Origin: Sandaracinaceae bacterium
GTDB lineage: Bacteria; Myxococcota_A; Polyangia; Polyangiales; Sandaracinaceae
NCBI GenBank assembly: GCA_044220955.1
Contig: JBGAQA010000003.1
Coordinates: 1-64,000, forward strand
Direction: 5' to 3'
DNA: 64,000 nt
Part shown: positions 1 to 64,000 of the stretch, one piece after another
Layout of the letters: each line of letters starts with the position of its first letter
Numbering within the stretch: the first letter of the stretch is position 1
Notes under the pieces: generated by a model
What the model was told of the DNA's origin: nothing
Databases searched by the model: none
The model's input: the letters and a program-made list of their open reading frames with translations, nothing else
Made by a program: the position numbers and the translations under genes

Positions 1-280
1 CGAGCCTTGCGTCCGCGTGGCGCGCCGCGCCGATCACGCCCACCCGGGGGCGGTGGGCGAGCCCCCCCACCACGAAGAGCCCGACGAACGCGAGCAGGCC
101 CAGCGGTCCGAGCCCGACGATCAAGGCGCGCACGTGCTCCCGGGAGAGGTACTCGGTCAGGCCGGTCACGTGTGCGACGACGAACGTGATCGCGACGACG
201 AGCGCGAGGGCGCCGAGGCGCAGCCACGTCTTCTTGCGGTCGACCGGCGGGGGCGACGCGATGGCGGGCACCTCGCTCAT
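1..280 (-). CDS. TVP38/TMEM64 (DedA/VTT family) membrane protein, 5' part only (runs off window start)
   Basis: Manual translation from ATG 280: MSEVPAIASPPPVDRKKTWLRLGALALVVAITFVVAHVTGLTEYLSREHVRALIVGLGPLGLLAFVGLFVV. TM-amphipathic helix-TM pattern; ATGA overlap with the upstream gene stop. Confidence 0.6.
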   Translation of the reverse strand, partial: MSEVPAIASPPPVDRKKTWLRLGALALVVAITFVVAHVTGLTEYLSREHVRALIVGLGPLGLLAFVGLFVVGGLAHRPRVGVIGAARHADARL

Positions 281-714
281 GGGATCGCGTACGTCCCGGT
301 CGCGTGGGCGACCAGCGCCGGCCCGAGGGTCCCGTGCTCCTCACCCTCGCTCGCGATCTCGACGGTCCCGACCGCGTTGCGACGTCCGACGCGGAGCATC
401 TTGGCGCGCGCCACGAGCGCTCGAGGCTCCGGCTTGCGCAGGAAGTGGATGTCGAGATCGCTCGTCACCGCGAGGGGCTCGAGGCCGATGCGGCTGAGCA
501 CGGCGCCGTAGAGCGCGGTGTCGGCGAGCGTCATCATCGTCGGGCCGCTGAGCGTCCCTCCTGGTCGCAGCTGGTTGTCGCGGTAGGCCAGGCGCACGAC
601 CGCCTCGCCCCAGCCGAGCGAGATCACCGAGCACGGGTAGTCGCCTCCGGTCGGGAGCATCTGCGCGAGCAGCCCCTCGAACTCCAGGGTGGTGATGCGA
701 GCAGTCTCGCTCAT
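277..714 (-). CDS. PaaI family hotdog-fold thioesterase
   Basis: C-terminal 145 aa of ORF 277..1227; RPGGTLSGPTMMTLAD and AVTSDLDIHFLRKP motifs; ATG 714 overlaps the stop of the upstream gene. Confidence 0.85.
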   Translation of the reverse strand: MSETARITTLEFEGLLAQMLPTGGDYPCSVISLGWGEAVVRLAYRDNQLRPGGTLSGPTMMTLADTALYGAVLSRIGLEPLAVTSDLDIHFLRKPEPRALVARAKMLRVGRRNAVGTVEIASEGEEHGTLGPALVAHATGTYAIP

Positions 715-2252
715 GGCTCCGGAGCATGTCCTCGCGCCCGCAGCGCCGCCACGTGACGCCCCGTGAACTCGAGCAGGGCCTCTCCGTCCAGCTCGGCCCG
801 CGCGGCCTCCGCGAGCACGCGCGAGCCGTCGCCCCCCCCGATCAGCCAGTGCGCGGCGTCCGCGATCCCTCGCTCGCCGCGGCGCTCGACGAGCCAGTCG
901 ACCATCAGGAGAGCCTGGTGGTACGCGAGCCCGGCGTCGCTCGAGTCGTCGATCACGAGGAACGCGTCGTTCATCGACGCGAAGGGGATCCACGTGCGCT
1001 CGCGGATCATCAGCTCGTAGCTGCGCAGGTGCGCGGGCCCCTCCTCGCCCGAGACGTACTGGGCCAGGCCCTCGTCGAGCCAGGTCGGGACGTTGGGTAC
1101 AGCCGGGTGGACTGCCGCGTGGAAGCACTCGTGCGTGATGGAGGGATCGCCCGCGTCGGTCGCGACGGTGACCTCGTCGAGCTCGAGCGCACCGTCGAAG
1201 ACGGCGCCGGCCCAGCCCTGAACGCACGTCGCCCGCCGCATGGCGTCGCGGTCCGCGTGCACGAACACCGCGAGCTCCTCGCGCGGTGCGACGCCGAGGA
1301 TCTGCGCCCCACGCACGAGCCCGGCATCGACGACGTCGAGGACGTGCATCGCCCGCTCGCGCGGGAGGGCGGGCGTGGCGACGAGGCGCACGCCGCCGCG
1401 CACGTAGGTGAGCGCCTCCGCGAACGAGGCCGCGCGGATCTGCAGCCGCGCACGCTGCCGCGCCATCGCGCGGTCGCCGGGGACGGCCTCGAGGTATGCG
1501 TCGAAGGCGGTGAGCGCGGCCTGCACGTCGGCGCCGTCGGCGAGCCGCCAGGCGAGCGAGTACGCGATCGCCGGCTCCTCGGGCTCGAGGGCGAACGCGC
1601 GGATCAGCAGCGCACGCGATGCGAGGTGCTGCCCCTGGGCCTGCTCCGCGACCGCGCCGATGACGAGCGGGAGCGCATCCTCCGGCGCGGCACGAGAGGC
1701 CTGCTCGGCGAGCGCGGCCGCGCGCGACGCGCGGCCTTCGTGCAATGCGTTCGCCGCGACGACGACGAGCATCGCGACGTACGTGTCGAATCCCGCGTCG
1801 AGGCGGTCGGGAGCGCGCGCGAGCAGGCGCAGTCCTTCGTCGACGCGCGCTGGATCTTGCACGGCCTCCCAGCCGGCTCGCAGCTCCGCGCTCGCGTTGG
1901 GTGAGCGCTGCCTCGCGAGCATCCGATCGTTGAGCTCGGCCAGGCGCAGCTGGAGCAGCTCGGTCGTGGACGGACGCGCCACGGGAGGATCGTCGTCACC
2001 CGACGAGCACGCGTCGACGGCGCCGAGACCCGCGGACGCGGGCGGCTCGGCGGGTGCCGGAGGATCGGCCTCGGGGAGCAATGGTGGCGGCACGACGCTC
2101 GCGTCCCGAAGGGACGCGCTCGGGCCGTCCTCTCGCGTGTCCGAGGTGGTCTCGCGCGGTGTGTCCGGTGTGCTCGTCCACCAGGCGAGCCCCGTCGCCA
2201 GCCCCGCGAGGAGCACGAGCGTTCCGAGCATGCGCGCGCGCGGGCCCAACAC
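711..2252 (-). CDS. Membrane-anchored TPR protein with C-terminal peptidase MA-like (gluzincin) domain
   Basis: N-terminal TM, Pro-rich linker, TPR-like helices, HECFH (HExxH) followed by PTWLDEGLAQY. Alternative start ATG 2231. Confidence 0.75.
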   Translation of the reverse strand: MLGPRARMLGTLVLLAGLATGLAWWTSTPDTPRETTSDTREDGPSASLRDASVVPPPLLPEADPPAPAEPPASAGLGAVDACSSGDDDPPVARPSTTELLQLRLAELNDRMLARQRSPNASAELRAGWEAVQDPARVDEGLRLLARAPDRLDAGFDTYVAMLVVVAANALHEGRASRAAALAEQASRAAPEDALPLVIGAVAEQAQGQHLASRALLIRAFALEPEEPAIAYSLAWRLADGADVQAALTAFDAYLEAVPGDRAMARQRARLQIRAASFAEALTYVRGGVRLVATPALPRERAMHVLDVVDAGLVRGAQILGVAPREELAVFVHADRDAMRRATCVQGWAGAVFDGALELDEVTVATDAGDPSITHECFHAAVHPAVPNVPTWLDEGLAQYVSGEEGPAHLRSYELMIRERTWIPFASMNDAFLVIDDSSDAGLAYHQALLMVDWLVERRGERGIADAAHWLIGGGDGSRVLAEAARAELDGEALLEFTGRHVAALRARGHAPEP

Positions 2253-2351
2253 CGGAGTGAATCACGCCCGCGGCCTGCCGGCACGCGACGCGCCGTTTTT
2301 TTGACCCGGATCGCCGCGTCCCCGACTTTCCAGCTCAGCGGAGCAGATCAG

Positions 2352-3335
2352 ATGCAAGGCACGGAACGCTCGGAACTGCGCGGGAAAGTCCTCGATGGTC
2401 GCTATCGCGTCGGCGACGTGCTCGGGATCGGCGGTACCGCGGTCGTCTTCGAGGCCGAGCGCCTCGAAGACGGCGAGATCGTCGTCATCAAGGTCCTGCG
2501 GCCGACCTTCGTCGACAACCCCGACCTCGTGCGGCGCCTGCGCCGCGAGCTCGAGGTGTACCGCAACGTGCGCCACCCGGGCCTCGTCCCGATCCTCGAC
2601 GAGGGGTTCCTCTCGGGCTTTCCGGGCGCCGACGGCTCGCCCTATCTGGTCGTCGAGCGCGTCTACGGTGAGTGCCTGCAGCGCCTGCTCCGCCGCACCG
2701 GCACGCTGAGCGCGGATCTCGTCGGCGCGATCACGATGCGCGTCGCCTCGATCCTCCACGCTGCGCACGGCCACGGCTACGTGCACCGCGACGTGAAGCC
2801 CGAGCACATCCTCATGGACAAGGACGAGAACGGCTGGCTGCGCGTCCGCCTGCTCGACTTCGGCGTCTGCAGCTCGCTGCGCGCCCCCAAGGACGAGCGC
2901 GAGCGCGAGATCGGCCGCGTGTTCGGCACGCCGAGCTACGTCTCGCCCGAGCAGGCCAGCGGCGATCCGGACGTGGACGCGCGCGCCGACATCTTCGGCA
3001 TGGGCATCGTGATGTTCGAGGCGCTCACCGGGCGGCTGCCGTTCAGCGGGAGCAACGTCGCGAACTTGCTCCGCCGCATCATCCGCGAGGACGCGCCGCG
3101 CGCGGCGCTGATCCGCCAGGATCTGCACCACGCGTTCGACTCGGTCGTCGCGACGGCGCTCGCCCGCGATCCCGAGGACCGCTTTCCATCGATGCGCTCG
3201 CTCTCGCGTGCGCTCACGCCGATCGTCGCCGACCGACGCAGCGTGGATCAGCGGCTCACGGATCTGCTGCGCTTCGAGACGCCCCGCGGCCCCGGCGTGG
3301 CCACGGCGCGCGACGTCCGCATCGTCGCGGCCTGA
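2352..3335 (+). CDS. Hanks-type Ser/Thr protein kinase (stand-alone kinase domain)
   Basis: LGIGGTAVVF, VVIKVL, HRDVKPEH, LLDFG, GTPSYVSPE, DIFGMG, PEDRF motifs. Confidence 0.92.
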   Translation: MQGTERSELRGKVLDGRYRVGDVLGIGGTAVVFEAERLEDGEIVVIKVLRPTFVDNPDLVRRLRRELEVYRNVRHPGLVPILDEGFLSGFPGADGSPYLVVERVYGECLQRLLRRTGTLSADLVGAITMRVASILHAAHGHGYVHRDVKPEHILMDKDENGWLRVRLLDFGVCSSLRAPKDEREREIGRVFGTPSYVSPEQASGDPDVDARADIFGMGIVMFEALTGRLPFSGSNVANLLRRIIREDAPRAALIRQDLHHAFDSVVATALARDPEDRFPSMRSLSRALTPIVADRRSVDQRLTDLLRFETPRGPGVATARDVRIVAA

Positions 3336-3470
3336 GCGCGCGGCGTCTCGAGGGCGCGGGCTCGATCGCGAGCGCGCGCCTGGACGATCCGCGCGGCGAT
3401 CCACCACCGCATGTCGTCGGCTCCTCCCGCCGGAGGAAATAGGTGGAGCCCGGTGGGCGTACAATGCGGC

Positions 3471-3695
3471 ATGGCCCAGCCGCGCAAGAACCCCGGTCTC
3501 GCCGCTGTCCTCTCCTTCGTGATCCCCGGTCTCGGGCAGATCTACAACGGCGCGTTCTTGCGGGGGATCTTCTGGCTGATCGTCACGCCGGGCTTCTGGC
3601 TCGGCACCGGCGGCACGCTGGGCTGGGTCTGCCACCTCGTCGCGGCGTACACGGCATACTCGTACGCCGACGACCTGAACGAAGGACGGCGCTGA
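3471..3695 (+). CDS. Small membrane protein (TM2/DUF5683-like)
   Basis: KNPGLAAVLSFVIPGLGQIYNG signature plus hydrophobic helices; 74 aa. Confidence 0.8.
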   Translation: MAQPRKNPGLAAVLSFVIPGLGQIYNGAFLRGIFWLIVTPGFWLGTGGTLGWVCHLVAAYTAYSYADDLNEGRR

Positions 3696-3720
3696 CCCAG
3701 TTCGAGTAGCCTCCGTCCCC

Positions 3721-4218
3721 ATGGCGGACGGGAAGCAGAAGCCGATCTGGTACGTCGTCGGCTGCATCGGGATCGGCCTGATCCTCGTTCCCTGCGTGGG
3801 CGGCGTGATCGCGGCGATCGCGATCCCGGCGTTCGTGAACTTCACGCGGCGCTCCAAGACGGCGGAGGCGCGGGCGAACGTCGGCGCCATCATGGCCGGC
3901 GTCGAGGCCTACTGTGACACCGAGCACCCGGGCAGTGGTCCCCTGCCGCGCGCCGCGGGGCCGACGCTGAGCGCGCCGGGAGCCGAGCGGCAGGCGCAGA
4001 CGCTCGGACCGGAGTGGGACGACGTCGCCTTCTCGTCGGCCGATCCGCTCTACTACGCGTACTCGATCGAGCGGCCGGACGCCTCGACCGCCATCGTGGT
4101 CGCGGAGGGTGACCTCGACGGCGACGGCGTGCGCTCGCGCTTCGCGGCGACGTGCACGCTGAGCCCCCCGAGCGGCTGCTCGTGTGGGGAGCCGACCGTC
4201 ACGAACGAGCTGGAGTGA
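3721..4218 (+). CDS. Type IV pilin-like protein without a prepilin cleavage site
   Basis: [25 protein letters not shown] resembles the pilin alpha1 helix; AEGDLDGDG and C-terminal cysteines present; no G|FTLIE. Confidence 0.65.
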
Positions 4219-4243
4219 ACGTATCGTCCGGTGGAGGAAACGC

Positions 4244-4903
4244 ATGCTCTTCACGAACCCCAAGAAGCTGAGGATGCCCTCACCGAGCGAGGCGCTCGCA
4301 GGACGCGCGACGCCGATGCCAGGCGTGCCGGAGAAGCACTTCGTGAGCGGAAACCGCATCGCGGCACCGTTCCCCGAGGGGACGGAGCTCGCGTGCTTCG
4401 GCCTCGGCTGCTTCTGGGGCGCGGAGAAGGCTTTCTGGAGGCTCCCTGGCGTCTACTCGACGAGCGTCGGCTACGCCCAGGGCTACACGCCGAACCCGAC
4501 GTACCAGGAGGTCTGCACCGGCGGCACCGGGCACAACGAGGTCGTGCGCGTGGTCTTCGATCCGAAGGTCGTGAGCTACGAGCTGCTGCTCAAGACTTTC
4601 TTCGAGAGCCACGATCCGACGCAGGGCATGCGCCAGGGCAACGACGCCGGCACGCAGTACCGGAGCGGCATCTACACGACGAGCGAGGCGCAGAAGGCCG
4701 CGGCGATCGCCGCCAAGGCCGCGTACGAGCCGCTGCTGCGCAAGCAGGGCTTCGGCGCGATCACGACCGAGATCGCCGACGCGGGCCCCTTCTACTACGC
4801 CGAGGACTACCACCAGCAGTACCTCGCGAAGAACCCGGACGGGTACTGTGGCCTCGGTGGCACGGGCGTCTCGTGCCCGATCGGAACGGGCGTGAGAGCC
4901 TGA
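4244..4903 (+). CDS. msrA: Peptide-methionine (S)-S-oxide reductase
   Basis: [40 protein letters not shown]-terminal [19 protein letters not shown]. Confidence 0.97.
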
Positions 4904-4929
4904 TCGGACTGGTGTAAAAGCGGTATCGC

Positions 4930-6981
4930 TTGAACGCGGTCCGCGCCTTCGTGTTCCTCGGAGCGTTCCTGCTCTTCACCATGGAGCCGATGGTGGGGCG
5001 GATGCTGCTGCCCCACTTCGGCGGCGCGTTCCACGTGTGGACGACGTCGCTGATGTTCTTCCAGGGCGTGCTCTTCTTCGCGTACTCGTACGCGCACCTG
5101 GCCGAGCCGCGCCTCGGCAAGTGGCACTTCGCGGTGATCGCGATCCCGCTCGCGTCGCTCCCGCCGACGGCCCTGGTGCTCGGTGGCGACGTCACGGCGC
5201 TGCTCCTCGCCCTCGCTCGCGCGAGCGCGCTGCCGTTCGCCGCGCTCGCGACGACGAGCGTCGTGGCGCAGCACTGGGTGAGCCGCTCGAGCCTGCCGGA
5301 CCGGGACAACCCCTACTGGCTCTACGGCACGAGCAACGTCGGCTCGATGCTCTCGCTGATCGTGTACGCGCTCCTGATCGAGCCCTTCGTGGGCGTGAGC
5401 GTGCAGCGCATCGCGTTCGCCATCGGGTTCGGGATCTGGATCGTCGCGGGATTCTTCGCATACCGCGCCACGCGGCCCGCCGGGGGCAAGGCCGAGGACG
5501 GGAGCAAGGGCGAGAGCGAGAGCAAGAGCGAGAGCAAGCCGATCACGAGCGGCCGGATCGCGTACTGGCTGCTGCTCTCCGCGTGCCCCTCCGCGCTGCT
5601 GATGGCCGTCACGAACCTGATCGCGCTCGACGCCGGCAACGTGCCCTTGGTCTGGGTGATCCCGCTGGCGCTCTACCTGGTGACCTTCGTGATCGCCTTC
5701 CGCGATCCCTCGGGTGTGCCGGACTGGGTACGCCGCCTCTGGCCGCACTTCGTCGCCGTCGGGCTCTTCGTCGCCGCGGGAGGCTCGGTCGGCAGCGAGC
5801 AGCTCCAGGTCGCGCTCAACCTCGTCGTGTTCTTCGTCGTGTGCCTCGCCGGCCACGCCGAGCTCTACGACGCGCGACCCGAGCCGAGGCGCCTCACGCT
5901 CTTCTATCTGATCCTCTCGCTCGGGGGCTGGATGGGCGGCGCCTTCGTGGCGCTCGTCGCGCCGGCGGCCTTCTCCTGGCTCGCCGAGTACCCGATCGCG
6001 CTGCTCACGCTCGTGCTCACCGTGCTCGTCGGCCGCTGGAGGCAGTTCCGCGCGTGGCTGAGGGACTCCGGGCTGGTCCCGATCGCCGTGTCGGTGCTGC
6101 TCGGCCTCGTGATCCTGTGGAAGCTGCTCACGGGCGTGCTCGGCGACACGGACGAGGCGCACCGCATCACGCGCGTGCGGAGCTTCTACGGCGTCTACCA
6201 GGTGATCGAGCGACCGACGCAGCTCGGGCCCCTGCGCGATCTGGTCAGCGGCGCGACCCGCCACGGGCGGCAGTTCATGGACCCTCCGCACCGCGAGGAG
6301 CCGCTCAGCTACTACCACCGCGAGGGATCGCTCGGCGAGGTCATGGACGTCCTCGACGCGGAGCACCGCCCGCTGAACATCGCCGCGATCGGCCTGGGCG
6401 TCGGGGCGGCGGCGGCCTACCTCGACGCGGACGACCGCATCACGTTCTTCGAGATCGACGCCCTCGACGACCAGCTCGCGCGCCAGTACTTCCACTACCT
6501 CGAGGACTGCCGAGGCCACGAGGAGACCGTCATCGGCGACGCGCGCGTGACGCTCGAGGCGCTCGCGTCCAGCGAGAGCCCGCCCGCCTACGACCTGGTG
6601 CTCGTCGACGCCTTCTCCGGCGACGCGATCCCGACGCACCTCGTCACGCGCGAGGCCACCGAGCTCTACTTCCGGCTCGTGGAGGCGCGCCACGGCTGGG
6701 TCCTCTTCCACGTGTCGAACCGCTACTACAACCTCCGGCCGGTCCTCGCGGGGATCGCGCGCGCACTCGGGCGCCCGGGCGCGTGGCGGCGCCGGATGCA
6801 GCCCACGGGCATCGGCGAGGACCCGAGCGAGTACGTCGTGTTTCCCCCCGACGAAGCGGAGCTCGAGAGCTTCGACGCGAACGGCTGGACGCGCTTCTCG
6901 GCCGGAGGTCTTCCCGAGGTCGCGCTCTGGACCGACGACCGGACCAACACGCTGGCGATCCTGCAGATCGATCTGCGCTAA
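4930..6981 (+). CDS. Fused membrane (MFS-like)/spermidine synthase-like SAM-dependent protein
   Basis: About 12 TM helices followed by IGLGVG, FFEIDA, GDAR and VDAFSGDAIPTHL motifs. Confidence 0.88.
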   Translation: MNAVRAFVFLGAFLLFTMEPMVGRMLLPHFGGAFHVWTTSLMFFQGVLFFAYSYAHLAEPRLGKWHFAVIAIPLASLPPTALVLGGDVTALLLALARASALPFAALATTSVVAQHWVSRSSLPDRDNPYWLYGTSNVGSMLSLIVYALLIEPFVGVSVQRIAFAIGFGIWIVAGFFAYRATRPAGGKAEDGSKGESESKSESKPITSGRIAYWLLLSACPSALLMAVTNLIALDAGNVPLVWVIPLALYLVTFVIAFRDPSGVPDWVRRLWPHFVAVGLFVAAGGSVGSEQLQVALNLVVFFVVCLAGHAELYDARPEPRRLTLFYLILSLGGWMGGAFVALVAPAAFSWLAEYPIALLTLVLTVLVGRWRQFRAWLRDSGLVPIAVSVLLGLVILWKLLTGVLGDTDEAHRITRVRSFYGVYQVIERPTQLGPLRDLVSGATRHGRQFMDPPHREEPLSYYHREGSLGEVMDVLDAEHRPLNIAAIGLGVGAAAAYLDADDRITFFEIDALDDQLARQYFHYLEDCRGHEETVIGDARVTLEALASSESPPAYDLVLVDAFSGDAIPTHLVTREATELYFRLVEARHGWVLFHVSNRYYNLRPVLAGIARALGRPGAWRRRMQPTGIGEDPSEYVVFPPDEAELESFDANGWTRFSAGGLPEVALWTDDRTNTLAILQIDLR

Positions 6982-6990
6982 GCTGCGCGC

Positions 6991-7410
6991 GTGAGCGATC
7001 CCCCGAGCAAGAGCGGCCGTTCCAAGGTGCGCGGCAGCGCCCCCACGATGCTCGCCCCGCAGTTCCCTCGCAAGAAGCGCCTGCGCGGTGACGAGCCGAC
7101 GCTGATGGCCCCGGCGGCGACCGTGCTGTACCGCGCCGTCGACGAGTCCGAGCTCTCGCGCATCCAGCAGCTCGAGCACAAGCGCTTCGCGCCGATGCAG
7201 GGCGCCGAGACGATCCAGATCCTGTGCGACGAGCAGCACGCGCGCGCGATCGCAGGCCCTGGCTGGGTGACGCGCTTCGCGGTGCAGAACAACCTGCTCT
7301 CGAAGTACGCGCGCACGGGCGCCAAGCCGCGCGAGGAGTACCGGATCCCGGCGGCCGACGTCGAGGCGCTCAACGACGCGCTCGTCGGGCCCATCGTCGT
7401 GCTCCGGTGA
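6991..7410 (+). CDS. Hypothetical protein, divergent member of the small family labelled 'ADP-ribosylation/crystallin J1'
   Basis: TVLYRAV..EL, GWVTRFAV, EEYRIPAADVEALNDALVGPI pattern. Start uncertain. Confidence 0.55.
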   Translation: MSDPPSKSGRSKVRGSAPTMLAPQFPRKKRLRGDEPTLMAPAATVLYRAVDESELSRIQQLEHKRFAPMQGAETIQILCDEQHARAIAGPGWVTRFAVQNNLLSKYARTGAKPREEYRIPAADVEALNDALVGPIVVLR

Positions 7411-7448
7411 GTCGTCGTCGGTGAGCGTGGGACGGCGAGGCTGGCGCG

Positions 7449-8072
7449 TCAGACGATCCTGCGGTCCGCGCAGTCGTAGGCCTCGTAGCGAGCCCAGTTG
7501 ACCTTCTCGGCCCGCGGGAGCGCGCTGCGGAAGAGGGTCCAGATCACGGTGTCGCGCAGGTCGTTGTCGCCGAAGGGATAGCGGCGACGCAGGGTCCCTT
7601 CCTTCTCGAAGCCGAGCTTCTTCGGGATGGCGTTGCTCGGGCCGTTCTGCGGCTCGCAGTGGATCTCCACGCGATCGACGCCGAGCGCGACGAGCGCGTG
7701 GTGCGCGAGCGCGGCGCTGCCCTCGGTGCAGTAGCCCTTGCCGGCGTGCGTGGTCACCGTCCAGTACCCGATCTCGAGGCCGGCGGGGCCGATGCGCGGC
7801 ATGAGGCCGTTGCCGCCGACGAGCTCGCCGCCCTCGCGGAGGAACACGCCGTAGGCGAAGTCCTGCCCGAGGTCGAAGCGACCTCGCATGCTCCGGAGCA
7901 GCTCCACCTTCTGGTCGAGCGTCGTCGGCTCCATGCGCGCCCACGGAAGGAACACCTCGAGCGCGGGCTTGCTCCGCGTGACCGCGTCGAGCAGCTCGGC
8001 GGCGTCGGTCGGCTTCCAGCAGCGCAGCTCGAGCCGATCGGTGACGAGGCGGTACGCGATGCGCGGGAACAT
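7449..8072 (-). CDS. RimJ/RimL-type GNAT N-acetyltransferase
   Basis: TDRLELR, LEIGYW, GKGYCTE, NGPSNAIPKKLGFEKEGTLR. Confidence 0.9.
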   Translation of the reverse strand: MFPRIAYRLVTDRLELRCWKPTDAAELLDAVTRSKPALEVFLPWARMEPTTLDQKVELLRSMRGRFDLGQDFAYGVFLREGGELVGGNGLMPRIGPAGLEIGYWTVTTHAGKGYCTEGSAALAHHALVALGVDRVEIHCEPQNGPSNAIPKKLGFEKEGTLRRRYPFGDNDLRDTVIWTLFRSALPRAEKVNWARYEAYDCADRRIV

Positions 8073-8128
8073 CGAGGGGGAACGGTATCGCGCCGAACGA
8101 TCGGCGCCCAGCAGGCAACGAACCCTCC

Positions 8129-8785
8129 ATGTCGCGAAGGTCCGCTCCCGCCACGCTCCTCGCCCTCGCCCTGGCCCTCGCCCCCGGCTGCGGTGGCGCG
8201 AGCCCTCGTCCCGCCCCGATCGCCGCGGGAGGACTGCCGATCGCGCCGGGCGCGCGCCTCTACTTCGAGTCCGCCGACCCGCGAGGGCCGGCGGAGATGA
8301 CGGTCGGAATCGTGGGCATGGGCGGCTCGCTCACCTTCGAGCTCGCGTGCGGCCACGTCGAGCCAGCGCGACGCCTCGCGTCTCCGACGACGGGCATCGT
8401 CGACGCGACCACGCTCGCCGAGGGGCGCGACGTCTACAGCATCGATCGCTGCGATCGCGCGGAGCTCCACGAGGGCGGCGCGCTGCCGGCGTTCCTCGTC
8501 TCGCGGCGCTCGCTGCGCGCGCTCGACCGACACGAGCGCACCTTGCTGCGCATCGAGCGCCACGGGAGTGCCGTCGCCCTGATGCCGCTCGCGCACGAGT
8601 CGCTCTCCGTACGCGTCGACGGACGACCGACGGCGATCGACACGATCCACGCGCGCGGCGGCGGGATGGACCTGTGGATCGCCGACGCCGGCACCCCGAT
8701 CGTGGTGCGCGAGGTCGACCACGAGCGCGGCTTCACCCTCGCCGGCATCGACACCGGGGCCAGCGAGCCTCGCGCCCGTCCGTGA
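8129..8785 (+). CDS. Hypothetical lipoprotein
   Basis: Signal peptide with lipobox LAPGC; GC3-rich codon usage. Confidence 0.7.
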   Translation: MSRRSAPATLLALALALAPGCGGASPRPAPIAAGGLPIAPGARLYFESADPRGPAEMTVGIVGMGGSLTFELACGHVEPARRLASPTTGIVDATTLAEGRDVYSIDRCDRAELHEGGALPAFLVSRRSLRALDRHERTLLRIERHGSAVALMPLAHESLSVRVDGRPTAIDTIHARGGGMDLWIADAGTPIVVREVDHERGFTLAGIDTGASEPRARP

Positions 8786-8892
8786 AGGGAAGGAATCGGG
8801 TCGGCCCGGCCTCGCCGGGGACTCCTCTGGACCCGTGAGCTTTCCCAGCGCGGTCGATCGGCGGATCGGGCGTTCGTGGCAGCATCGCGCCC

Positions 8893-10200
8893 ATGGCGAC
8901 TGATCTCTCCGCGTTCGTACGCACCTCGGCGGCTCCGAAGGACCGCGTCTCTCCGATCGCGGCCAAGCTGGTGGGCTCCGAGATCCTCAAGATCGCCGCC
9001 GAGATCCGCGCGCTGATCGCGCAGGGCAAGCCGGTCTGCAACCTCACCGTCGGCGACTTCGATCCGAAGCAGTTCCCGATCCCCGAGGTGCTGCGCCACA
9101 ACATCACCGCGGCCTACGCCGCGCACGAGACGAACTACCCGCCCTCGAACGGCATGCCGGAGCTGCGCGCGGCGGTGCAGCGCTTCTACGAGCGCGACCT
9201 CGGCCTGAAGCTGCCGATCGAGTCGATCCTCATCGCGTCGGGCGCGCGCCCCGTGATCTACGGCATCTACCGCGCGGTGGTCGCGGAGGGCGACGAGGTC
9301 GTCTATCCGGTGCCGAGCTGGAACAACAACCACTACGTCACGATGCTCGGCGCCAAGGGCGTGACGGTGAAGTGTGGCCCCGAGAGCCGCTTCCTGCCGA
9401 CGCGCGACAGCCTCCTCGCGACGCTGCCCACGGCCCGCCTCGTCTGCCTCAACTCACCGCTCAACCCGACGGGCACGGCGATGAGCAAGGAGATGGTGCT
9501 CGGGATCTCCGAGGCGATCGTGAGGGAGAACGAGCGGCGCGCGAAGGACGGCCAGCGCCCCGTCTATCTCATGTACGACCACATCTACTGGATGCTCACG
9601 GCGAAGGGGACGACCCACCACACACCGCCGGAGCTGATCCCCGAGATGGCGCGCTACACGGTCTTCGTCGACGGCATCAGCAAGGCGTTCGCCTCGACGG
9701 GCGTGCGCGTGGGCTGGGCCGTGGGCCCGGTCGACGTCATCGACCGCATGAGCGCGATCCTCGGGCACGTCGGCGCCTGGGCGCCGCGCGCGGAGCAGCT
9801 CGCGACCGCCAAGCTGCTCGACGACGCGGGCGCGATCGCGACGTATCTCGGCCACCTGCGGGGCGAGCTCGCGCTGCGCCTCGACGCGCTCCACGAGGGC
9901 TTCCAGAAGCTCAAGAGCCAGGGCCTGCCGGTCGACTCGCTCTCGCCCGAGGGCGCGATCTACCTGACGGTGCGGGTGCACCCCTTCGGCAAGAAGAACG
10001 CGGCCGGGAAGGCGCTCGAGACGAACGAGGACGTCCGCAGGCACCTGCTCGAGGCCGCCGGCGTCGGGGTCGTTCCCTTCCAGGCGTTCGGCTATCCCGG
10101 AGACGAGGGCTGGTTCCGCCTCAGCGTCGGCGCGGTGTCGCCGCGCGACATCGAGGACGCCATGCCCCGCATCGCCGAGTCGCTCCGCTCGCTCTCGTGA
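8893..10200 (+). CDS. Class I/II PLP-dependent aminotransferase (aspartate aminotransferase-like)
   Basis: NSPLNPTG, YDHIY, GISKAFASTGVRVGW (PLP Lys), WFRLS. Confidence 0.92.
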   Translation: MATDLSAFVRTSAAPKDRVSPIAAKLVGSEILKIAAEIRALIAQGKPVCNLTVGDFDPKQFPIPEVLRHNITAAYAAHETNYPPSNGMPELRAAVQRFYERDLGLKLPIESILIASGARPVIYGIYRAVVAEGDEVVYPVPSWNNNHYVTMLGAKGVTVKCGPESRFLPTRDSLLATLPTARLVCLNSPLNPTGTAMSKEMVLGISEAIVRENERRAKDGQRPVYLMYDHIYWMLTAKGTTHHTPPELIPEMARYTVFVDGISKAFASTGVRVGWAVGPVDVIDRMSAILGHVGAWAPRAEQLATAKLLDDAGAIATYLGHLRGELALRLDALHEGFQKLKSQGLPVDSLSPEGAIYLTVRVHPFGKKNAAGKALETNEDVRRHLLEAAGVGVVPFQAFGYPGDEGWFRLSVGAVSPRDIEDAMPRIAESLRSLS

Positions 10201-11312
10201 TCTCCGAGGCGCTCTTCGCGGCGGCCGTCGCGGGGCCCTACTTCCTCGGCGGCATCTTCCTCGAGCTCGCGGTCGCCAAGCGGCGCGGGCTCTCGCTGCA
10301 CCACACGCCCGACACGATCACGAGCATCGGCTGCGGGGCGCTCATGCAGGCGCTGAGCGTGCCGCTGCGCTTCGTGGTGTTCGGGCTCTACGCCCTGATC
10401 GCGCAGCGCTTCGCGCTCGCACGCATCACGACCGCCGACCTCTGGGCGTGGCCGCTCTGCTTTCTGCTGATGGACCACGACTACTACTGGTTCCACCGGC
10501 TCAGCCACCGCGTCTCGTTCCTCTGGGCCGCCCACGCCGTCCACCACCAGAGCGAGGAGTTCAACCTCCCCGCGGCGCTGCGGCAGAGCGCGCTCCAGGA
10601 GTCGTTCGCCGCGCCGTTCTACTGGCCGCTCGCGGTGATCGGCTTCCCGGTCGAGATGCTCGTCTTCTGCGTCGTGGTCTCGGCGATGTTCCAGTACTGG
10701 ATCCACACGCGGCTGATCGATCGGATGCCCGAATGGTTCGAGGCGATCTTCAACACGCCCTCGCAGCACCGCGTGCACCACGCGATCGATCCCGAGTACA
10801 TCGACAGGAACTACGCCGGCACGCTCTCGGTATGGGACCGCCTCTACGGATCGTTCCGGCGCGAGGGGGCGCCCCCGACCTACGGCACCGTGGAGCCTCT
10901 CGGCCGATTCGACGTGCTCGAGGCCAACCTCTCGGGCTGGCGCAAGATCGCCAAGAACGTGCGCAGGGGCGGGCTCTACGCGCTGATCGCACCGCCCGAG
11001 TGGACGCCCGACGGGATCGCGACGATCCCCGAGGCGCGCGACCGCCCCAAGCTCCGGAAGCAGACCGACAAGCGACAGAAGAACCGCCTCGTCCTGCTGC
11101 TCGCGACGGCGAGCGCCCTGGCCGGCGTCGCGAACGCGCACGCCGAGCGCGAGGGCGCGCTCGCGACGCTGCCGCTCACGCTCTGGCTCGTCGCCTCGGT
11201 CCTCGCGCTCGGCCCGATGATCGAGCAGGAGCGGCCGCCGCGATCCCTCACGTGGCTCCGCTGGGCGCTCCTACCCGTCGCGCTGATCGCGCTCTATGGA
11301 GGGCTCCCATGA
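10197..11312 (+). CDS. Sterol desaturase/fatty-acid hydroxylase family, alkylglycerol monooxygenase-like
   Basis: His boxes YYWFHRLSH, HAVHHQSEE, QYWIHT, QHRVHH, plus NYAG..WDRLYG; GTG start overlaps the upstream stop. Confidence 0.85.
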   Translation: MISEALFAAAVAGPYFLGGIFLELAVAKRRGLSLHHTPDTITSIGCGALMQALSVPLRFVVFGLYALIAQRFALARITTADLWAWPLCFLLMDHDYYWFHRLSHRVSFLWAAHAVHHQSEEFNLPAALRQSALQESFAAPFYWPLAVIGFPVEMLVFCVVVSAMFQYWIHTRLIDRMPEWFEAIFNTPSQHRVHHAIDPEYIDRNYAGTLSVWDRLYGSFRREGAPPTYGTVEPLGRFDVLEANLSGWRKIAKNVRRGGLYALIAPPEWTPDGIATIPEARDRPKLRKQTDKRQKNRLVLLLATASALAGVANAHAEREGALATLPLTLWLVASVLALGPMIEQERPPRSLTWLRWALLPVALIALYGGLP

Positions 11313-11962
11313 CGACCCTCGACGTCGACCTGGTCTCGGACGTGGTGTGCCCGTGGTGCTTCGTCGGCAGCCACCGGCTCGATCGCGTGCTCGCCGCGCT
11401 GGCGCGCGAGCGGCCCGAGCTGACGATCGTGGTCCACCATCACCCCTTCGAGCTCATGCCCGGCACGCCTCGATCGGGCACGAACGTCCCCGAGATGCTG
11501 CGCAAGAAGTACGGGACCGCGCCGGAGAAGCTCTGGGCGCGCGTCGAGGCGCAGGCTGCCGAGAGCGGGCTCGCGCTCGACCTGAAGAAGCAGCCGATGG
11601 CGTACCCGACGCTGCCCGCGCACACGCTCGCCCGCCTCGGCCGCGAGACGGGCGTCGAGCGCGCGCTCCACCGCGCCCTGTTCTCGGCGTACTTCGAGGG
11701 CGCCGAGGACATCGCGGACCCGGACGTGCTCGCGGCGATCGGCCAGGCACATGCCATCGACCCCGTCCGCGCCCGGACGTTCGTGCAGGACGACGCCGAG
11801 CTCGAGCTCACCCGCAACGAGGCGAAGATCTGGCAGCAGCACGGCGTCACCGGCGTGCCCTTCTTCGTGTTCGGCGAGAAGCTCGCGTTCTCCGGCGCGC
11901 AGCCGGAGGCCGTGATCCGCCAGGTGATCGACAAGGCCCTCGCGCTGTCCAAGCCGTCGTGA
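11309..11962 (+). CDS. DsbA/FrnE family thiol-disulfide oxidoreductase
   Basis: SDVVCPWCFVG and GVTGVPFFVF..FSGAQ; ATGA overlap. Confidence 0.92.
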   Translation: MTTLDVDLVSDVVCPWCFVGSHRLDRVLAALARERPELTIVVHHHPFELMPGTPRSGTNVPEMLRKKYGTAPEKLWARVEAQAAESGLALDLKKQPMAYPTLPAHTLARLGRETGVERALHRALFSAYFEGAEDIADPDVLAAIGQAHAIDPVRARTFVQDDAELELTRNEAKIWQQHGVTGVPFFVFGEKLAFSGAQPEAVIRQVIDKALALSKPS

Positions 11963-12825
11963 GCGACATGCGCGGGCGCCGCGTGGTCGTGACCGGAGCG
12001 ACCACCGGGATCGGCAAGGAGACCGCTCGGGCGCTCGCGAAGCTGGGCGCCTCGGTGGTCGTCGTGGGACGCGACGAACACAAGATCGCCGACACGGTCC
12101 GCGAGCTCGGAGCGGACGCGGCCGGCGTCCGCTGCGACTTCGCATCCCTCGCGTCGGCGCGCGCCGCAGCCGACGAGCTCGGACGTCGCTTCGAGGAGAT
12201 CCACGTGCTGGTGAACAACGCCGGCGCGGTCTACATGGAGCGCGGCGTCACCGTCGACGGTCACGAGACGACACTGCAGGTGAACCACCTGGGGCCCTAC
12301 CTCCTCACGCGGCGGCTGCTCCCCGCGCTCCTCCGCGCCGGACGCCCCGAGCGCCGAGCGCGCATCGTCAACGTCGCCTCGGCCGTGCACGCCGGCGTGT
12401 CGCTGGTCTGGGACGACCTCCACACCGAGCGGCGCGCGTACGTCGGCCTGCGCGTGTACGCCGCCACGAAGCTGATGAACGTGATGTTCGCGTACGCGCT
12501 CGCGCGCCGGCTCGCGGACCGGCACGTGACGGTGAATGCGCTCCATCCGGGCGTCATCGCGAGCGGCTTCGGCCACAACAACCGCGGCTGGATGGGGTTC
12601 GGCGTGAAGGTCGTCGCGCCCTTGCTCGCCACGCCCGCGAAGGGAGCTCGGACGAGCGTCCACCTCGCGAGCGCCCCGGAGGTGGAGCGGACGACGGGCC
12701 GCTACTTCGACGAACGATCGCGCGAGGTCCCGTCCAGCGCGGCGAGCCGCGACGAGAACGCGCAGGAAAGACTGTGGCAGATCAGCGAAGCGCTCTGCGG
12801 CTCGCATCTTTCGCTTGATGGGTGA
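11959..12825 (+). CDS. Short-chain dehydrogenase/reductase (retinol dehydrogenase-like)
   Basis: TGATTGIG, LVNNAG, YAATK, ALHPG. Confidence 0.93.
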   Translation: MSDMRGRRVVVTGATTGIGKETARALAKLGASVVVVGRDEHKIADTVRELGADAAGVRCDFASLASARAAADELGRRFEEIHVLVNNAGAVYMERGVTVDGHETTLQVNHLGPYLLTRRLLPALLRAGRPERRARIVNVASAVHAGVSLVWDDLHTERRAYVGLRVYAATKLMNVMFAYALARRLADRHVTVNALHPGVIASGFGHNNRGWMGFGVKVVAPLLATPAKGARTSVHLASAPEVERTTGRYFDERSREVPSSAASRDENAQERLWQISEALCGSHLSLDG

Positions 12826-12854
12826 TCGCCGTTTCGCTACACGCGCGAGTCCCG

Positions 12855-15023
12855 ATGCGGTCCAAGAAGTCAGCAGCGAGGTCCGCACCGGCAGGCGAGC
12901 GCGCGAGAGCCGGACGGCTGGATCTCGACGGGCTCAACCCCGCCCAGCGCGAGGCCGTCACGACGACGCGCGGCCCCTTGCTCGTGCTCGCCGGCGCCGG
13001 CTCCGGCAAGACGCGCGTGATCACGCATCGCATCGCGCACCTCGTGATGAACGAAGGCGTGCGCCCCGAGACGATCTGCGCCGTGAGCTTCACCAACAAG
13101 GCCGCCGAGGAGATGGCGGAGCGCATGGTGCCCCTCGTGGGGAGCGAGCACGCGGCGCGGCTCTGGCTCTCGACGTTCCACGGCCTCGGCGTGCGCTTCC
13201 TGCAGGAGGAGGCGGCCACGATCCTCGGCGACGAGCGGGGCCGGACCCGCTTCTCGATCTTCGACCAGGCGGACTGCGTCGGGCTGGTGAAGGAGATCGT
13301 CAAGCGCGAGGCGATCGGAGACCGGAAGGTCGACCTCTACGCGGTGCACGCCCGCATCTCGCTCTGGAAGAACAAGGGCTGGGCACCCGGTGAGGTCCGG
13401 GCCAACGCAGCGTTCGAGTACGACGCGATGGCGCTCGAGGCCTATCCCCACTACGAGGCCGCGCTGCGCTCGATGCGTGCGTTCGACTTCGACGACCTGG
13501 TCCTGGTGCCCGCGCGCTCGCTGCGGACGAGCGCCGAGCTGCGGCAGAAGTGGCTGGCCCGCTTTCGTTACCTGATGGTGGACGAGTTCCAGGACACCAA
13601 CGCGATCCAGCTCGAGATGGTGAAGCTGCTCGCGCCCTCGGCCCCCGGTGGCGGCGCGGAGAAGAACGTCTGCGTCGTGGGCGACGACGACCAGTCCATC
13701 TACGGCTGGCGCGGCGCGGACGTGGGCAACATCCTCGACTTCGAGCGCACCTTCCCGGGCACCAAGGTCGTCAAGCTCGAGACGAACTACCGCAGCCGCC
13801 AGCCGATCCTCGCGATCGCCAACGCGGCGATCTCGCGCGCGACGGGCAAGCGCCACGGCAAGACGCTGCGCGCCCACCTGCTCGGCGGCGAGCGCGTGAG
13901 GCTCTGCACGCTCGGTACCCCCGAGCAGGAGGCCAAGCTCGTCGCCAAGGAGATCCGGGGCCTGCGCGCCGAGGGGCGGCGGGCGGGCGACGTCGCGGTG
14001 CTCTACCGCTCGAACCTGCAGGCGCGCGCGATCGAGGAGGAGCTGCGCGTCGAGGGGATTCCCTACCGCGTGGTCGGCGGCACGCAGTTCTTCGAGAAGA
14101 AGGAAGTGAAGGACGCGCTGGCGTACCTGCGCGTGGTGGCGAACCCGCGGGACGAGCTCTCGTTGCGGCGCATCCTCAACTACCCGGCGCGCGGGATCGG
14201 CGACGCGACGGTCGAGCGGCTCGAGCGCTTCGCGAAGGCCCGGCGGCACACGTTCGCGTTCGCGGCGCTCGAGACGTTGCCGCGACACGGCGAGCTCACC
14301 GACGTTCCCGAGGCCGCCCGCGAGGGCGGACGGCGTCTCTCCGAGGCGATCGAGCGAGCGCGCGCGTCGCTCGGGACGGCGCCGCTCGTGCTCTGCGCGC
14401 GGCAGCTCTTCGACGACGTGGGCCTGCGCGCGGAGCTGCAGGACGGCCGGGACGAGTCCGACCCGCCGCCGAAGGAAGGCACGCCGGCCAAGCGCATCCG
14501 CTGGGAGAACGTGGAGTTCCTGCTCCGCTCCCTCGATCGCTTCGAGAAGCTGCCAGCGGGCGAGGGCAAGCCGAGCCTCGCGACGTTCCTCTCGCGCCTC
14601 ACGATCCGTCGCGACGAGGAGACGGCGGCCGAGCCCGGGGACGAAGTGACGCTCTCGTCGCTCCACTCGAGCAAGGGGCTCGAGTGGCCGGTCGTCTTCT
14701 TGATCGGCCTGAACGAGGGCACGCTCCCGCACCTGCGCACGATCGATCCGAAGGCGAGCGAGGCCGCCCCGACGGACGTCGAGGAGGAGCGGCGCCTCTT
14801 CTACGTCGGCGTCACACGCGCGCGCGAGCGTCTCTACCTGTGCCGCTTCCTACGGCGCGAGATGCGCGGGGCCGAGAAGCCGACCGTGCCGTCGCGCTTC
14901 CTCGAGCAGCTCCCCGACGAGCACGTCGAGCGTTACGAGCGCGACGACGACGCGCCCGCAGGGGACGCCGAGGCGCTCGCGCTCGCTCAGCAATTCCTCG
15001 CCAAGCTGCGCGGCACGGCGTGA
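12855..15023 (+). CDS. UvrD/Rep/PcrA family ATP-dependent DNA helicase (Rep-like C-terminus)
   Basis: LAGAGSGKT, SFTNKAA, DEFQD, VGDDDQSIYGWRGA, NYRS, HSSKGLEW, EERRLFYVGVTRA. Alternative start GTG 12822. Confidence 0.95.
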   Translation: MRSKKSAARSAPAGERARAGRLDLDGLNPAQREAVTTTRGPLLVLAGAGSGKTRVITHRIAHLVMNEGVRPETICAVSFTNKAAEEMAERMVPLVGSEHAARLWLSTFHGLGVRFLQEEAATILGDERGRTRFSIFDQADCVGLVKEIVKREAIGDRKVDLYAVHARISLWKNKGWAPGEVRANAAFEYDAMALEAYPHYEAALRSMRAFDFDDLVLVPARSLRTSAELRQKWLARFRYLMVDEFQDTNAIQLEMVKLLAPSAPGGGAEKNVCVVGDDDQSIYGWRGADVGNILDFERTFPGTKVVKLETNYRSRQPILAIANAAISRATGKRHGKTLRAHLLGGERVRLCTLGTPEQEAKLVAKEIRGLRAEGRRAGDVAVLYRSNLQARAIEEELRVEGIPYRVVGGTQFFEKKEVKDALAYLRVVANPRDELSLRRILNYPARGIGDATVERLERFAKARRHTFAFAALETLPRHGELTDVPEAAREGGRRLSEAIERARASLGTAPLVLCARQLFDDVGLRAELQDGRDESDPPPKEGTPAKRIRWENVEFLLRSLDRFEKLPAGEGKPSLATFLSRLTIRRDEETAAEPGDEVTLSSLHSSKGLEWPVVFLIGLNEGTLPHLRTIDPKASEAAPTDVEEERRLFYVGVTRARERLYLCRFLRREMRGAEKPTVPSRFLEQLPDEHVERYERDDDAPAGDAEALALAQQFLAKLRGTA

Positions 15024-15040
15024 GGTCGTAGGGTCGCTCC

Positions 15041-15580
15041 ATGCGTCACGTCGCGCTCCTCGTCGGCCTCCTCCTCACCGCATGCAGCGGCGTCACGGTG
15101 CACACGGGCCGCGAGGCGCCCGCGTCACGGGGCCCAACGCTCGAGCAGCTCGCGTGGCTGCTCGGCGACTGGCAGACGGACCCCGACGAGCACGGCTGCG
15201 TCTACCGCGAGCGGTGGCGGCGCGACTCGGACATGCTCTTCGTCGGCCGCGCCAAGGCGCGCTGCGGCGCGACCGCCGCACACGAGCCCTTCCACGAGGA
15301 GCTCCGCCTCGAGGCCGAGGCGCGCGGGCTCGTCTACGTCGCCGTGCCCTCGGGACAGACCCGCACCGAGTTCGACGTCACGTCCGGCGACGAGGGCGGC
15401 TTCGTGAGCGAGAACCCCGACCACGACTTCCCGACGCGCATCGAGTACCGCCGCACGGACGCCGGGATCGAGGCGACGGTCTCGGGCCCCGGCCGTTCGT
15501 TCACGCTCTCGATGCACCCGGCTGCGCCCGAGGCCGCCGGGGAGGGCCCGGTGAGCGCACCCGACGCCGGCGGCCGCTGA
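15041..15580 (+). CDS. DUF6265-like beta-barrel lipoprotein
   Basis: Lipobox LTAC; LAWLLGDW..ERW and ENPDHDFPTRIEY motifs. Confidence 0.75.
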   Translation: MRHVALLVGLLLTACSGVTVHTGREAPASRGPTLEQLAWLLGDWQTDPDEHGCVYRERWRRDSDMLFVGRAKARCGATAAHEPFHEELRLEAEARGLVYVAVPSGQTRTEFDVTSGDEGGFVSENPDHDFPTRIEYRRTDAGIEATVSGPGRSFTLSMHPAAPEAAGEGPVSAPDAGGR

Positions 15581-15601
15581 ACGGCGGCGACCCTCGGTCG
15601 A

Positions 15602-16750
15602 TCACACGGCGATCCCCTCGATGACGCTCACGAGCGCGTGCTCGCTCGATCGACCGAGCGTGAACCCCGTCGCCGCGAGCAGGTCCCCGTACTCGGCGCG
15701 GCTCCGCTCTCGGCCGTCGTCGCACACCATCATCATGTGAACGTCGGCCATGGGCCCAGGGCCCTGCACGTCGTCGTGCTCCGTCAGGGTCTCGAGGATG
15801 ATCACCTTGGCGCCGGGCTTGGCGGCGGCGCGCACGCGCCCGAGGATCGTCTTGCACGCGTCGTCGCCCCAGTCGTGCAGGATGTTCTTGAGCACGTAGC
15901 CATCCGCCCCCGTGGGCACGTGGTCGAAGAACGATCCGGTCTCCAGCGTCGCGCGAGAGAGGACCCCGCGCGCCTCGAGGAGCTCGCGCCCGAGGTCGAC
16001 GACCCCCGCGGCGTCGTAGAGCACGCCGCGCAGCCTCGGGAAGCGGAGCAGCAGCTCGGAGAGCAGAGTCCCTCGCCCTCCACCGACGTCGCAGACCGTG
16101 CCGAGCTCGGCCCATGGGTAGAGCCGCGCGATGATCGGCGCGGTCATGACCGTCATGCCCATCATCGCGGTCGCGAAGAGCTCGCGCTCGCCTGCGTGTG
16201 CGTCGAACCACTCCCAGACGTTCATCCCGTGCTCGAGCGCGAAGCCGTTCTTCCCCGTCTTCAGGGTGTCGTCGAAGGCGTTCCACGCGGCCACGTTCGA
16301 CTGCGTGCCGAAGTACTCCACGAATTCGCGCATCGCGCCGGGGCGGCCGGAGCGGAGCCCTTCCGAGCGGAAGTTGTTCGTGAAGCGCCCCTGCGAATCG
16401 AGCGCGAAGACCCCGATCGTCGCGAGCGCGCGCATCATGCGATGCATCGCGTCCGGGCTCTGGCCCGTCTTCTCCGCGATCGCCGCGCCGTCGAGCGGGC
16501 GCTCGGCGAGCAGATCGGCGATGCGCAGACGCGCGGCCGCGGCGAGCATCTTCGTCGTCGCGATTCCGGTCACGAGCTCCCAGAGCACGAGATCGACCGG
16601 CGCGAGGCGGTCCGTGGTGGCCTTCAGCCCGCGCCGCGTCGCGATCGCGGCGCGCACGGCCGCGTCCGGCGGCGCCGTGCCGCTCGGCGTGGGACCGAGC
16701 TTGATCGGCGTGGGATCCGACGTCGGCTGCTTGTAGGTGCGCGCGGGCAT
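15602..16750 (-). CDS. SAM-dependent O-methyltransferase (dimerisation + Methyltransf_2 domains)
   Basis: DVGGGRG, GSFFD, LKNILHDWGD, GRERS; N-terminal winged-helix dimerisation region. Confidence 0.92.
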   Translation of the reverse strand: MPARTYKQPTSDPTPIKLGPTPSGTAPPDAAVRAAIATRRGLKATTDRLAPVDLVLWELVTGIATTKMLAAAARLRIADLLAERPLDGAAIAEKTGQSPDAMHRMMRALATIGVFALDSQGRFTNNFRSEGLRSGRPGAMREFVEYFGTQSNVAAWNAFDDTLKTGKNGFALEHGMNVWEWFDAHAGERELFATAMMGMTVMTAPIIARLYPWAELGTVCDVGGGRGTLLSELLLRFPRLRGVLYDAAGVVDLGRELLEARGVLSRATLETGSFFDHVPTGADGYVLKNILHDWGDDACKTILGRVRAAAKPGAKVIILETLTEHDDVQGPGPMADVHMMMVCDDGRERSRAEYGDLLAATGFTLGRSSEHALVSVIEGIAV

Positions 16751-16801
16751 GCGCGCGACGATAACCCGGTCGCGTGTGGCGCGTGTGGCATCATCCGCGC
16801 G

Positions 16802-17821
16802 ATGCGTCGGACCCGGCTCGCCGCCCTGTCCATCGCGACACTCGTCGCGGCGGCCTGCGATCGCCCGGCAGATCCCGCCTGGATCGCCGAGCGACTCGCC
16901 GAGGCACGCGAGCGCGACACCGCGGCGCGGGCGGCGCACGCCAGCGACGACGAGCGTACGCGGTGGACGCTCGAGGTGGTCGGACCCGACGGCACGAGCG
17001 AGGTGCTCCCGTTCGCCGCGCTCTCGAGCTTGCCCCGCACGGAGGTGACGACGACCGAGCCCGACGAGGCGGCGCACCACGACGTGGTGCGCTTCGCCGG
17101 CGTGCGCATCTCCGACCTCGTCGGCCGTGCGGCGGCGGGCGAGCACGCCCCCGACGTCACGCTCCTCGCGTCCGACGGGTTCCGCGCGACGCTGCAGATG
17201 GAGGACGTGAGGCTCTTCCCCATCATCCTCGCGACCGACGCGAACGGCGCCCCGCTCGGACGCGATCATGGCGGCCCGCTCTACTCGGTCTTCCCGACCA
17301 TGCAGTTCCCCGAGCTCGGCACGCGCTACACGTCGAGCGCCTGGGTGTTCTACGTCACGCACGTGATCGTGGGGACCGCGCCGCCGAGCGTGCGCGTCGG
17401 GGATCGCGTGGTCACGGCCGCCGAGCTCGAGGCGCTGCCGACCACCTCGCTCTCGGCCGTGGTCGGCTACCGGACGGGCTGGCCCAGCGAGCCGGTGCGT
17501 GTGCACGGCGTGTTGCTCCGCGACCTGCTCGCGCTGGCCGGGGCCACCCTCGGAGACGGCGACCGCGTCCGCGTGATGTCGCGCGCGCCCGTGACGCGCG
17601 GCGAGGGCCGGCCGACGCTGCTCTCCGCCGACGACGTGCGGAGCGCAGACGTGATCCTCGCGCTCCGCTACGGCGAGAGCCGCGAGCCGATCCCCTCCCG
17701 GCTCGGCGGACCGCTCGCGCTCGCGTTCCCGACGAGCGTCGCCGCCCACCTCACCGACCACGACTGGCTGACCTTCGTGGATGCCCTGAGCGTCGTCCCG
17801 GCTGCCACGGAGGTGCCGTGA
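16802..17821 (+). CDS. Lipoprotein with two tandem Cys-less molybdopterin-oxidoreductase (SUOX/PruR-like) domains
   Basis: Lipobox AAAC; repeats FAGVRISDL..SDGF..IILA..GGPLYSVFP and VHGVLLRDLL..VILA..GGPLALAFP; no Cys after the lipobox. Confidence 0.75.
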   Translation: MRRTRLAALSIATLVAAACDRPADPAWIAERLAEARERDTAARAAHASDDERTRWTLEVVGPDGTSEVLPFAALSSLPRTEVTTTEPDEAAHHDVVRFAGVRISDLVGRAAAGEHAPDVTLLASDGFRATLQMEDVRLFPIILATDANGAPLGRDHGGPLYSVFPTMQFPELGTRYTSSAWVFYVTHVIVGTAPPSVRVGDRVVTAAELEALPTTSLSAVVGYRTGWPSEPVRVHGVLLRDLLALAGATLGDGDRVRVMSRAPVTRGEGRPTLLSADDVRSADVILALRYGESREPIPSRLGGPLALAFPTSVAAHLTDHDWLTFVDALSVVPAATEVP

Positions 17822-19326
17822 GCGACGATCGCGTCTCGTCGCTGCTCGAGTCGGGGCCGAAGGGGCGCGTGCGCTTTCCGATCTTCCTGCAGCTCGTGCT
17901 GACGGTCACCGGCGTGGTCACGCTCGTGCTGAGCGTCATCATCGTGCTCTGGGTGCTCGCACAGACGCGGACGGTGCGCCGCGAGATCGAGGGCCAGGCG
18001 ACGACGCTGGCGACGGCGATGGCCGACGCGTGGGGCAACGAGCTGACCGACGAGAACTGGAACCAGATCCGGTACCAGATCCGCTCGGCGATGGAGCGCA
18101 ATCACGACTTCGTCTACTTCGTGGTGAGTGACTCGCGCCGCGGCGACCGCGTCGTCGCCGCGGGTCCGGACGACGTGATCGGGAGCTACGTGCCCGACCT
18201 GGTGCCCGCCGAGGTCACCGAAGCGGCGCTCGCCGCGGAGGCCGAGCCGGTCATGCGCGAGACGATCCTCCTGCGGGAGGTCGTGCTCGACGGACAGACG
18301 CGCGCACGGGCGGGTACGCCCGTGGTCGAGGCCGCGGCGGCGCTGAACCTCGGCGGGCATCGCGTGGGCGTCCTCCGGGTCGGCGTGTCCCTGCGTCGCG
18401 TGGAGCAGGCGCGCCGCACGATCTTGCGCGATGCGCTCTCGGCCGCGCTGGTCTGCATGCTCCTCGGGATCGTGGTGGCGTGGCTGGTCGCGCGCCAGTT
18501 CACCGCGCCCATTCGCGCGCTCGAGCAGAGCGTCTCGCGCATGGCCGGCGGGGATCTCGCACACCGTTCGAGCGCGAGCTCCCGGAGCGAGATCGGGGCG
18601 CTCGGAGCGGCCGTCAACCGCATGGCCGTGGCGCTCGAGAAGAGCTTCGCCCGCCTGCGCGGCACGCTCGCGTCTTTCGAGCGCTTCGTGCCGCGCAAGT
18701 TCCTCCAGGTGATCGCGCCCGCGGGGATCGAGAACATCCAGGTCGGCGTGCGCGCCGAGCACACGATCACGATCCTCTTCTCGGACATCCGGGGCTACAC
18801 GTCGCTCAGCGAGAGCAGCACGCCGGAGCAGATGTTCCAGCTGCTCAACGAGTACCTCCCCGAGATGGGCGCGGTGATCGACGCGAACGGCGGCTTCATC
18901 GACAAGTACATCGGTGACGCGATCATGGCGCTCTTCGACGATCCGCACGCCGACGGAGCGCTCCGCGCGGCGGCGGCCATGCGCGTTCGGCTCGCGGCCC
19001 TGAACGCCCGCCGGATCGCCCGCGGCGAGAAGCCCTTCGAGATCGGCATCGGCCTGCACCGCGGCCAGGTCATCATGGGCACGGTCGGGTTCTCGTCGAA
19101 GATCGAGTCGACCGTCATCGGTGACGCCGTGAACTGCGCCTCGCGTGTCGAGGGGCTCACCAAGCAGTACGGCGTTCACGTGCTCGCGACCGGGGCGGTC
19201 GTCGACGCGCTCGAGCAGCCCGCGGAGTTCACGCTCCGCGTCGTCGACGCCGCCGCGAAGATCCGCGGCAAGGACGAGCCCATCCAGCTCTACACGATCG
19301 ACGCCGAGAGCGCCGACGGGCGCTGA
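17818..19326 (+). CDS. Membrane class III adenylate cyclase (TM-periplasmic sensor-TM-HAMP-cyclase)
   Basis: FSDIRGYT, DKYIGDAIM, GIGLHRG, TVIGDAVNCASRVE; HAMP PIRALE..SEIGALGAAVNRM; GTGA overlap with the upstream stop. Confidence 0.93.
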   Translation: MSDDRVSSLLESGPKGRVRFPIFLQLVLTVTGVVTLVLSVIIVLWVLAQTRTVRREIEGQATTLATAMADAWGNELTDENWNQIRYQIRSAMERNHDFVYFVVSDSRRGDRVVAAGPDDVIGSYVPDLVPAEVTEAALAAEAEPVMRETILLREVVLDGQTRARAGTPVVEAAAALNLGGHRVGVLRVGVSLRRVEQARRTILRDALSAALVCMLLGIVVAWLVARQFTAPIRALEQSVSRMAGGDLAHRSSASSRSEIGALGAAVNRMAVALEKSFARLRGTLASFERFVPRKFLQVIAPAGIENIQVGVRAEHTITILFSDIRGYTSLSESSTPEQMFQLLNEYLPEMGAVIDANGGFIDKYIGDAIMALFDDPHADGALRAAAAMRVRLAALNARRIARGEKPFEIGIGLHRGQVIMGTVGFSSKIESTVIGDAVNCASRVEGLTKQYGVHVLATGAVVDALEQPAEFTLRVVDAAAKIRGKDEPIQLYTIDAESADGR

Positions 19327-19418
19327 GATCCGTCCCGAAGTTGCGTCGGCTCGCCTCTCCGGCCCCTCCCGTCCGCGGGCTGCGCCCGTGACCGTCCGGG
19401 ACCTGCGTGGCGAGCACG

Positions 19419-20000
19419 TCAGAAGTCGTCCTCGCCCTGCTGGTGGGCGCGGAGGCGACCGACGACGGTGAGGCCGCCCGTCATCGACGTGATCAGCTCC
19501 TGGCGGCTCTCGACGATCACCGGACCGACGCCCATGCAGTACGTCGTGCGCACGTGCAGACCCGCCTCACCGCCTTCTTCCAGGACGGCGACGCAGTTCT
19601 CGTAGTGTCCGTCGGTCACGTCCACGGTCTGGGTCACGGACTCGATGCGGGCCGTGCGGCCGTTGGTGCTGGGCCACTCTTGCCCGACCACGATCGGATC
19701 GCGAAGCAGCCAGGTCTGCGACGCGGGCTGCCAGATGCCGTCCTCGCGCAGCTCGTACGCGTGCACCTCACCTCCGTCGGCCGCGATCCCGACGGTGCTC
19801 CCCTGCACGTCCACGACCCGCGTGATCCCGAGCGAGCTCATGCCCGTGCCGGTGTCGATGTCGTAGGTCCAGATGTAGTGGGCCGCCATCGGGTAGAGGC
19901 CGCGCGCCGTCGGTGGCTCGGCATGCGGTGTGGTGCCGCCGGTCCCGGGACAGCCGGCGAGCGTCATGGCGAAGAACAGGACGACGAAGAGCGTGCGCAT
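19419..20000 (-). CDS. Hypothetical lipoprotein
   Basis: MRTLFVVLFFAMTLAGC lipobox; beta-rich body with ENCVAV..TYCMGVGPV. Confidence 0.8.
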   Translation of the reverse strand: MRTLFVVLFFAMTLAGCPGTGGTTPHAEPPTARGLYPMAAHYIWTYDIDTGTGMSSLGITRVVDVQGSTVGIAADGGEVHAYELREDGIWQPASQTWLLRDPIVVGQEWPSTNGRTARIESVTQTVDVTDGHYENCVAVLEEGGEAGLHVRTTYCMGVGPVIVESRQELITSMTGGLTVVGRLRAHQQGEDDF

Positions 20001-20007
20001 CGAGGCC

Positions 20008-21402
20008 TCAATCTGGTTGGAAGACACGCTCCTGCGTGTAGTCGTCGTCGTAGTACTGCCACGCGCGGTCGAAGGTGATCGCGCCGAAGGTGTTGACGGC
20101 GATCGCGAAGAGCAGCGCAGCATGGAAGCCGCCACGCAGCGGGCGGCCACCGAGCGCGAGCAGGGTGATCAGCACGATCATGTAGTCGAGCGAGAAGCGG
20201 TAGCCGAACTGGACCCAACCGCTGTTCTGGTACATCAGGTCGCTCAGACAGACGAGCGCCGCGGGCAGGTAGAGGCCGACCATCCGCGCATCGACTCGCT
20301 TCTTCGGGAAGAAGAGCAGGAGCAGCGGCGGCGTGGTGACCCAGAGCGCCAGTCCGTGCCGGCTGACGATCAGGTGTGGCTCGTTCGCGGTGAGCCAGGG
20401 CAGCGACGCGCAGAAGATCGCGAGGTTCTTCGAGAGGTAGTGGTAGTTGACCAGGCCCCAGCGCGCGATGCGCGCGTGCCAGGCGATGATCAGGTAGCGG
20501 TGTCCGAACTCGAACGGATGGCCCCAGCGCGCGTGGTTCATCCACATCGCGACGCCACCGATCACCAGGATCGGCGCCGCGAAGGGCGCGAGCTTCTTCA
20601 CGACGTCGCGCCACGCCACGCCGGCCAGGAACGCGCGCAGACGCCGGGCGGCGCCCGCCTCGTCGCCCGAAGGGATCTCGGGCGCGCTCGCGACGCGGCA
20701 CGTTCGCAGGAGCTCGATCAGGAACACGAGCGCCAGGAGCGACATCGTGGGCCGCGTCATGAAGATGCAGCCCAGCACGAGCCCGGCGAGCGCCGGGCGC
20801 CGCCCCTCGAGCGCGAAGAGCAGGTAGAGCGGCAAGAGGGTGCTCGCGACGACGTGCGCCGCGAACCACACCGTCCCCTGCACCGCGACGAAGAAGAACA
20901 CCGTGCCGAAGGCGAACATCGCGGTCAGCGTCAGGTTCTCGCGTGGCGTGCGCCCGCTCGCGCCGCGCTCGGACAGATCACGCAGCAGCACGTAGAGAAA
21001 GGCTGGCGCGAGCCCCGCACAGAGCGCCCAGAAGAGCGCGTCGCGCACGGCCGTCCCCCAGATCGCCACCAGCGGCAGCACGAGCAGGGCCGGGAAGGGC
21101 GGGAACGACACGTACCAGTGCTGCGTGTCGGTCGTGTGGGTGAACGCCGACTGCGGGCAGACGTCGTCGATCGACGCGTCGTAGCAGGCCCAGTCGTTGG
21201 TCCCGGGCGGGCGGTTGTCGATGACGCCCAGCTGGCCGGAGAGCCAGCTGGCCGCGAGATGCACGAAGTGGTTGTCCGGGGTCGGCCCCTCGACGCGCGT
21301 GCCGAGCATCGCCACGTACACCGCCGCCGCGAGGACGTAGATGGTGAGTGGCGCCTTGATGCGCGCCCAGCGCGGCGAGCCCGACATGAGGGCCGGAACC
21401 AT
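20008..21402 (-). CDS. Polytopic membrane protein, possibly a GT-C fold glycosyltransferase
   Basis: About 10 TM helices, extracytoplasmic loop after TM1, YVSFPPFPALL, TRP, NHARWGHPFEFG. Start 21402 or 21387. The ORF-track extension to 21720 looks non-coding. Confidence 0.7.
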   Translation of the reverse strand: MVPALMSGSPRWARIKAPLTIYVLAAAVYVAMLGTRVEGPTPDNHFVHLAASWLSGQLGVIDNRPPGTNDWACYDASIDDVCPQSAFTHTTDTQHWYVSFPPFPALLVLPLVAIWGTAVRDALFWALCAGLAPAFLYVLLRDLSERGASGRTPRENLTLTAMFAFGTVFFFVAVQGTVWFAAHVVASTLLPLYLLFALEGRRPALAGLVLGCIFMTRPTMSLLALVFLIELLRTCRVASAPEIPSGDEAGAARRLRAFLAGVAWRDVVKKLAPFAAPILVIGGVAMWMNHARWGHPFEFGHRYLIIAWHARIARWGLVNYHYLSKNLAIFCASLPWLTANEPHLIVSRHGLALWVTTPPLLLLFFPKKRVDARMVGLYLPAALVCLSDLMYQNSGWVQFGYRFSLDYMIVLITLLALGGRPLRGGFHAALLFAIAVNTFGAITFDRAWQYYDDDYTQERVFQPD

Positions 21403-21437
21403 AGCCGAATTCGGGTCGCGGCCCGGACCCGCTCGCG

Positions 21438-21478
21438 AAAAGACGAAAGCCCGCGACCTCTCGGTAGCGGGCTCTCGC
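21438..21478 (-). terminator. Intrinsic terminator
   Basis: Minus strand CGAGAGCCCGC-UACC-GAGA-GGUC-GCGGGCUUUCG then UCUUUU; GNRA loop; one G-U pair valid only on this strand. Confidence 0.75.
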
Positions 21479-21641
21479 TTCACCCGAGCGTCCGTCCCCG
21501 GAGGGAGGCACTCTCGGAGGATCTTTCGGTGGGTGACGAGCGCGCTCGCCAGTGGCCACCTCACGCGCCAGTCGCCCCGGAGGGCCGACCGGCGGATCGC
21601 TCGCAGAAACAGGCGCACGAAGCCCCGTCCTCGATCAATCG
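21438..21641 (-). ncRNA. Candidate structured small RNA or cis-regulatory leader (family unknown)
   Basis: Bounded by a sigma54-type promoter and a terminator; two hairpins capped by C-UCCG-G; atypical codon use. Confidence 0.5.
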
Positions 21642-21651
21642 GGTGATCCGA

Positions 21652-21668
21652 CGCAAGGGGTGTGCCTG
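21652..21668 (-). promoter_or_regulatory. sigma54 (-24/-12) promoter
   Basis: CAGGCACACCCCTTGCG = GG-N10-GC, close to consensus TGGCAC-N5-TTGC. Confidence 0.6.
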
Positions 21669-21701
21669 GTGTTCGGACTCGCGAGTCGTCATGCTCCGAG
21701 G

Positions 21702-22247
21702 GTGCGCGTTCCGCTGACACTGCTCGCGCTCGCGACGCTGCTCGCCGGCTGCCAGCACCGCGTCCGCTACCCGCTCACCGGCCAGGCGGGCGTCGTCACG
21801 CTCGTCGCGCTGCACCCTCACCCGCGCCGTCCCGAGCTGTGGACGATGAACTACCAGCAGGAAGGGTTCATCCCGGTCTGCACGCCGGTGGTGATCGAGT
21901 CGGTCACCGATCGCGAGATGCAGTTCTCCGTGCCCTCGCTCGGCGTGCGCTTCCACTACCGCGTGGACGCTGCGCTCGGTGAGCCGTTCCCCGCGCACCT
22001 CGACCGCGTGTTCGGGACCCAGTGCCCGCCGGTGATCGAGCAGCTCTCGGCGATCGATCGGGACGGCATCGCGCGTGGTGTCGTGCAGGTCGGGATGACG
22101 CGGCGGGGCGTGCTCTTGGCGCTCGGCGCGCCGCCGGCGCACGCGACGCCGAGCCTCGATCTGCCCGTGTGGCGCTACTGGCGCAGCCGGCACAACACGT
22201 TCGAGGTGCGCTTCGTCGGCGACGTCGTCAGCGAGGTCGACCGTTGA
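21702..22247 (+). CDS. Lipoprotein with SmpA/OmlA (BamE)-like C-terminal domain
   Basis: GTG start, lipobox LAGC; GMTRRGVLLALGAPP..WRYW..VRF motif. Confidence 0.75.
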   Translation: MRVPLTLLALATLLAGCQHRVRYPLTGQAGVVTLVALHPHPRRPELWTMNYQQEGFIPVCTPVVIESVTDREMQFSVPSLGVRFHYRVDAALGEPFPAHLDRVFGTQCPPVIEQLSAIDRDGIARGVVQVGMTRRGVLLALGAPPAHATPSLDLPVWRYWRSRHNTFEVRFVGDVVSEVDR

Positions 22248-22768
22248 GCCGGGCGGACGCGGCATCCGACGGCGCCATCCGCGAGGCGCGGCCCGACGAT
22301 CTGCCGCGCTACGCCGTCATCGAGCGCGCCGCGGCCACGCTCTACGCGCCCTGGGGCCTGGACGGGGTGTTCGAGAGCACGCCGACCGAGCCGGAGCGCG
22401 TCGCGCGCGCGATCGCCGAGCACGATCTGATCGTCGCGGCGGACCCGCAAGACGTGATGATCGGCTACGCGCTCGTCGGGATGGAGGGGACCGATCTGCA
22501 CCTCGAGGAGCTCGCGGTCGAGCCCGCGCACGGCCGGCGCGGCCACGGCACGGCGCTGCTCTGCGCGACCATCGCGCTCGGGCGCTCCCGAGGCGCGCGC
22601 CGCATCACGCTGGTGACCCTCGACTTCGTTCCCTTCGGGAAGGCCTTCTACGAGCGCTGCGGGTTCGCTGTGCTCGCGCCCACCGCGCTCTCACCGCAGC
22701 TACGGGAGCTCGCTCCGCCGGACGCGCGCGACGGGCGCGTGGCGATGGCGCTCTCGCTGAGCGGCTGA
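22244..22768 (+). CDS. GNAT family N-acetyltransferase
   Basis: IREARPDDL, HLEELAVEPAHGRRGHG, FYERCGF. Confidence 0.88.
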   Translation: MSRADAASDGAIREARPDDLPRYAVIERAAATLYAPWGLDGVFESTPTEPERVARAIAEHDLIVAADPQDVMIGYALVGMEGTDLHLEELAVEPAHGRRGHGTALLCATIALGRSRGARRITLVTLDFVPFGKAFYERCGFAVLAPTALSPQLRELAPPDARDGRVAMALSLSG

Positions 22769-22770
22769 CC

Positions 22771-24666
22771 TCAGTCCGAGCCGGTGGAGCCGTGGAGCGG
22801 CCGCGGAGCACCGAGGGGCACCTCGACGGAGAGTGGATCGGCGTGGTCGGGGCGCGCGCCGCTCGCGCGGATCGCGCCGATTCGCAGGCTCTCGCGAGCG
22901 ATCGCGTCGCGCTCGAGGCTCGAGAGAACGTGCTCGGAGCGGATGCGATCGCCAGCACGGAAGTGAGCAGGAGAGAACAGGCCGTCGGCGATCAGATCGA
23001 CGCGTCGCGGCCGGAGGCCGGTGCCGATGCGCAGGGCGAGGTCGTCGGGGCAAGACCCACGAGCGACCAGGACGAGCTCGAGCGTGTCGGCCTCGAGGCG
23101 CGCGCCCTCGAGCGCGAGGCAGGCGGTCAGCGTCGTGCCGGCGTCGAGCGCGTCGGTGTGACCGACGACGTAGCGCTCCACGTCCAGACCCTCGCGCGGG
23201 TCGAGACCGCGCTCGAGCAGCACGATGTCTCCGTCCGCGGCGACGAGCGCATGGTCGTCGCGAGAGAGCCACGCGCGCGCGATCGGCTCCTCGTCCGTAC
23301 GCACGAGCTCCTCGCGATGTCGGAACGCGCGGCGATGCGCGAGGTCGAGGGCGACGAACTCGGTCTGCATCTCGGGCGGCGGTGCGCGCCTCAGCGTCCG
23401 ACGCTCGGCGAGGTGGGCGAGCATGGGGTCCGGCGCCTGGATGGTGGCCAAGGGCGGCACCTGGCCCGTGATCGCGCGCATCGCCACCGAGCGCGCATCG
23501 TCCTCGAACGCTCGCCGGTCGAACCGAAGGGAGAGCGGCGTCGCGCCTCCCAGCAGGTGCGCGACCGCGGCGGCCGCAAGCAAGGGCGCGACGCGCCAGC
23601 CGGCCGAGCCCGGTACGCGCGTCGCGCCGACGACGGCAGCGCGTACGAGCAGCGGTAGCGCCGGCGTCAGGTAGTGCGAGTCGAGACAGGTCGTGGTCGG
23701 GAACTCCGAGAGCAGCGCCACGCCGAGCACGGGCGCCGCGACCAAGAAGCCCTCCGGAGCGAGCAGCGGCAAGAGCGCGAGCGGCGCGCAGACGACGAGG
23801 GGGTAGAGCCATCGCTGCTCGTCGAGGAGGTGCCCTCCGAGGTCGACGGGGTGGGTGAGGTAGTCGAGGAGCACGGCTGGAACGCTCGAGCCGTGCCGTC
23901 CGAAGTGGAGCGCCAGCGAGCCCGCCGGCGGCGCGTACGCCGGGTGCAGCACGAGCACGAACACGAGCACGTACGCGAGCGAGAGCAGCATCGAGACGAG
24001 GGCGACGCGCCGATCTCGGAGCTGCCCTGCGCGGTGCGCACGGAGGGCGACGAGCCCCGAGGCGATCGCGCCGACGAGCGCGAGATCCTCACGACAGAGC
24101 GCGATGCCGAGCGAGGCGAGCGAGATCGCCGGAGCACTCCTGCGGTCGAGCGCGTCGGCGGCCCAAGCGATCGGCAGGACCGCGACCGTGCCGGGGTGGA
24201 ACTCGTCGCAGGCGACGGCGCTCACGTTCGGGTGAAGGACGAAAGCGAGAGCAGCGGCGATGGCGCCGGAGGACCCCAGGTGCCGCGCTCCCACGCGCGA
24301 GAGCGGAACGACGCAGAGCCCCACGGCGAGCGCCTGCGCAGCGAGCAGGGTCGGCACCGAGCCCAAGATCGCCGCGATCCAGCCCAGCGCGTAGAAGAAC
24401 CACACGAGGTGCAGGCCCCACACCGGCGCGTTCACGATCGGCTCCCACCCCGAGCCGTGGACCGTGCCCCAGCACATCCGTGCGTAGATCGCGAGGTCGA
24501 ACGTGGTGTCGTGGTAGCTCGTCCAGCGCAGCGTCGAGAGGACGTAGAACGCGAGGGCGGAGGTGAGACCGATCGTGAGCACCACGCGTCGTGTCGACGG
24601 CGCCACGGCCGGCTCGGGCGCGCCCGCGCTGCGCAGGAACGAAGCGATCGTGGCGCCTCTGGCCAT
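22771..24666 (-). CDS. DUF2079 family membrane protein (GT-C-like)
   Basis: FDLAIY, DEFHP, LCRED, HY motifs and many TM helices; ATG 24666 abuts the upstream stop. Confidence 0.8.
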   Translation of the reverse strand: MARGATIASFLRSAGAPEPAVAPSTRRVVLTIGLTSALAFYVLSTLRWTSYHDTTFDLAIYARMCWGTVHGSGWEPIVNAPVWGLHLVWFFYALGWIAAILGSVPTLLAAQALAVGLCVVPLSRVGARHLGSSGAIAAALAFVLHPNVSAVACDEFHPGTVAVLPIAWAADALDRRSAPAISLASLGIALCREDLALVGAIASGLVALRAHRAGQLRDRRVALVSMLLSLAYVLVFVLVLHPAYAPPAGSLALHFGRHGSSVPAVLLDYLTHPVDLGGHLLDEQRWLYPLVVCAPLALLPLLAPEGFLVAAPVLGVALLSEFPTTTCLDSHYLTPALPLLVRAAVVGATRVPGSAGWRVAPLLAAAAVAHLLGGATPLSLRFDRRAFEDDARSVAMRAITGQVPPLATIQAPDPMLAHLAERRTLRRAPPPEMQTEFVALDLAHRRAFRHREELVRTDEEPIARAWLSRDDHALVAADGDIVLLERGLDPREGLDVERYVVGHTDALDAGTTLTACLALEGARLEADTLELVLVARGSCPDDLALRIGTGLRPRRVDLIADGLFSPAHFRAGDRIRSEHVLSSLERDAIARESLRIGAIRASGARPDHADPLSVEVPLGAPRPLHGSTGSD

Positions 24667-25403
24667 CAGGCCCGCGCGAGCGCCTGAAGCGCCTCGGCCT
24701 CGAGGACCGCGTCCGCGCGCGTCGGATCGAGCGCCGCGAGGACGAGCGCCCGCGCGAGATCCTCGCCGCGGATGGAACGATACCGATCGGCGGTGCGTCG
24801 CGCACCGAGCATGCCGACCGCGCCGAGCAGCGCGTCCGCCAGCGGCGCGCCGAGCTTCTCCGCCGGTCGCGCGTCGTCGCGCTCGCCGACGATGAACGAG
24901 GGACGCGCGATGGTGTACGGAACGCCGCTCGCGATCAGCGACCGCTCGACCCGCGAGCGGGCCTCGAGGTAGCTCCCTCGCGCGCCTTCTCCGGCCCCGA
25001 GTGACGAGAGGTAGACCAAGCGCGGCCGCGGCTCGAGCGTGGCGCTCGCGTCCACGAGCATCTGCGTGAGGGCGACGTCGACGGCCTCGTAGCTCTCGCG
25101 TGACGCATCGCCGCCCATGCGCGCCGTGCGGCGGGCGCGAGCGCGCGTCGTCCCGAGCACTCCGAACACGATCGTGGGGCGGCGTGCCGCGAGGGCGCTG
25201 CGCATCGCGCTCGGCTCCCAGGGCGTGACGTCGACCTCGGCTCCCAGCGCCTCGAAGCGCGCGCGCCACTCGGCCAGCCGCGGTGAGTCGGGCCGCACGT
25301 GCGCGAGCGTCGCCAACCCGCGTGCGCGCAGGGCCTCGACGACGTAGCGACCCGTCAGGCCGGTCGCGCCGGCGACGAACGCGCGCTCGTTCGAGGAAGG
25401 CAT
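24666..25403 (-). CDS. NAD(P)H-binding atypical SDR/epimerase family protein
   Basis: FVAGATGLTG, YLSSLGA, YTIARPSFI. Confidence 0.85.
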   Translation of the reverse strand: MPSSNERAFVAGATGLTGRYVVEALRARGLATLAHVRPDSPRLAEWRARFEALGAEVDVTPWEPSAMRSALAARRPTIVFGVLGTTRARARRTARMGGDASRESYEAVDVALTQMLVDASATLEPRPRLVYLSSLGAGEGARGSYLEARSRVERSLIASGVPYTIARPSFIVGERDDARPAEKLGAPLADALLGAVGMLGARRTADRYRSIRGEDLARALVLAALDPTRADAVLEAEALQALARA

Positions 25404-25489
25404 CGCGCGCGCACTATAGCCGCGCTCGGTCTTCTGGGGCCGATACACGGCCCCTCCGCTGCGACTGAATCGGAACGGAGCCTCCCCCT

Positions 25490-26818
25490 TCAGTAGACCG
25501 GCATCAGCACACGCCCGGACCCACCGCCGTTGGGGTTGACGCGGGTCGCGGGCGGAGCCGGCGGCTGCGGCGGCGCGGGCGCCCAGGGATCGAGCACCCC
25601 ACGCGGCGGCGCAGGCCGCGGGCGCGGCGGACGCGCCGGGCGAACGACGGCCGGTGTCGACGACGTGGGCGCGGGCGGCAGCGCGGGCGCCGCATCTCCG
25701 CACGTGAAGTGCAGCGTGAACGCGTGGAGCATGCCCTCGTCCTCGCCGGCGTCGTCACGAACGTCGAGCGACCACGTTCCCTGAGCGGAGGTCCCCCCGA
25801 ACGCGTGCAGCGCGCCGCGCGCGTCGTCCCACGCGTAGCTCCGCGGCGAGTAGGGCCGGCTCCCGCCGGTGTGGCTGGCCAGCACGGCCTGGGCGCCACT
25901 CGGCCCGTGCAGGACGACGCGCAGGTCTTGGCTGTATGCGTGGCTCGCGTCCACCTCGACGCTCATCGACGCGATCGTGCATGCCGTCGCGACGCTCAGC
26001 GTCTGCGTGGCGGTGCGGTAGTCGCGGATCGGCGTGGGCGAGGACGCGCTGACCGCGTCGAACGTGCCGCTCGTCAGAGCGCCCGGGGCGAGCGGGGGCG
26101 ATGGGGTCGCGACGGCGGTCTCGTTCAGGGCCGCGTGGATCACGATCGTGTCGCCGATGACGTGGCCGAGCACGTCCGTCGACGGATGACCCGGCATCTC
26201 GAGCACGAAGCGCCGGTCGGAGCCGATCTCGCTCTCCGGCACCGTGAGGACGAACATCGTCGGCGTCGTGCCGAGGGTCTCGCCCTCCGGCGTGCGCACG
26301 GTGGCTCCGTTCGGCTCGCTCGTGATGGTCACGCTCACCCGGTGATCGCCGGCGGCCACCACACCCGCGGCGTCGAGCGCGGCGGGCGCGAGCGTGAGCT
26401 CGTAGGGTAGGTCGGCCGCCGCGGAGAGGGAGCCCACGTGCACGAGGTACTCGCCCGGCTGCGTGACGGTCACGTGCGGCGCGTGCCCGGTTCCTTCGTC
26501 GCTGTCGCAGCGGACCTCGCCTGGGCCGACCACGGCGATCGAGAGCGGGCCACGGAGCGAGCGCGCCGAGATGGTGATCGCGCTCGCGTCGTCGAGTCGG
26601 ACCACGTGCTCGGGCACGTCGGCGTCCACGAAGCCAGGACAGCCAGGCGAGAGATCGATCGCCGGCACGCCCGTCGCGCTCGTGTGTCCGGTGAGCGAGG
26701 CGCGAGGCGCGGCAGCCGACACCGACACCGAGCCGAAGCGCGGCTCGACCGGACCGCACGCGCCAAGCGCGAGCGCCACGAGCACGAGGGCGGAGGGGGA
26801 ACGTCGGCGCGGCTTCAT
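25490..26818 (-). CDS. Lipoprotein with PPC-like, PEGA and proprotein-convertase P-domains and a Pro-rich tail
   Basis: Lipobox LGAC; CPGFV..PEHV..RCDSD; ITSEPNGATV..LGTTP (PEGA); HAYSQDLRVVLHGPSG..GTWSLDVRD..DEG (P-domain). Confidence 0.82.
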   Translation of the reverse strand: MKPRRRSPSALVLVALALGACGPVEPRFGSVSVSAAAPRASLTGHTSATGVPAIDLSPGCPGFVDADVPEHVVRLDDASAITISARSLRGPLSIAVVGPGEVRCDSDEGTGHAPHVTVTQPGEYLVHVGSLSAAADLPYELTLAPAALDAAGVVAAGDHRVSVTITSEPNGATVRTPEGETLGTTPTMFVLTVPESEIGSDRRFVLEMPGHPSTDVLGHVIGDTIVIHAALNETAVATPSPPLAPGALTSGTFDAVSASSPTPIRDYRTATQTLSVATACTIASMSVEVDASHAYSQDLRVVLHGPSGAQAVLASHTGGSRPYSPRSYAWDDARGALHAFGGTSAQGTWSLDVRDDAGEDEGMLHAFTLHFTCGDAAPALPPAPTSSTPAVVRPARPPRPRPAPPRGVLDPWAPAPPQPPAPPATRVNPNGGGSGRVLMPVY

Positions 26819-29397
26819 GCGGCCTCCTGGTCGTCGGGCGGCGTGGGCTTGGGGGTCTTGGCCATCGGGGGCGGGGGCGCGGCCGAGGTGCGACTGCGTG
26901 GGGGCATCGAGATCCGCGAGCTGCGCTCGGGGATCGCGGCGCTCGCGACCGCCCGGTCGGGCAAGCGCACGAGCAGGAGACTCAAGAGGTACACGACGAG
27001 GGCGGCGAAGAGCAGCGGCAGCCGCATCGGCAGCCGCACCAGCGCCTCGCCGGGCGTCGACAACACCTCGGCAGGCGAGGCCAAGACCGTGCCTCCCCCG
27101 AGCTGCGCGAGCCGCTCGAGCGCCGCGTGGTCCGGGCCGAAGCGCGCGAGCTCGGCGTCGTAGGGCTGCTCGTCTCCCGCGGCGCTCGTCGGCTCCGGAT
27201 CGAGCGGAAGGCGCGCGTCGACGAGGAACGTGAAGCCCGCCGGAACGGTCGTCTGCCACACACCAGGGCCGGCGATCGCGAGCTCGAGATCCACGGGCGC
27301 CTGCCGTGCACGCACGATGCGCGCGACGGGGGCGGGCTCCTCGAACGGGAAGGGAGAGACGACCGTGACGACGCGCCGCCCCGCGCTCGCGGGGTCGCGC
27401 TCGATGATGACGCGCGGCGGCTCGATCGTGCGGTGGCGCAGCATCCCGCGCGCGAGCGCCGTCCAGAAGCGGCGGAAGATCGGCGCGCTCCGCCAGCCGT
27501 CGGACCACGCGCCGCTCGATGCGCTGGTGAACGACGCGACCTGTCCGAGACCGCGGTGCCAGTGCGCGAGCAGCGGCATCCCCTCGGTGGCGCTCAGCGC
27601 CTGCGTCGCGGCGGGCTTGGTCGTGGCGAGCGCGTGACCCGTCAGCGGCGGCGCAGTGCCGAATTCCACCCCGTCGAGCATCGCCAGGTGCGTCTGCTCG
27701 CGCGCGACGAAGGTGGTCTGCCGCTGCGCCGGGGGCTGCCGCACCATAGCCTCGGAGACGACGAGCGAGGCGAGCCCGGCGCCGCTGGAGGTCACGTGAT
27801 ACCGACCGCGACCGATGCGCGCGATGTCGGCGAGCAGGGACGAGTAGCTGCCGATCGTGATCGTGGAGATCGACACTCCTCGACCGGCGAGCGCGGTGGC
27901 CGCAGCCGTGGCGCTCTGCGGCTCGCTCTCGCCATCCGAGATCAGGATGACGTGGTGGATGTAGCGATCGTCGTGCGACATGATGTGGTTCGCGGCCTGG
28001 ATCGCGGCCGCGATGTTGGTGCCGCCGTCCGCGTCGATGCTGCGGATGAAGTTGATGACCGACGTCGCCTGGCTCATCGGCTGGGGCGCGATCGTGCGAT
28101 CGGCTTGTCCCGAGAACGCGACGACCCCCACGCGCGCGTCCAGGCGAAGCGCGTGAACCGCGGCGATCGCGGCGTTTCGCGCCTGCGCCATGGGTGTGCC
28201 GCTCATCGAGCCGGAGCGATCGATCACGATCACGAGCTCGAGCGGCCGCGGCTCCGGCTGCGCGGGCGGCGGGCCGATCGGCTCGATCTCGCGCAGGGTG
28301 CGCGGCGTGCTGCGGACGGGGCGCCCGCCGGTGACCCGGATCCAGCCGCCGCCCTCGTCCTCGACCCAGCTGCGGAGCGCCGTCTGCTGGACGTCGGAGT
28401 AGTCGCCCAGCTCGATCTCGTCGGAGATCACGAGCGCGAAGCGGTCGTAGCCGTCCGCGCTCGCGGGCGCCTCCTCGGGCGTCCGGACCTCGACCTCCAT
28501 CCCCGCGTCCTCGAGCGTGGCGACGAGCGTGGGCTCGGTGGCGCTCGCGTCGTGGAAGATGAGCACGCGCGGCTTGGGCAGGACCTCCACGAGGGCGCGC
28601 CAGCGATCGTTGACCGGCACGGCGTCGCCGGGGGTGCTCGCCGCGATCTCGAGCTCGTGCACACCGGGCTCGGTCGGGAAGCGCACCGAGAGGCGCGCGC
28701 TCGAGTCCCCGGCGAGCGCGTGGTGCTCGGCCGTCGCGACGGAGGCTCCGTCGAGGAAGGCCTCGAGGTGCACGTCGATCTCGCGGCTCGCGAACACCGT
28801 GGGCGCGACGTCGACCGTCTCCTCCGCGTGAACGAGGCGCGGGGCCTCGAGCGCCGCGATCGAGACGACGTCGATGGGCGGCCGCTCGCCGATGGGCAGG
28901 ATGGCCACCTCGATGCCATCGTCGTGCGCGGCCGCGACGGCAGAAGCCAGCGTGCCGTCCTCGTCGCGTCCGTCGCTCGCGAGCAGGACGCGGCGCACCC
29001 GGTCCCGGGGGAGCGTCGCCGTCGCCGCGCCGAGCGCGCTCGCGACCGAGGGCTCCGGCTCGCCGCGCGTGGGCGTGCGCGCTCGCGCGAAGCGGACCTC
29101 CGGCCGGCTCGCCTCGAGCTGAACCATCGACTGGCGCAGCCCTGCCCGCTCGTCCTCTGCGATGCCGTCGCTCGCGTCGACGACGAGCGCGACCGCGAGG
29201 TCGTGCGTGGGCCAGCCGATCCGTAGATCCGCGATCGCGAGCACGACGAGCGCGACGGCCAGAGCGCGCGTCGCCGTCGCCATCACACGGCGCCGCCGCG
29301 AGAGCAAGAAGCGGCTGCGCAACGCGAGCAGCACGACGAGCGGCACCGCGACGAGGCCGTAGAGCGCGAGGACGAAGCCGACGGTGATCGTGGGCAT
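26815..29397 (-). CDS. Membrane vWA-domain protein with Ig-like and GATase-like segments
   Basis: Two N-terminal TMs, DASDG, VIDRSGSM (MIDAS), GGTN, LISDG, GLGQVASF, C-terminal TM. Confidence 0.88.
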   Translation of the reverse strand: MPTITVGFVLALYGLVAVPLVVLLALRSRFLLSRRRRVMATATRALAVALVVLAIADLRIGWPTHDLAVALVVDASDGIAEDERAGLRQSMVQLEASRPEVRFARARTPTRGEPEPSVASALGAATATLPRDRVRRVLLASDGRDEDGTLASAVAAAHDDGIEVAILPIGERPPIDVVSIAALEAPRLVHAEETVDVAPTVFASREIDVHLEAFLDGASVATAEHHALAGDSSARLSVRFPTEPGVHELEIAASTPGDAVPVNDRWRALVEVLPKPRVLIFHDASATEPTLVATLEDAGMEVEVRTPEEAPASADGYDRFALVISDEIELGDYSDVQQTALRSWVEDEGGGWIRVTGGRPVRSTPRTLREIEPIGPPPAQPEPRPLELVIVIDRSGSMSGTPMAQARNAAIAAVHALRLDARVGVVAFSGQADRTIAPQPMSQATSVINFIRSIDADGGTNIAAAIQAANHIMSHDDRYIHHVILISDGESEPQSATAAATALAGRGVSISTITIGSYSSLLADIARIGRGRYHVTSSGAGLASLVVSEAMVRQPPAQRQTTFVAREQTHLAMLDGVEFGTAPPLTGHALATTKPAATQALSATEGMPLLAHWHRGLGQVASFTSASSGAWSDGWRSAPIFRRFWTALARGMLRHRTIEPPRVIIERDPASAGRRVVTVVSPFPFEEPAPVARIVRARQAPVDLELAIAGPGVWQTTVPAGFTFLVDARLPLDPEPTSAAGDEQPYDAELARFGPDHAALERLAQLGGGTVLASPAEVLSTPGEALVRLPMRLPLLFAALVVYLLSLLLVRLPDRAVASAAIPERSSRISMPPRSRTSAAPPPPMAKTPKPTPPDDQEAA

Positions 29398-29404
29398 CAC
29401 GCCT

Positions 29405-31216
29405 TCACTCCAGCTTCCCGCGATGGAGCAGCGTCCACTCGAGGAGCATGAGGAGCAGCAGTCCGACGGCGACCATCGAGGCCAGAGGGGGTAGCGCGCT
29501 CTCGGTCGCGAACGTGCCGCCGGTGGCGCCGGCGCCGAGCGGCCCCGCGAGATCCGTTCCACCGTAGGCGATGGCGCGCTCGCCGACGTGGTAGACGCCG
29601 GCGCGGGCGACCGTCGGGATCAGCCCGCCGGGCACCTCCAGCGGCGCGCCGTCGGGCCCGCGCAGCTCCTGGCCGGCCTCGGCGAGGAGCGAGCCGCCGA
29701 GCCTGCGCGCCAAGGGCGTGGGTTCCGTGCGATCGGTCGCCCAGGCGAGCGCGTGGTGCACGAGGAGCGGGAACGACTCGCCGCGGACCAGATCCGTCGC
29801 ATCCGTCGCGAAGCCGAACACCACCATGCGGGCGCGGGGCAGCTCGCGCGCGACGGCGATCGCCCGATCGCCGCTTCGGAGCAACACGGCGTCGCCCGAC
29901 GCCTCGACGATCGCGCGCGCACCGTCGAGGTGCACCGCGTCGAAGCGGAGCCCGGAGATCACGGGGTGGCTCCCGAGCACTCCCGTGATTCGTGGGCGTC
30001 TCAGCGTGACACCGAGGGCGACGGGGCCCGACTCGGCGGGGTCGAACACCACGACCGCCGCGTGGTCGACCCCGGCGGGGAGCGCGGCGTGATCGAGCAC
30101 GATGGCGTGGTAGTGCGCGAGCGAGGCGGTCGACTGCGTGCCCAGCGCGGCGGTGCCCATCCGGTCGACCTCGAGCCCTGGATGGGCGGTCAGCGCCGCC
30201 TCGACGAAGGGATCGCCGTCGGTCACGAAGAGCACGCGCGTCGCCTCGAGCGCGTCCACGATCGCGTACGCGTGGTCGTCCACCTCGAGCGCGTCGCTCG
30301 AGCCCGCGATGCCGACGGAGGTCAGCTCGGCGGCGAGCTCGGCGCGTGCCGACGAGAAGCCCTCCGCCGTGAGCACGCGCTCTTCGTGCCCGGCGAGCTG
30401 GATCGTCTCGTCGAGGAGGGGTACCTCGCCGTCGCGCACGACCACGTGCGCGTGACCCTCGCGCGACGCGTAGTTGTGCACCGCGATCCGCGTCGTGTAC
30501 TCGCCGACTGCCGTCGGCACGCGCCGCGCGGCGAACGACGCGATGCCGATCGTGTCGGCGCTCGTGCCGATGGGCAACACCACCTGCGCCGCGCGGGTCG
30601 CGTGTCGCACGGGGTGGTCGGTGAGGACGAGGATCTGCCCGGTGGGCGGGCCTTCGCCGGAGCGGGCGACGACGATCTCGTCCGCGAGCGCCATCGCAGC
30701 GTCCAGATCGCTCGGCCCGTCATCGGTCGTGATCGCGGCCAGCGGAGCCTCGAGATCGCTCGCCGCGTCGGTCACGGGAAGGAGCACGCTCGCTCGCATC
30801 CCTGCGCGCACGATCGTGACCTCGCCCGTGATGGTCGTTCGCTCCGCCCAGCGACGCACCTCGGCCACCGCGTGATCGATGCGTCGCCCTCCGCTCTGCT
30901 CGTCGGCACCCATCGTGCGGCCGACGTCCAGCACGATCACCGTGGTGCCACGGATGCCGGCGCCGAAGCGCGGGTCGCCGGCGAGGAACACCATCGCGGC
31001 CGCGACGAGGATCGAGAGCAGGAGCGCGATCAGCGGGATGCGGATCGAGGCGAGCCACTTCGGCCGGCTGTTCTCGAGCGCCTTGAGCCAGAACTCGACG
31101 TTCGAGACCACCTGCGGCCGGGGCGTGCGCCGCAGTAGGTAGAGCAGCACGACCGCGAGCACCGCGCCCGCGATCAGCATGCCCACCAGCGCCGCCGGCA
31201 TCGCCGCGAAGGTCAT
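29405..31216 (-). CDS. BatA (N-terminal double-TM) + vWA domain protein
   Basis: LLYLLRR..VSNVEFW BatA motif, LDVGRTM, LVLTD, FPLLV, C-terminal TM ..LLEW. Confidence 0.85.
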   Translation of the reverse strand: MTFAAMPAALVGMLIAGAVLAVVLLYLLRRTPRPQVVSNVEFWLKALENSRPKWLASIRIPLIALLLSILVAAAMVFLAGDPRFGAGIRGTTVIVLDVGRTMGADEQSGGRRIDHAVAEVRRWAERTTITGEVTIVRAGMRASVLLPVTDAASDLEAPLAAITTDDGPSDLDAAMALADEIVVARSGEGPPTGQILVLTDHPVRHATRAAQVVLPIGTSADTIGIASFAARRVPTAVGEYTTRIAVHNYASREGHAHVVVRDGEVPLLDETIQLAGHEERVLTAEGFSSARAELAAELTSVGIAGSSDALEVDDHAYAIVDALEATRVLFVTDGDPFVEAALTAHPGLEVDRMGTAALGTQSTASLAHYHAIVLDHAALPAGVDHAAVVVFDPAESGPVALGVTLRRPRITGVLGSHPVISGLRFDAVHLDGARAIVEASGDAVLLRSGDRAIAVARELPRARMVVFGFATDATDLVRGESFPLLVHHALAWATDRTEPTPLARRLGGSLLAEAGQELRGPDGAPLEVPGGLIPTVARAGVYHVGERAIAYGGTDLAGPLGAGATGGTFATESALPPLASMVAVGLLLLMLLEWTLLHRGKLE

Positions 31217-32094
31217 GCGGCCTTGCGCCCCTCTTGACCGGCGAACGCCTTCTTCAGCATCGCCTCGCCGCTCGCCTCGACCTCGATGTCGACGAAGCGA
31301 CCGCCCGCACGACGGCACCCGTCGCGGCAGTCGTTCACGTGCCGATCGACGATCTTGGTGTACGCCTGCACGAGCTCCTTGCTCATGCGCAGGCGCACCG
31401 TCTGCCCGCTCTCGGCGTCGAAGAGCTCGAGCTCACCCTCGAGCTTGGGGTGGCGATCCTCCTCGCAGGACAGGTGCACGACGCGGACCTCGTGACCGAG
31501 CGCGCCGAGCGTGCGGAATGCTTCGGGAAAGCCCTCCGGCTTCATGAGGTCGCTGATCACGACGACCAGGCCGCGCTTGGGCCAGCGCTCGGCGAGCGCG
31601 CGCACCGCCTGTGGAAAGTGCGTCGGACCGCCCGGGGAGCACTCGCCGAGGAAGCGATCGACCTCGGGGAGGTCGCTCCCGGTGCGCAGCGGGCGACTCT
31701 CGCGCTCGAGGTCGTCACCGAAGGGGATCACGATCGAGCGATCGAAGCGCCGCATCCCGACGTACGCGAACGCTGCGGCGATCTTCTTGGCGGCCTCGAT
31801 CTTCGGTGGCTTGCCGCGCGCCATCGAGCCCGAGAGGTCGAGCATCACGTAGATGCGTGCGTCACGCTCCTCCTCGAACTGTCTGAGGACGAGGTTCCCG
31901 TTCTGCGCGAACTTCTTCCAGTCGATGCGCCGGAAGTCGTCGCCGGGGACGTACGCGCGGTGATCGGCGAACTCGACGCCGCTCGCGAGCACGGGCGACT
32001 TGTGGCCGCCCTGTCGCGTCGCCGTCGCGCCCGGTCGCACGTGCAGCGCGAGCCGGTCGAGGAGGCGCCGAGCCGCGTCGTCGAGGATGCGCAT
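31213..32094 (-). CDS. DUF58 domain protein
   Basis: GVEFADHRAYVPGDDFRRIDWK, LDLSGSM, VISDL. Confidence 0.93.
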   Translation of the reverse strand: MRILDDAARRLLDRLALHVRPGATATRQGGHKSPVLASGVEFADHRAYVPGDDFRRIDWKKFAQNGNLVLRQFEEERDARIYVMLDLSGSMARGKPPKIEAAKKIAAAFAYVGMRRFDRSIVIPFGDDLERESRPLRTGSDLPEVDRFLGECSPGGPTHFPQAVRALAERWPKRGLVVVISDLMKPEGFPEAFRTLGALGHEVRVVHLSCEEDRHPKLEGELELFDAESGQTVRLRMSKELVQAYTKIVDRHVNDCRDGCRRAGGRFVDIEVEASGEAMLKKAFAGQEGRKAA

Positions 32095-32101
32095 CGTGCG
32101 C

Positions 32102-33166
32102 TCAGCGCTTCTTGGCGTTCGCCGCCGCTTCCTTGAGCTGCACCGGTGCCGACTTCTTGTCCTTGGTGTCGAGCTCGATGAGCGTCTGGCGGATGAGCGT
32201 GTCGGTCGTCGCCTCGTCGGCGAGCGCGTCGAAGTTCAAGAGGATGCGGTGGCGCAGGCAGGGGTAGGCCGCCTTGTGCACGTCCTCGATCGAGACGTTG
32301 AGCCGGCCCTCGAGCAGAGCGAAGAACTTGGCGACCGCGAGGATCGACTGCGCCGCGCGCGGCGAGGCGCCCGCCTTCACGTAGCGGCGGTTGCACGCCG
32401 GCGCCGTCGGGTGATCGGGGTGCGTCGCGAACACGAGCCGCACGGCGTAGCGCGACACGTGATCGGCCACGGGCATCTGTCGGATCGTCTTGCCCGCTGC
32501 GATGATGGCGTCGCCGTCGGCGACCTTTCCGACGTCGGCCTCGATCGCGCTCGACGTGCGCGCGACGATGTTCACCATCTCGTCTTCCGTCGGGAAGCGG
32601 ACGAGCACCTTCATCAGGAAGCGATCGAGCTGCGCCTCGGGGAGCGGGTACGTGCCCTCGTTGTCGATCGGGTTCTGCGTCGCGACGACGAAGAAGGGTG
32701 CCGGAAGCTCGTACGTCTCGCTGCCGAGCGAGACCTGGTGCTCCTGCATCGCCTCGAGCAGCGCCGACTGCGTCTTGGGCGAAGCACGGTTGATCTCGTC
32801 GGCGAGCACCACGTTCGAGAAGAGCGGCCCCTTCTGGAGCGTCATCATCGGCCGCCCGTCGGCGCCGACCTGGACGACGTAGGTGCCGAGGATGTCGGAG
32901 GGCATGAGATCGGGCGTGAACTGCACCCGGGCGAACTTCAGGTGCACGACGTCGGCGAGCGTGCGCGCGAGCAGCGTCTTGCCGACGCCGGGCACGCCCT
33001 CCATCAACACGTGCCCGCCGAGCAGGAGCCCAGCGGTCACGCACTGCACGGTCTCTTCCTGCCCGACGACGCGCTCGCCGACCTTGGCGGCGATGCGCTG
33101 ACAGAGCGCGCGCACGTGCTCGAAGGGGTTGAGCACGTGGACCTGCTGCTTGAGTGTCTCGACCAT
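32102..33166 (-). CDS. MoxR family AAA+ ATPase
   Basis: GVPGVGKT, RVQFTPDLMPSD, LADEINRA, ATQNPI, YPLPEAQLDRF, GASPR, LRHRI. Confidence 0.96.
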   Translation of the reverse strand: MVETLKQQVHVLNPFEHVRALCQRIAAKVGERVVGQEETVQCVTAGLLLGGHVLMEGVPGVGKTLLARTLADVVHLKFARVQFTPDLMPSDILGTYVVQVGADGRPMMTLQKGPLFSNVVLADEINRASPKTQSALLEAMQEHQVSLGSETYELPAPFFVVATQNPIDNEGTYPLPEAQLDRFLMKVLVRFPTEDEMVNIVARTSSAIEADVGKVADGDAIIAAGKTIRQMPVADHVSRYAVRLVFATHPDHPTAPACNRRYVKAGASPRAAQSILAVAKFFALLEGRLNVSIEDVHKAAYPCLRHRILLNFDALADEATTDTLIRQTLIELDTKDKKSAPVQLKEAAANAKKR

Positions 33167-33197
33167 CGTCTTCGTCCTCGTCCTGCTCTGTTCTTCT

Positions 33198-35294
33198 TCA
33201 GTGAGTCCCGGAGCCCGAAGGTTCCGGGTCGCGAGCGCGCTGCTGCTCGAGCGCACGGAGATAGCGACGCACGTAAGCACGGAGCGATCCCGGGACGTCG
33301 GCCCCGCGCGTCACGTGACCGCCCTGCGCGCCGCTGCCTGAGACGGCGCCGCTGCCGGTGCCCGGATCGCCGCCGGAGATGCCGTCCATCCGCATCCCCG
33401 TGTGGCCCGTGTCGCGGCCACCGCCGGGCAAGAGCCCCATCGGATCGATGTCGGCGCCGGTCTGCGCGGTCTCGCCGGGCTGTGTACCGGGGTCCACGTC
33501 GACGGCCTGTGCGGACTCGATCGCGTGCCGCGCGGCCGAGGCCGGATCACCCGCGGCGCCGGTGCCCCACCCATCGGACGGAGCGCTCTGCGGCCCGCCG
33601 CCCTGGCTCGTGCCGTTGCCCTCGCCCTGGCCCTCGCCCTGACCCTCGCCTTGACCCTGACCCTCGCCCTGGCCCTCGCCCTGACCCTCGCCCTGGCCCT
33701 GACCCTCGCCCTCCGAGCCCGACTGCCCGGACTGCGAGCCCGACTCGGTCCCGCTCTCGCTCCCGCTCTCGCTCCCGCTCTCGCTCCCGCTCTCGCTCCC
33801 GTCAGCGCTCGCCAGCTGCTCGCGCGCCTCGTCGGTCGCTCGGTCGGCGACGTCGTCGTGCAGCTGGTCGAGCGCCTGTCGTGCGTCCGCCAGATCCTGC
33901 GTCTCGCGCCCGCCTTCCTGCCGAAGCGACTGCCGCGCGTCCTCGATCGCCTGATCCATCGCCTGACGATCGCCTTGCGCGCGCGCCTCGCTCGCCCGCT
34001 CGAGCGCCTCCGCCGTCTGGGGCGCCTGCTCGCGCACCGCGTCCGCCGCCTGATCGAGCCCCTGCCCGACCTCTTGGCCCGGAACGCCATGGTCCTCGTC
34101 GGTCGGGTGCAGCGACGCGAGATCCTGGTCGAGCCGCTGCATCGAGTCGACGAGCTCCTGTCCTGCATCGCGACGACTCGTGTCGTCGCTCTCGTCGGCG
34201 CCGGTGTCACCACGCTCCGCGCGCTCTTCCGCCCAGCCGTGCTCCTGCTCCGCGAGATCGAGCGCGTCGCGCTGCGCCTGCTGCGCCTCGGCCTGCAGCT
34301 GCGCAGCCTCCGCCGCTCTCGACGGGTCCTGCGCAGCCTCGCGCCAGCGCTCGAGCGCTTCCTGCGCCTCGTCCCACTGCTCGCGAAGCTCCTCGCTCGC
34401 GTACGCGGGCGGCTCGCCGCTCACGCTCGTCGGCGCCTCGCCGAGCTCGTCTGCGCTCGCGGACTCGCCCGGCGGATCCTCGCCCGGCGGCTGCCGCCCC
34501 GTGGCGCGCTCGATCGCCTCGGCCGCCCGCCGGAACGCCTCCGCACGCTGCTCCTGCGTCGCCTCACGCGCACGCTCGAGCTCGTGCTCGAGCCGGTTGA
34601 TCTCCGAGTCGAGCCGCCGCTCCGGATCCTCCGCCATCGCGCGCCTCAGCGCCTCGGCCTCCTCGGCGATCTGCTCGGCGCTGCGCGTCTCCTCTTCCTC
34701 GCCCATCGCCTCGCGCACCGCGGCGCGGATCGCCGGCCACGCCATGGCGAACGGCAGCACCAGCGCCGCGCTCACCGCGAGCGCGCCGAGCCACTGCGGC
34801 GCGCGGAGCAGGGGTCGCGGGATCTCCGGCGGCTTCTCGAGCCCGTCGAGCACGCTCGCCGCCTGCTTCAGCTGCAGGCGCTGGAACGGAGACGGCTCCT
34901 TCTCGCGTGCAAACTGCACGGCGCTGGCAAAGCGATCCTTGCCGTCGAGCAGGCGATCGAGGATACGCGCAGCGCTGAGCTCGTCGACCCAGCGCCGGCG
35001 CACCTGTGCGATCGCCGACGCGAGGCCGACGACGCCGGCCGCGACCACCGCGGGGACCGGCGAGACCTGCGCGATGTCGCTCGCGACGACCAGCGGCAGC
35101 GCGATCGCGCCCGCGATCGCCGTTCCCGAGAGCACGCCATCGACGAGCACCCAGCGGTGCACGTGGTTGCGGATGCGCCCGAGGGACTCGGCGATGACCG
35201 GCGCGAGCAGCGAAGCGGGCGCCCGGGTCGGCCCGGCCTCGCTGGCCTCGGCCTGCGGCTGCTCCGAGCGCTCCTCGTCTTCTTGGCTGCTCAC
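33198..35294 (-). CDS. Membrane-anchored coiled-coil/low-complexity protein (DUF4175-like)
   Basis: Three TMs with AARILDR..DRFASA, long Glu/Gln/Ala coiled coil, GEGQ repeats, C-terminal VPGSLRAYVRRYL. GTG start estimated. Confidence 0.75.
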   Translation of the reverse strand: MSSQEDEERSEQPQAEASEAGPTRAPASLLAPVIAESLGRIRNHVHRWVLVDGVLSGTAIAGAIALPLVVASDIAQVSPVPAVVAAGVVGLASAIAQVRRRWVDELSAARILDRLLDGKDRFASAVQFAREKEPSPFQRLQLKQAASVLDGLEKPPEIPRPLLRAPQWLGALAVSAALVLPFAMAWPAIRAAVREAMGEEEETRSAEQIAEEAEALRRAMAEDPERRLDSEINRLEHELERAREATQEQRAEAFRRAAEAIERATGRQPPGEDPPGESASADELGEAPTSVSGEPPAYASEELREQWDEAQEALERWREAAQDPSRAAEAAQLQAEAQQAQRDALDLAEQEHGWAEERAERGDTGADESDDTSRRDAGQELVDSMQRLDQDLASLHPTDEDHGVPGQEVGQGLDQAADAVREQAPQTAEALERASEARAQGDRQAMDQAIEDARQSLRQEGGRETQDLADARQALDQLHDDVADRATDEAREQLASADGSESGSESGSESGSESGTESGSQSGQSGSEGEGQGQGEGQGEGQGEGQGQGEGQGEGQGEGNGTSQGGGPQSAPSDGWGTGAAGDPASAARHAIESAQAVDVDPGTQPGETAQTGADIDPMGLLPGGGRDTGHTGMRMDGISGGDPGTGSGAVSGSGAQGGHVTRGADVPGSLRAYVRRYLRALEQQRARDPEPSGSGTH
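33619..33713. repeat. Coding tandem repeat (GEGQ)n, degenerate 12-bp unit CCCTCGCCCTGR
   Basis: Directly visible; encodes GEGQGQGEGQGEGQ... Confidence 0.9.
33750..33797. repeat. Perfect 12-bp tandem repeat CCCGCTCTCGCT x4 (SESG repeats)
   Basis: Four identical consecutive units. Confidence 0.92.
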
Positions 35295-35389
35295 GGCGTT
35301 GTCCCTACAGACGATCGACCCGGCAAATCGTTCCCGCTTGGCGATCAAGCGAGGGGATCGCAAACGATTCCGAGCGGATCCTACGCTGC

Positions 35390-35429
35390 AAAACGGAAAA
35401 GACCCCCGGGAACCTTCCCGGGGGCCTTC
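35390..35429 (-). terminator. Intrinsic terminator downstream of the AgmX/PglI gene
   Basis: Minus strand AAGGCCCCCGGGAA-GG-TTCCCGGGGGTCTT followed by TTCCGTTTT. Confidence 0.8.
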
Positions 35430-35461
35430 ACCTGTTCAGCGCTTGGTCCGCTCGTCTCGGC

Positions 35462-36811
35462 TCACTGTTCGGTCGCGGTCGACTCGAGAACGAAGGGGTA
35501 CGTCACGACGGTGGGGATGGACGCCGCCGGGAAGTGCCAGCGACCTGCCGCCTGGGCCACGCACTGGTCGACGCCCGACATGCCCGACGCGCTGCTCTGC
35601 ACCACACGACCGTCCTGCGAGATCTGGAAGCCGACGGTGACGCGGCCCTCGAGGCCCGGGCGGCCGATGAGCGCCTGCTCGTAGCAGTAGCGCACCTCGG
35701 GGCGGTGGCGAACGATGACCGAGCGGATCTGCTCGCGGGTGAGGCCGCCGTGCGTCTGGCAGTCCGGATCCGTGGAGGTCGCCGAGCACACGAGGTGGAT
35801 GGTCGGCGTGGTCTCGTGCGGGTCGCGCGTCGAGAGCGCGGGGCCAGGGCCGACACCGGGGCCGCCGTGAGTGTCGAAGCCGCCCTGGTCGACGGTGCCG
35901 TCGCCGCAGTGCTCGCCCGTGCACGTGCCGTGGCCCCGGGTCATGTGCAGACCGCCCGGGCCGGGGCCGAAGAGACCGCCGGGGATGAGCGCGTCGCCGG
36001 GGCCGCCCGCGCCGTCGGTCATGTTGCCGCTCGCGTAGGGGGAGTCGTCTCCCGTGAGAGAGGCGAGCTGGTGCGCGAGCGCGTCGAACATGCCGAGGTC
36101 CTGGACCTCTTGCGCGGTGAGCGGACCGGTCGTGGTCTGTGCGTGCCGGTGCGGCGTGCCCGGACCACCCGAGACGGCGGGCCGCGGCGTCTGGCCTCCT
36201 CCGTCCGCCGAGGGAGGCGCCGACGAGGTCCCGCTGCTCGCGTCACCGCCGGTGACGGGCGCGGGCGGCGGCGGCGTCAGCTCCGCCGCGTCGACGTGAA
36301 CCTGGATGTAGCGCATCTGCTCGCCGGTCAGGTCGCTCGAGAGCGCGCTCGCGTCCGGGGGCATGAAGAAGAACGTCGCGAGGATCGCCACGTGGAACGC
36401 GAGCGCCGCGGCCATCCAGCGCGAGCCCGTCGCATCGAAGAGCGGACCGGCGAACTTCTCCGTCTCCTTCTGCACCGGGCGCACGAAGAAGGTCATGTCG
36501 GCGATCGTGATCTCGACGATCGTGCTCGCGCCGATCACCACGCTGCGGTCGATGCTCTCCGCGCCGATCTCGCGGCTGACCTCGCCCTCGCTCACGAGGG
36601 CGCTCGCGCGCGGCGGCACCGCGAGCAGCGCGCGCCCGTTCTCGATCACGAGCAGATCGAAGCTCTCCCCGAGCGGGAGCAGGAAGCGACCGACCTCACC
36701 GACCGCGAGGCGGCGCGGGCGATCGAGGCTCACGAGCTCCGTGTCCAGAGCCTGGCCCTTCCAGCTCTGCACCACCTCGACCGAGAAACCCGAGCCCACG
36801 TTCGTTTCCAT
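35462..36811 (-). CDS. AgmX/PglI C-terminal (TonB_C-like) domain protein, GltG-like
   Basis: Cytoplasmic beta domain, TM ALAFHVAIL, Pro/Gly-rich linker, GGLTREQIRSVI..VRYCYEQAL..LEGRV..CV..WHFP..VTYPF. Confidence 0.88.
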   Translation of the reverse strand: METNVGSGFSVEVVQSWKGQALDTELVSLDRPRRLAVGEVGRFLLPLGESFDLLVIENGRALLAVPPRASALVSEGEVSREIGAESIDRSVVIGASTIVEITIADMTFFVRPVQKETEKFAGPLFDATGSRWMAAALAFHVAILATFFFMPPDASALSSDLTGEQMRYIQVHVDAAELTPPPPAPVTGGDASSGTSSAPPSADGGGQTPRPAVSGGPGTPHRHAQTTTGPLTAQEVQDLGMFDALAHQLASLTGDDSPYASGNMTDGAGGPGDALIPGGLFGPGPGGLHMTRGHGTCTGEHCGDGTVDQGGFDTHGGPGVGPGPALSTRDPHETTPTIHLVCSATSTDPDCQTHGGLTREQIRSVIVRHRPEVRYCYEQALIGRPGLEGRVTVGFQISQDGRVVQSSASGMSGVDQCVAQAAGRWHFPAASIPTVVTYPFVLESTATEQ

Positions 36812-36839
36812 TTTCCTTCGACCTCCTGAGGCGCCGTAG

Positions 36840-36855
36840 TGCAGCGCTCGTGCCA
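36840..36855 (-). promoter_or_regulatory. sigma54 (-24/-12) promoter
   Basis: TGGCACGAGCGCTGCA = TGGCACG-N4-CTGC, 28 nt upstream of the ATG; GAAGGA SD-like sequence downstream. Confidence 0.7.
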
Positions 36856-36988
36856 CGGAGATCGACCTCGGAAACGCGGCGAAGTTCCGCGTTTCGATCG
36901 ATTTCTCGAGGGTGTTACGCCCGGTGTTACGCGACAACGGCGCTCGAACGTCGTCACGCGTGACGGCCCGCGCTAACGTCCCGGCGCG

Positions 36989-37876
36989 ATGACGACGACG
37001 ACGTCCTTCACGGTCGCGGCGATCCAGTGCCCGCTCGGCGACAGCCGCGAGCGAAACGTGGAGCGCATCGTGCGACACGTGCGCGGCGCCGCGAGCGCAG
37101 GCGCGAACGTGGTGCTGCCCCCGGAGCTCTTCGAGGGCCCCTACTTCTGCCGCGAGGAGAAGGAGGCCTTCTTCTCTTGGGCGCGGTCCTTCGAGGGGAA
37201 CGAGACCATCGCGCGCTTCAGCGAGCTCGCGCGCGAGCTCGGCGTGGTGATCCCGATCTCCTTCTTCGAGAAGGCGGGGCAGGCCTACTACAACTCGCTC
37301 GCGATGATCGACGAGCGCGGCGAGGTGCTCGGCCTCTACCGCAAGAGCCACATCCCCGACGGTCCGGGCTACGAGGAGAAGTACTACTTCCGTCCCGGCG
37401 ACACCGGCTTCCGCGTGTGGAAGACGCGCTTCGCGACGATCGGCGTCGGCGTCTGCTGGGATCAATGGTACCCGGAGTGCGCGCGCGCGATGGTGCTCTC
37501 GGGCGCGGACGTCCTGCTCTACCCCACCGCGATCGGCGCCGAGCCGAACGGCGTCGACACCAAGGACCCGTGGCAGCGCGCGATGATCGGACACGCGGTC
37601 AGCAACGCCACGCCCGTCGTCGCCGCCAACCGCATCGGCAAGGAAGACTGGCAGACGTTCTACGGCAGCTCGTTCTGCTGCGACGCGCGCGGCGACAAGC
37701 TCGCCGAGCTCGGCAAGGACGAGGAAGGGCTGGCGATCGCGACGTTCGACCGGGCGCAGATCGCCGAGTACCGCGCCAGCTGGGGCTTCTTCCGCGATCG
37801 GCGCCCCGAGCTCTACGGCGCGCTCGCGACGGCCGACGGCAAGCTCGCGGTGAAGGCAGCGACGAAAGCGCGCTGA
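36989..37876 (+). CDS. aguB: N-carbamoylputrescine amidase
   Basis: PELFEGPYFC, YRKSHIPDGPGYEEKYYF, VCWDQWYPE, YPTAIG, WGFFRDRRP. Confidence 0.93.
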   Translation: MTTTTSFTVAAIQCPLGDSRERNVERIVRHVRGAASAGANVVLPPELFEGPYFCREEKEAFFSWARSFEGNETIARFSELARELGVVIPISFFEKAGQAYYNSLAMIDERGEVLGLYRKSHIPDGPGYEEKYYFRPGDTGFRVWKTRFATIGVGVCWDQWYPECARAMVLSGADVLLYPTAIGAEPNGVDTKDPWQRAMIGHAVSNATPVVAANRIGKEDWQTFYGSSFCCDARGDKLAELGKDEEGLAIATFDRAQIAEYRASWGFFRDRRPELYGALATADGKLAVKAATKAR

Positions 37877-37910
37877 TCCTGTAGCGTCGTGGGTCTTCGA
37901 GGTGACGCCC

Positions 37911-40544
37911 ATGACGCAGAACGCCCGTCGCGCCGCGCTCTTCGCTTCGCTCGTCCTGGCGTGCAGCTCGCCCCCCGTAGCGCCCGACGACACCGGCACG
38001 GCGCTCGACGGGTCGACCGACGCCAACGACGTCGACGCGCCGACCTGCTCGGCGCCCGATCCGTTCCCGGTCGGCGGCGAGGGCCACGCGATGCCGCTCG
38101 CCGCAGCCGCGCACGAGGCGCGCGCGGGCCGTATCCACGCGGGTGACCTGCCCGCGGACCCCTCGCACCTGCAGACGTGGCGCGAGGGCGACTACGTGCT
38201 CGCGAACGATCGCATCGCGTTCGTCGTCTCGCAGCCGGGTAACCAGGAGGTCTACGATCCCTACGGCGGTCGCGTCCGCGGCATCGCGCGGATCGATCAC
38301 GGCGCGATCGCGCACGCCGCCGACTTCAACCTCGCGATGCTGGGCCTGAGCCGCTTCGTGCTCGCCACGGACTCCGTGTCCGTGCTCAACGACGGCAGCG
38401 ATGGCCAGCCCGCGATCGTGCGCGTGCGCGGACCGCTCGTCGGGATCCAGGCGCTCGGCCCGCTGCTCGAGGGACTGATCCCGACCGACCTCATGGACTG
38501 GCCCGCCGTGCTCGACTACGTGCTGGCGCCGGACGCCGACGCGATCGACGTACGCCTCACCGTGCGGCGCGGCCCGGGACGTGCGACGCGCGTGATGTTC
38601 GGGACCGCCGCGTTCTTCCAGTCGTTCCGCATGCCGAGCTGGTCGGAGACTGGCGGCTTCGTGCCCCCGACCGGCTCGCCCAGGTTCGTCGCGTTCGAAG
38701 ACGCCGACGCGACCAGCTACGCGTGGGCCGCCGCACCACTCGACGACGGCTCACCGGGCGTCGTGCAACCGTTCTACTCGACGGGCGGCTTCGACTTCTA
38801 CACGTCACCGGGCGCGGTCGCGCAGGCGTGCGCCGACCACACGTTCGAGCTCGGTCGCTTCGTGATCGGCGACACGGACGGTCTGAACGGCGTGCAGCGG
38901 ACGCTCTGGCGCGAGCTGGGGGACACGACCCGTGCGGTCACCGGCACGCTGACCAGCTCCGATCCGATGGCGATCGCCGGTGCGCACGTCCACGTGACGA
39001 CCGCCGGCTCGGACCCGGCGATGGTCACGCACCTCACGCGCGCCACGGTCGGGCCGAGCGGCGCCTTCGATCTCGTCGTCCCGACGAGCGCGGCGTCGGT
39101 GTGGGTCTGGCGCGAGGGTGTGCCGCTCGAGGGCCCCTTCGCGATCCCGGCGAGCGGCCCCATGACGATCCCGATCACCGAGCTGGCGACGATCTCGATC
39201 GACGCGACCGACGCCGCGAGCACGACGCCCATCCCCGCGCGCGTTCACCTGTTCCCCGTGGGGAGCACGCCCCCCGTCGCCCCGGACGCGTTCGGCGAGC
39301 GCTCGCTCGGCCGAGGACGCAGCCGCATGGAGTTCGCGCCCGTGAGCGGCCACGTCGAGCTCCGTGTCGCGCCGGGCACGTATCGCCTCGTGGTCGCGCA
39401 CGGCTGGGAGATGAACGTCCACGACCAGATGCTGACGCTGGCCGCGGGGGACACCCGCACGGTCGCCGCCGCGCTCACGCGTGCGCTCGACACACCCGGC
39501 GTGATGTGCGCCGACTATCACATCCACACGACGCGCTCGGTGGACAGCGAGGACTCGGGCGCGCTGAAGGTCTCGGCGCTCGCGGCCGACGGCCTCGAGA
39601 TCGCGATCCGCTCCGACCACGAGTGGGTGAACGACTTCGCGCCCACGGTGACCGAGCTGGGCCTCGACGACTTCGTGGTCGGTCTGGCCGGCGAGGAGCT
39701 GACGACGTTCACGTACGGACACTTCGGCGTGTTCCCCCTCGTGCCGGACTTCGCGCGCCCGAGCGGCGGCGCCGTCACGTGGTTCGACCGATTCGCTCCG
39801 GACGTGTTCGACGAGGTCCGTGGCCGCCCCGAGTCCCCGCTGCTCATCATCAACCACCCGCGCGCGAACGGGATCCGGCAGGGCTATTTCCGCGAGACGG
39901 GCTACGACCCGGCGACGGGCATGGTCACGCACCCCGAGAACTGGGACACCGACTTCGACGTCGTCGAGGTCATCAACTCGTCGAGCTTCGAGAGCAACCG
40001 GGACGGGACGGTCGTCGACTGGTTCTCCCTGCTTCGAGCGGGCCGCCACGTGATGATGGTCGGCTCGTCCGACAGCCACCACACGCACGGCGATCCCGTC
40101 GGCTACCCGCGTACGTGCCTGTGGATCGGCACCGACGACATCCACGCGGTCACGGGCGACATGGTGCGCGACGTGACGCGCGCCGGGGCCTCGTTCGTCA
40201 TGGGCGGGATCTACCTCGACGTGATGGGCCCCTCCGGCACGCGCCCCGGCGCCACGGCGAGCGGCGCGGGGATGCGCGCGCAGATCCACGTGACCGTCAG
40301 CGCGCCGCCGTTCGTCGACGTCGACAGCCTCGAGGTGATCGTCGACGGCACGACCACCGAGACGCTGCCGATCGCGGCGCCGATCGATCCGACGAACCCC
40401 GTCCGCTTCGACGACGTCGTCGAGGTCGACGTGGCCGCCGCCGGCTCGTTCGTCGTCCTGCACGCCTCGGGCGCGGACACGCCCGACATCGCGTACGGCG
40501 ATCAGCCCTTCGCGGTGTCGAACCCCATCTTCCTCACGCGCTGA
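37911..40544 (+). CDS. CehA/McbA family PHP-domain metallohydrolase lipoprotein
   Basis: Lipobox VLAC; ADYHIHT, RSDH, GEELT..GHF, INHPR, GSSDSH, AVSNPIF. Confidence 0.85.
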   Translation: MTQNARRAALFASLVLACSSPPVAPDDTGTALDGSTDANDVDAPTCSAPDPFPVGGEGHAMPLAAAAHEARAGRIHAGDLPADPSHLQTWREGDYVLANDRIAFVVSQPGNQEVYDPYGGRVRGIARIDHGAIAHAADFNLAMLGLSRFVLATDSVSVLNDGSDGQPAIVRVRGPLVGIQALGPLLEGLIPTDLMDWPAVLDYVLAPDADAIDVRLTVRRGPGRATRVMFGTAAFFQSFRMPSWSETGGFVPPTGSPRFVAFEDADATSYAWAAAPLDDGSPGVVQPFYSTGGFDFYTSPGAVAQACADHTFELGRFVIGDTDGLNGVQRTLWRELGDTTRAVTGTLTSSDPMAIAGAHVHVTTAGSDPAMVTHLTRATVGPSGAFDLVVPTSAASVWVWREGVPLEGPFAIPASGPMTIPITELATISIDATDAASTTPIPARVHLFPVGSTPPVAPDAFGERSLGRGRSRMEFAPVSGHVELRVAPGTYRLVVAHGWEMNVHDQMLTLAAGDTRTVAAALTRALDTPGVMCADYHIHTTRSVDSEDSGALKVSALAADGLEIAIRSDHEWVNDFAPTVTELGLDDFVVGLAGEELTTFTYGHFGVFPLVPDFARPSGGAVTWFDRFAPDVFDEVRGRPESPLLIINHPRANGIRQGYFRETGYDPATGMVTHPENWDTDFDVVEVINSSSFESNRDGTVVDWFSLLRAGRHVMMVGSSDSHHTHGDPVGYPRTCLWIGTDDIHAVTGDMVRDVTRAGASFVMGGIYLDVMGPSGTRPGATASGAGMRAQIHVTVSAPPFVDVDSLEVIVDGTTTETLPIAAPIDPTNPVRFDDVVEVDVAAAGSFVVLHASGADTPDIAYGDQPFAVSNPIFLTR

Positions 40545-41573
40545 TCAGGGAAGCCTGAGCAGGACGAGCTGGCCCTTCTCGTCGGCGGCCACCGCCATCG
40601 CGCCGTCGTCCCGGAAGGCGACGTGTGCGACGGGGGCGCTCATCGCGTGCTGGACGACCGGCGTCTCGCTGCGCTGCGGCCGCCAGACGCACACGAGTCC
40701 GTCGCGCCCACCGCTGAGGAGCCGGTGATCGCTCGGCGCGGTCACGAGGGTCGTGACGAGCTTCGTGTGCGCCTTGAGCAGGATCGGCGTCGTGCCCTCG
40801 GGACCGCGGCCGCGGAAGCTCCAGACGACGATCTCTTCGCCGCCGCCCGTGGCGAGCGTGGTGCCGTCGTGGCTCCACGCGATCGCCTTCGGCTTGGCGG
40901 GGTAGCCGCCCATCATCGAGTCGTCGCCCGTCTCGAGCCGCCAGAAGTGCACCGCGTTGTCCTGGCAGCCGGCCGCGATGAAGCGGTCCTTGGGCTGCCA
41001 CGCGACCGAGACGATGGACGTCTTCCAGGCGAGCTCGCGATCCCTGGTGCCGTCGCGCTTCCACAGGTCGAGCCCGCCGTAGCGCGCGACGGCGAGCAAG
41101 CTCGCGTCGGGGCTGAAGGCGAGGCCGCCTACGGTGCTGGGGTGCGGCCCGAGCTTCGCGAGGAGCGCGCCGCCCTCGCCGTACCAGCGAACATGCTTGC
41201 CGGCCCCGATCGCGATGGTGCGGTCGGAGGCGATCGCGACCTGCTCGACCCACTCCGCGTCCGCGTCGAGCCTGCGCGTGACCTCGCCGGTCGCGACGTC
41301 GACCACGCACGCTGCGCCGTCCATGCCGCCCGTCACGGCGCGCGCGCCGTCACACGCCATCGTCAGCGCGCCGGCCTCGTGCACGGCGATCGTCTTGCGC
41401 GGCTCGCCGGTCGCCGCATCGAGCACGAGGACCGAGCCCGCGCCCGTCGCGACCACGAGCGCCTCGCCGCGCAGCGCGTAGGCGAGCCCGACGGGGTGAT
41501 CACCGAGCTCGCGCGTCCAGACCGGCCCGGCCTTGGGCGACGCCTTGCCCACCAGCTTGTCGAAGAAGCCCAT
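40545..41573 (-). CDS. WD40 repeat beta-propeller protein
   Basis: Repeats TGGMDG, LAFSPD, AGCQDNAVHFW, MGGYPAK, LATGG, LSGGRDG; ATG 41573. Confidence 0.9.
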   Translation of the reverse strand: MGFFDKLVGKASPKAGPVWTRELGDHPVGLAYALRGEALVVATGAGSVLVLDAATGEPRKTIAVHEAGALTMACDGARAVTGGMDGAACVVDVATGEVTRRLDADAEWVEQVAIASDRTIAIGAGKHVRWYGEGGALLAKLGPHPSTVGGLAFSPDASLLAVARYGGLDLWKRDGTRDRELAWKTSIVSVAWQPKDRFIAAGCQDNAVHFWRLETGDDSMMGGYPAKPKAIAWSHDGTTLATGGGEEIVVWSFRGRGPEGTTPILLKAHTKLVTTLVTAPSDHRLLSGGRDGLVCVWRPQRSETPVVQHAMSAPVAHVAFRDDGAMAVAADEKGQLVLLRLP

Positions 41574-41575
41574 CG

Positions 41576-43009
41576 TCACTTCGCGCAGGAGAGGAACCCG
41601 CGCTCGAGCTCCGCGCGGTCGAGATCCTTGCCGATGAACACGAGCTGCGAGACCCGCTTCTCGTTCGGCTTCCACGCCTGATCCGACTTCGTGTCGAGCA
41701 GCATGTGCACGCCCTGCAGCACGTAGCGCTGGTTCGTGCCGTCGAACGCGATGATGCCCTTGGTGCGATAGAGATCGGCGCCCTTGGTCTGCAAGAGGCC
41801 CGAGAGCCACTCGTTGAGCTTGCGGCCGTCCATCGGTCGATCGGTCGAGAGCCCGACCGAGCGCACCGACTCCTCGTGCACGTGCCCCTCGGCCCAGCCG
41901 CGCTCGAGCGCAGCGCGCAGCGGCTCGCCGTTCACCAGTACGCGCGCGCCGAGCTCCTCGGGCGCGTGCTCGAGGAAGAGCGCGTAGAGCCCCTTGCCCG
42001 GCACCCCGAGGGGATAGCGGACCGCGTCGCCGACGAGGTCGGCGCAGGCGTGCACGCCCGGGGCGATCGGCGCCGCGACGCTCGCGTGCGTCGTGTCCGC
42101 CGCGAACACGCGGACCGCCTGCTCGGCGGCGTCGCGCAGGGCCACGTCGTCGGCACGTGGAACGGGGAGCAGCACCAGCTCCATGTGGTGATCGTGATCG
42201 TGATGATGAGCGTGGTCGTCGTGGTCGTGGTCGTGGTCGTGGTCGTCGTGGTCGTCGTGGTCGTGGTCGTGGTCGTGGTCGTCGTGGTGCTCGTGCCCCA
42301 GCTCGAGCTCGATCTTCCCGTCCGGCAGCGCGAACACGCCCGTCCACTCGAAGGGGTACTCCGGCGCGAGGAACGTCGGGCGGATCGACAGCGCCCGCTC
42401 CAGATCGAACCCGCCGACGTCGAGCGCCTTCTCGATCGGGATCGCGCACTGCGTCGTCCGCGTGATCTTCGCCAGCGCGTTGATCGAGCGCACGCGCTCC
42501 TCGACGCGGTCGAGCTCCGCCTCGCTCACGAGATCGCTCTTGTTGAGCACCACGTGGTCTGCGAAGGCGATCTGCTCGCGGCACTCGCTCGACTCGTCGA
42601 TGTGCAGGCTCACGTGCTTGGCGTCGACGACCGTCAGGATCCCGTCGAGCCGGAACTGGTCCTTGGTCTCGTCGTCCATGAAGAACGTCTGGGCGACCGG
42701 CCCGGGGTCGGCCATGCCCGTGGTCTCGACCAGGATGTGGTCGAACTTGTCGCGCCGCTTCATCAGGTTGCCGAGGATGCGGATGAGGTCGCCGCGCACG
42801 GTGCAGCAGATGCACCCGTTGTTCATCTCGAAGATCTCCTCGTCGCTCTTCACGACGAGCCCCTGATCGATACCGATCTCGCCGAACTCGTTCTCGATCA
42901 CCGCGATCCGCTTGCCGTGCGGCTCGGTGAGGATGCGGTTGAGAAGCGTCGTCTTGCCGGCGCCGAGGAAGCCGGTGAGGACCGTGACCGGGATCTTCTG
43001 CTCGCTCAT
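41576..43009 (-). CDS. COG0523/CobW family metallochaperone GTPase with His/Asp-rich insertion
   Basis: [26 protein letters not shown] (CxCC), [12 protein letters not shown], CobW_C YRTKG..QGVH..LVFIG. Confidence 0.95.
42185..42295. repeat. (GTGGTC)n-type coding repeat encoding a 37-aa His/Asp tract
   Basis: [37 protein letters not shown] (19 His). Confidence 0.92.
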
Positions 43010-43046
43010 GGAGCGGCTTCTTGGGGGGCAGACTCGGGATCGTCAA

Positions 43047-44765
43047 TCAGCGGCCGAGGCCGGCCGACCACTCCAGCATGGCCTGCGCGGCCTGCCGGCG
43101 CGCGCCCCAGCTGGCCGCCGGAACGGAGGCCTCGAGGCCCGCGGCGAACGCCAGCGCGTGATCGCGGCGCGCCTCGATCGCGGGGTCACCGCTCGCGAGC
43201 TGGCTCGCGACGTCGGCGTGCGCGCGGAGCGCCCGCGCCGCCGCACCCGCGTCCCCGTTCTCGACGGCGCCCGCCGCCGCCACGAGCGCGCTCGAGAGAT
43301 CTGCGTCGAGCGACGCTGCGAGCCCGCCGGCGGGAATCGGCAGCGGGGCCGAGCGCACCGCGAGCGCGCGCTCCCCCTCGAAGGGGCCGCCGGCGACGGT
43401 CGCTCGGGCCGTGCACGACACCACCGCGCCAGGCGCGGCGAGCTGGATCGGCAAGACGAGCGTCCGCGTCTCACTCGCCGCGATCGTGCCCATCCGGATC
43501 GTGACCCGTGTCCCGCGGACCTCGACGCCCGCGTCCAAGGCTTGCAGATCGATACCCGCGGCCAGGCCCACGCCGGGCGCGAGCTGGAGCTCGAACGCGA
43601 TGTCGCGCGCGACGACGTTCGTGTGGAGCTCGAGCTCCGCCTCGAGGAGCGCGCCGAGCTCGTGGGCGGTCGGGGCGATGCGGAAGTCGCCACCCCCGCG
43701 CCGCGCGATCGCGCCGAGGATGCCTGCGTGGAACTCGCTTCCGAGCCCGATGGTGACGGTCGTCGCGCCCGTGCGCACCCGCGCCTCGGCCGCCAGCGCG
43801 CCGAGCTCGCGCGGCGTCGCGAAGCCGCCCTCGGGAACCCCATCCGAGAGGAGGAGCACGATCGATCCGCCGCTCGGCGCAAGGGTCGCGTACGCCGCGC
43901 GAAGGCCGGCCTCGATGTTCGTGCGTCCCTCGCACGAGAGCCCGAGGATCGCCGCACGCGCCGCCGCGCCGTCTCCGACGAGCGCGGGCGCGAGCGCGAT
44001 GCGCGCGTCGGTCGCGTACGCGACGATCACGAGCTCGTCCTCGGGACGGAGGCGCCCGACCAGCGCGAGCGCCGCCTCGCGCACCTCGTCCCAGCGCCGC
44101 GCCATCGACGTGCTCGTGTCGATCACGAGGTGCACGCGGACGGGCGTCGGGGCCCGCCCCGGGGGTCCGCCCAGCGCGCGCACGACAATCGCGCTCTCCC
44201 CACCGCCAGCGCCGAGCGCATCGTGGGCGAGCGCAGCCTCGAGCCGCACGCCGTCGCTCGACGCGACCAGGGAGTCGCCGCCCAGCGAGAGCGACGAGAG
44301 CGAGCCGAGGAGCGAGAGCGCCGCGACGGTGTCGTCGTGTCCGGTGCCCCCGGCGACTCGGACGACGCCACCCCCGACGCCATCGGTCGTGACGACCTCG
44401 CGCGTGCTGCACGCCCCGCACGACACGTGGATGCCGGGACCGACGAGGCCGGCCAGCCCGGTGCCGTTGCCGTTCACCGGCGCGGCGGCTGCGAGCCGGG
44501 GCACGGAGCAAGACGTGTCCACGGCGAGCGGGACACCCGGGAGCACGACTCCAGCTCCGCTCCAGCCGTTCTGAGCCGTCCACGAGCCGCTCGCCGTGCC
44601 CGTCACGACCGTCCCGAGGACGATCGCCCCGTCCGACTCCGCCTCACCCACGACCACCGTTGGCGCCCCGAGCCCCACCGCACCCGGGTAGTACCCGTGA
44701 TAGTAGTGACCGCACCCCGAGAGCCCGATCCCGAGGGTGAGCGCTCGCCAGACGAGACTCTTCAT
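43047..44765 (-). CDS. vWA domain lipoprotein
   Basis: MKSLVWRALTLGIGLSGC lipobox; VIDTSTSM MIDAS, GRTNIEAGL, LLSDG, TIGLG. Confidence 0.85.
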   Translation of the reverse strand: MKSLVWRALTLGIGLSGCGHYYHGYYPGAVGLGAPTVVVGEAESDGAIVLGTVVTGTASGSWTAQNGWSGAGVVLPGVPLAVDTSCSVPRLAAAAPVNGNGTGLAGLVGPGIHVSCGACSTREVVTTDGVGGGVVRVAGGTGHDDTVAALSLLGSLSSLSLGGDSLVASSDGVRLEAALAHDALGAGGGESAIVVRALGGPPGRAPTPVRVHLVIDTSTSMARRWDEVREAALALVGRLRPEDELVIVAYATDARIALAPALVGDGAAARAAILGLSCEGRTNIEAGLRAAYATLAPSGGSIVLLLSDGVPEGGFATPRELGALAAEARVRTGATTVTIGLGSEFHAGILGAIARRGGGDFRIAPTAHELGALLEAELELHTNVVARDIAFELQLAPGVGLAAGIDLQALDAGVEVRGTRVTIRMGTIAASETRTLVLPIQLAAPGAVVSCTARATVAGGPFEGERALAVRSAPLPIPAGGLAASLDADLSSALVAAAGAVENGDAGAAARALRAHADVASQLASGDPAIEARRDHALAFAAGLEASVPAASWGARRQAAQAMLEWSAGLGR

Positions 44766-44859
44766 GTCCTCGCTCCTACGCGGGATCGACGCGGTGTTTT
44801 CCCAGGGATTCACGCGTTCACGAAGATCGGGGCGCTCTGCCCCACCGACTGTGAACGCG

Positions 44860-44888
44860 TTGACACTCCCGAACCTGCGCGCTACATG
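44860..44888 (+). promoter_or_regulatory. sigma70-type promoter for tRNA-Ala
   Basis: TTGACA-N17-TACATG ending 14 nt before the tRNA. Confidence 0.65.
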
Positions 44889-44902
44889 CGGCCTCCCTTT
44901 TT

Positions 44903-44975
44903 GGGGTCGTAGCTCAGTTGGGAGAGCGCCTCGATGGCATCGAGGAGGTCAGCGGTTCGATCCCGCTCGGCTCCA
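44903..44975 (+). tRNA. tRNA-Ala (anticodon GGC), CCA not encoded
   Basis: Cloverleaf: GGGGTCG/CGGCTCC acceptor with G3:U70, D-arm GCTC/GAGC, anticodon arm CCTCG-ATGGCAT-CGAGG, T-loop TTCGATC, discriminator A. Confidence 0.97.
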
Positions 44976-45041
44976 TGGTCTCGAAGAACACGCCGCGCGC
45001 CGACTTGGCAGCCCCGGCGCGGTCCCGTAGGCTGCCGCCGG

Positions 45042-45623
45042 ATGACGCGGCTCGCGGCGGTCATGTGGATGCTGTCGATCGCGGGCGCCACGTCGAGCGC
45101 CCTCGCGCAAGCGTCCGCACCGACCCCCGCGCCGAGCCTGGTGTTCGTCTACGACGGCGGCGGCGCCCACGTCAGCGGCGACCGCTTGCGCCGGGCGCTG
45201 GCGGCGGGGCTGCATCGGCCGGTGCTGCGCCTGACCGACGAGCAGACCGACGCCTCGGGCGGACGGCTGACGATCGTGTACTCGCCGCCCGATCGCTGGG
45301 TCATCGACTTCGTCCGTGGCGATGCCCACACGACGCGAACCGTGCTGCTCCGGTCGTCGACGGTCGCGCGCCTCACGCGCGTCGCGATCAACATCATCAC
45401 GGACACCGAGCCCGTGCCCGCGCCGACCCGGACCGGCCCCGCGCCCGGCCGCGGCGAGTGGATCGCGCTGATCGGCGACGAGATCCTCGACCCCTTCGCG
45501 GGGCAGACGCCCACGCGGAGCAGGCGCTCCATCGCCCTCGTACAGGAGCTCGTCGATCCCTTCGGCGGCGCCCTCTCGGCGCGGCACACCTACGACGACG
45601 TGATCGATCCGTGGTCTCGCTGA
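45042..45623 (+). CDS. Hypothetical secreted protein
   Basis: Signal peptide ending ALA-Q; C-terminal DPF/DPF/DPW repeats. Confidence 0.7.
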   Translation: MTRLAAVMWMLSIAGATSSALAQASAPTPAPSLVFVYDGGGAHVSGDRLRRALAAGLHRPVLRLTDEQTDASGGRLTIVYSPPDRWVIDFVRGDAHTTRTVLLRSSTVARLTRVAINIITDTEPVPAPTRTGPAPGRGEWIALIGDEILDPFAGQTPTRSRRSIALVQELVDPFGGALSARHTYDDVIDPWSR

Positions 45624-45624
45624 C

Positions 45625-46041
45625 GTGACGCGCATCCTCGGCATCGGCTGTGGCTTCTTGCTCTTCGGCGGGCTCTGCATCGTCGGGCTCGGCATCCCGT
45701 GGATGATCGCGCGCACGTCGCCGGCGACCGAGGCGGCCGAGGGGTTCCTCGCGAACGTGCACGATGGCTCGTACGCGGAGGCGCTGGCGCGCATGAGCGC
45801 GAGCTATCAGTCGACGCACTCGAGCGCCCAGCTGCAGGCGAACGTGGAGAGCATCCCCGCGCTCGCGAACCACACCTTCGCGACCATCGCGAGCATCGAG
45901 ACGCACGACGACGGTCACGTCACCGTCGATGGCTCGATCTACGGCCCGGACGGCGAGTCCCCGATCGCGTTCGAGGTCTCCGAGGTCAACGACTACTGGT
46001 ACGTCGATCTCGTCGCGGTCGCGGGGCAGCCCCTTCCATGA
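45625..46041 (+). CDS. Membrane-anchored protein (DUF4864/DUF3887-like)
   Basis: N-terminal TM, AEGFLANVHDGSYAEALARMS, C-terminal beta strands WYV. Confidence 0.65.
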   Translation: MTRILGIGCGFLLFGGLCIVGLGIPWMIARTSPATEAAEGFLANVHDGSYAEALARMSASYQSTHSSAQLQANVESIPALANHTFATIASIETHDDGHVTVDGSIYGPDGESPIAFEVSEVNDYWYVDLVAVAGQPLP

Positions 46042-47420
46042 GGCGCGCGGCGCTGCTCGCAGCGCTCGTGCTCGCGTCGCCGTCGGTGGGGATGGCGCAC
46101 GGACGCCAGCCGTCGCTGGGTCAGATCGCCTTCGACCCCGTCGACCCCGCACACGTCGTGATCCGGGGGACGTGGGCGTTTCTCACGACCCGGGACACGG
46201 CCGGTTCGTTCACTTGGACGTGCGCGCGCGCGGTCGACTTCGACCGCACGATCGAGGATCCGCGCATCGCCGTGCTCGCCTCGGGCCGGGTCCTGGCCGG
46301 GACCTTCGGGGGGCTCTCGCGCTCGGATCCCGCGGGATGCGCGTACGCGCCCTCCACCGATCCGCTCGTCGACGGCTTGCTCGTGATCGACGTCGCGAGC
46401 GATCCCTTCGATCCGAGCGCCGCGTGGGTCGCGACCTCCCCCGGCGCCGTCCCCAACACGATCTTGCACACGACGGACGAGGGCGCCTCGTTCGAGCTCC
46501 GCGGGACGTTCCCGCTCGGCGTCCTGCTCGAGCGCGTGGTGCCGTCGCCCAGCGACCGGATGCGCGTCTACGCGAGCGGTGTCCAGCTCGCGACCGCGAC
46601 CGAGCCGCGCCACGCGTTCGTCTGGCGCTCCTCGGACGGCGGCCGCACGTTCGCGCCGACGGAGATCGCGCTCGTCGACGTGGATCGCACCGACTACGGC
46701 GAGCGCAACGTGCACGTCGACGCGGTCGATCCGACCGACCCCGACGTCGTGTACGCCCACACCGTGCGGCGCACGACCGACGTGATGGACGAGCGCCTGC
46801 TGCGCTCCGAAGACGGCGGCGCGACGTTCACGCAGGTCGCCGCGCTGCCCGAGATCACGGGGCTGACCCTCGACGAGACCGGAACGCACGTGTGGACGGG
46901 CAGCTGGTACGGCGGCTTCTACCGCTCCGACGACCACGGCCGCACGTTCACGGCGCTCGACCCGACGCTGCGCGTGCGCTGCCTATCCTACCGACCCAGG
47001 GAGCTCTGGATCTGCACCGACGACGTGACCGGGCCCTTCGCGCTCGGGCGGTCCATCGACATGGGCGTCACGATCGATCCCCTCTGGGCCTTCCAGGACG
47101 CCGTCAACGACGTCGGGTGCCCGGCGTGCACGCAGGTCGGCGATGTCTGCCCGGCGTACTGGCCCGACGTGCAATTCGACCTGGGTCTGACCACGGCGAC
47201 CGACGCGCTCCCGCCCGATCCCGACGCGTCGAGCTCCAGCTGCATCGATGGCGCGCTGCCCGACGCGGGGATGATGGACGCCGCGAGGATGGACGCGGGT
47301 GTCGCCGGTGCGCCGCCCGCGGGGTGCGCCTGTCACGCCGCGACGGGCCGTGGGCCTCTCCTGCCGTGGCTCGTGGTCCTCGCGGCGACGTTCGTGCGTC
47401 GACGGCGTCGCTGCGATTGA
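46038..47420 (+). CDS. BNR/Asp-box (sialidase/VPS10-like) beta-propeller protein with MYXO-CTERM
   Basis: TTDEGASF, SSDGGRTF, SEDGGATF, SDDHGRTF Asp-boxes; C-terminal GCAC-TM-RRRRR. Confidence 0.85.
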   Translation: MRRAALLAALVLASPSVGMAHGRQPSLGQIAFDPVDPAHVVIRGTWAFLTTRDTAGSFTWTCARAVDFDRTIEDPRIAVLASGRVLAGTFGGLSRSDPAGCAYAPSTDPLVDGLLVIDVASDPFDPSAAWVATSPGAVPNTILHTTDEGASFELRGTFPLGVLLERVVPSPSDRMRVYASGVQLATATEPRHAFVWRSSDGGRTFAPTEIALVDVDRTDYGERNVHVDAVDPTDPDVVYAHTVRRTTDVMDERLLRSEDGGATFTQVAALPEITGLTLDETGTHVWTGSWYGGFYRSDDHGRTFTALDPTLRVRCLSYRPRELWICTDDVTGPFALGRSIDMGVTIDPLWAFQDAVNDVGCPACTQVGDVCPAYWPDVQFDLGLTTATDALPPDPDASSSSCIDGALPDAGMMDAARMDAGVAGAPPAGCACHAATGRGPLLPWLVVLAATFVRRRRRCD

Positions 47421-47446
47421 CGGCATGCGAGCTTGGTTCGTACGCT
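47417..47446 (+). promoter_or_regulatory. Possible sigma70-type promoter
   Basis: TTGACG-N18-TACGCT upstream of the GGAGG SD and ATG 47487. Confidence 0.4.
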
Positions 47447-47486
47447 CCGAGCGGACGCGGTCGTCGCCGCGTGGCTCGGAGGATCC

Positions 47487-48614
47487 ATGGCCCGCTTCGC
47501 CTACTTGCTCTCCCTCCTCTTCGCGCTCTCGCTCGCTCTGCCGGCTGCGGCTCAGGACGACACCGCGCGCGCGAGAGAGGAATTCCAGCATGGCGTGGAG
47601 TTCTTCCAGAACGGCGACTACCAGCATGCGCTGGACTCCTTCCAAGAGGCCTATCGCCTCGCGCCTCACGCGAGCGTGCGGCTCAACATCGCCAACTGCT
47701 ACCAGCAGCTGAACCGACCGGTCGAGGCGCTCTTCCACTTCGAGCACTATCTGGCGGAGGCCGATCACCCGGCCGCCGCGCAGCGGCGCGAGATCGAGGC
47801 CACGATCCGCGAGCTGCAGCAGCGCATCGGCACCATCACGCTCCACGTCACGCCGGACGGGGCCACGGTCACGATCGACGGCACCGACCAGCGGCGCGCG
47901 CCGGTCCTCGAGCCGGTCCGTGTGGTGCAAGGGCGGCACACGGTCGAGATCCGACTCGACGGCTACCGGACGGAGACCCAGACGGTCGACGTCTCGGGCG
48001 GCGCCGACGCGCGCGTCGCGGTGCGGCTCGCGCGTGCCGACGCCGTGGCGAGCACGACCACGTCCGGCGGGACCGAGGCGACCACGGCCACCACGACCAC
48101 GCCCACGCAGACCGAGACGCCGACCGAGACGACCACCACGACAGAGGCGTCCACGACGCTGTCCACGCCGGTCGAAGCCGCCAGCACGGAGACCACGACG
48201 CCGACCGAGACCGAGACGCCGTCTTCGGGGGGCGGCGGGGGCGGGATCGTCATCAATTGGCCGACGATCCTTGCCGCGAGCGTCACGGGGGCCGCTCTGA
48301 TCGTCGGGCTGATCACGGGACCCTTGGCCATCCAGGCCAACGATCGCTTCAACGCAGACGTGATCGACTCCCGCGACCCCGATCCGACCGTCGCGGCGGA
48401 CGCGCGCGCCGACGGCGAGAACCAGGCATCCACGGCACGCACGCTCGCCGCGGTGACGGACGTGATGATCGTGACCACGATCCTCGGGGCCGCCGCCACG
48501 GTGACGCTCTTCATCCTCGACCAGACGAACGCGCCGCAAGACGGCGAGCACGTCGCCGTCGTCCCGGTGATCACGCCCTACGGCGGTGGGGTCGCGGCTC
48601 TCGGGCGCTTCTGA
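47487..48614 (+). CDS. TPR-PEGA domain protein with Thr-rich linker
   Basis: Signal peptide, TPR AREEFQHG..FQEAY..LNIANC, PEGA VTPDGATVTIDG..GRHTVEI, Thr/Glu-rich linker, hydrophobic C-terminus ending GRF. Confidence 0.88.
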   Translation: MARFAYLLSLLFALSLALPAAAQDDTARAREEFQHGVEFFQNGDYQHALDSFQEAYRLAPHASVRLNIANCYQQLNRPVEALFHFEHYLAEADHPAAAQRREIEATIRELQQRIGTITLHVTPDGATVTIDGTDQRRAPVLEPVRVVQGRHTVEIRLDGYRTETQTVDVSGGADARVAVRLARADAVASTTTSGGTEATTATTTTPTQTETPTETTTTTEASTTLSTPVEAASTETTTPTETETPSSGGGGGGIVINWPTILAASVTGAALIVGLITGPLAIQANDRFNADVIDSRDPDPTVAADARADGENQASTARTLAAVTDVMIVTTILGAAATVTLFILDQTNAPQDGEHVAVVPVITPYGGGVAALGRF

Positions 48615-48636
48615 TCAGTGCCGGCTCGGCGCGCGA

Positions 48637-49500
48637 TCAGCCGCGCCCGGTGCCGACCGTCGCGAGATACACCCAGCACGCGGTCGCGGTGAACATCAGC
48701 GCATCGACGCGGTCGAGCATCCCACCGTGGCCCGGCAGGATGTTGCCGCTGTCCTTCACACCGGTCGAGCGCTTCACGAGCGACTCGACGAGGTCGCCCG
48801 CCTGTCCGAGCACGTTCGCGATCGCCGCCAGCACGAGCGCGTCCAGGAGCGGCAGCGTCGGCATGAACCAGTAGTGAGCGGCGATGGCGCCGGTCAGGCT
48901 CGCGAGCCAGCCGCCGATCGCCCCCTCCACGGTCTTGGCCGGGGAGACCCGTGGTGCGAGCTTGTGCTTGCCGAAGAAGCGCCCCGCGAAGTAGGCGCCC
49001 GTGTCGCTCGCCCACGCGATCCACATCGCGAGCAGCACCCACGCGCCGCCGTGCGGCCCGGCGTGGATACGACCGAGCGAGGCGAGCAGCCCACCGACGT
49101 AGAGGGGCCCGGCGATGAGCCACGCGAGCCGCTGGCCCGCGCGATCGAGCGGCTCGGGGCGGGCGAGCGGAGTGAGCACCCCGACCGCGACGACGACGAG
49201 AATCGACAGCGAGTGCCACGCCCCGTTCGTGGTGAGAATGAGAGTCGCTGCCAGCTGGAGCGTGGACGCGAGGCCCAGGGCGTACGCCTCGCGTGCATCC
49301 TGCATGGTCATGCGCATCAGCTCGTGAGCGGCCCGCGCGATCGCCACGAGCACGAGGCCCTGGTAGGCCCATTCGGGCGCCACGAACATGAAATAGAGCA
49401 GGATCGGGATGCCGACCGCGGCCGTCGCGAGGCGCGTCAGCGTGTTGCGTACGAACCCGCTCTTGGCGGAGGCGGTCGTCGCGGCGGCGGGCTCAGACAT
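48637..49500 (-). CDS. cdsA: Phosphatidate cytidylyltransferase
   Basis: SDTGAYFAG, SPAKTVEG, GDLVESLVKR..KDSGNILPGHGGMLDRVD. Confidence 0.96.
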   Translation of the reverse strand: MSEPAAATTASAKSGFVRNTLTRLATAAVGIPILLYFMFVAPEWAYQGLVLVAIARAAHELMRMTMQDAREAYALGLASTLQLAATLILTTNGAWHSLSILVVVAVGVLTPLARPEPLDRAGQRLAWLIAGPLYVGGLLASLGRIHAGPHGGAWVLLAMWIAWASDTGAYFAGRFFGKHKLAPRVSPAKTVEGAIGGWLASLTGAIAAHYWFMPTLPLLDALVLAAIANVLGQAGDLVESLVKRSTGVKDSGNILPGHGGMLDRVDALMFTATACWVYLATVGTGRG

Positions 49501-50272
49501 GGACGGTGGGAACGGTCTCGTCGGTCTGCACCGCCGGCTGGGTCTTGCCGAAGCGGCGATCGCGAGCGCGGAACGCTGCGAACGCCTCTCCGAGATCGCT
49601 CTCGTCGAAGTCGGGCCACAAGCGCTCGGCGAAGTAGAGCTCCGCGTAGGCCGCGCCGAACAGGATGAAGTTCGAGATGCGCTGCTCGCCGCCGGTCCGG
49701 ATCAGCAGGTCGACGTCGCCGACGTCGATCGAGGGGAGCGCGGTTCGGAGCACAGACTCGTCGATCGAGCTCGGATCGAGCTCTCCGGCAACGACGCGGC
49801 TCGCGAGCAGGCGCGCTGCGTCGACGATCTCCTCCCGGCCACCGAACGAGAGCGCCAGCGTCAGCGTCATCTTCGAGAGACCGGAGGTGTCGCGCTCGAT
49901 CTCGCCCAGCACGCGGCGGACGCGCTCCGGCAGCCGATGGATACGGCCTACCGCACGGAGCTTGATGTCGTTGTCCAGCAGCTCCTGGCGCTCGGAGATG
50001 AGGAACTCGCAGAGCAGCTCCATGAGCGCGTCCACCTCGCCGCGCGAGCGCTGCCAGTTCTGCTCGCTGAACGCGAAGAGCGTGAGCGCCTGGACGCCCA
50101 TCCGGCGACACGCCCGCGTCACGCGCCGGACCGCCTCGCTTCCCTCACGATGACCGAACGGGCGCGGCAGGCCCCGACGCTCGGCCCATCGACCGTTGCC
50201 GTCCATGATGATGGCGACGTGCCCCGGGACGGGCGGCAGGGTCGTGGTCACGGTCACGTCGCGGGCTACCAC
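49493..50272 (-). CDS. uppS: Undecaprenyl diphosphate synthase
   Basis: HVAIIMDGNGRWA, FAFSEQNWQR, DLLIRTGGEQRISNF, LWPDF, RRFG. Start could be a nearby downstream GTG. Confidence 0.96.
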   Translation of the reverse strand: MVARDVTVTTTLPPVPGHVAIIMDGNGRWAERRGLPRPFGHREGSEAVRRVTRACRRMGVQALTLFAFSEQNWQRSRGEVDALMELLCEFLISERQELLDNDIKLRAVGRIHRLPERVRRVLGEIERDTSGLSKMTLTLALSFGGREEIVDAARLLASRVVAGELDPSSIDESVLRTALPSIDVGDVDLLIRTGGEQRISNFILFGAAYAELYFAERLWPDFDESDLGEAFAAFRARDRRFGKTQPAVQTDETVPTVHV

Positions 50273-50332
50273 GGCGGAATTGCGGCTTCAAGCGCGCGGC
50301 GGCGGATGGTCGCGACGGCGTGGCGAACGGTC

Positions 50333-50348
50333 GGTTTCACGTGAAACG
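50333..50348. promoter_or_regulatory. parS site 1
   Basis: G-GTTTCACGTGAAAC-G: perfect 14-bp palindromic core of consensus TGTTNCACGTGAAACA. Confidence 0.88.
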
Positions 50349-50358
50349 CCCCGCTGGG

Positions 50359-50374
50359 GTTTTCACGTGAAACG
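50359..50374. promoter_or_regulatory. parS site 2
   Basis: G-TTTTCACGTGAAAC-G: 13/14 core match, 26 bp from site 1. Confidence 0.8.
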
Positions 50375-50392
50375 CGCTAGCCCTGGCTCGTC

Positions 50393-51586
50393 GTGCACCT
50401 CGAGACCCATCTGCGCGCGCTGCTCGAGACCGCGCAGGCCCAGGGCCTGCTCCGCGTTCCGGAGACCTACGAGACCGAGGGCGCCGCCGTCCGCGGCGCG
50501 GGCGGAGCGTGGATCTCCTTCGCGTCCAACGACTACCTGGGCCTGGCCGAGCACCCGAGCCTGCGGGCGGCCCTCGCGCGCGGGGCCGAACGCCTCGCAG
50601 GCGCGGGCTCCAGCCGCGTCGTGGCCGGCACCTCGCAAGCCCACCGCGACGCCGAGGCGTCCCTCGCCAGCCTGGTCGGGCTCCCGGCCGCGCGCGTCTT
50701 CTCCTCCGCCTACGCCGCCAACGTGGGCGTGCTCGGGAGCCTCTTCGGCCGCGCCGACGTGCTCCTCTGCGACGCGCTGAACCACGCCAGCCTCATCGAT
50801 GGAGCGCGCCTGACCCGCGCGCGCGTCGAGATCTATCGCCATGGCGATCTCGATCACCTCGAGGCCCTGCTGCGCGCGCATCACCCGAGCGGCGTGGTCG
50901 CCGTCGTGTCCGAGACGGTGTTCTCGATGGACGGCGACGTCGCCGACGTCGCACGGCTCGCGCGGCTCGCGCACGAGCACGGCGCAGCGCTGGTGGTCGA
51001 CGAGGCGCACGCGCTCGGCGTCATCGGCCCGTCCGGACGCGGGGTCTGCGCCGCGGCAGGCGTCACCCCCGACGTGCTGGTCGGCGGGCTCGGCAAGGCC
51101 TTCGGATTGGCGGGCGGGTTCGTCGCCGGCACTCCCTCGCTCGCACGCGCCATCGACAACTTCGGGCGGACCTTCGTGTTCTCGACGGCGGTCCTGCCCG
51201 CCCTGGCGTGGGCCGTCCCGACCGCCACCCAGCTCCTGCTCGACGCCGAGCCCGCCCGCACGACCCTGCAGGCCCACGCCGACGCCGTCCGCAGGCATGC
51301 TCGCCGCCTGCGTCTAGAGGCCCTGGGCCGGGCACCCGGCGTCATCGTGCCCGTGATCCTCGGCGCACCCGAGGCCGCGATGCGGGCGGCAGAGCGCCTC
51401 CGCGCCCACGGCGTCCTGGTCCCCGCGATGCGGCCGCCCACCGTCGCCGCCGGGACGTCCCGGCTCCGTATCACGCCGACCGCTCTGCACACCGACGCGG
51501 ACCTGGCGCGCCTCGGCGCGGCGCTCGACGGTGCGCTCGCCTCACCACGAGACGGCGATCACGGCGATCAGCCCGAGCACACGTAG
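50393..51586 (+). CDS. bioF: 8-amino-7-oxononanoate synthase (class II aminotransferase)
   Basis: FASNDYLGL, DALNHASLIDG, ETVFSMDGD, VDEAH, LGKAFG, FSTA, MRPPTV..SRLRI. Confidence 0.88.
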   Translation: MHLETHLRALLETAQAQGLLRVPETYETEGAAVRGAGGAWISFASNDYLGLAEHPSLRAALARGAERLAGAGSSRVVAGTSQAHRDAEASLASLVGLPAARVFSSAYAANVGVLGSLFGRADVLLCDALNHASLIDGARLTRARVEIYRHGDLDHLEALLRAHHPSGVVAVVSETVFSMDGDVADVARLARLAHEHGAALVVDEAHALGVIGPSGRGVCAAAGVTPDVLVGGLGKAFGLAGGFVAGTPSLARAIDNFGRTFVFSTAVLPALAWAVPTATQLLLDAEPARTTLQAHADAVRRHARRLRLEALGRAPGVIVPVILGAPEAAMRAAERLRAHGVLVPAMRPPTVAAGTSRLRITPTALHTDADLARLGAALDGALASPRDGDHGDQPEHT

Positions 51587-51886
51587 CACCAGGCCGATCG
51601 CCATCGGCTTCCACGCCGGATCCGCCGTCCGGCGCGCCGCGAGGACCCATCGCAGCAGGGGGTCGTTGAGCCACGCGAACGCGGCGATCCCGAACGCGAG
51701 CAGGGCGCCTCGCAGGCCCACCTCCAGATCCGCCGTCAGGCCGAGCAGCCCGACCGCTCCGATCAGCGTCCAGGACAGACGGGCGCGGAACATCCGATCC
51801 ACGAACCTTCGCCGCTCGTCGTGCACGGCCGCCACGTAGCGCCTCGCGCTCTCGACTTCAACGCTTGCGACCCGCCCGTCGGCCAT
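51542..51886 (-). CDS. Small hypothetical membrane protein
   Basis: Three hydrophobic segments; start uncertain; 3' end overlaps bioF by 45 nt. Confidence 0.55.
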   Translation of the reverse strand: MADGRVASVEVESARRYVAAVHDERRRFVDRMFRARLSWTLIGAVGLLGLTADLEVGLRGALLAFGIAAFAWLNDPLLRWVLAARRTADPAWKPMAIGLVLRVLGLIAVIAVSW

Positions 51887-51899
51887 GTATCCGGCAGGC

Positions 51900-52709
51900 A
51901 TGTCGCGCCGCATTGGCTCCCTCGTCGCCCTCTTGCTCGCGGCCTGCGCCGGTCACGCCGCCGAGCCCGTCGTACCGGCCGACGGCGAGGCCACGGGCTC
52001 GGAGAGCGAGCCCCCCCCACCCACGACCCCGCCGCCACCACCGGCGGAGCTGCGCCTGATCCACGCGGCCGTGGAGTCCCGGGAGCAGCCCGTCACGCTC
52101 GTGATCGATGCGAGCGCCGCGACCGCCGCCACGGGCTACGAGTTCGCGAGCGCGTACCTCCCGACGACGCCGGCCGAGCACCCCGTGTCGGCGCGGGCCA
52201 GCGAAACCGAGCTGATCGGTGCCTCGTTCTCGTTTCCGGAGGGACGCTCGACGCTGATCGCGTACTCGACCGCCGACTTCCCCGTCGCCCTCGCCCTGGC
52301 GTCGGACACCGCGGAGCCGGCGCCCGATGGTTCGGCTCAGATCCGGGTGTTTCACGCCCTCGTGGGCCAGGGCGCCGTCGATGTCTGCAGTCCGCCAGCG
52401 ACGGCACGCGGCGACGGAGCGCCCGTGGTGCTGGACGTGGCTCCTGGCGCCCTCGGTTCCGACGGTCGCTACACCATCGTCCCGGCCGGCACCGAGCTGG
52501 CCGTCCAGCTCCGGGCCCATCACGCGACCCCATGCCACGGCCGCGCGATCGGCATCGCGCACGGGTTCACGCCGGTCTCGGCCGCGAACTACACCCTCGT
52601 GTTCGTGGGGCGCACCGGGCGGCGGGGCGTGAGCCCCGAGCTGCTGTTCTGCGCGGATCCGCCGGCAGACGACACCTCCTGCGCGACCGTCGCCATCGAC
52701 GCCCACTGA
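51900..52709 (+). CDS. DUF4397 domain lipoprotein
   Basis: Lipobox LAAC, Pro-rich linker, LRLIHAA and IRVFHALVGQGAVDV repeats. Confidence 0.8.
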   Translation: MSRRIGSLVALLLAACAGHAAEPVVPADGEATGSESEPPPPTTPPPPPAELRLIHAAVESREQPVTLVIDASAATAATGYEFASAYLPTTPAEHPVSARASETELIGASFSFPEGRSTLIAYSTADFPVALALASDTAEPAPDGSAQIRVFHALVGQGAVDVCSPPATARGDGAPVVLDVAPGALGSDGRYTIVPAGTELAVQLRAHHATPCHGRAIGIAHGFTPVSAANYTLVFVGRTGRRGVSPELLFCADPPADDTSCATVAIDAH

Positions 52710-52760
52710 GGGGCTGGCCGTTTTCTTGGGCGTTCGCCGGACCGCCCCTAGGTTCGGGGC

Positions 52761-53765
52761 GTGCGCGGCGCACTCGCCATCGCCTTGTGGGCCTTGCTCC
52801 TCGCGAGCGCGGGCGTCGCCCGCGCTCAGCTCGTGCCGGTGCCGTGCACGATCGCCGAGGGGGAGACGATCGCCGCGATCGCGACGCGCTTCGGCGTGAC
52901 CGTGGGGGACATCGCCGAGCTCAACGAGGACACGGATCTCGCGGCCCTGGCGCCCGGGACCGAGATCGCCGTGGCCTACGGTGAGCGAGTCGAGCACCGG
53001 GTCGCGCGCGGGGAGACCTTGCTGCGCATCGCTCGCCACTACGGCGTCCACGCGGTCGACGTCGCCCGCTGGAACGCGCTCTCCGACCCTCGACGCCTCC
53101 GGGCCGACACCGTCCTCGTGGTGTTCGCCTGGCCTCGAATCCCCCCATCCTCTTCCATCGGGCGGCCGAGCCACGGGAGCCTCGAGAACGGCGTCGCCCT
53201 GCGCACCGGCCCACGGTGGGAGATCCACGACCGCAGCCGCGCCTTCGTCACGCGGGACGCCGCCGACGCGCTCACCCGGGCCTTCGAGGCGGTCGCGGCG
53301 CGCTGGCCGGCATCGCCGCGGGTCGAGATCCGCGACGCGAGCGTCGAGCACGGCGGACCCCTCGCGGGACATCACAGCCACCAGAGCGGGCGCGACGTCG
53401 ACCTCGCCTACTTCCGGCGCACGTGTAGCGGCGAAACCTGCCGCCATCATCGCGTCGGACCGGCCGACCTCGACGCGGAGCGCCAGTGGGCCCTGCTCGA
53501 GGTCTGGCTCCGCGCGGGACTGGTCGACTACGTGTTCATCGACCACGCACTGCAGGAGCCCCTCTACCGCGCCGCGCGGGCGAGCGGAGCTTCGTCCGCC
53601 GACCTCGCGCGCTGGTTCCAGTGGCCGGGCGACCAGGACCTTCACGCCGGCGTGATACGCCATGCGCACGGGCATGCCGACCACCTGCACGTCCGCTTCG
53701 GCTGCGCGGAGCACGATCGCGAGTGTGGGCCCCGACGAGGCGGAGACGAAGAAGAAGATCCTTGA
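52761..53765 (+). CDS. LysM x2 + penicillin-insensitive murein endopeptidase (MepA/LAS family)
   Basis: GETIAAIATRFGV, GETLLRIARHYGV, SIGRPSHGSL, HHSHQSGRDVD, HADHLHVR. Confidence 0.9.
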   Translation: MRGALAIALWALLLASAGVARAQLVPVPCTIAEGETIAAIATRFGVTVGDIAELNEDTDLAALAPGTEIAVAYGERVEHRVARGETLLRIARHYGVHAVDVARWNALSDPRRLRADTVLVVFAWPRIPPSSSIGRPSHGSLENGVALRTGPRWEIHDRSRAFVTRDAADALTRAFEAVAARWPASPRVEIRDASVEHGGPLAGHHSHQSGRDVDLAYFRRTCSGETCRHHRVGPADLDAERQWALLEVWLRAGLVDYVFIDHALQEPLYRAARASGASSADLARWFQWPGDQDLHAGVIRHAHGHADHLHVRFGCAEHDRECGPRRGGDEEEDP

Positions 53766-53799
53766 CTTCGCTCGGGCAGCGTTCACAATATTTTGAACG
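53762..53799 (+). promoter_or_regulatory. Promoter of the menaquinone operon with overlapping palindromic operator
   Basis: TTGACT-N16-CACAAT; CGTTCACAATATTTTGAACG (53780-53799) is an 18/20 palindrome. Confidence 0.6.
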
Positions 53800-53819
53800 T
53801 TTAGCCTCGGAGCCAAGGC

Positions 53820-54842
53820 ATGGTGGAGGTCCTCGAGCAGCTCGGGACGATGTCTCGAGCGCGAAACCTCAGGGCGGCCGACCGCCTCGAGCAACTACGG
53901 CCCCTGCTGGTGGACGACCTCGCCGCGGTCGAGGCCGCGCTGAGCTTGCCGACGCAGGAGCGAGCCGTTCACTCCGGCGCCCAGCACCTGATCGCCCGCG
54001 GTGGTAAGCGCCTGAGACCGATCTGCCTCGCGCTCGCCAGCCGGCTCGGCACGGGCTTCGACGCGCGCGCGCTCGACCTCGCGGTCGCCGCGGAGCTCGT
54101 GCACAGCGCCACGCTCCTGCACGACGACGTGGTCGACCTCGGCGCGGCCCGGCGAGGCGCGCCGACGGCACGGGTCATCTACGGGAACGCGATCAGCATC
54201 TTCGCCGGGGACTGGCTCTTGATCGACTCGCTCCGGCGCGTTCGGCGCTCGTCGAGCGCGGACGTGCTCGAGCGGCTGCTCGACGTGATCGACGAGATGA
54301 TCGTGGCCGAGTCCCGTCAGCTGGAGCGACGCGGCCGGCTCTCGAGCTCGATGGACGACTGGAACGCCGTCGCGTCCGGCAAGACTGCGGCGCTCTTCCG
54401 ATGGGCCATGTACGCCGGCGCACGCGCGGGCGGCCTCGGGGCGCACGACGCCCAGGCCCTCGAGGGCTTCGGTGAGCACCTCGGCCTCGCGTTCCAGGCC
54501 GTCGACGACGTCCTCGACCTGACGGGAGATCCCGGCACGACCGGCAAGGCCCTCTTCGCCGACCTCCGAGAGGGCAAGGCGTCGCTGCCGATCGTGCTCG
54601 CCTTGCGCGAGCGACCGGAACTCGAGGCGACCTTGCTCCGCGCGGCCCAGTCGGATCTCGACGACGCGCTCGGCGTCCGACTCGCCGGCGAGGTCGCCGC
54701 GACCGGAGCCATCGATGCCACGCGACGCTTCGCCGACGACCACGTCGGGCGCGCGTGCGCCGTCCTCGAGGCGTTCCGCGGCGGGGCCGCTCGCGCGGCG
54801 CTCGTGTCCATCGCGCACGCGATGACCGCTCGGGAGGTCTGA
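53820..54842 (+). CDS. Trans-polyprenyl diphosphate synthase (IspB/HepT-like)
   Basis: GGKRLRP, LLHDDVVD..RRG (FARM), GKTAALF, FQAVDDVLD (SARM), DLREGK. Confidence 0.94.
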   Translation: MVEVLEQLGTMSRARNLRAADRLEQLRPLLVDDLAAVEAALSLPTQERAVHSGAQHLIARGGKRLRPICLALASRLGTGFDARALDLAVAAELVHSATLLHDDVVDLGAARRGAPTARVIYGNAISIFAGDWLLIDSLRRVRRSSSADVLERLLDVIDEMIVAESRQLERRGRLSSSMDDWNAVASGKTAALFRWAMYAGARAGGLGAHDAQALEGFGEHLGLAFQAVDDVLDLTGDPGTTGKALFADLREGKASLPIVLALRERPELEATLLRAAQSDLDDALGVRLAGEVAATGAIDATRRFADDHVGRACAVLEAFRGGAARAALVSIAHAMTAREV

Positions 54843-54843
54843 C

Positions 54844-55545
54844 GTGTCGAGCCCCGCAGCGCCCCGCGCCGGCTCGGGCGCGATGTTCGACCGCATCGCC
54901 GCCCGCTACGACCTGGTCAACCGGGTGATCTCGCTGGGGCTGGACCATGGATGGCGCGAGCGCGCGGTCCACGCCCTCGCGCTGGATCGGGGTGCCCGGG
55001 TGCTCGACCTCGCCACCGGCACGGGTGACCTCGCGATCGCGATCGCCACGCGACACCCCGACGCGCGCGTCGTCGGTCTCGATCCGTCGAACGGCATGCT
55101 CGACGTCGCGCGACGCAAGCGCGACGCGGCGGCGCTCTCCGAGCGCGTGGAGCTCGTCGGCGGCGACGCACAGCACCTCCCATTCGAGGACGCCACGTTC
55201 GACGGATCGACCATCGCGTTCGGCATCCGCAACGTCCCCGACCGCTCGCGCGCGCTCCGCGAGATGCGCCGCGTGCTGCGCCCAGGCGCTCGCGCCGTCG
55301 TCCTCGAGCTCGCGGAGCCCGAGGGCGTCCTCGGTCCGCTCGCGCGCTGGCACGTCCACCGCGTCGTCCCGACGCTCGGAGCGTGGCTTTCCGGCGCGCC
55401 CGAGTACGACTACCTCCAGCGCTCCATCGCGAGGTTCCCGCCGCCCGCGGCGTTCGCCGCGCTGATGACGGACGCCGGTTTCGCTCGCATCTCCTGGTCC
55501 AGCCTCACGTTCGGAGCAGCGACACTCTACGTGGGCATCCGATGA
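54844..55545 (+). CDS. menG: Demethylmenaquinone methyltransferase (MenG/UbiE)
   Basis: MFDRIAARYDLVN, LDLATGTGD, IAFGIRNV, EMRRVLRPG, YDYLQRSI. Confidence 0.92.
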   Translation: MSSPAAPRAGSGAMFDRIAARYDLVNRVISLGLDHGWRERAVHALALDRGARVLDLATGTGDLAIAIATRHPDARVVGLDPSNGMLDVARRKRDAAALSERVELVGGDAQHLPFEDATFDGSTIAFGIRNVPDRSRALREMRRVLRPGARAVVLELAEPEGVLGPLARWHVHRVVPTLGAWLSGAPEYDYLQRSIARFPPPAAFAALMTDAGFARISWSSLTFGAATLYVGIR

Positions 55546-56912
55546 TCGCCCTCGGCCCACCGGACTCGCTCGCCGCCGGCGAGGCGGTCGATCCGAGCGA
55601 GGCACGCGCCTTCTTGCGCGCGAGCCTCGGGCGACCGCGACGTAGGGCGACCGCCATCGTGATCCCTGCGCCCGTCGGAACACCGCTCGCGCTGCTCGAC
55701 CGGACGCGACGCGGCGACGCGTTCCACGTACACGACGAGCGCCGATCGTTCACCGCGCTCGGCGCGACGCGCTCGGCGCAGCTCGAAGGACCGGCGCGCT
55801 TCGCGGACGCGTCGCGACGCTACGAGACCGGACGCGACGAGCTCGAACTCGTCGTACACGAGCGGCGCGGCGAGCAGCTCCCGGCGTGGTTCTTCGGGTT
55901 CGCGTTCGCAGACGGGCGCGCCCGCGACCCCTGGGCGCCGCTGGGCGACGGCAGGCTGGTCCTGCCCCGCTGGCTGCACCGCGTCGAGCAGGGCACGGCA
56001 TCGCTCACGCTCACGATCGACCGGGACGAGCCCGCCGGCGCGGACCTCGCGCTCGCCGAGCTCGACGCCATCTGGGACGCGCTCGCCGAGCCGCCTTCGA
56101 GCCCCACGGCTCGGCCAGCATCAGCGCGACACGTGGACGAAGCGCGCTGGTCGAGCTCGATCGACGACGTTCGCGCTCGGATCGCCGCACAGGCCGTGGA
56201 GAAGGTCGTCGTCGCGCGTCGCTCCACGGTCCTCGCGGAGCGGGACATCGATCCGGTCCGGGTGCTGCGGCGTCTGGAGCGACCGGGCGCGACGCTCTTC
56301 TGCGTGCGACGTCGCGGCGTCGCGTTCGTCGGCGCGACCCCGGAGCGCCTCTTTCGCAAGCGCGCACGCTGCGTATCGACCGAGGCGGTCGCCGGAACGG
56401 TGTCGCTCGACCGAGATCCCTCGGGCCGCCGTCTGTTCGCGAGCACGAAGGATCTGCACGAGCACCAGCTCGTCGTGGACGGCATCGTGAGCGCGATGGC
56501 CGGACTGCGGGCCGACGTCGCGGTCGGTGCGCGCACGCTCCGGACCATCGGCGCGCTCGCGCACCTCTCCACGCCCATCGAGGCCCACCTCACGAGCGAG
56601 ACCTCCCCGTTCGAGATCCTCGACGCCCTGCATCCCACGCCGGCCGTCGGTGGCGCCCCGCGCGCCGCGGCGCTCGACTGGATCCGGCGCAACGAGCCGG
56701 ACCGCGGCTGGTACGCGGGGCCGCTCGGCTGGATCGACGCGCATGGCGACGCCGAGGCTCACGTGGCGCTGCGCTCCGCGTTGATCGTCGGGGCGCGCGC
56801 GTACGCCTACGCGGGGTGCGGCGTGGTGGCCGGCTCCGATCCCCACGCGGAGTACGTCGAGACCTCGCTCAAGCTCGAGCCGATGCTCGCGGCGCTCGGG
56901 GTCGGGCCGTGA
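55542..56912 (+). CDS. menF: Isochorismate synthase
   Basis: EKVVVAR, GATPERL, EAVAGT, KDLHEH, LHPTPAVGG, RGWYAG, AGCGVV..EYVET..K; ATGA overlap. Confidence 0.92.
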   Translation: MIALGPPDSLAAGEAVDPSEARAFLRASLGRPRRRATAIVIPAPVGTPLALLDRTRRGDAFHVHDERRSFTALGATRSAQLEGPARFADASRRYETGRDELELVVHERRGEQLPAWFFGFAFADGRARDPWAPLGDGRLVLPRWLHRVEQGTASLTLTIDRDEPAGADLALAELDAIWDALAEPPSSPTARPASARHVDEARWSSSIDDVRARIAAQAVEKVVVARRSTVLAERDIDPVRVLRRLERPGATLFCVRRRGVAFVGATPERLFRKRARCVSTEAVAGTVSLDRDPSGRRLFASTKDLHEHQLVVDGIVSAMAGLRADVAVGARTLRTIGALAHLSTPIEAHLTSETSPFEILDALHPTPAVGGAPRAAALDWIRRNEPDRGWYAGPLGWIDAHGDAEAHVALRSALIVGARAYAYAGCGVVAGSDPHAEYVETSLKLEPMLAALGVGP

Positions 56913-58663
56913 TCGACGCCCCCGCCAACCTGCTGACGGTGTGGGCGCGACTGGTGGCGGCAAGCCTCGTCTCCGCGCGTGTGCGTGACGTCGTCGTCAG
57001 CCCCGGCTCCCGCTCGACGCCGTTCGTGCTCGCGCTGCGTGAGCGCGCTGAGCTGCGGCTCACGAGCGTGATCGACGAGCGCTCGGCGGCGTTCGTCGCG
57101 CTCGGAATGGCGCGTTCGAGCGGGCGCGCGGCAGCGGTGCTGGCAACCTCCGGCACGGCGCCGGCACACTGGCTGCCCGCGGTCATCGAAGCCTCGCTCG
57201 CGCACCTGCCGCTCGTGCTGCTCTCCGCCAACCGCCCCGTCGCCCTCGCGCAGACCGGCGCGGCGCAGACGATCGATCAGACCAAGCTCTTCGGCTCCTA
57301 CGTTCGGTTCTTCGCGGACCTCGGCGACCCAGGGCCGGACGAGGCCGCTCTGTCGGGCCTGGCGCGGACGATCGGACAGGCCGTCGCGATCGCGAACGGG
57401 CACCCCAGCGGACCGGTGCACCTCGATCTCCACGCCGACAAGCCTCTCGAGCCCGTCGAGCCTCGATCCGTCGAGGAGCTCGCCCTCGCCGCGCGGGCCC
57501 GGGCGGTCGCCGCGCGCGGCGTCACCCAGGTGAGCGGCGGCTCGACCGGGGCCGACGACGCCTTCGCGACGGTCCTCGCCGCGGCGCTCGGCAGAGCGCG
57601 GCGACCGCTGGTGCTCGCGGGGCCGCGTCGCACGTCGGGGGACGAGGCCCTTCTTCTTGAGGCGTGTGCCGGCGCGCGGCTGCCCGTCGCGCCGGAGGCC
57701 ACCAGCCAGCTCCGCTTCGCGGGGGTTCGCTCGCTCGCGCTCGAGGCGACCGAGCTGACCTTCTCGAGCGCGCGCTTCGCCACCGAGCACGCGCCCGACT
57801 GCCTGCTCCAGATCGGTGCGCTGCCGACGGCACCGACCCTCGAGCGCGCCTGGTCACACGTGCCGCGTTTCGTCCTGGACGCGGGTGGGGTGCACGACCC
57901 GATCGGCGGGGCGCTCGCGATCTCGCTCGGACCGGCCACCGCGACGCTCCTCACGGCCCTCGAGCGGGCGAGGCCGCAGACCGACGAGGCCTGGCTCTCG
58001 TCCCTGCTCCGCGGCGAGAGCTGCGCGTGGGCAGAGGTCGAGCGCGCGCTCGCTTCGCCACGGACCGAAGGTGCGATCGTGCGCTCGGCGCTCGGCGCGG
58101 CGCCGCGCGCCACGCTGGTGATCGGCAACAGCCTGCCGATCCGGACGCTCGACCGGTTCGTCCCGGGCGGCGGGGCCCGCAGAGTCGTCTTGTGCCAGCG
58201 CGGGGCCAACGGGATCGACGGCCTGGTGTCCGGCGCGGTCGGCGCGGCGATCGCAGGCGACGAGACCGTCCTGGCGGTCGTCGGAGACGTCTCGTTCCTG
58301 CACGACCTCAACGCGCTCGCCACCGCCAGGACGCTGGCCCGGGCGCTGGTGGTGGTGATCGTCGACAACGGGGGAGGGCGGATCTTCGAGGGCCTGCCGA
58401 TCGCGCGCGATCCCGCGCTCGAGGGCGCGATGGCGCTCTTCACGACGCCCCACGGCGTCGACCTCGCTGCGGCGAGTCGTGCGTTCGGGGTCGCGTGCAC
58501 GGAGACGGACACCGCGCGCGATACGGCACGCGCCGTGGCGAACGCGATCACTCGGCCCCAGGTCACGATCGTTCGTGCGCGCGTGGCGGACGGCGACGCG
58601 GCGCGCACGTTCCCCGCCCTGATCGCTGCTTTCGAGCGGGCCTTCTACGGAGCGCCGACGTGA
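56909..58663 (+). CDS. menD: SEPHCHC synthase
   Basis: [51 protein letters not shown]. Confidence 0.95.
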
Positions 58664-59414
58664 CGCTCGTCTTGTTGCACGGGTTCCTCGGGCTGCCGGA
58701 CAGCTGGAACGAGGTGGTCGCGTGGCTCGGAGCGCGGGAGCGCGTGCTGCGTCCTGCGCTCCTCGGTCACGGCGCCGGGCCCTGGGAGACCCTGCCCGGA
58801 TCGTTCGACGCGGAGGTCGAGCGAATCGCGACGCGGATGGCGGTCGACGGAGAGCGCGCGGCGCATCTGGTCGGGTACTCGATGGGCGCGCGCGTCGCCC
58901 TCGTCCTGGCCGCGAGACATCCGGAGCTGGTCTCCCGGCTCACGTTGATCAGCGGCACCGCCGGTCTCGACGACGACGACGAGCGGCGCGCGCGCGCGAT
59001 CGCCGACGACCGGCTCGCGAGCGAGATGCGAGAGCTCGGCTTGCCCGCGTTCGTGCGTGCGTGGGAGGCGCTGCCGCTCTTCGCAACGCAGCAGCGGCTC
59101 GCGCCAGGCGCTCGGGCGCGGCACCGTGCTCGCCGCCTCGCGCACCGCGAGGACCGGGTCGCCCGCGCGCTCGAGACGCTCTCGCCCGGGCGGATGCCCG
59201 TGATGACGAAGCTCCTCGGGGCGATCGAGCCGCCCGTCACGCTCGTCGCGGGCTCCCTGGACCCGAAATTCACCGGTATCGCGCGCGCGATCGCGCCGCT
59301 CTTCGCCCGCGCCCGCGTCCGCATCGTGGACGGCGCCGGCCACGACCCATGCCTCGAGCGCCCCCGGGAGCTCGCGGCCCTGCTTTCCGACAACCCGTTC
59401 ACGGAGATCTCCCC

Positions 59415-59418
<4 letters not shown>
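58660..59418 (+). CDS. menH: SHCHC synthase (alpha/beta hydrolase)
   Basis: LHGFLG, GYSMGAR, PLFATQ, GSLDPKF, AGH; operon context. Confidence 0.88.
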
Positions 59419-60244
<826 letters not shown>

Positions 60245-60248
<4 letters not shown>

Positions 60249-61120
60249 CGAGCGTGGCGCTCCTCGTCCGTGCCGCACGGCCGCAGACGCTCCCCGCCGG
60301 CCTCGTTCCCGTCCTGGTCGGGACGGCGGTCGCGCACCACGCCGGTCGCGCCGACCTCGGGGTCGCGGGCGTCGCGCTCGCGAGCGCGCTCTTCATCCAG
60401 GTCGGCGCCAACTACGCGAACGACGTGTTCGACGCCGAGAAGGGCGCGGACGGACCGGACCGCGTGGGACCGGTTCGCGTGGTGGCTGCGGGCCTCGTCT
60501 CCGCCGGCGCGATGCGCGCGGCGATGTGGGCGAGCTTCGCGTTCGCGACGCTGCTCGGCGCATTCCTCGTGGCGAGGGTGGGCTGGCCCGTGCTCGCGGT
60601 CGGCGTCGCGTCGATCCTCGCTGCGCTGGCATACACGGGCGGTCCCTTCCCGCTCGGCTACCACGGGCTCGGGGATCTCTTCGTGATGGTGTTCTTCGGC
60701 CTGGTGGCCGTCGTCGGCACGGTCTTCGTCGAGGCGCGCGTGGTGACGCCGCTCGCGTGGCTCGCGTCGCTGCCCGTCGGAGCCCTCTCGACCGCGATCC
60801 TCGTGGTGAACAACGTGCGCGACCGGGAGACCGATGCGCGCGCCGGCAAGCGAACGTTGGCCGTCCGTCTCGGAAAGCGGGGTGGCCTGGTGGAGCAGGC
60901 GCTGCTCTACGCGACGGCGTTCGGCGCCGTGATCGGCACGGCGTCCTGGCTCGCCTCTCCCTGGCCCCTGCTCCCTCTCGTGACGGCGCCCTGGGTCCTC
61001 GCGGCGTGGCGGGCGCTTCGCGATCGCGAGGGCGCGCGGCTCAACGAGACGCTCGCCGCCACGGCGCGACTGCTGCTGTCGTTCGGCGCGCTCTACGCGC
61101 TCGGGATCGGGCTGGCGTGA
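60245..61120 (+). CDS. menA: 1,4-dihydroxy-2-naphthoate polyprenyltransferase
   Basis: [46 protein letters not shown]. Confidence 0.95.
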
Positions 61121-61962
61121 TCACCCTCGTCCCCATCGAGCACCCCTCGCGCGGTCGCCGCGGCGTGGTCCTGCGGCGGGGCGCCCATCTCGGGGAGGCC
61201 TCACCGTTGGCCGGACGCTCGCGCGAGACGTACGAAGACGTCCTCGAGGCGCTCGCCCGCGGCGAGGTGACGCTGCCCTCGGTCGAGTTCGCGAGCTGGA
61301 CGCTCGACGCGCGCATCGAGCGCACCTCCCTCGCTTCGCACGCGCTGCTCGAGAGCGCGGCGAGCGCGATCTCCGTTCTGCGAGGCAGGGTCGCTCCCGC
61401 GGCGCTCAAGCTCAAGCTGCGGGCGCGCCAGGACGCCGACGTGCTCGCCGAGATCCGCGCCCTCGCGCCGCGCGCGCGGCTCCGGGTCGACGCCAACCGC
61501 GCCTTCGCGCGCGAGGGCGACGTGCCCTGGGACGCGCTCGTGCGCTCCGGGGTCGAGTGGATCGAGGAGCCTTGCCCGGATGCGGGCTCGCTCGTCGGCA
61601 CCCCCGTGCCGATCGCGCTCGACGAGTCGGTCGAGGAGGACGCCGCGCGCGCGCTCGAGGCCGTCGCCGACGGCCGCGCCGCGGCGCTCGTGCTGAAGCC
61701 GATGCTCCTCGGCGCCCGAGAGACGCTCCGCATCGGACGGGCGTGCAAGGATCTCGGCGGGCGAGTCGTCGTCTCGCACACGTTCGAGAGCGAGATCGGG
61801 CGGCGCGGCGCCGAGCAGCTCGCTCGGCGGCTCGACCCGGCGGAGATCCACGGCCTCGGACGCTGGGACGGGATCGACGGCTATCGCCTCGCGCTCGGCC
61901 TCACCCCGCTCGAGTCGCTGCTCGACCCGGGAGACCGGCATGCCGATCCCGCGCTGGGCTGA
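61117..61962 (+). CDS. menC: o-succinylbenzoate synthase (short enolase-superfamily form)
   Basis: GEASPL, KLK, RVDAN, IEEP, ALDES, VLKPM, SHTFES; GTGA overlap. Confidence 0.88.
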   Translation: MITLVPIEHPSRGRRGVVLRRGAHLGEASPLAGRSRETYEDVLEALARGEVTLPSVEFASWTLDARIERTSLASHALLESAASAISVLRGRVAPAALKLKLRARQDADVLAEIRALAPRARLRVDANRAFAREGDVPWDALVRSGVEWIEEPCPDAGSLVGTPVPIALDESVEEDAARALEAVADGRAAALVLKPMLLGARETLRIGRACKDLGGRVVVSHTFESEIGRRGAEQLARRLDPAEIHGLGRWDGIDGYRLALGLTPLESLLDPGDRHADPALG

Positions 61963-63238
61963 GCGCGCTCGGCTCACGCCCCACGCGCCCGCGATCGTGA
62001 CGCGGGAGACGACGTGGACGTGCGCGGACGTCGCGAGCGCGATCGCCGCCCGTGCGGCGTCCCTGCGCGGCGACCGACCCCTCACGCTCGACGGCGGCGT
62101 CTCGATCGAGACGACCCTCGACCTGCTCGCCGCGATCGAGGCGCGCATCCCCGTGGTGATGAACCACCCGCGCTGGACGCAGGCCGAGCGCGAGGCCGTT
62201 CGCGCCCGCCTGGCAGGGTCACACCCGCCCGATACCGTGCTGGCCGTGCTGGCCACGTCGGGGACGACCGGAATCCCCAAGCTCGCGGTGCTCTCGCGCC
62301 GCGCGTTCGCGGCGGCCGCGAACGCCAGCGCCCTGCACCTGGGCGCTTCTGCCGAGGATCGATGGCTGCTCGCGATGCCGCTCGCGCACGTCGGCGGCCT
62401 CGGGGTCGTCGTCCGATCGCTCGTCCAGTGCACGCCCTTGGTCTTGCACGACGGCGACCCGTGCGGGTGGATCCCCCTCGCGCGCAGTGCCCGCGTCACG
62501 CACGTCTCGCTCGTGCCGACGCTGCTGGCGCGCCTGCTCGACCGAGGCGAGGCGCTCCCGCCCTCGGTCCGCGTGCTGCTCGTCGGCGGCGCGGCATGCC
62601 CGGAGAGCGTGCTCGCGCGCGCGCTCGGCGCGGGGCTGCCGGTCCGGCCGACCTACGGTCTGACCGAGACCTGCGGGCAGGTGGCCACCGCGACGGGCGA
62701 TCCACGAGCGCTGGTTCCGCTCCCCGGGGTCGACGTCCGCGTCGAGGGAGGCACGATCCGCGTGCGGTCGGCCTCCGCGATGGATGGCTGGGTCGACGAG
62801 GCGGCGACTCCATTCGACGCGGACGGCTTCTACGACACCGGCGACCTGGGCGAGCTCGACGCGCGCGGCCGGCTCCACGTCCACGCGCGCCGGACCGACC
62901 TCGTGGTGAGCGGCGGCGAGAACGTCTACCCGCGCGAGGTCGAGGAGGCTCTCGAGCGCATCCCGGGCATTCGCGCCGCCTGCGTGTTCGGCGTGCCCGA
63001 TCCCGAGTGGGGCCAGCGCGTGGCGGCCGCCATCGTCACGGAGCCGAGCGCTCCGAGCGACGACGCGATCATCGCGAGGGCACGAGTCACGTTGGCCGGC
63101 TTCAAGCTCCCGCGCCTGCTCGCGCGGCTCGACACGCTCGCGATCGCCGAGTCAGGCAAGCTCGACCGGCGCAGGACGGCCGCCCGCGCGCTCACGCACC
63201 TGCGATCGGCCGGACGGAAGGAAGAAGGCGGCCGGTGA
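61940..63238 (+). CDS. menE: o-succinylbenzoate-CoA ligase
   Basis: TSGTTGIPK, HVGG, TYGLTE, TGDLG, SGGENVYPREVE, SGKLDR. Confidence 0.92.
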   Translation: MPIPRWAERARLTPHAPAIVTRETTWTCADVASAIAARAASLRGDRPLTLDGGVSIETTLDLLAAIEARIPVVMNHPRWTQAEREAVRARLAGSHPPDTVLAVLATSGTTGIPKLAVLSRRAFAAAANASALHLGASAEDRWLLAMPLAHVGGLGVVVRSLVQCTPLVLHDGDPCGWIPLARSARVTHVSLVPTLLARLLDRGEALPPSVRVLLVGGAACPESVLARALGAGLPVRPTYGLTETCGQVATATGDPRALVPLPGVDVRVEGGTIRVRSASAMDGWVDEAATPFDADGFYDTGDLGELDARGRLHVHARRTDLVVSGGENVYPREVEEALERIPGIRAACVFGVPDPEWGQRVAAAIVTEPSAPSDDAIIARARVTLAGFKLPRLLARLDTLAIAESGKLDRRRTAARALTHLRSAGRKEEGGR

Positions 63239-63268
63239 CCGCCTCCTCGCCCGCCCCAAGGGTCGCTC

Positions 63269-64000
63269 TCAGACGTCCGCGAACTCTTCGCGGGACTTCT
63301 TCTTGCCGTTCTTGTGCCCGTTCACGTCGCCCTTCGCCCTGCCCTTGAGCAATCGGTCGCGGAGCTCCTCGGCGCGGTCCGTGCGCTCCCAGGTGAAGCC
63401 GTTCTTGACGTCTTCCTTGGCGGGGTTGCGGCCGAAGTGGCCGTACGCCGCGGTCGGGCGGTAGATCGGGCGGAGCAGATCGAGCGTCTCGATCAGCGCG
63501 CGCGGGCGGAAGTCGAACATGTCGATGACGGCCGCGGCGATCTTCTCGTCCGCGACCTTGCCGGTGCCGAACGTCGAGACGTAGACGCCCATCGGCTTGG
63601 CGACGCCGATCGCGTACGCGACCTGCACCTCGCACTTCGTCGCGACGCCGCTCGCGACGACGTTCTTCGCGACGTAGCGCGCGAAGTACGCCGCGGAGCG
63701 ATCGACCTTGCTCGGATCCTTGCCACTGAAGGCGCCGCCGCCGTGACGGCCCATGCCGCCGTAGGTGTCGACGATGATCTTGCGGCCCGTCAGGCCGGCA
63801 TCGCCGACCGGTCCACCGATCACGAAGCGCCCCGTGGGGTTCGTGTAGATCTTGGTGTTCTTGTCGATCATGTCCTTCGGACAGACCTTGAAGATCACCT
63901 CGTCCATGAGCGCTTCGCGGATCTTCTTCTGCTTCGCGTCCGGGTGGTGCTGGGTGCTCACCACGATCGCGTCGAGGCGCACGGGCTTGTCGTCCTCGTA
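63269..64000 (-). CDS. metK: S-adenosylmethionine synthetase, 3' part (5' end beyond window)
   Basis: [57 protein letters not shown]. Confidence 0.97.

Follow-up and report, generated by a model that had tools for sequence, protein, structure and literature searches.

Two overlapping genes in a 64,000-nucleotide stretch of Sandaracinaceae DNA (the window) encode a lipoprotein with two Cys-less, PruR-like SUOX-fold repeats and a membrane-bound class III adenylate cyclase, and the two very probably form a regulatory pair. Our favoured reading, which we hold at slightly better than even chances, is that they constitute a lipoprotein-Cache receptor-enzyme pair that tunes cAMP by a pterin-type ring in repeat 1. 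The lipoprotein gene, an ORF of 339 aa (16802-17821, + strand), is followed by the cyclase gene, an ORF of 502 aa with two transmembrane segments (17818-19326, + strand), and the two overlap in the GTGA at 17818-17821 that had been predicted for them, the cyclase start sharing the upstream stop. A promoter and terminator scan of the locus turned up no terminator and a single weak site, located within the cyclase gene. Five public sequencing runs covered only small shares of the stretch; four of them yielded contigs of low depth and short length (219 and 201 exact bases in the case of two RNA runs), too little for conclusions on transcription. The flanking genes were considered as parts of the system and rejected, with an O-methyltransferase gene at 1 of 17 loci, DUF6265 at 2 and UvrD at 8, the last all titled Sandaracinaceae, Sandaracinus or Deltaproteobacteria.

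The lipoprotein and its ring pocket

The lipoprotein was defined from its sequence, Pfam matches, and structure and profile comparison. It opens with a signal peptide (residues 1-19; 16802-16858, +) that ends at the lipobox cysteine, Cys19, the sole cysteine of the protein; in the family alignment, whose 131 rows were not dereplicated, this residue was present in 127 rows and the other four have gaps. There follows a family-specific segment (residues 25-45; 16874-16936, +) that forms a helix in the structure model and in which E34 and A35 are at least 90% conserved. The remainder consists of repeat 1 (residues 53-192; 16958-17377, +), a PruR-like domain by fold, profile and pocket residues, and repeat 2 (residues 193-333; 17378-17800, +), a degenerate copy recognised with hhalign and hmmsearch profiles, so that the 339 residues comprise two repeats and the N-terminal helix, as against the single domain of about 170 aa in PruR. 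PF00174 (Oxidored_molyb) matched the protein in two stretches, while NCBIfam gave nothing near cut-off for it. The repeats matched each other in BLASTP (E=1e-4) and in a profile-profile comparison (98.8% over 121 columns), and their motifs (GVRISDL/GVLLRDL, ILA, GGPLYSVFP/GGPLALAFP and W181/W322) are those quoted in the original prediction, which had also described the duplication and the absence of any cysteine beyond the lipobox.

The assignment of these repeats to a PruR-like, Cys-less SUOX fold was likewise supported, with PruR ranking ahead of the SUOX enzymes in both sequence and structure searches. The closest PDB sequences were four PruR sequences (profile E 1e-19 to 1e-12, versus 9e-5 for the best enzyme), and the best structural matches to model residues 50-192 were again PruR (Foldseek, VIA; Z 18.5-18.8, rmsd 2.0-2.2 Å over 133-136 residues), with the enzymes below at Z 17.4 or less. 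The PruR pterin site is made up of N102, Y104 and W160 (PMC11194511), which correspond to D125, F127 and W181 of repeat 1, and Asp and Phe variants of the ring-binding residues exist among PruR homologs (PMC13259868). In the family alignment, position 125 was D or N in 131/131 rows, position 127 was F or Y in 130/131, and W181 was present in 126/131. Since SUOX proteins of the Cys type have D-G-Y as well, this triad indicates a preserved ring pocket rather than specificity for free pterins. The PW motif of PruR is missing from repeat 1, where a tryptophan was found in one of the 131 rows and the loop varies freely; the position of the Mo-ligand Cys, and of PruR W70, is taken by Asp88 in the sequence P87-D88.

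The two repeats differ in what they retain. The D-x-F/Y ring motif is lost from repeat 2, which of the triad keeps just the tryptophan, the invariant W322, and has the tryptophan at the PW position (GW-P), W227, in 131/131 rows. Its profile suggests a relation to the PruR-like single-domain proteins (hhalign 98.6%), and hmmsearch matched profile positions 229-323 to the sulfite oxidase 6y0k (E=9e-5). Matches at 0.90 by ESM Atlas features, which included a cyanobacteria-rich Oxidored_molyb cluster, are a lead only. In a tree of 75 rows and 146 columns, repeat 1 formed its own clade (98/90), separate from the PruR-like clade, and repeat 2 fell on a long branch beside the Cys-type enzymes, a placement that we do not trust.

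Database annotation of the cyanobacterial homologs would make the lipoprotein a molybdenum oxidoreductase whose product is sensed by the cyclase, consistent with the Pfam family, the NCBI name 'molybdopterin-dependent oxidoreductase' and the presence of Moco genes in the source genome. We consider this highly improbable, given that a cysteine near the Mo-ligand position of repeat 1 (residues 86-91) was found in 0 of 131 rows, as compared with FHCVT at that position in 14 of 28 control loci (one further locus gave a spurious match and 13 were unparsed by the pattern), and that PruR outranks the enzymes in the fold searches. Twin-arginine export is the rule for periplasmic SUOX-family molybdoenzymes, and this too argues against the annotation, as the consensus is absent from the window lipoprotein, which is also not among the 7 of 90 proteins with a loose Tat pattern. 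Judged from its sequence, the lipoprotein is a PruR-fold protein that is likely non-catalytic, and the data suggest that 'molybdopterin-dependent oxidoreductase' is a wrong annotation for a few hundred proteins (201 matches in one search).

That the ligand of repeat 1 is a pterin we hold to be marginally the better bet. An alternative, with the same complex and relay, is that the pocket binds molybdopterin or its cofactor, or else some other flat heterocycle, for instance a flavin or a lumazine breakdown product. Pointing in that direction are the sharing of the ring triad with cofactor-binding enzymes, the PW loop unlike that of PruR, and the 88%-complete source genome, in which a PruA-type reductase was not found, either as the pteridine-reductase motif TGx3RxG or as a match to PRK09135 over cut-off. 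The genome contains FolE, FolB, PTPS, Pterin_4a, MoaA and MoeA, and an aromatic amino acid hydroxylase was not found in the same 88%; the PruA pteridine reductase is not universal in PruR-DTB systems (PMC13259868). Set against the alternative are the best fit of the model to the short PruR domain and the presence of MoaA and MoeA with no transporter gene recognised among the immediate neighbours in the window. In addition, the two basic positions that serve as cofactor-phosphate ligands in the SUOX enzymes, one after GGP and one before the terminal W, are mostly aromatic or small in the lipoprotein family (161 and 180). We regard a ligand other than a free pterin as unlikely.

The cyclase and its sensor domain

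The original prediction of a two-TM sensor, HAMP domain and class III cyclase with Lys in DKYIGD and Thr in STVIGD was correct on each count. An extracytoplasmic sensor (residues 45-205; 17950-18432, +), delimited by hydrophobicity, the model and fold matches, lies between two hydrophobic segments, found in windows that begin near residues 18-36 and 203-212. Pfam placed a HAMP domain at residues 223-274 (18484-18639, +) and Guanylate_cyc, the catalytic domain, at 314-488 (18757-19281, +). The residues D323, D367, N439, R443, K363 (of DKYIGD) and T432 (of STVIGD) were each present in 36 of 37 aligned rows, the 37th being cut short, and the Lys and Thr align with those of the photoactivated adenylyl cyclase 5x4t. 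This is the residue set of IIIb-type class III adenylate cyclases: we take D323 and D367 to be the metal-binding aspartates, N439 and R443 to act in the transition state, and K363 and T432 to select ATP.

The ATP-type assignment is further supported by orthology. The window cyclase is, by sequence comparison, the full-length ortholog of the Anabaena cylindrica adenylate cyclase CYAA_ANACY (Swiss-Prot P43524, BAA09511.1), with 44% identity over 485 aa (E=1e-152) and the same Cache-HAMP-cyclase layout and catalytic motifs; searched against the source genome, P43524 found the window cyclase best at 399 bits and the next protein at 153. The first 12 listed residues of CYAA_ANACY match an off-frame reading of WVTFVEEL, the lipoprotein terminus seen in six related loci, which implies that the same gene lies upstream in Anabaena cylindrica. 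The Anabaena gene reportedly complements E. coli cya, and its product is said to reside in thylakoid membranes, in which case the sensor would face the lumen.

The model of the sensor domain (pLDDT 90) has six strands and matched WalK (Z 15.8, rmsd 2.2, 138 aligned) and CitA (Z 14.8), indicating a single-Cache fold of the WalK/CitA/DcuS type, unlike the sensor of DcpA. A four-helix, DcpA-like bundle was absent among the fold matches listed for this model, and WX7E was present in 2 of 37 rows, the window protein not among them. The Cache profile drew on 21 of the 25 carriers among the cyanobacteria, and related genomes are not independent of one another; it found no real match among PDB sequences.

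Gene pairing and the predicted complex

Conservation of the pair, a check that accompanied the original prediction, was clear, as the lipoprotein and cyclase genes were adjacent in 16/17, 21/25 and 7/7 loci of three locus sets. The hosts are myxobacteria and filamentous cyanobacteria; Leptolyngbya NIES-3755 carries the pair, which is found on a Leptolyngbya plasmid, and the lipoprotein is found in Nostoc sp. PCC 7524 and Calothrix sp. PCC 7507. Among 401 cyanobacterial genomes, the same 25 hold both genes in one copy each, and none has either gene alone. A sister tandem protein (P0208), observed at one locus, is encoded immediately upstream of a histidine kinase. The sensor of this kinase matched the Cache profile in a small search (E=7e-13); two PruR-type partners did not match that profile.

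The predicted complex of the lipoprotein with the cyclase sensor, a docking that had likewise been anticipated, scored 0.77, compared with 0.02 for the best of three controls. In the calibration, which did not cover user-made alignments, 116 of 157 solved pairs attained this score, as did 2 of 215 mismatched ones. The runs agreed in at least 77% of contacts, with partner pLDDT of at least 81. In the prediction, the Cache domain is contacted both by the N-terminal helix (residues 28-46) and by the pocket rim of repeat 1 (123-127, 153-154 and 183-184), and the helix rather than the pocket gives most of the high-confidence contacts. Five of the 12 invariant Cache residues (W81, P126, V129, L152 and G166) fall in this interface. 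Interface conservation was modest, with 186 of 10,000 random sets as high on the Cache side and 828-920 of 10,000 on the lipoprotein side, values that are uncorrected for burial.

These data bear on the possibility that the genes are simply inherited and expressed together, with proteins that never meet and a separate job for the lipoprotein. The genes lie apart in 4 of the 25 cyanobacterial genomes, in two of them on different contigs, and the complex score expresses how confident a model is rather than anything measured; nevertheless, both genes persist in 4/4 separated cases, neither was found alone in the 401 genomes, the score far exceeds its controls, and the sister protein has as its partner a kinase with a Cache domain of this family, all of which makes an absence of contact very unlikely.

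A lipoprotein that binds the sensor could still be a ligand-free accessory subunit, either a stabiliser or a constitutive brake, with the signal binding the Cache domain or acting on a disulfide. The dominance of the N-terminal helix in the predicted contacts would fit this arrangement, as would the direct ligand binding seen in CitA, DcuS and other single Cache domains and the Cys pair of repeat 2, both members of which occur in 55 of 131 rows. However, the window protein lacks this Cys pair, the repeat-1 pocket residues are among the most conserved across two phyla, with several at the predicted interface, and the best Cache match is WalK, for whose Cache domain we know of no small ligand. 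We judge a ligand-free role to be quite unlikely.

Proposed mechanism and known systems

In the receptor-enzyme reading, the lipid-anchored PruR-fold lipoprotein would dock onto the neighbouring cyclase at its outer Cache domain, with the N-terminal helix of the lipoprotein clamping that domain and the rim of the repeat-1 pocket touching it. A small pterin-type ring, presumably a pterin, in repeat 1 would tune cAMP synthesis, with pocket occupancy communicated to the cyclase dimer by way of the second membrane helix and HAMP, and repeat 2 may be structural or a secondary site. As to the sign of the effect, damping has a slight edge, given the analogy with PruR-DcpA and the activity reported for the Anabaena gene in E. 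coli.

The one architecture for which pterin signalling is established, in Proteobacteria, combines PruR with a DcpA-type sensor and c-di-GMP or kinase output (PMC11194511, PMC13259868), and the present reading, if true, would extend such signalling to two more phyla, another sensor fold and cAMP. We tentatively entertain, at somewhat under even chances, a second, independently wired pterin module in which a tandem PruR-fold lipoprotein on a dedicated Cache domain sets cAMP or, in the sister lineage, acts on a histidine kinase. Cyanobacteria make high levels of pterin glycosides, the roles of which are unclear (PMC13259868), and cAMP controls cyanobacterial motility and mat formation (PMC4284465). 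If real, such a second module would provide pterin-rich cyanobacteria with a receptor for released pterins and the Anabaena cylindrica cyclase with its missing input, and would allow myxobacteria without a PruA-type reductase to listen to the pterins of other cells; as the cyclase is an ortholog of a Swiss-Prot enzyme, the idea is testable in the cultured strains named above that carry the lipoprotein or the pair. The claim that no example has been characterised stood for the pair, on which no paper was found in the literature searched (a search that had most subscription journals outside its cover), but not for the cyclase half, a long-annotated enzyme; neither a partner protein nor an input signal of that enzyme turned up in the literature searched.

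The closest known system is PruR-DcpA/PruR-DTB of Proteobacteria (A. tumefaciens Atu3496; PDB 7kos, 7kou, 7rkb, 7kp2 and 7kom; PMC11194511, PMC13259868). As there, an exported Cys-less SUOX-fold protein is encoded directly upstream of a two-TM signalling enzyme, the ring-pocket residues are shared (here in repeat 1), and the module is also found with histidine kinase output. Unlike PruR, the window protein has two repeats (about 340 versus 170 aa), a conserved lipobox Cys and an N-terminal docking helix, and lacks the PW motif in repeat 1; its partner has a single Cache alpha/beta fold without WX7E in place of the four-helix bundle of DcpA, and HAMP and a class III cyclase that makes cAMP in place of GGDEF/EAL or a histidine kinase, and the hosts are myxobacteria and cyanobacteria. 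The proposal of a PruR-like receptor wired to cAMP is supported in its fold, pairing, ATP-type cyclase and predicted docking, its pterin ligand and its effect on cyclase activity being putative; because of the single Cache without WX7E and the PW missing from repeat 1, the pair is not a PruR-DcpA member. With the SUOX-family molybdoenzymes (MsrP/YedY 1xdq, SorA 2blf, SoxC 2xts and sulfite oxidase 1sox) the lipoprotein shares the fold (Z 12-17) and the D-G-Y/F and GGP motifs, but it is duplicated and lacks the Mo-ligand Cys, the long Cys hairpin and the twin-arginine signal. In NspS-MbaA and TorT-TorS, a periplasmic binder similarly passes a ligand signal to a co-encoded membrane enzyme, although NspS and TorT are solute-binding proteins rather than SUOX-fold proteins, and the outputs are c-di-GMP or a phosphorelay (PMC11194511).

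The gene pair and its conservation

The ORFs, Pfam and BLASTP confirmed the arrangement proposed in the original prediction, namely a two-repeat lipoprotein with no cysteine outside the lipobox, whose gene is overlapped by that of a two-transmembrane HAMP cyclase. The lipoprotein gene (16802-17821, + strand) encodes 339 residues and the cyclase gene (17818-19326, + strand) 502 residues, the two ORFs overlapping in GTGA within a window of 70-74% GC. The lipoprotein signal peptide terminates in Cys19, the sole cysteine of the protein. Pfam matched Oxidored_molyb in two stretches, and the two halves aligned with each other by BLASTP (E=1e-4) and by profile (98.8%). The cyclase has two hydrophobic segments and, by Pfam, a HAMP and a class III cyclase domain. 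In the source genome (88% complete), the lipoprotein gene was the sole match to PF00174.

The operon is flanked by a DUF6265 gene (15041-15580, + strand) and a divergent O-methyltransferase gene (15602-16750, - strand), common to two and one of 17 related loci, respectively; these were rejected as members of the system, since they are not common beyond close relatives. On the other side, two ORFs without a Pfam match, a probable lipoprotein (19419-19988, - strand) and a multi-pass membrane protein (20008-21402, - strand), are syntenic in four of the 17 loci.

A GTDB scan yielded 17 lipoprotein loci, 13 titled Sandaracinaceae, Polyangiales, Kofleriaceae, Deltaproteobacteria or Proteobacteria and four cyanobacterial, and the cyclase lay directly downstream in 16 (one broken by a contig end). 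Among 401 cyanobacterial genomes, 25 carried the full-length lipoprotein, with a same-strand cyclase within 1.5 kb in 21; the other four pairs are separated, two with a RecQ-like gene (named by eye) between the partners and two with the partners on different contigs. A profile of the cyclase's Cache domain, built with 21 of the 25 carriers, matched exactly these 25 genomes among the 401, in single copy each, related genomes not being independent. Eight of 251 genomes of the source class carried the lipoprotein, and in the seven besides the source the cyclase was always adjacent, while the full-length lipoprotein occurred in 2/401 genomes of the source phylum; a Leptolyngbya plasmid also carries the pair. 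The expected neighbourhood conservation is thereby established: the pair is conserved and patchily distributed. In cyanobacteria, the operon is divergent to putA in 16/25 loci (L059, L063, L065, L067-L075, L077, L079, L080 and L082; named by Pfam for L067 and by N-terminal sequence match for the other 15), and an AhpC/TSA-family gene adjoins it in four (L076, L078, L081 and L083).

Fold and pocket of the lipoprotein

Judged by sequence and modelling, the lipoprotein is PruR-like and very probably no enzyme, and the Cys-less fold proposed for it was borne out. The four PruR sequences were its top PDB sequence matches; with a 37-row profile their E values were 1e-19 to 1e-12, and the best enzyme reached 9e-5. 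The AlphaFold2 model (pLDDT 92) came closest to PruR structures: over 133-136 residues of repeat 1 they gave Z 18.5-18.8 and rmsd 2.0-2.2 Å, whereas no sulfite oxidase exceeded Z 17.4.

PMC11194511 and the review PMC13259868 place the PruR pterin site at N102, Y104 and W160, note Asp and Phe variants, and describe replacement of the molybdenum cysteine by a PW motif. In the family alignment (131 rows, not dereplicated), the repeat 1 pocket positions were held by D/N125 in 131/131 rows, F/Y127 in 130/131 and W181 in 126/131. Cysteine was found at the Mo-cysteine position (86-91) in none of the 131 rows and Trp in one, which establishes the loss of the Mo-ligating cysteine; among 28 weaker matches of the source phylum used as controls, FHCVT stood at that position in 14, while a further one matched the search pattern spuriously and 13 were unparsed by it. 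D-G-Y is also present in Cys-type SUOX control proteins of the source phylum, and the triad is therefore a ring pocket mark that is unspecific for free pterins. This sharing would suit a ligand other than a free pterin, which we consider unlikely; a molybdoenzyme, set against the lost cysteine, is barely credible.

Repeat 2 matched PruR-like single domains (98.6% by profile) and retained W227 and W322 in 131/131 rows, with D-x-F/Y lost. A ligand-free accessory subunit, with which the conserved pocket of repeat 1 would not agree, is slightly less likely than another ligand. A cysteine pair in repeat 2 (~282 and ~313 in the numbering of the window lipoprotein) occurs together in 55/131 alignment rows, where it probably forms a disulfide; the window protein lacks it.

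A representative search recovered a further tandem family, eight proteins of which were aligned, together with numerous Cys-less proteins of one or several repeats. In a tree of 75 domain rows, with few columns and repeat 2 as a long branch, repeat 1 formed a separate clade (98/90) among Cys-less proteins; this second tandem family (82/84) was its neighbour, and the PruR-like clade stood elsewhere. The sister tandem P0208 (L093:299-2938, also L094), a member of the second family, is a Cys-less SUOX protein without an N-terminal helix. A histidine kinase gene follows its gene after 9 bases, and the kinase sensor is matched by the Cache profile (E=7e-13 in a small search); being one sequence in two contigs, P0208 is a single example of a portable module. 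Seven further proteins are related to it. P0099, P0108, P0113 and P0117 are exported or lipoprotein-like, with 2 to ~10 Cys-less Oxidored_molyb repeats, and P0093, a single assembled sequence, joins a tandem PruR-like domain to a Ser/Thr kinase domain. On the Pantoea ananatis plasmid NZ_CP099537.1 (L085:3429-5149), a single Cys-less PruR-like gene overlaps a histidine kinase gene, with conjugation genes adjacent. The Cache profile matched neither of the proteins that partner two PruR-type genes on plasmids.

The cyclase and its predicted complex

The ATP-type Lys/Thr assignment of the cyclase held: K363 and T432 each align with the same residue type in 5x4t, a photoactivated adenylyl cyclase, and all six canonical catalytic positions are established in 36/37 rows, the 37th ending early. 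The Anabaena cylindrica cyclase CYAA_ANACY (Swiss-Prot P43524), reached through a cluster look-up, shares 44% identity with the window cyclase over 485 residues; P43524 searched against the source genome returned the window cyclase first (399 bits; next, 153), and on these sequence comparisons the two are orthologs. The Anabaena enzyme reportedly complements E. coli cya mutants and resides in thylakoid membranes. In six related loci (L074:2442-2481 and five others), the lipoprotein's last motif read off-frame matches residues 1-12 of P43524, so that in Anabaena, too, the lipoprotein gene very probably lies upstream. Swiss-Prot gives P43524 as 502 residues; the NCBI form of 490 begins at an ATGA overlap, and the Swiss-Prot start may therefore be 12 codons too early.

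The extracytoplasmic domain (45-205; model pLDDT 90) matched WalK (Z 15.8, rmsd 2.2, 138 aligned), CitA and DcuS, with sub-threshold Pfam matches to sCache_3_2 in 11/37 rows and dCache_1 in 10/37. The complex anticipated between this domain and the lipoprotein was predicted from lipoprotein residues 20-335 and the Cache domain (37 paired rows each) with a score of 0.77 (runs 0.78, 0.77 and 0.75), against 0.02 for the best control; 116/157 solved and 2/215 mismatched pairs reach this mark, counts that are only rough for self-made alignments. Contact agreement between runs was at least 77% and partner pLDDT at least 81. The top contacts join lipoprotein helix 28-46 to Cache 121-134 and 150-153; lipoprotein 123-125, 127, 153-154 and 183-184, including two of the three pocket residues, and Cache W81 also take part. 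The fold matches listed include no PruR-partner complex and the docking helix falls outside the PruR-aligned region, making recall of a solved complex unlikely.

The prediction supports binding of the lipoprotein to the Cache domain. Interface conservation exceeded random on the Cache side (186/10,000 sets as high) and did so weakly for the lipoprotein (828 and 920 of 10,000 sets), burial being uncorrected. The separated cyanobacterial pairs might fit two proteins without contact, which we judge very improbable beside the predicted complex and the linkage; a regulatory partnership is very likely. The N-terminal helix would dock the lipoprotein with its pocket rim resting on the Cache domain, and a ligand in repeat 1 would shift the Cache domain, second membrane helix and HAMP, altering cyclase activity.

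Ligand supply and comparison with PruR-DcpA

The full scheme with a pterin as its ligand seems slightly more probable than not. The source genome (88% complete) has matches to FolE, FolB, PTPS and Pterin_4a and carries the Moco genes moaA and moeA; in it, no match to an aromatic amino acid hydroxylase, nothing over cut-off for PRK09135 and no TGx3RxG motif were found. PMC13259868 describes V. cholerae PruR pairs without PruA and high-level production of pterin glycosides by cyanobacteria. The ligand may therefore come from other cells, be reduced in another way or not be a pterin at all. At G000:C17:11713-13205 of the source genome, a FolB that carries an extra domain (cupin-like by eye) precedes an SDR bearing the general TGx3GxG motif; the two may be an alternative pterin-modifying pair.

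No description of the pair was found in the literature searched (most subscription journals lying outside its scope) or in three PNAS supplements (six terms). The DcpA sensor is described as a four-helix bundle with WX7E; the window protein lacks this motif, which 2/37 cyclase rows have. The proposed analogy stands for the manner of working, which would be alike, and fails for the PW motif, which repeat 1 lacks, and for the WX7E four-helix sensor. The pair is not a member of the PruR-DcpA systems: unlike them, it combines two repeats with a Cache sensor, and its output is cAMP.

Follow-up and report, generated by a model that had tools for sequence, protein, structure and literature searches.

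The stretch of DNA analyzed here (the window, 64,000 nt) comes from the genome (G000) of an uncultured Sandaracinaceae myxobacterium, which has a GC content of 72.5% and is 88% complete. The element described below occupies a gap between divergent genes, with a membrane-protein gene on one side and a pair of genes coding for a putative lipoprotein and a GNAT acetyltransferase (together 21702-22768, plus strand) on the other; in genomes G002 and G005 of the same genus, the GNAT gene itself is directly divergent from the sigma54-type promoter. The membrane protein, which was matched in all 32 family genomes, found no match in a Pfam/NCBIfam search. Its neighbours in the Atlas carry names of the RgtA/B/C/D-like type, and one cluster has PMT_2 on 13% of its members, which suggests, as a lead, a GT-C glycosyltransferase fold for this family-wide protein. 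The first-pass annotation correctly placed this gene 3′ of the terminator, but its start, set ca. 36 nt downstream, is most likely the ATG at 21387, 50 nt after the terminator; another ATG, at 21402, sits within a -10-like box. A start at the GTG at 21618 is contradicted by in-frame stops in three of the six homologues, with three different frames represented. Elsewhere in the window (16802-19326), a gene with a molybdopterin-oxidoreductase domain is coupled to a HAMP adenylate/guanylate cyclase gene, a pairing kept in four of the five genus loci compared.

Table 1. Features of the candidate RNA locus and its neighbours, in window coordinates.
Feature	Position	Strand	Basis or remark
Sigma54-type -24/-12 box GGCAC-N5-TTGC, AGGCACACCCCTTGC	21653..21667	-	kept in 6/6 homologues
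Predicted RNA, about 204 nt (198-210 nt in homologues)	21438..21641	-	alignment; start predicted
SL1, imperfect long hairpin whose bulged G is invariant (motif copy 1)	21595..21640	-	17 pairs
SL2, variable hairpin	21566..21594	-	5/28 columns invariant
SL3, hairpin with invariant self-complementary GUGGCCAC and CCAC/C internal loop	21528..21560	-	19/33 columns invariant
A-rich single-stranded linker, most accessible part	21518..21527	-	predicted accessibility; 2/13 columns invariant
SL4, best-conserved hairpin, with NNCG tetraloop and invariant bulged G (motif copy 2)	21484..21517	-	24/34 columns invariant
Intrinsic terminator, GNRA loop (GAGA here), U-tail	21438..21478	-	kept in 6/6 homologues
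-10-like hexamer TATGGT, putative own promoter of downstream gene, outside RNA	21398..21403	-	motif in orthologous loci
Downstream membrane protein, GT-C/PMT-like glycosyltransferase candidate	20008..21387	-	Atlas neighbours
Putative lipoprotein gene, divergent, without known family	21702..22247	+	same place in 4/6 homologous loci
GNAT acetyltransferase	22244..22768	+	Pfam PF00583 E=1e-11

The GG-N10-GC box that the first-pass annotation had taken for a sigma54 promoter was found where it had been reported (21667-21653, minus strand), and the retention of its motif in every homologue is consistent with a promoter of this type. Eleven of its 16 columns are invariant in the six-way alignment, while the next 11 columns contain no invariant position. 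Throughout this genome, correctly spaced copies of the motif are intergenic in 25 of 37 cases, compared with 6/77, 10/27 and 9/75 for wrong spacings, these counts being based on crude gene calls with 90% coding. In the usual sigma54 geometry, transcription starts 12 nt past the -12 box, which would put the start of the RNA at ca. 21641; the 5′ end of SL1 coincides with this expected position. The host genome contains rpoN and some 40 full-length activator-domain matches; the nearest activator-domain match on the same contig is weak and lies 11 kb from the element. No activator for the sigma54-type promoter was identified, nor was an enhancer in the interval where one is expected, 80-150 bp upstream; the DNA there differs among homologues, two groups of which have different coding genes in that place.

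Other sigma54-like boxes were seen in the host genome. At C111:212726, C21:11720, C276:26698 and C83:4803, such a box opens a repeated palindromic intergenic element, which is either REP-like or a small mobile element and is unrelated to the candidate sRNA by nhmmer; one 13-nt core is present in 7 copies genome-wide. At C268:105458 (plus strand), a consensus sigma54 box is followed by ca. 350 nt of pyrimidine-rich non-coding DNA and then a short ORF.

Folding of the predicted RNA yields five hairpins, SL1-SL4 and the terminator (Table 1). The two UCCG-capped hairpins reported in the first-pass annotation are present at 21594-21566 (SL2) and 21517-21484 (SL4), while SL1 and SL3, both better conserved than SL2, had been overlooked. 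The twin C-UCCG-G signature turned out to be particular to the host genome: the SL2 loop, UCCG here, reads GAAA, GAAA and GAGA in three homologues, and the remaining two have a shortened hairpin. The hexamer CCUCCG does occur three times in the host element (0.14 copies expected per 231 nt), but its counts across the six homologues are 3, 0, 1, 1, 0 and 0, and the suggested anti-Shine-Dalgarno role of CCUCC is not supported. The GAGA-capped terminator and its U-tail were found as described (21478-21438, minus strand); the terminator search returned one where 0.3 were expected. On the minus strand, to which the first-pass annotation had assigned the G-U pairs and the UNCG and GNRA loops, the loops of the six homologues swap among GNRA and NNCG tetraloops.

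In SL1, 96% of cells are paired, five pairs are changed on both sides and 22 of 46 columns are invariant; its loop is variable apart from one invariant U. SL3 can fold in two registers, each of which leaves CCAC/CAC open, and dimerization through its palindrome brought a computed energy gain equal to that of any hairpin. The A-rich linker varies in both length and sequence, with a 13-nt insertion in the metagenome homologue L216. SL4 is paired in 98.7% of cells and its loop is UCCG in four homologues, UUCG in one and CACG in another; since 10 of its 13 pairs never vary, they are uninformative on SL4 structure. A bulged-G helix motif, 5′-GY[G]CC-3′/5′-GGRC-3′, is present once in SL1 and once in SL4 (alignment positions 44-47/53-57 and 175-179/193-196), and both copies are invariant in all six homologues. 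The motif amounts to five GC-rich bases in a GC-rich genome, and its repetition may have arisen by chance.

The homologues come from the host genome, four of the five other genomes of the genus and one metagenome contig (L216); the element was not found in the other 26 family genomes searched. A BLAST search for relatives, which the first-pass annotation had proposed, over 61 genomes gave strong matches (E <= 1.5e-18) in those four genus genomes and short, weak ones elsewhere. A covariance model built on SL3-SL4, for which 133 candidates were scored in each genome, recovered five of the 32 family genomes, the same as BLAST, and a promoter-plus-terminator pattern recovered the same five of 32, with 0 matches for the reversed control. 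The counts for the family (32 genomes, 30 loci) take in the unpublished genome G026, in which the element is absent and whose locus is among the 28 discussed below that have a -10-like box; every conclusion stands when it is left out. Applied to one genome per species, the pattern gave 108 matches, all of which were inspected and 80 of which were scored with the covariance model (3 strong); four carry the promoter, with no new sequence among them. Matches in Gemmatimonadota were dropped, since by translated motif they resemble the antisense strand of what we take to be a Mur-ligase gene. The full-length covariance model, run on five chosen genomes, retrieved only 16-19-bit terminators or coding DNA, which were rejected. 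The metagenome scan gave at least 121 matches, with one real homologue (L216) among the matches listed, and the pattern scan of viral contigs gave none. In the single sequencing run that was used, no contig covered the element. Loci around 15 GNAT orthologues and locus L058 contained nothing convincing as a homologue. No paralogue was found in the host genome using nhmmer with two alignments and inspection of 12 sigma54 sites, so the element is single-copy there. These filtered searches may have failed to pick up homologues at a greater distance.

Genome G001, which at this locus is the most distant one of the genus, shares these neighbours and lacks the RNA, which is therefore dispensable in the genus. 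The G001 locus (L058; G001:C79, about 20340-20450) is a gap of 116 bp flanked by the GNAT gene and the membrane gene, again divergent, with a hairpin and U-tract but without the box or the RNA body; the hairpin is possibly a remnant or an unrelated terminator.

Alignment of the six homologues demonstrates that the promoter motif, the predicted stems and bulges and the terminator are conserved. Ninety-three percent of 358 cells are paired, which none of 500 shuffles equalled and slid controls approached only to 40-44%; related sequences can, however, beat shuffles, and the six represent about four independent lineages. As for covariation, which had been named as a check, 11 of 60 pairs show a two-sided change, of which at least two (at the SL2 base and the SL4 tip) look like alignment slips. 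Identity over SL3 and SL4 is 73-91% between genomes, compared with 53-65% for the four-fold sites in the gene next door, where one close genome pair reaches 76%; synonymous sites are thus mostly saturated. Folding energy is less telling. The whole RNA is more stable than shuffled sequences here (z = -3.1) and in two homologues (z = -4.1 and -4.6), but without the terminator the value falls to -0.6 here and to between -1.2 and -2.5 in five homologues. Since a sample of 189 of the 683 other intergenic gaps of the host genome, taken at the better of two strands, had a median z of -1.0, with 25 gaps below -2.5, the value for the body alone is within the range of other gaps, and energy alone is no proof of a structured body. 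The conservation nevertheless points, as the first-pass annotation had it, to a structured minus-strand RNA of ca. 200 nt; this candidate sRNA family of one Sandaracinaceae-type genus is uncatalogued, and its conservation is real.

That no known family accounts for the element, as first noted, agrees with an Rfam scan of the region, which returned four chance-level matches (E 0.8-8.8) far below cut-offs. We also found no earlier description in the literature, mostly open, on myxobacterial and Myxococcota sRNAs, where supplementary ncRNA tables could hold the motif. Pxr of Myxococcus xanthus (RF01812), introduced by the first-pass annotation as a sigma54-dependent precedent, is an analogue in organization: it is myxobacterial and intergenic, and has a sigma54 promoter (in our case, the motif), stem-loops and a terminator, as reported in PMC5568312 and PMC5684412. 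The absence of Hfq and a GNAT gene next door are also shared, by the accounts in PMC5684412 and PMC11928866. The likeness does not extend to the covariance model, the length, the C-rich loop or the synteny. The Pxr model had no match at E<=10 in the region or in the host genome (150 of 1772 candidates scored) and none above cut-off over 151 class and 151 phylum genomes, the single class match lying in a coding region; these scans thus yielded no positive control above the cut-off. Pxr is 108 nt long with three stem-loops, whereas the candidate is about 204 nt long with five and has no C-run in the SL1 loop. The pxrK/pxrR (nla19) two-component pair is absent beside the element, whose neighbours are the lipoprotein, GNAT and GT-C-like genes, and GNAT is divergent here but downstream of Pxr. 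The account in PMC5684412 places Pxr in Cystobacterineae only. In another myxobacterium (genome G329), a Pxr-like match of 31 bits (cut-off 80) was noted at L317:1460-1600, with a sigma54-like box, a C-run loop and a terminator; its flanking genes resemble neither pxrR nor GNAT, and it is possibly a divergent Pxr away from the usual synteny.

GlmY of Enterobacteriaceae, a RapZ decoy described in PMC4152352, likewise combines a sigma54 promoter and a comparable length with a conserved central stem-loop structure, and is stated there to work with no pairing to mRNA. Unlike GlmY/GlmZ, the candidate has no covariance-model match and no activator pair at the locus. RapZ is encoded in all five genomes checked, both with and without the element, and the C-terminal tail of the host RapZ is, by eye, not rich in lysine and arginine, the property tied to RNA binding in the account of PMC5737377. 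RapZ is therefore a poor candidate partner. CsrB/RsmZ and CrcZ are terminator-ended protein-sponge RNAs with repeated protein-binding motifs, and CrcZ is sigma54-driven. In contrast to them, the candidate has no repeated single-stranded GGA or A-rich motifs among its invariant columns, and neither CsrA nor Hfq was found in the host genome at its 88% completeness.

On the sequence evidence, the locus has a promoter motif of its own, a conserved non-coding body and its own terminator, as a sigma54-dependent trans-acting sRNA would, and this supports the standalone sRNA put forward in the first-pass annotation. We regard a standalone non-coding RNA gene with its own promoter and terminator as quite likely. 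For the fuller reading, a standalone trans-acting RNA recognized by a protein, we would give a probability of roughly 0.45; we infer the transcription, the sigma54 dependence, the in vivo fold and the protein binding that it entails. An enhancer-binding protein would activate sigma54 polymerase at the box, and an RNA of ca. 204 nt would be made, independently of both neighbouring genes, and end at the terminator. It would fold into four hairpins and act in trans by presenting its shape to a protein, as a decoy or scaffold, without an exposed pairing seed, much as GlmY does for RapZ. Candidate protein-binding sites are both copies of the bulged-G helix, one each in SL1 and SL4, as well as the internal loop of SL3 with its CCAC. 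In SL1-SL4, 59 of the invariant columns are paired, and the unpaired ones are bulges, the internal loop and loop bases. Because invariance is found in the stems and bulges, while the open linker has only 2 of 13 columns invariant, protein recognition fits better than an exposed seed. No protein partner of the predicted RNA was identified.

What would be new is the candidate family; the class of sigma54-dependent small RNAs to which it would belong is already known. In the literature that we found, Pxr is the one well-studied myxobacterial sRNA, and a second family with a sigma54-type promoter would be an independent case in a different myxobacterial lineage. The mechanism of Pxr without Hfq is described as still open in PMC5684412. 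The candidate family comes with an alignment already made, with particular residues that can be mutated and, in G001, with a natural control for loss or gain. Its weight is limited by its narrow range, a single genus (five genomes) and one contig from a metagenome, and by the RNA being a prediction. A more specific and rather doubtful picture is that of a second, independently evolved sigma54 regulatory RNA in myxobacteria, outside the Pxr suborder, titrating a new dimeric RNA-binding protein by means of its two bulged-G helices in a lineage without any Hfq or CsrA found; if true, identifying this partner would define a class of RNA-binding regulator that is new.

Of the alternatives to protein recognition, the one deserving most attention, though unlikely, is that the same sigma54 RNA is a base-pairing sRNA. 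After processing or unwinding, CCAC/CACCCAC of SL3 or a strand of SL4 would pair with mRNA leaders. Pxr, a myxobacterial sigma54 sRNA, sets a precedent, being cut to a short active form and working independently of Hfq according to PMC10217877 and PMC5684412. The CCAC/CAC left open in each SL3 register would be available for such pairing, and invariant stems without covariation could be kept for it. However, invariant unpaired runs in the RNA body do not exceed 4 nt, the longest being CCAC of SL3. A target search, suggested along with the original description, produced low-complexity duplexes only, none conserved, and the best of those predicted in the host genome involve the tip of SL3, which is not conserved. 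For 12 words chosen as conserved or accessible, the complements showed no convincing excess near called starts, an excess of GTG-containing words there being an artefact of start calling, and no conserved pairing with the three neighbouring genes was found.

It is improbable that the effect is a local one, with a parked sigma54 polymerase or transcription from the box repressing the back-to-back lipoprotein/GNAT promoter and the RNA being secondary. The geometry would allow it, as in every homologue the -24 box and the divergent start are only ca. 25-40 nt apart, and PMC11928866 gives the neighbouring GNAT gene pxrA as the best-supported target of Pxr, a GNAT gene flanking our element too. Such an effect leaves the selection on SL1, SL3 and SL4 unexplained, however, and the GNAT gene is at the same place in G001 without the element; PxrA, moreover, is reported in the account of PMC11928866 from only a few Myxococcus species.

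A little less probable still is that there is no functional RNA, and that the element is either a terminator accompanied by DNA sites that are conserved, such as a downstream enhancer at the palindrome GTGGCCAC, or a gene for a small peptide. The ordinary folding energy of the body and the failure to find an upstream enhancer would agree with this, as would the sequence GTG GCC ACY GGC, which opens a reading 'MATG' in all six homologues. No reading frame is kept through the element beyond ca. 12 codons in the six homologues, however, and the compensatory changes in SL1 and in the SL3/SL4 tips, the G-U pairs and the tetraloop swaps fit an RNA.

The other suggestion of the first-pass annotation, an attenuator (or riboswitch) leader for the glycosyltransferase-like gene downstream, now has little to recommend it. 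The element is on the same strand, its terminator ends 25-75 nt before the start codon in all six cases, and it is known from this locus only. Yet the gene is universal in the family, while the element is upstream of it in 5 of 30 inspected loci. Terminator-free folds cost 12-21 kcal/mol and differ between homologues, and no shared antiterminator was found. In addition, 28 of the 30 orthologous loci have a TANNNT hexamer 6-12 nt ahead of an in-frame start, where shuffles would give 0.9; wherever the element exists, this hexamer is downstream of its terminator. The conservation of this hexamer near the start makes it likely that the gene has its own promoter, and its mRNA is probably near-leaderless; as a motif, this putative promoter is shown to be independent of the element. 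TANNNT is present 6-12 nt upstream of 976 of 6303 crudely called starts in G000, which suggests many near-leaderless mRNAs in this genome.

The chance that the standalone RNA mimics a sigma54 promoter, as 6S RNA mimics sigma70 promoters, is close to negligible: SL4 contains an invariant GUGCC complementary to the promoter GGCAC box, but the partner strand GGAC is one base short of a true mimic. 6S RNA (RF00013) itself is similar to the candidate in its length near 200 nt and in being highly paired; the candidate differs in forming a row of hairpins, not a single rod with a central bubble, and has no covariance-model match to it. The element is neither the 6S RNA nor the tmRNA of the host genome, which lie elsewhere: the tmRNA is at G000:C166:13818-14193, and the 6S RNA candidate, at G000:C257:58287-58476, scores 42 bits, slightly short of the 46.4 required.
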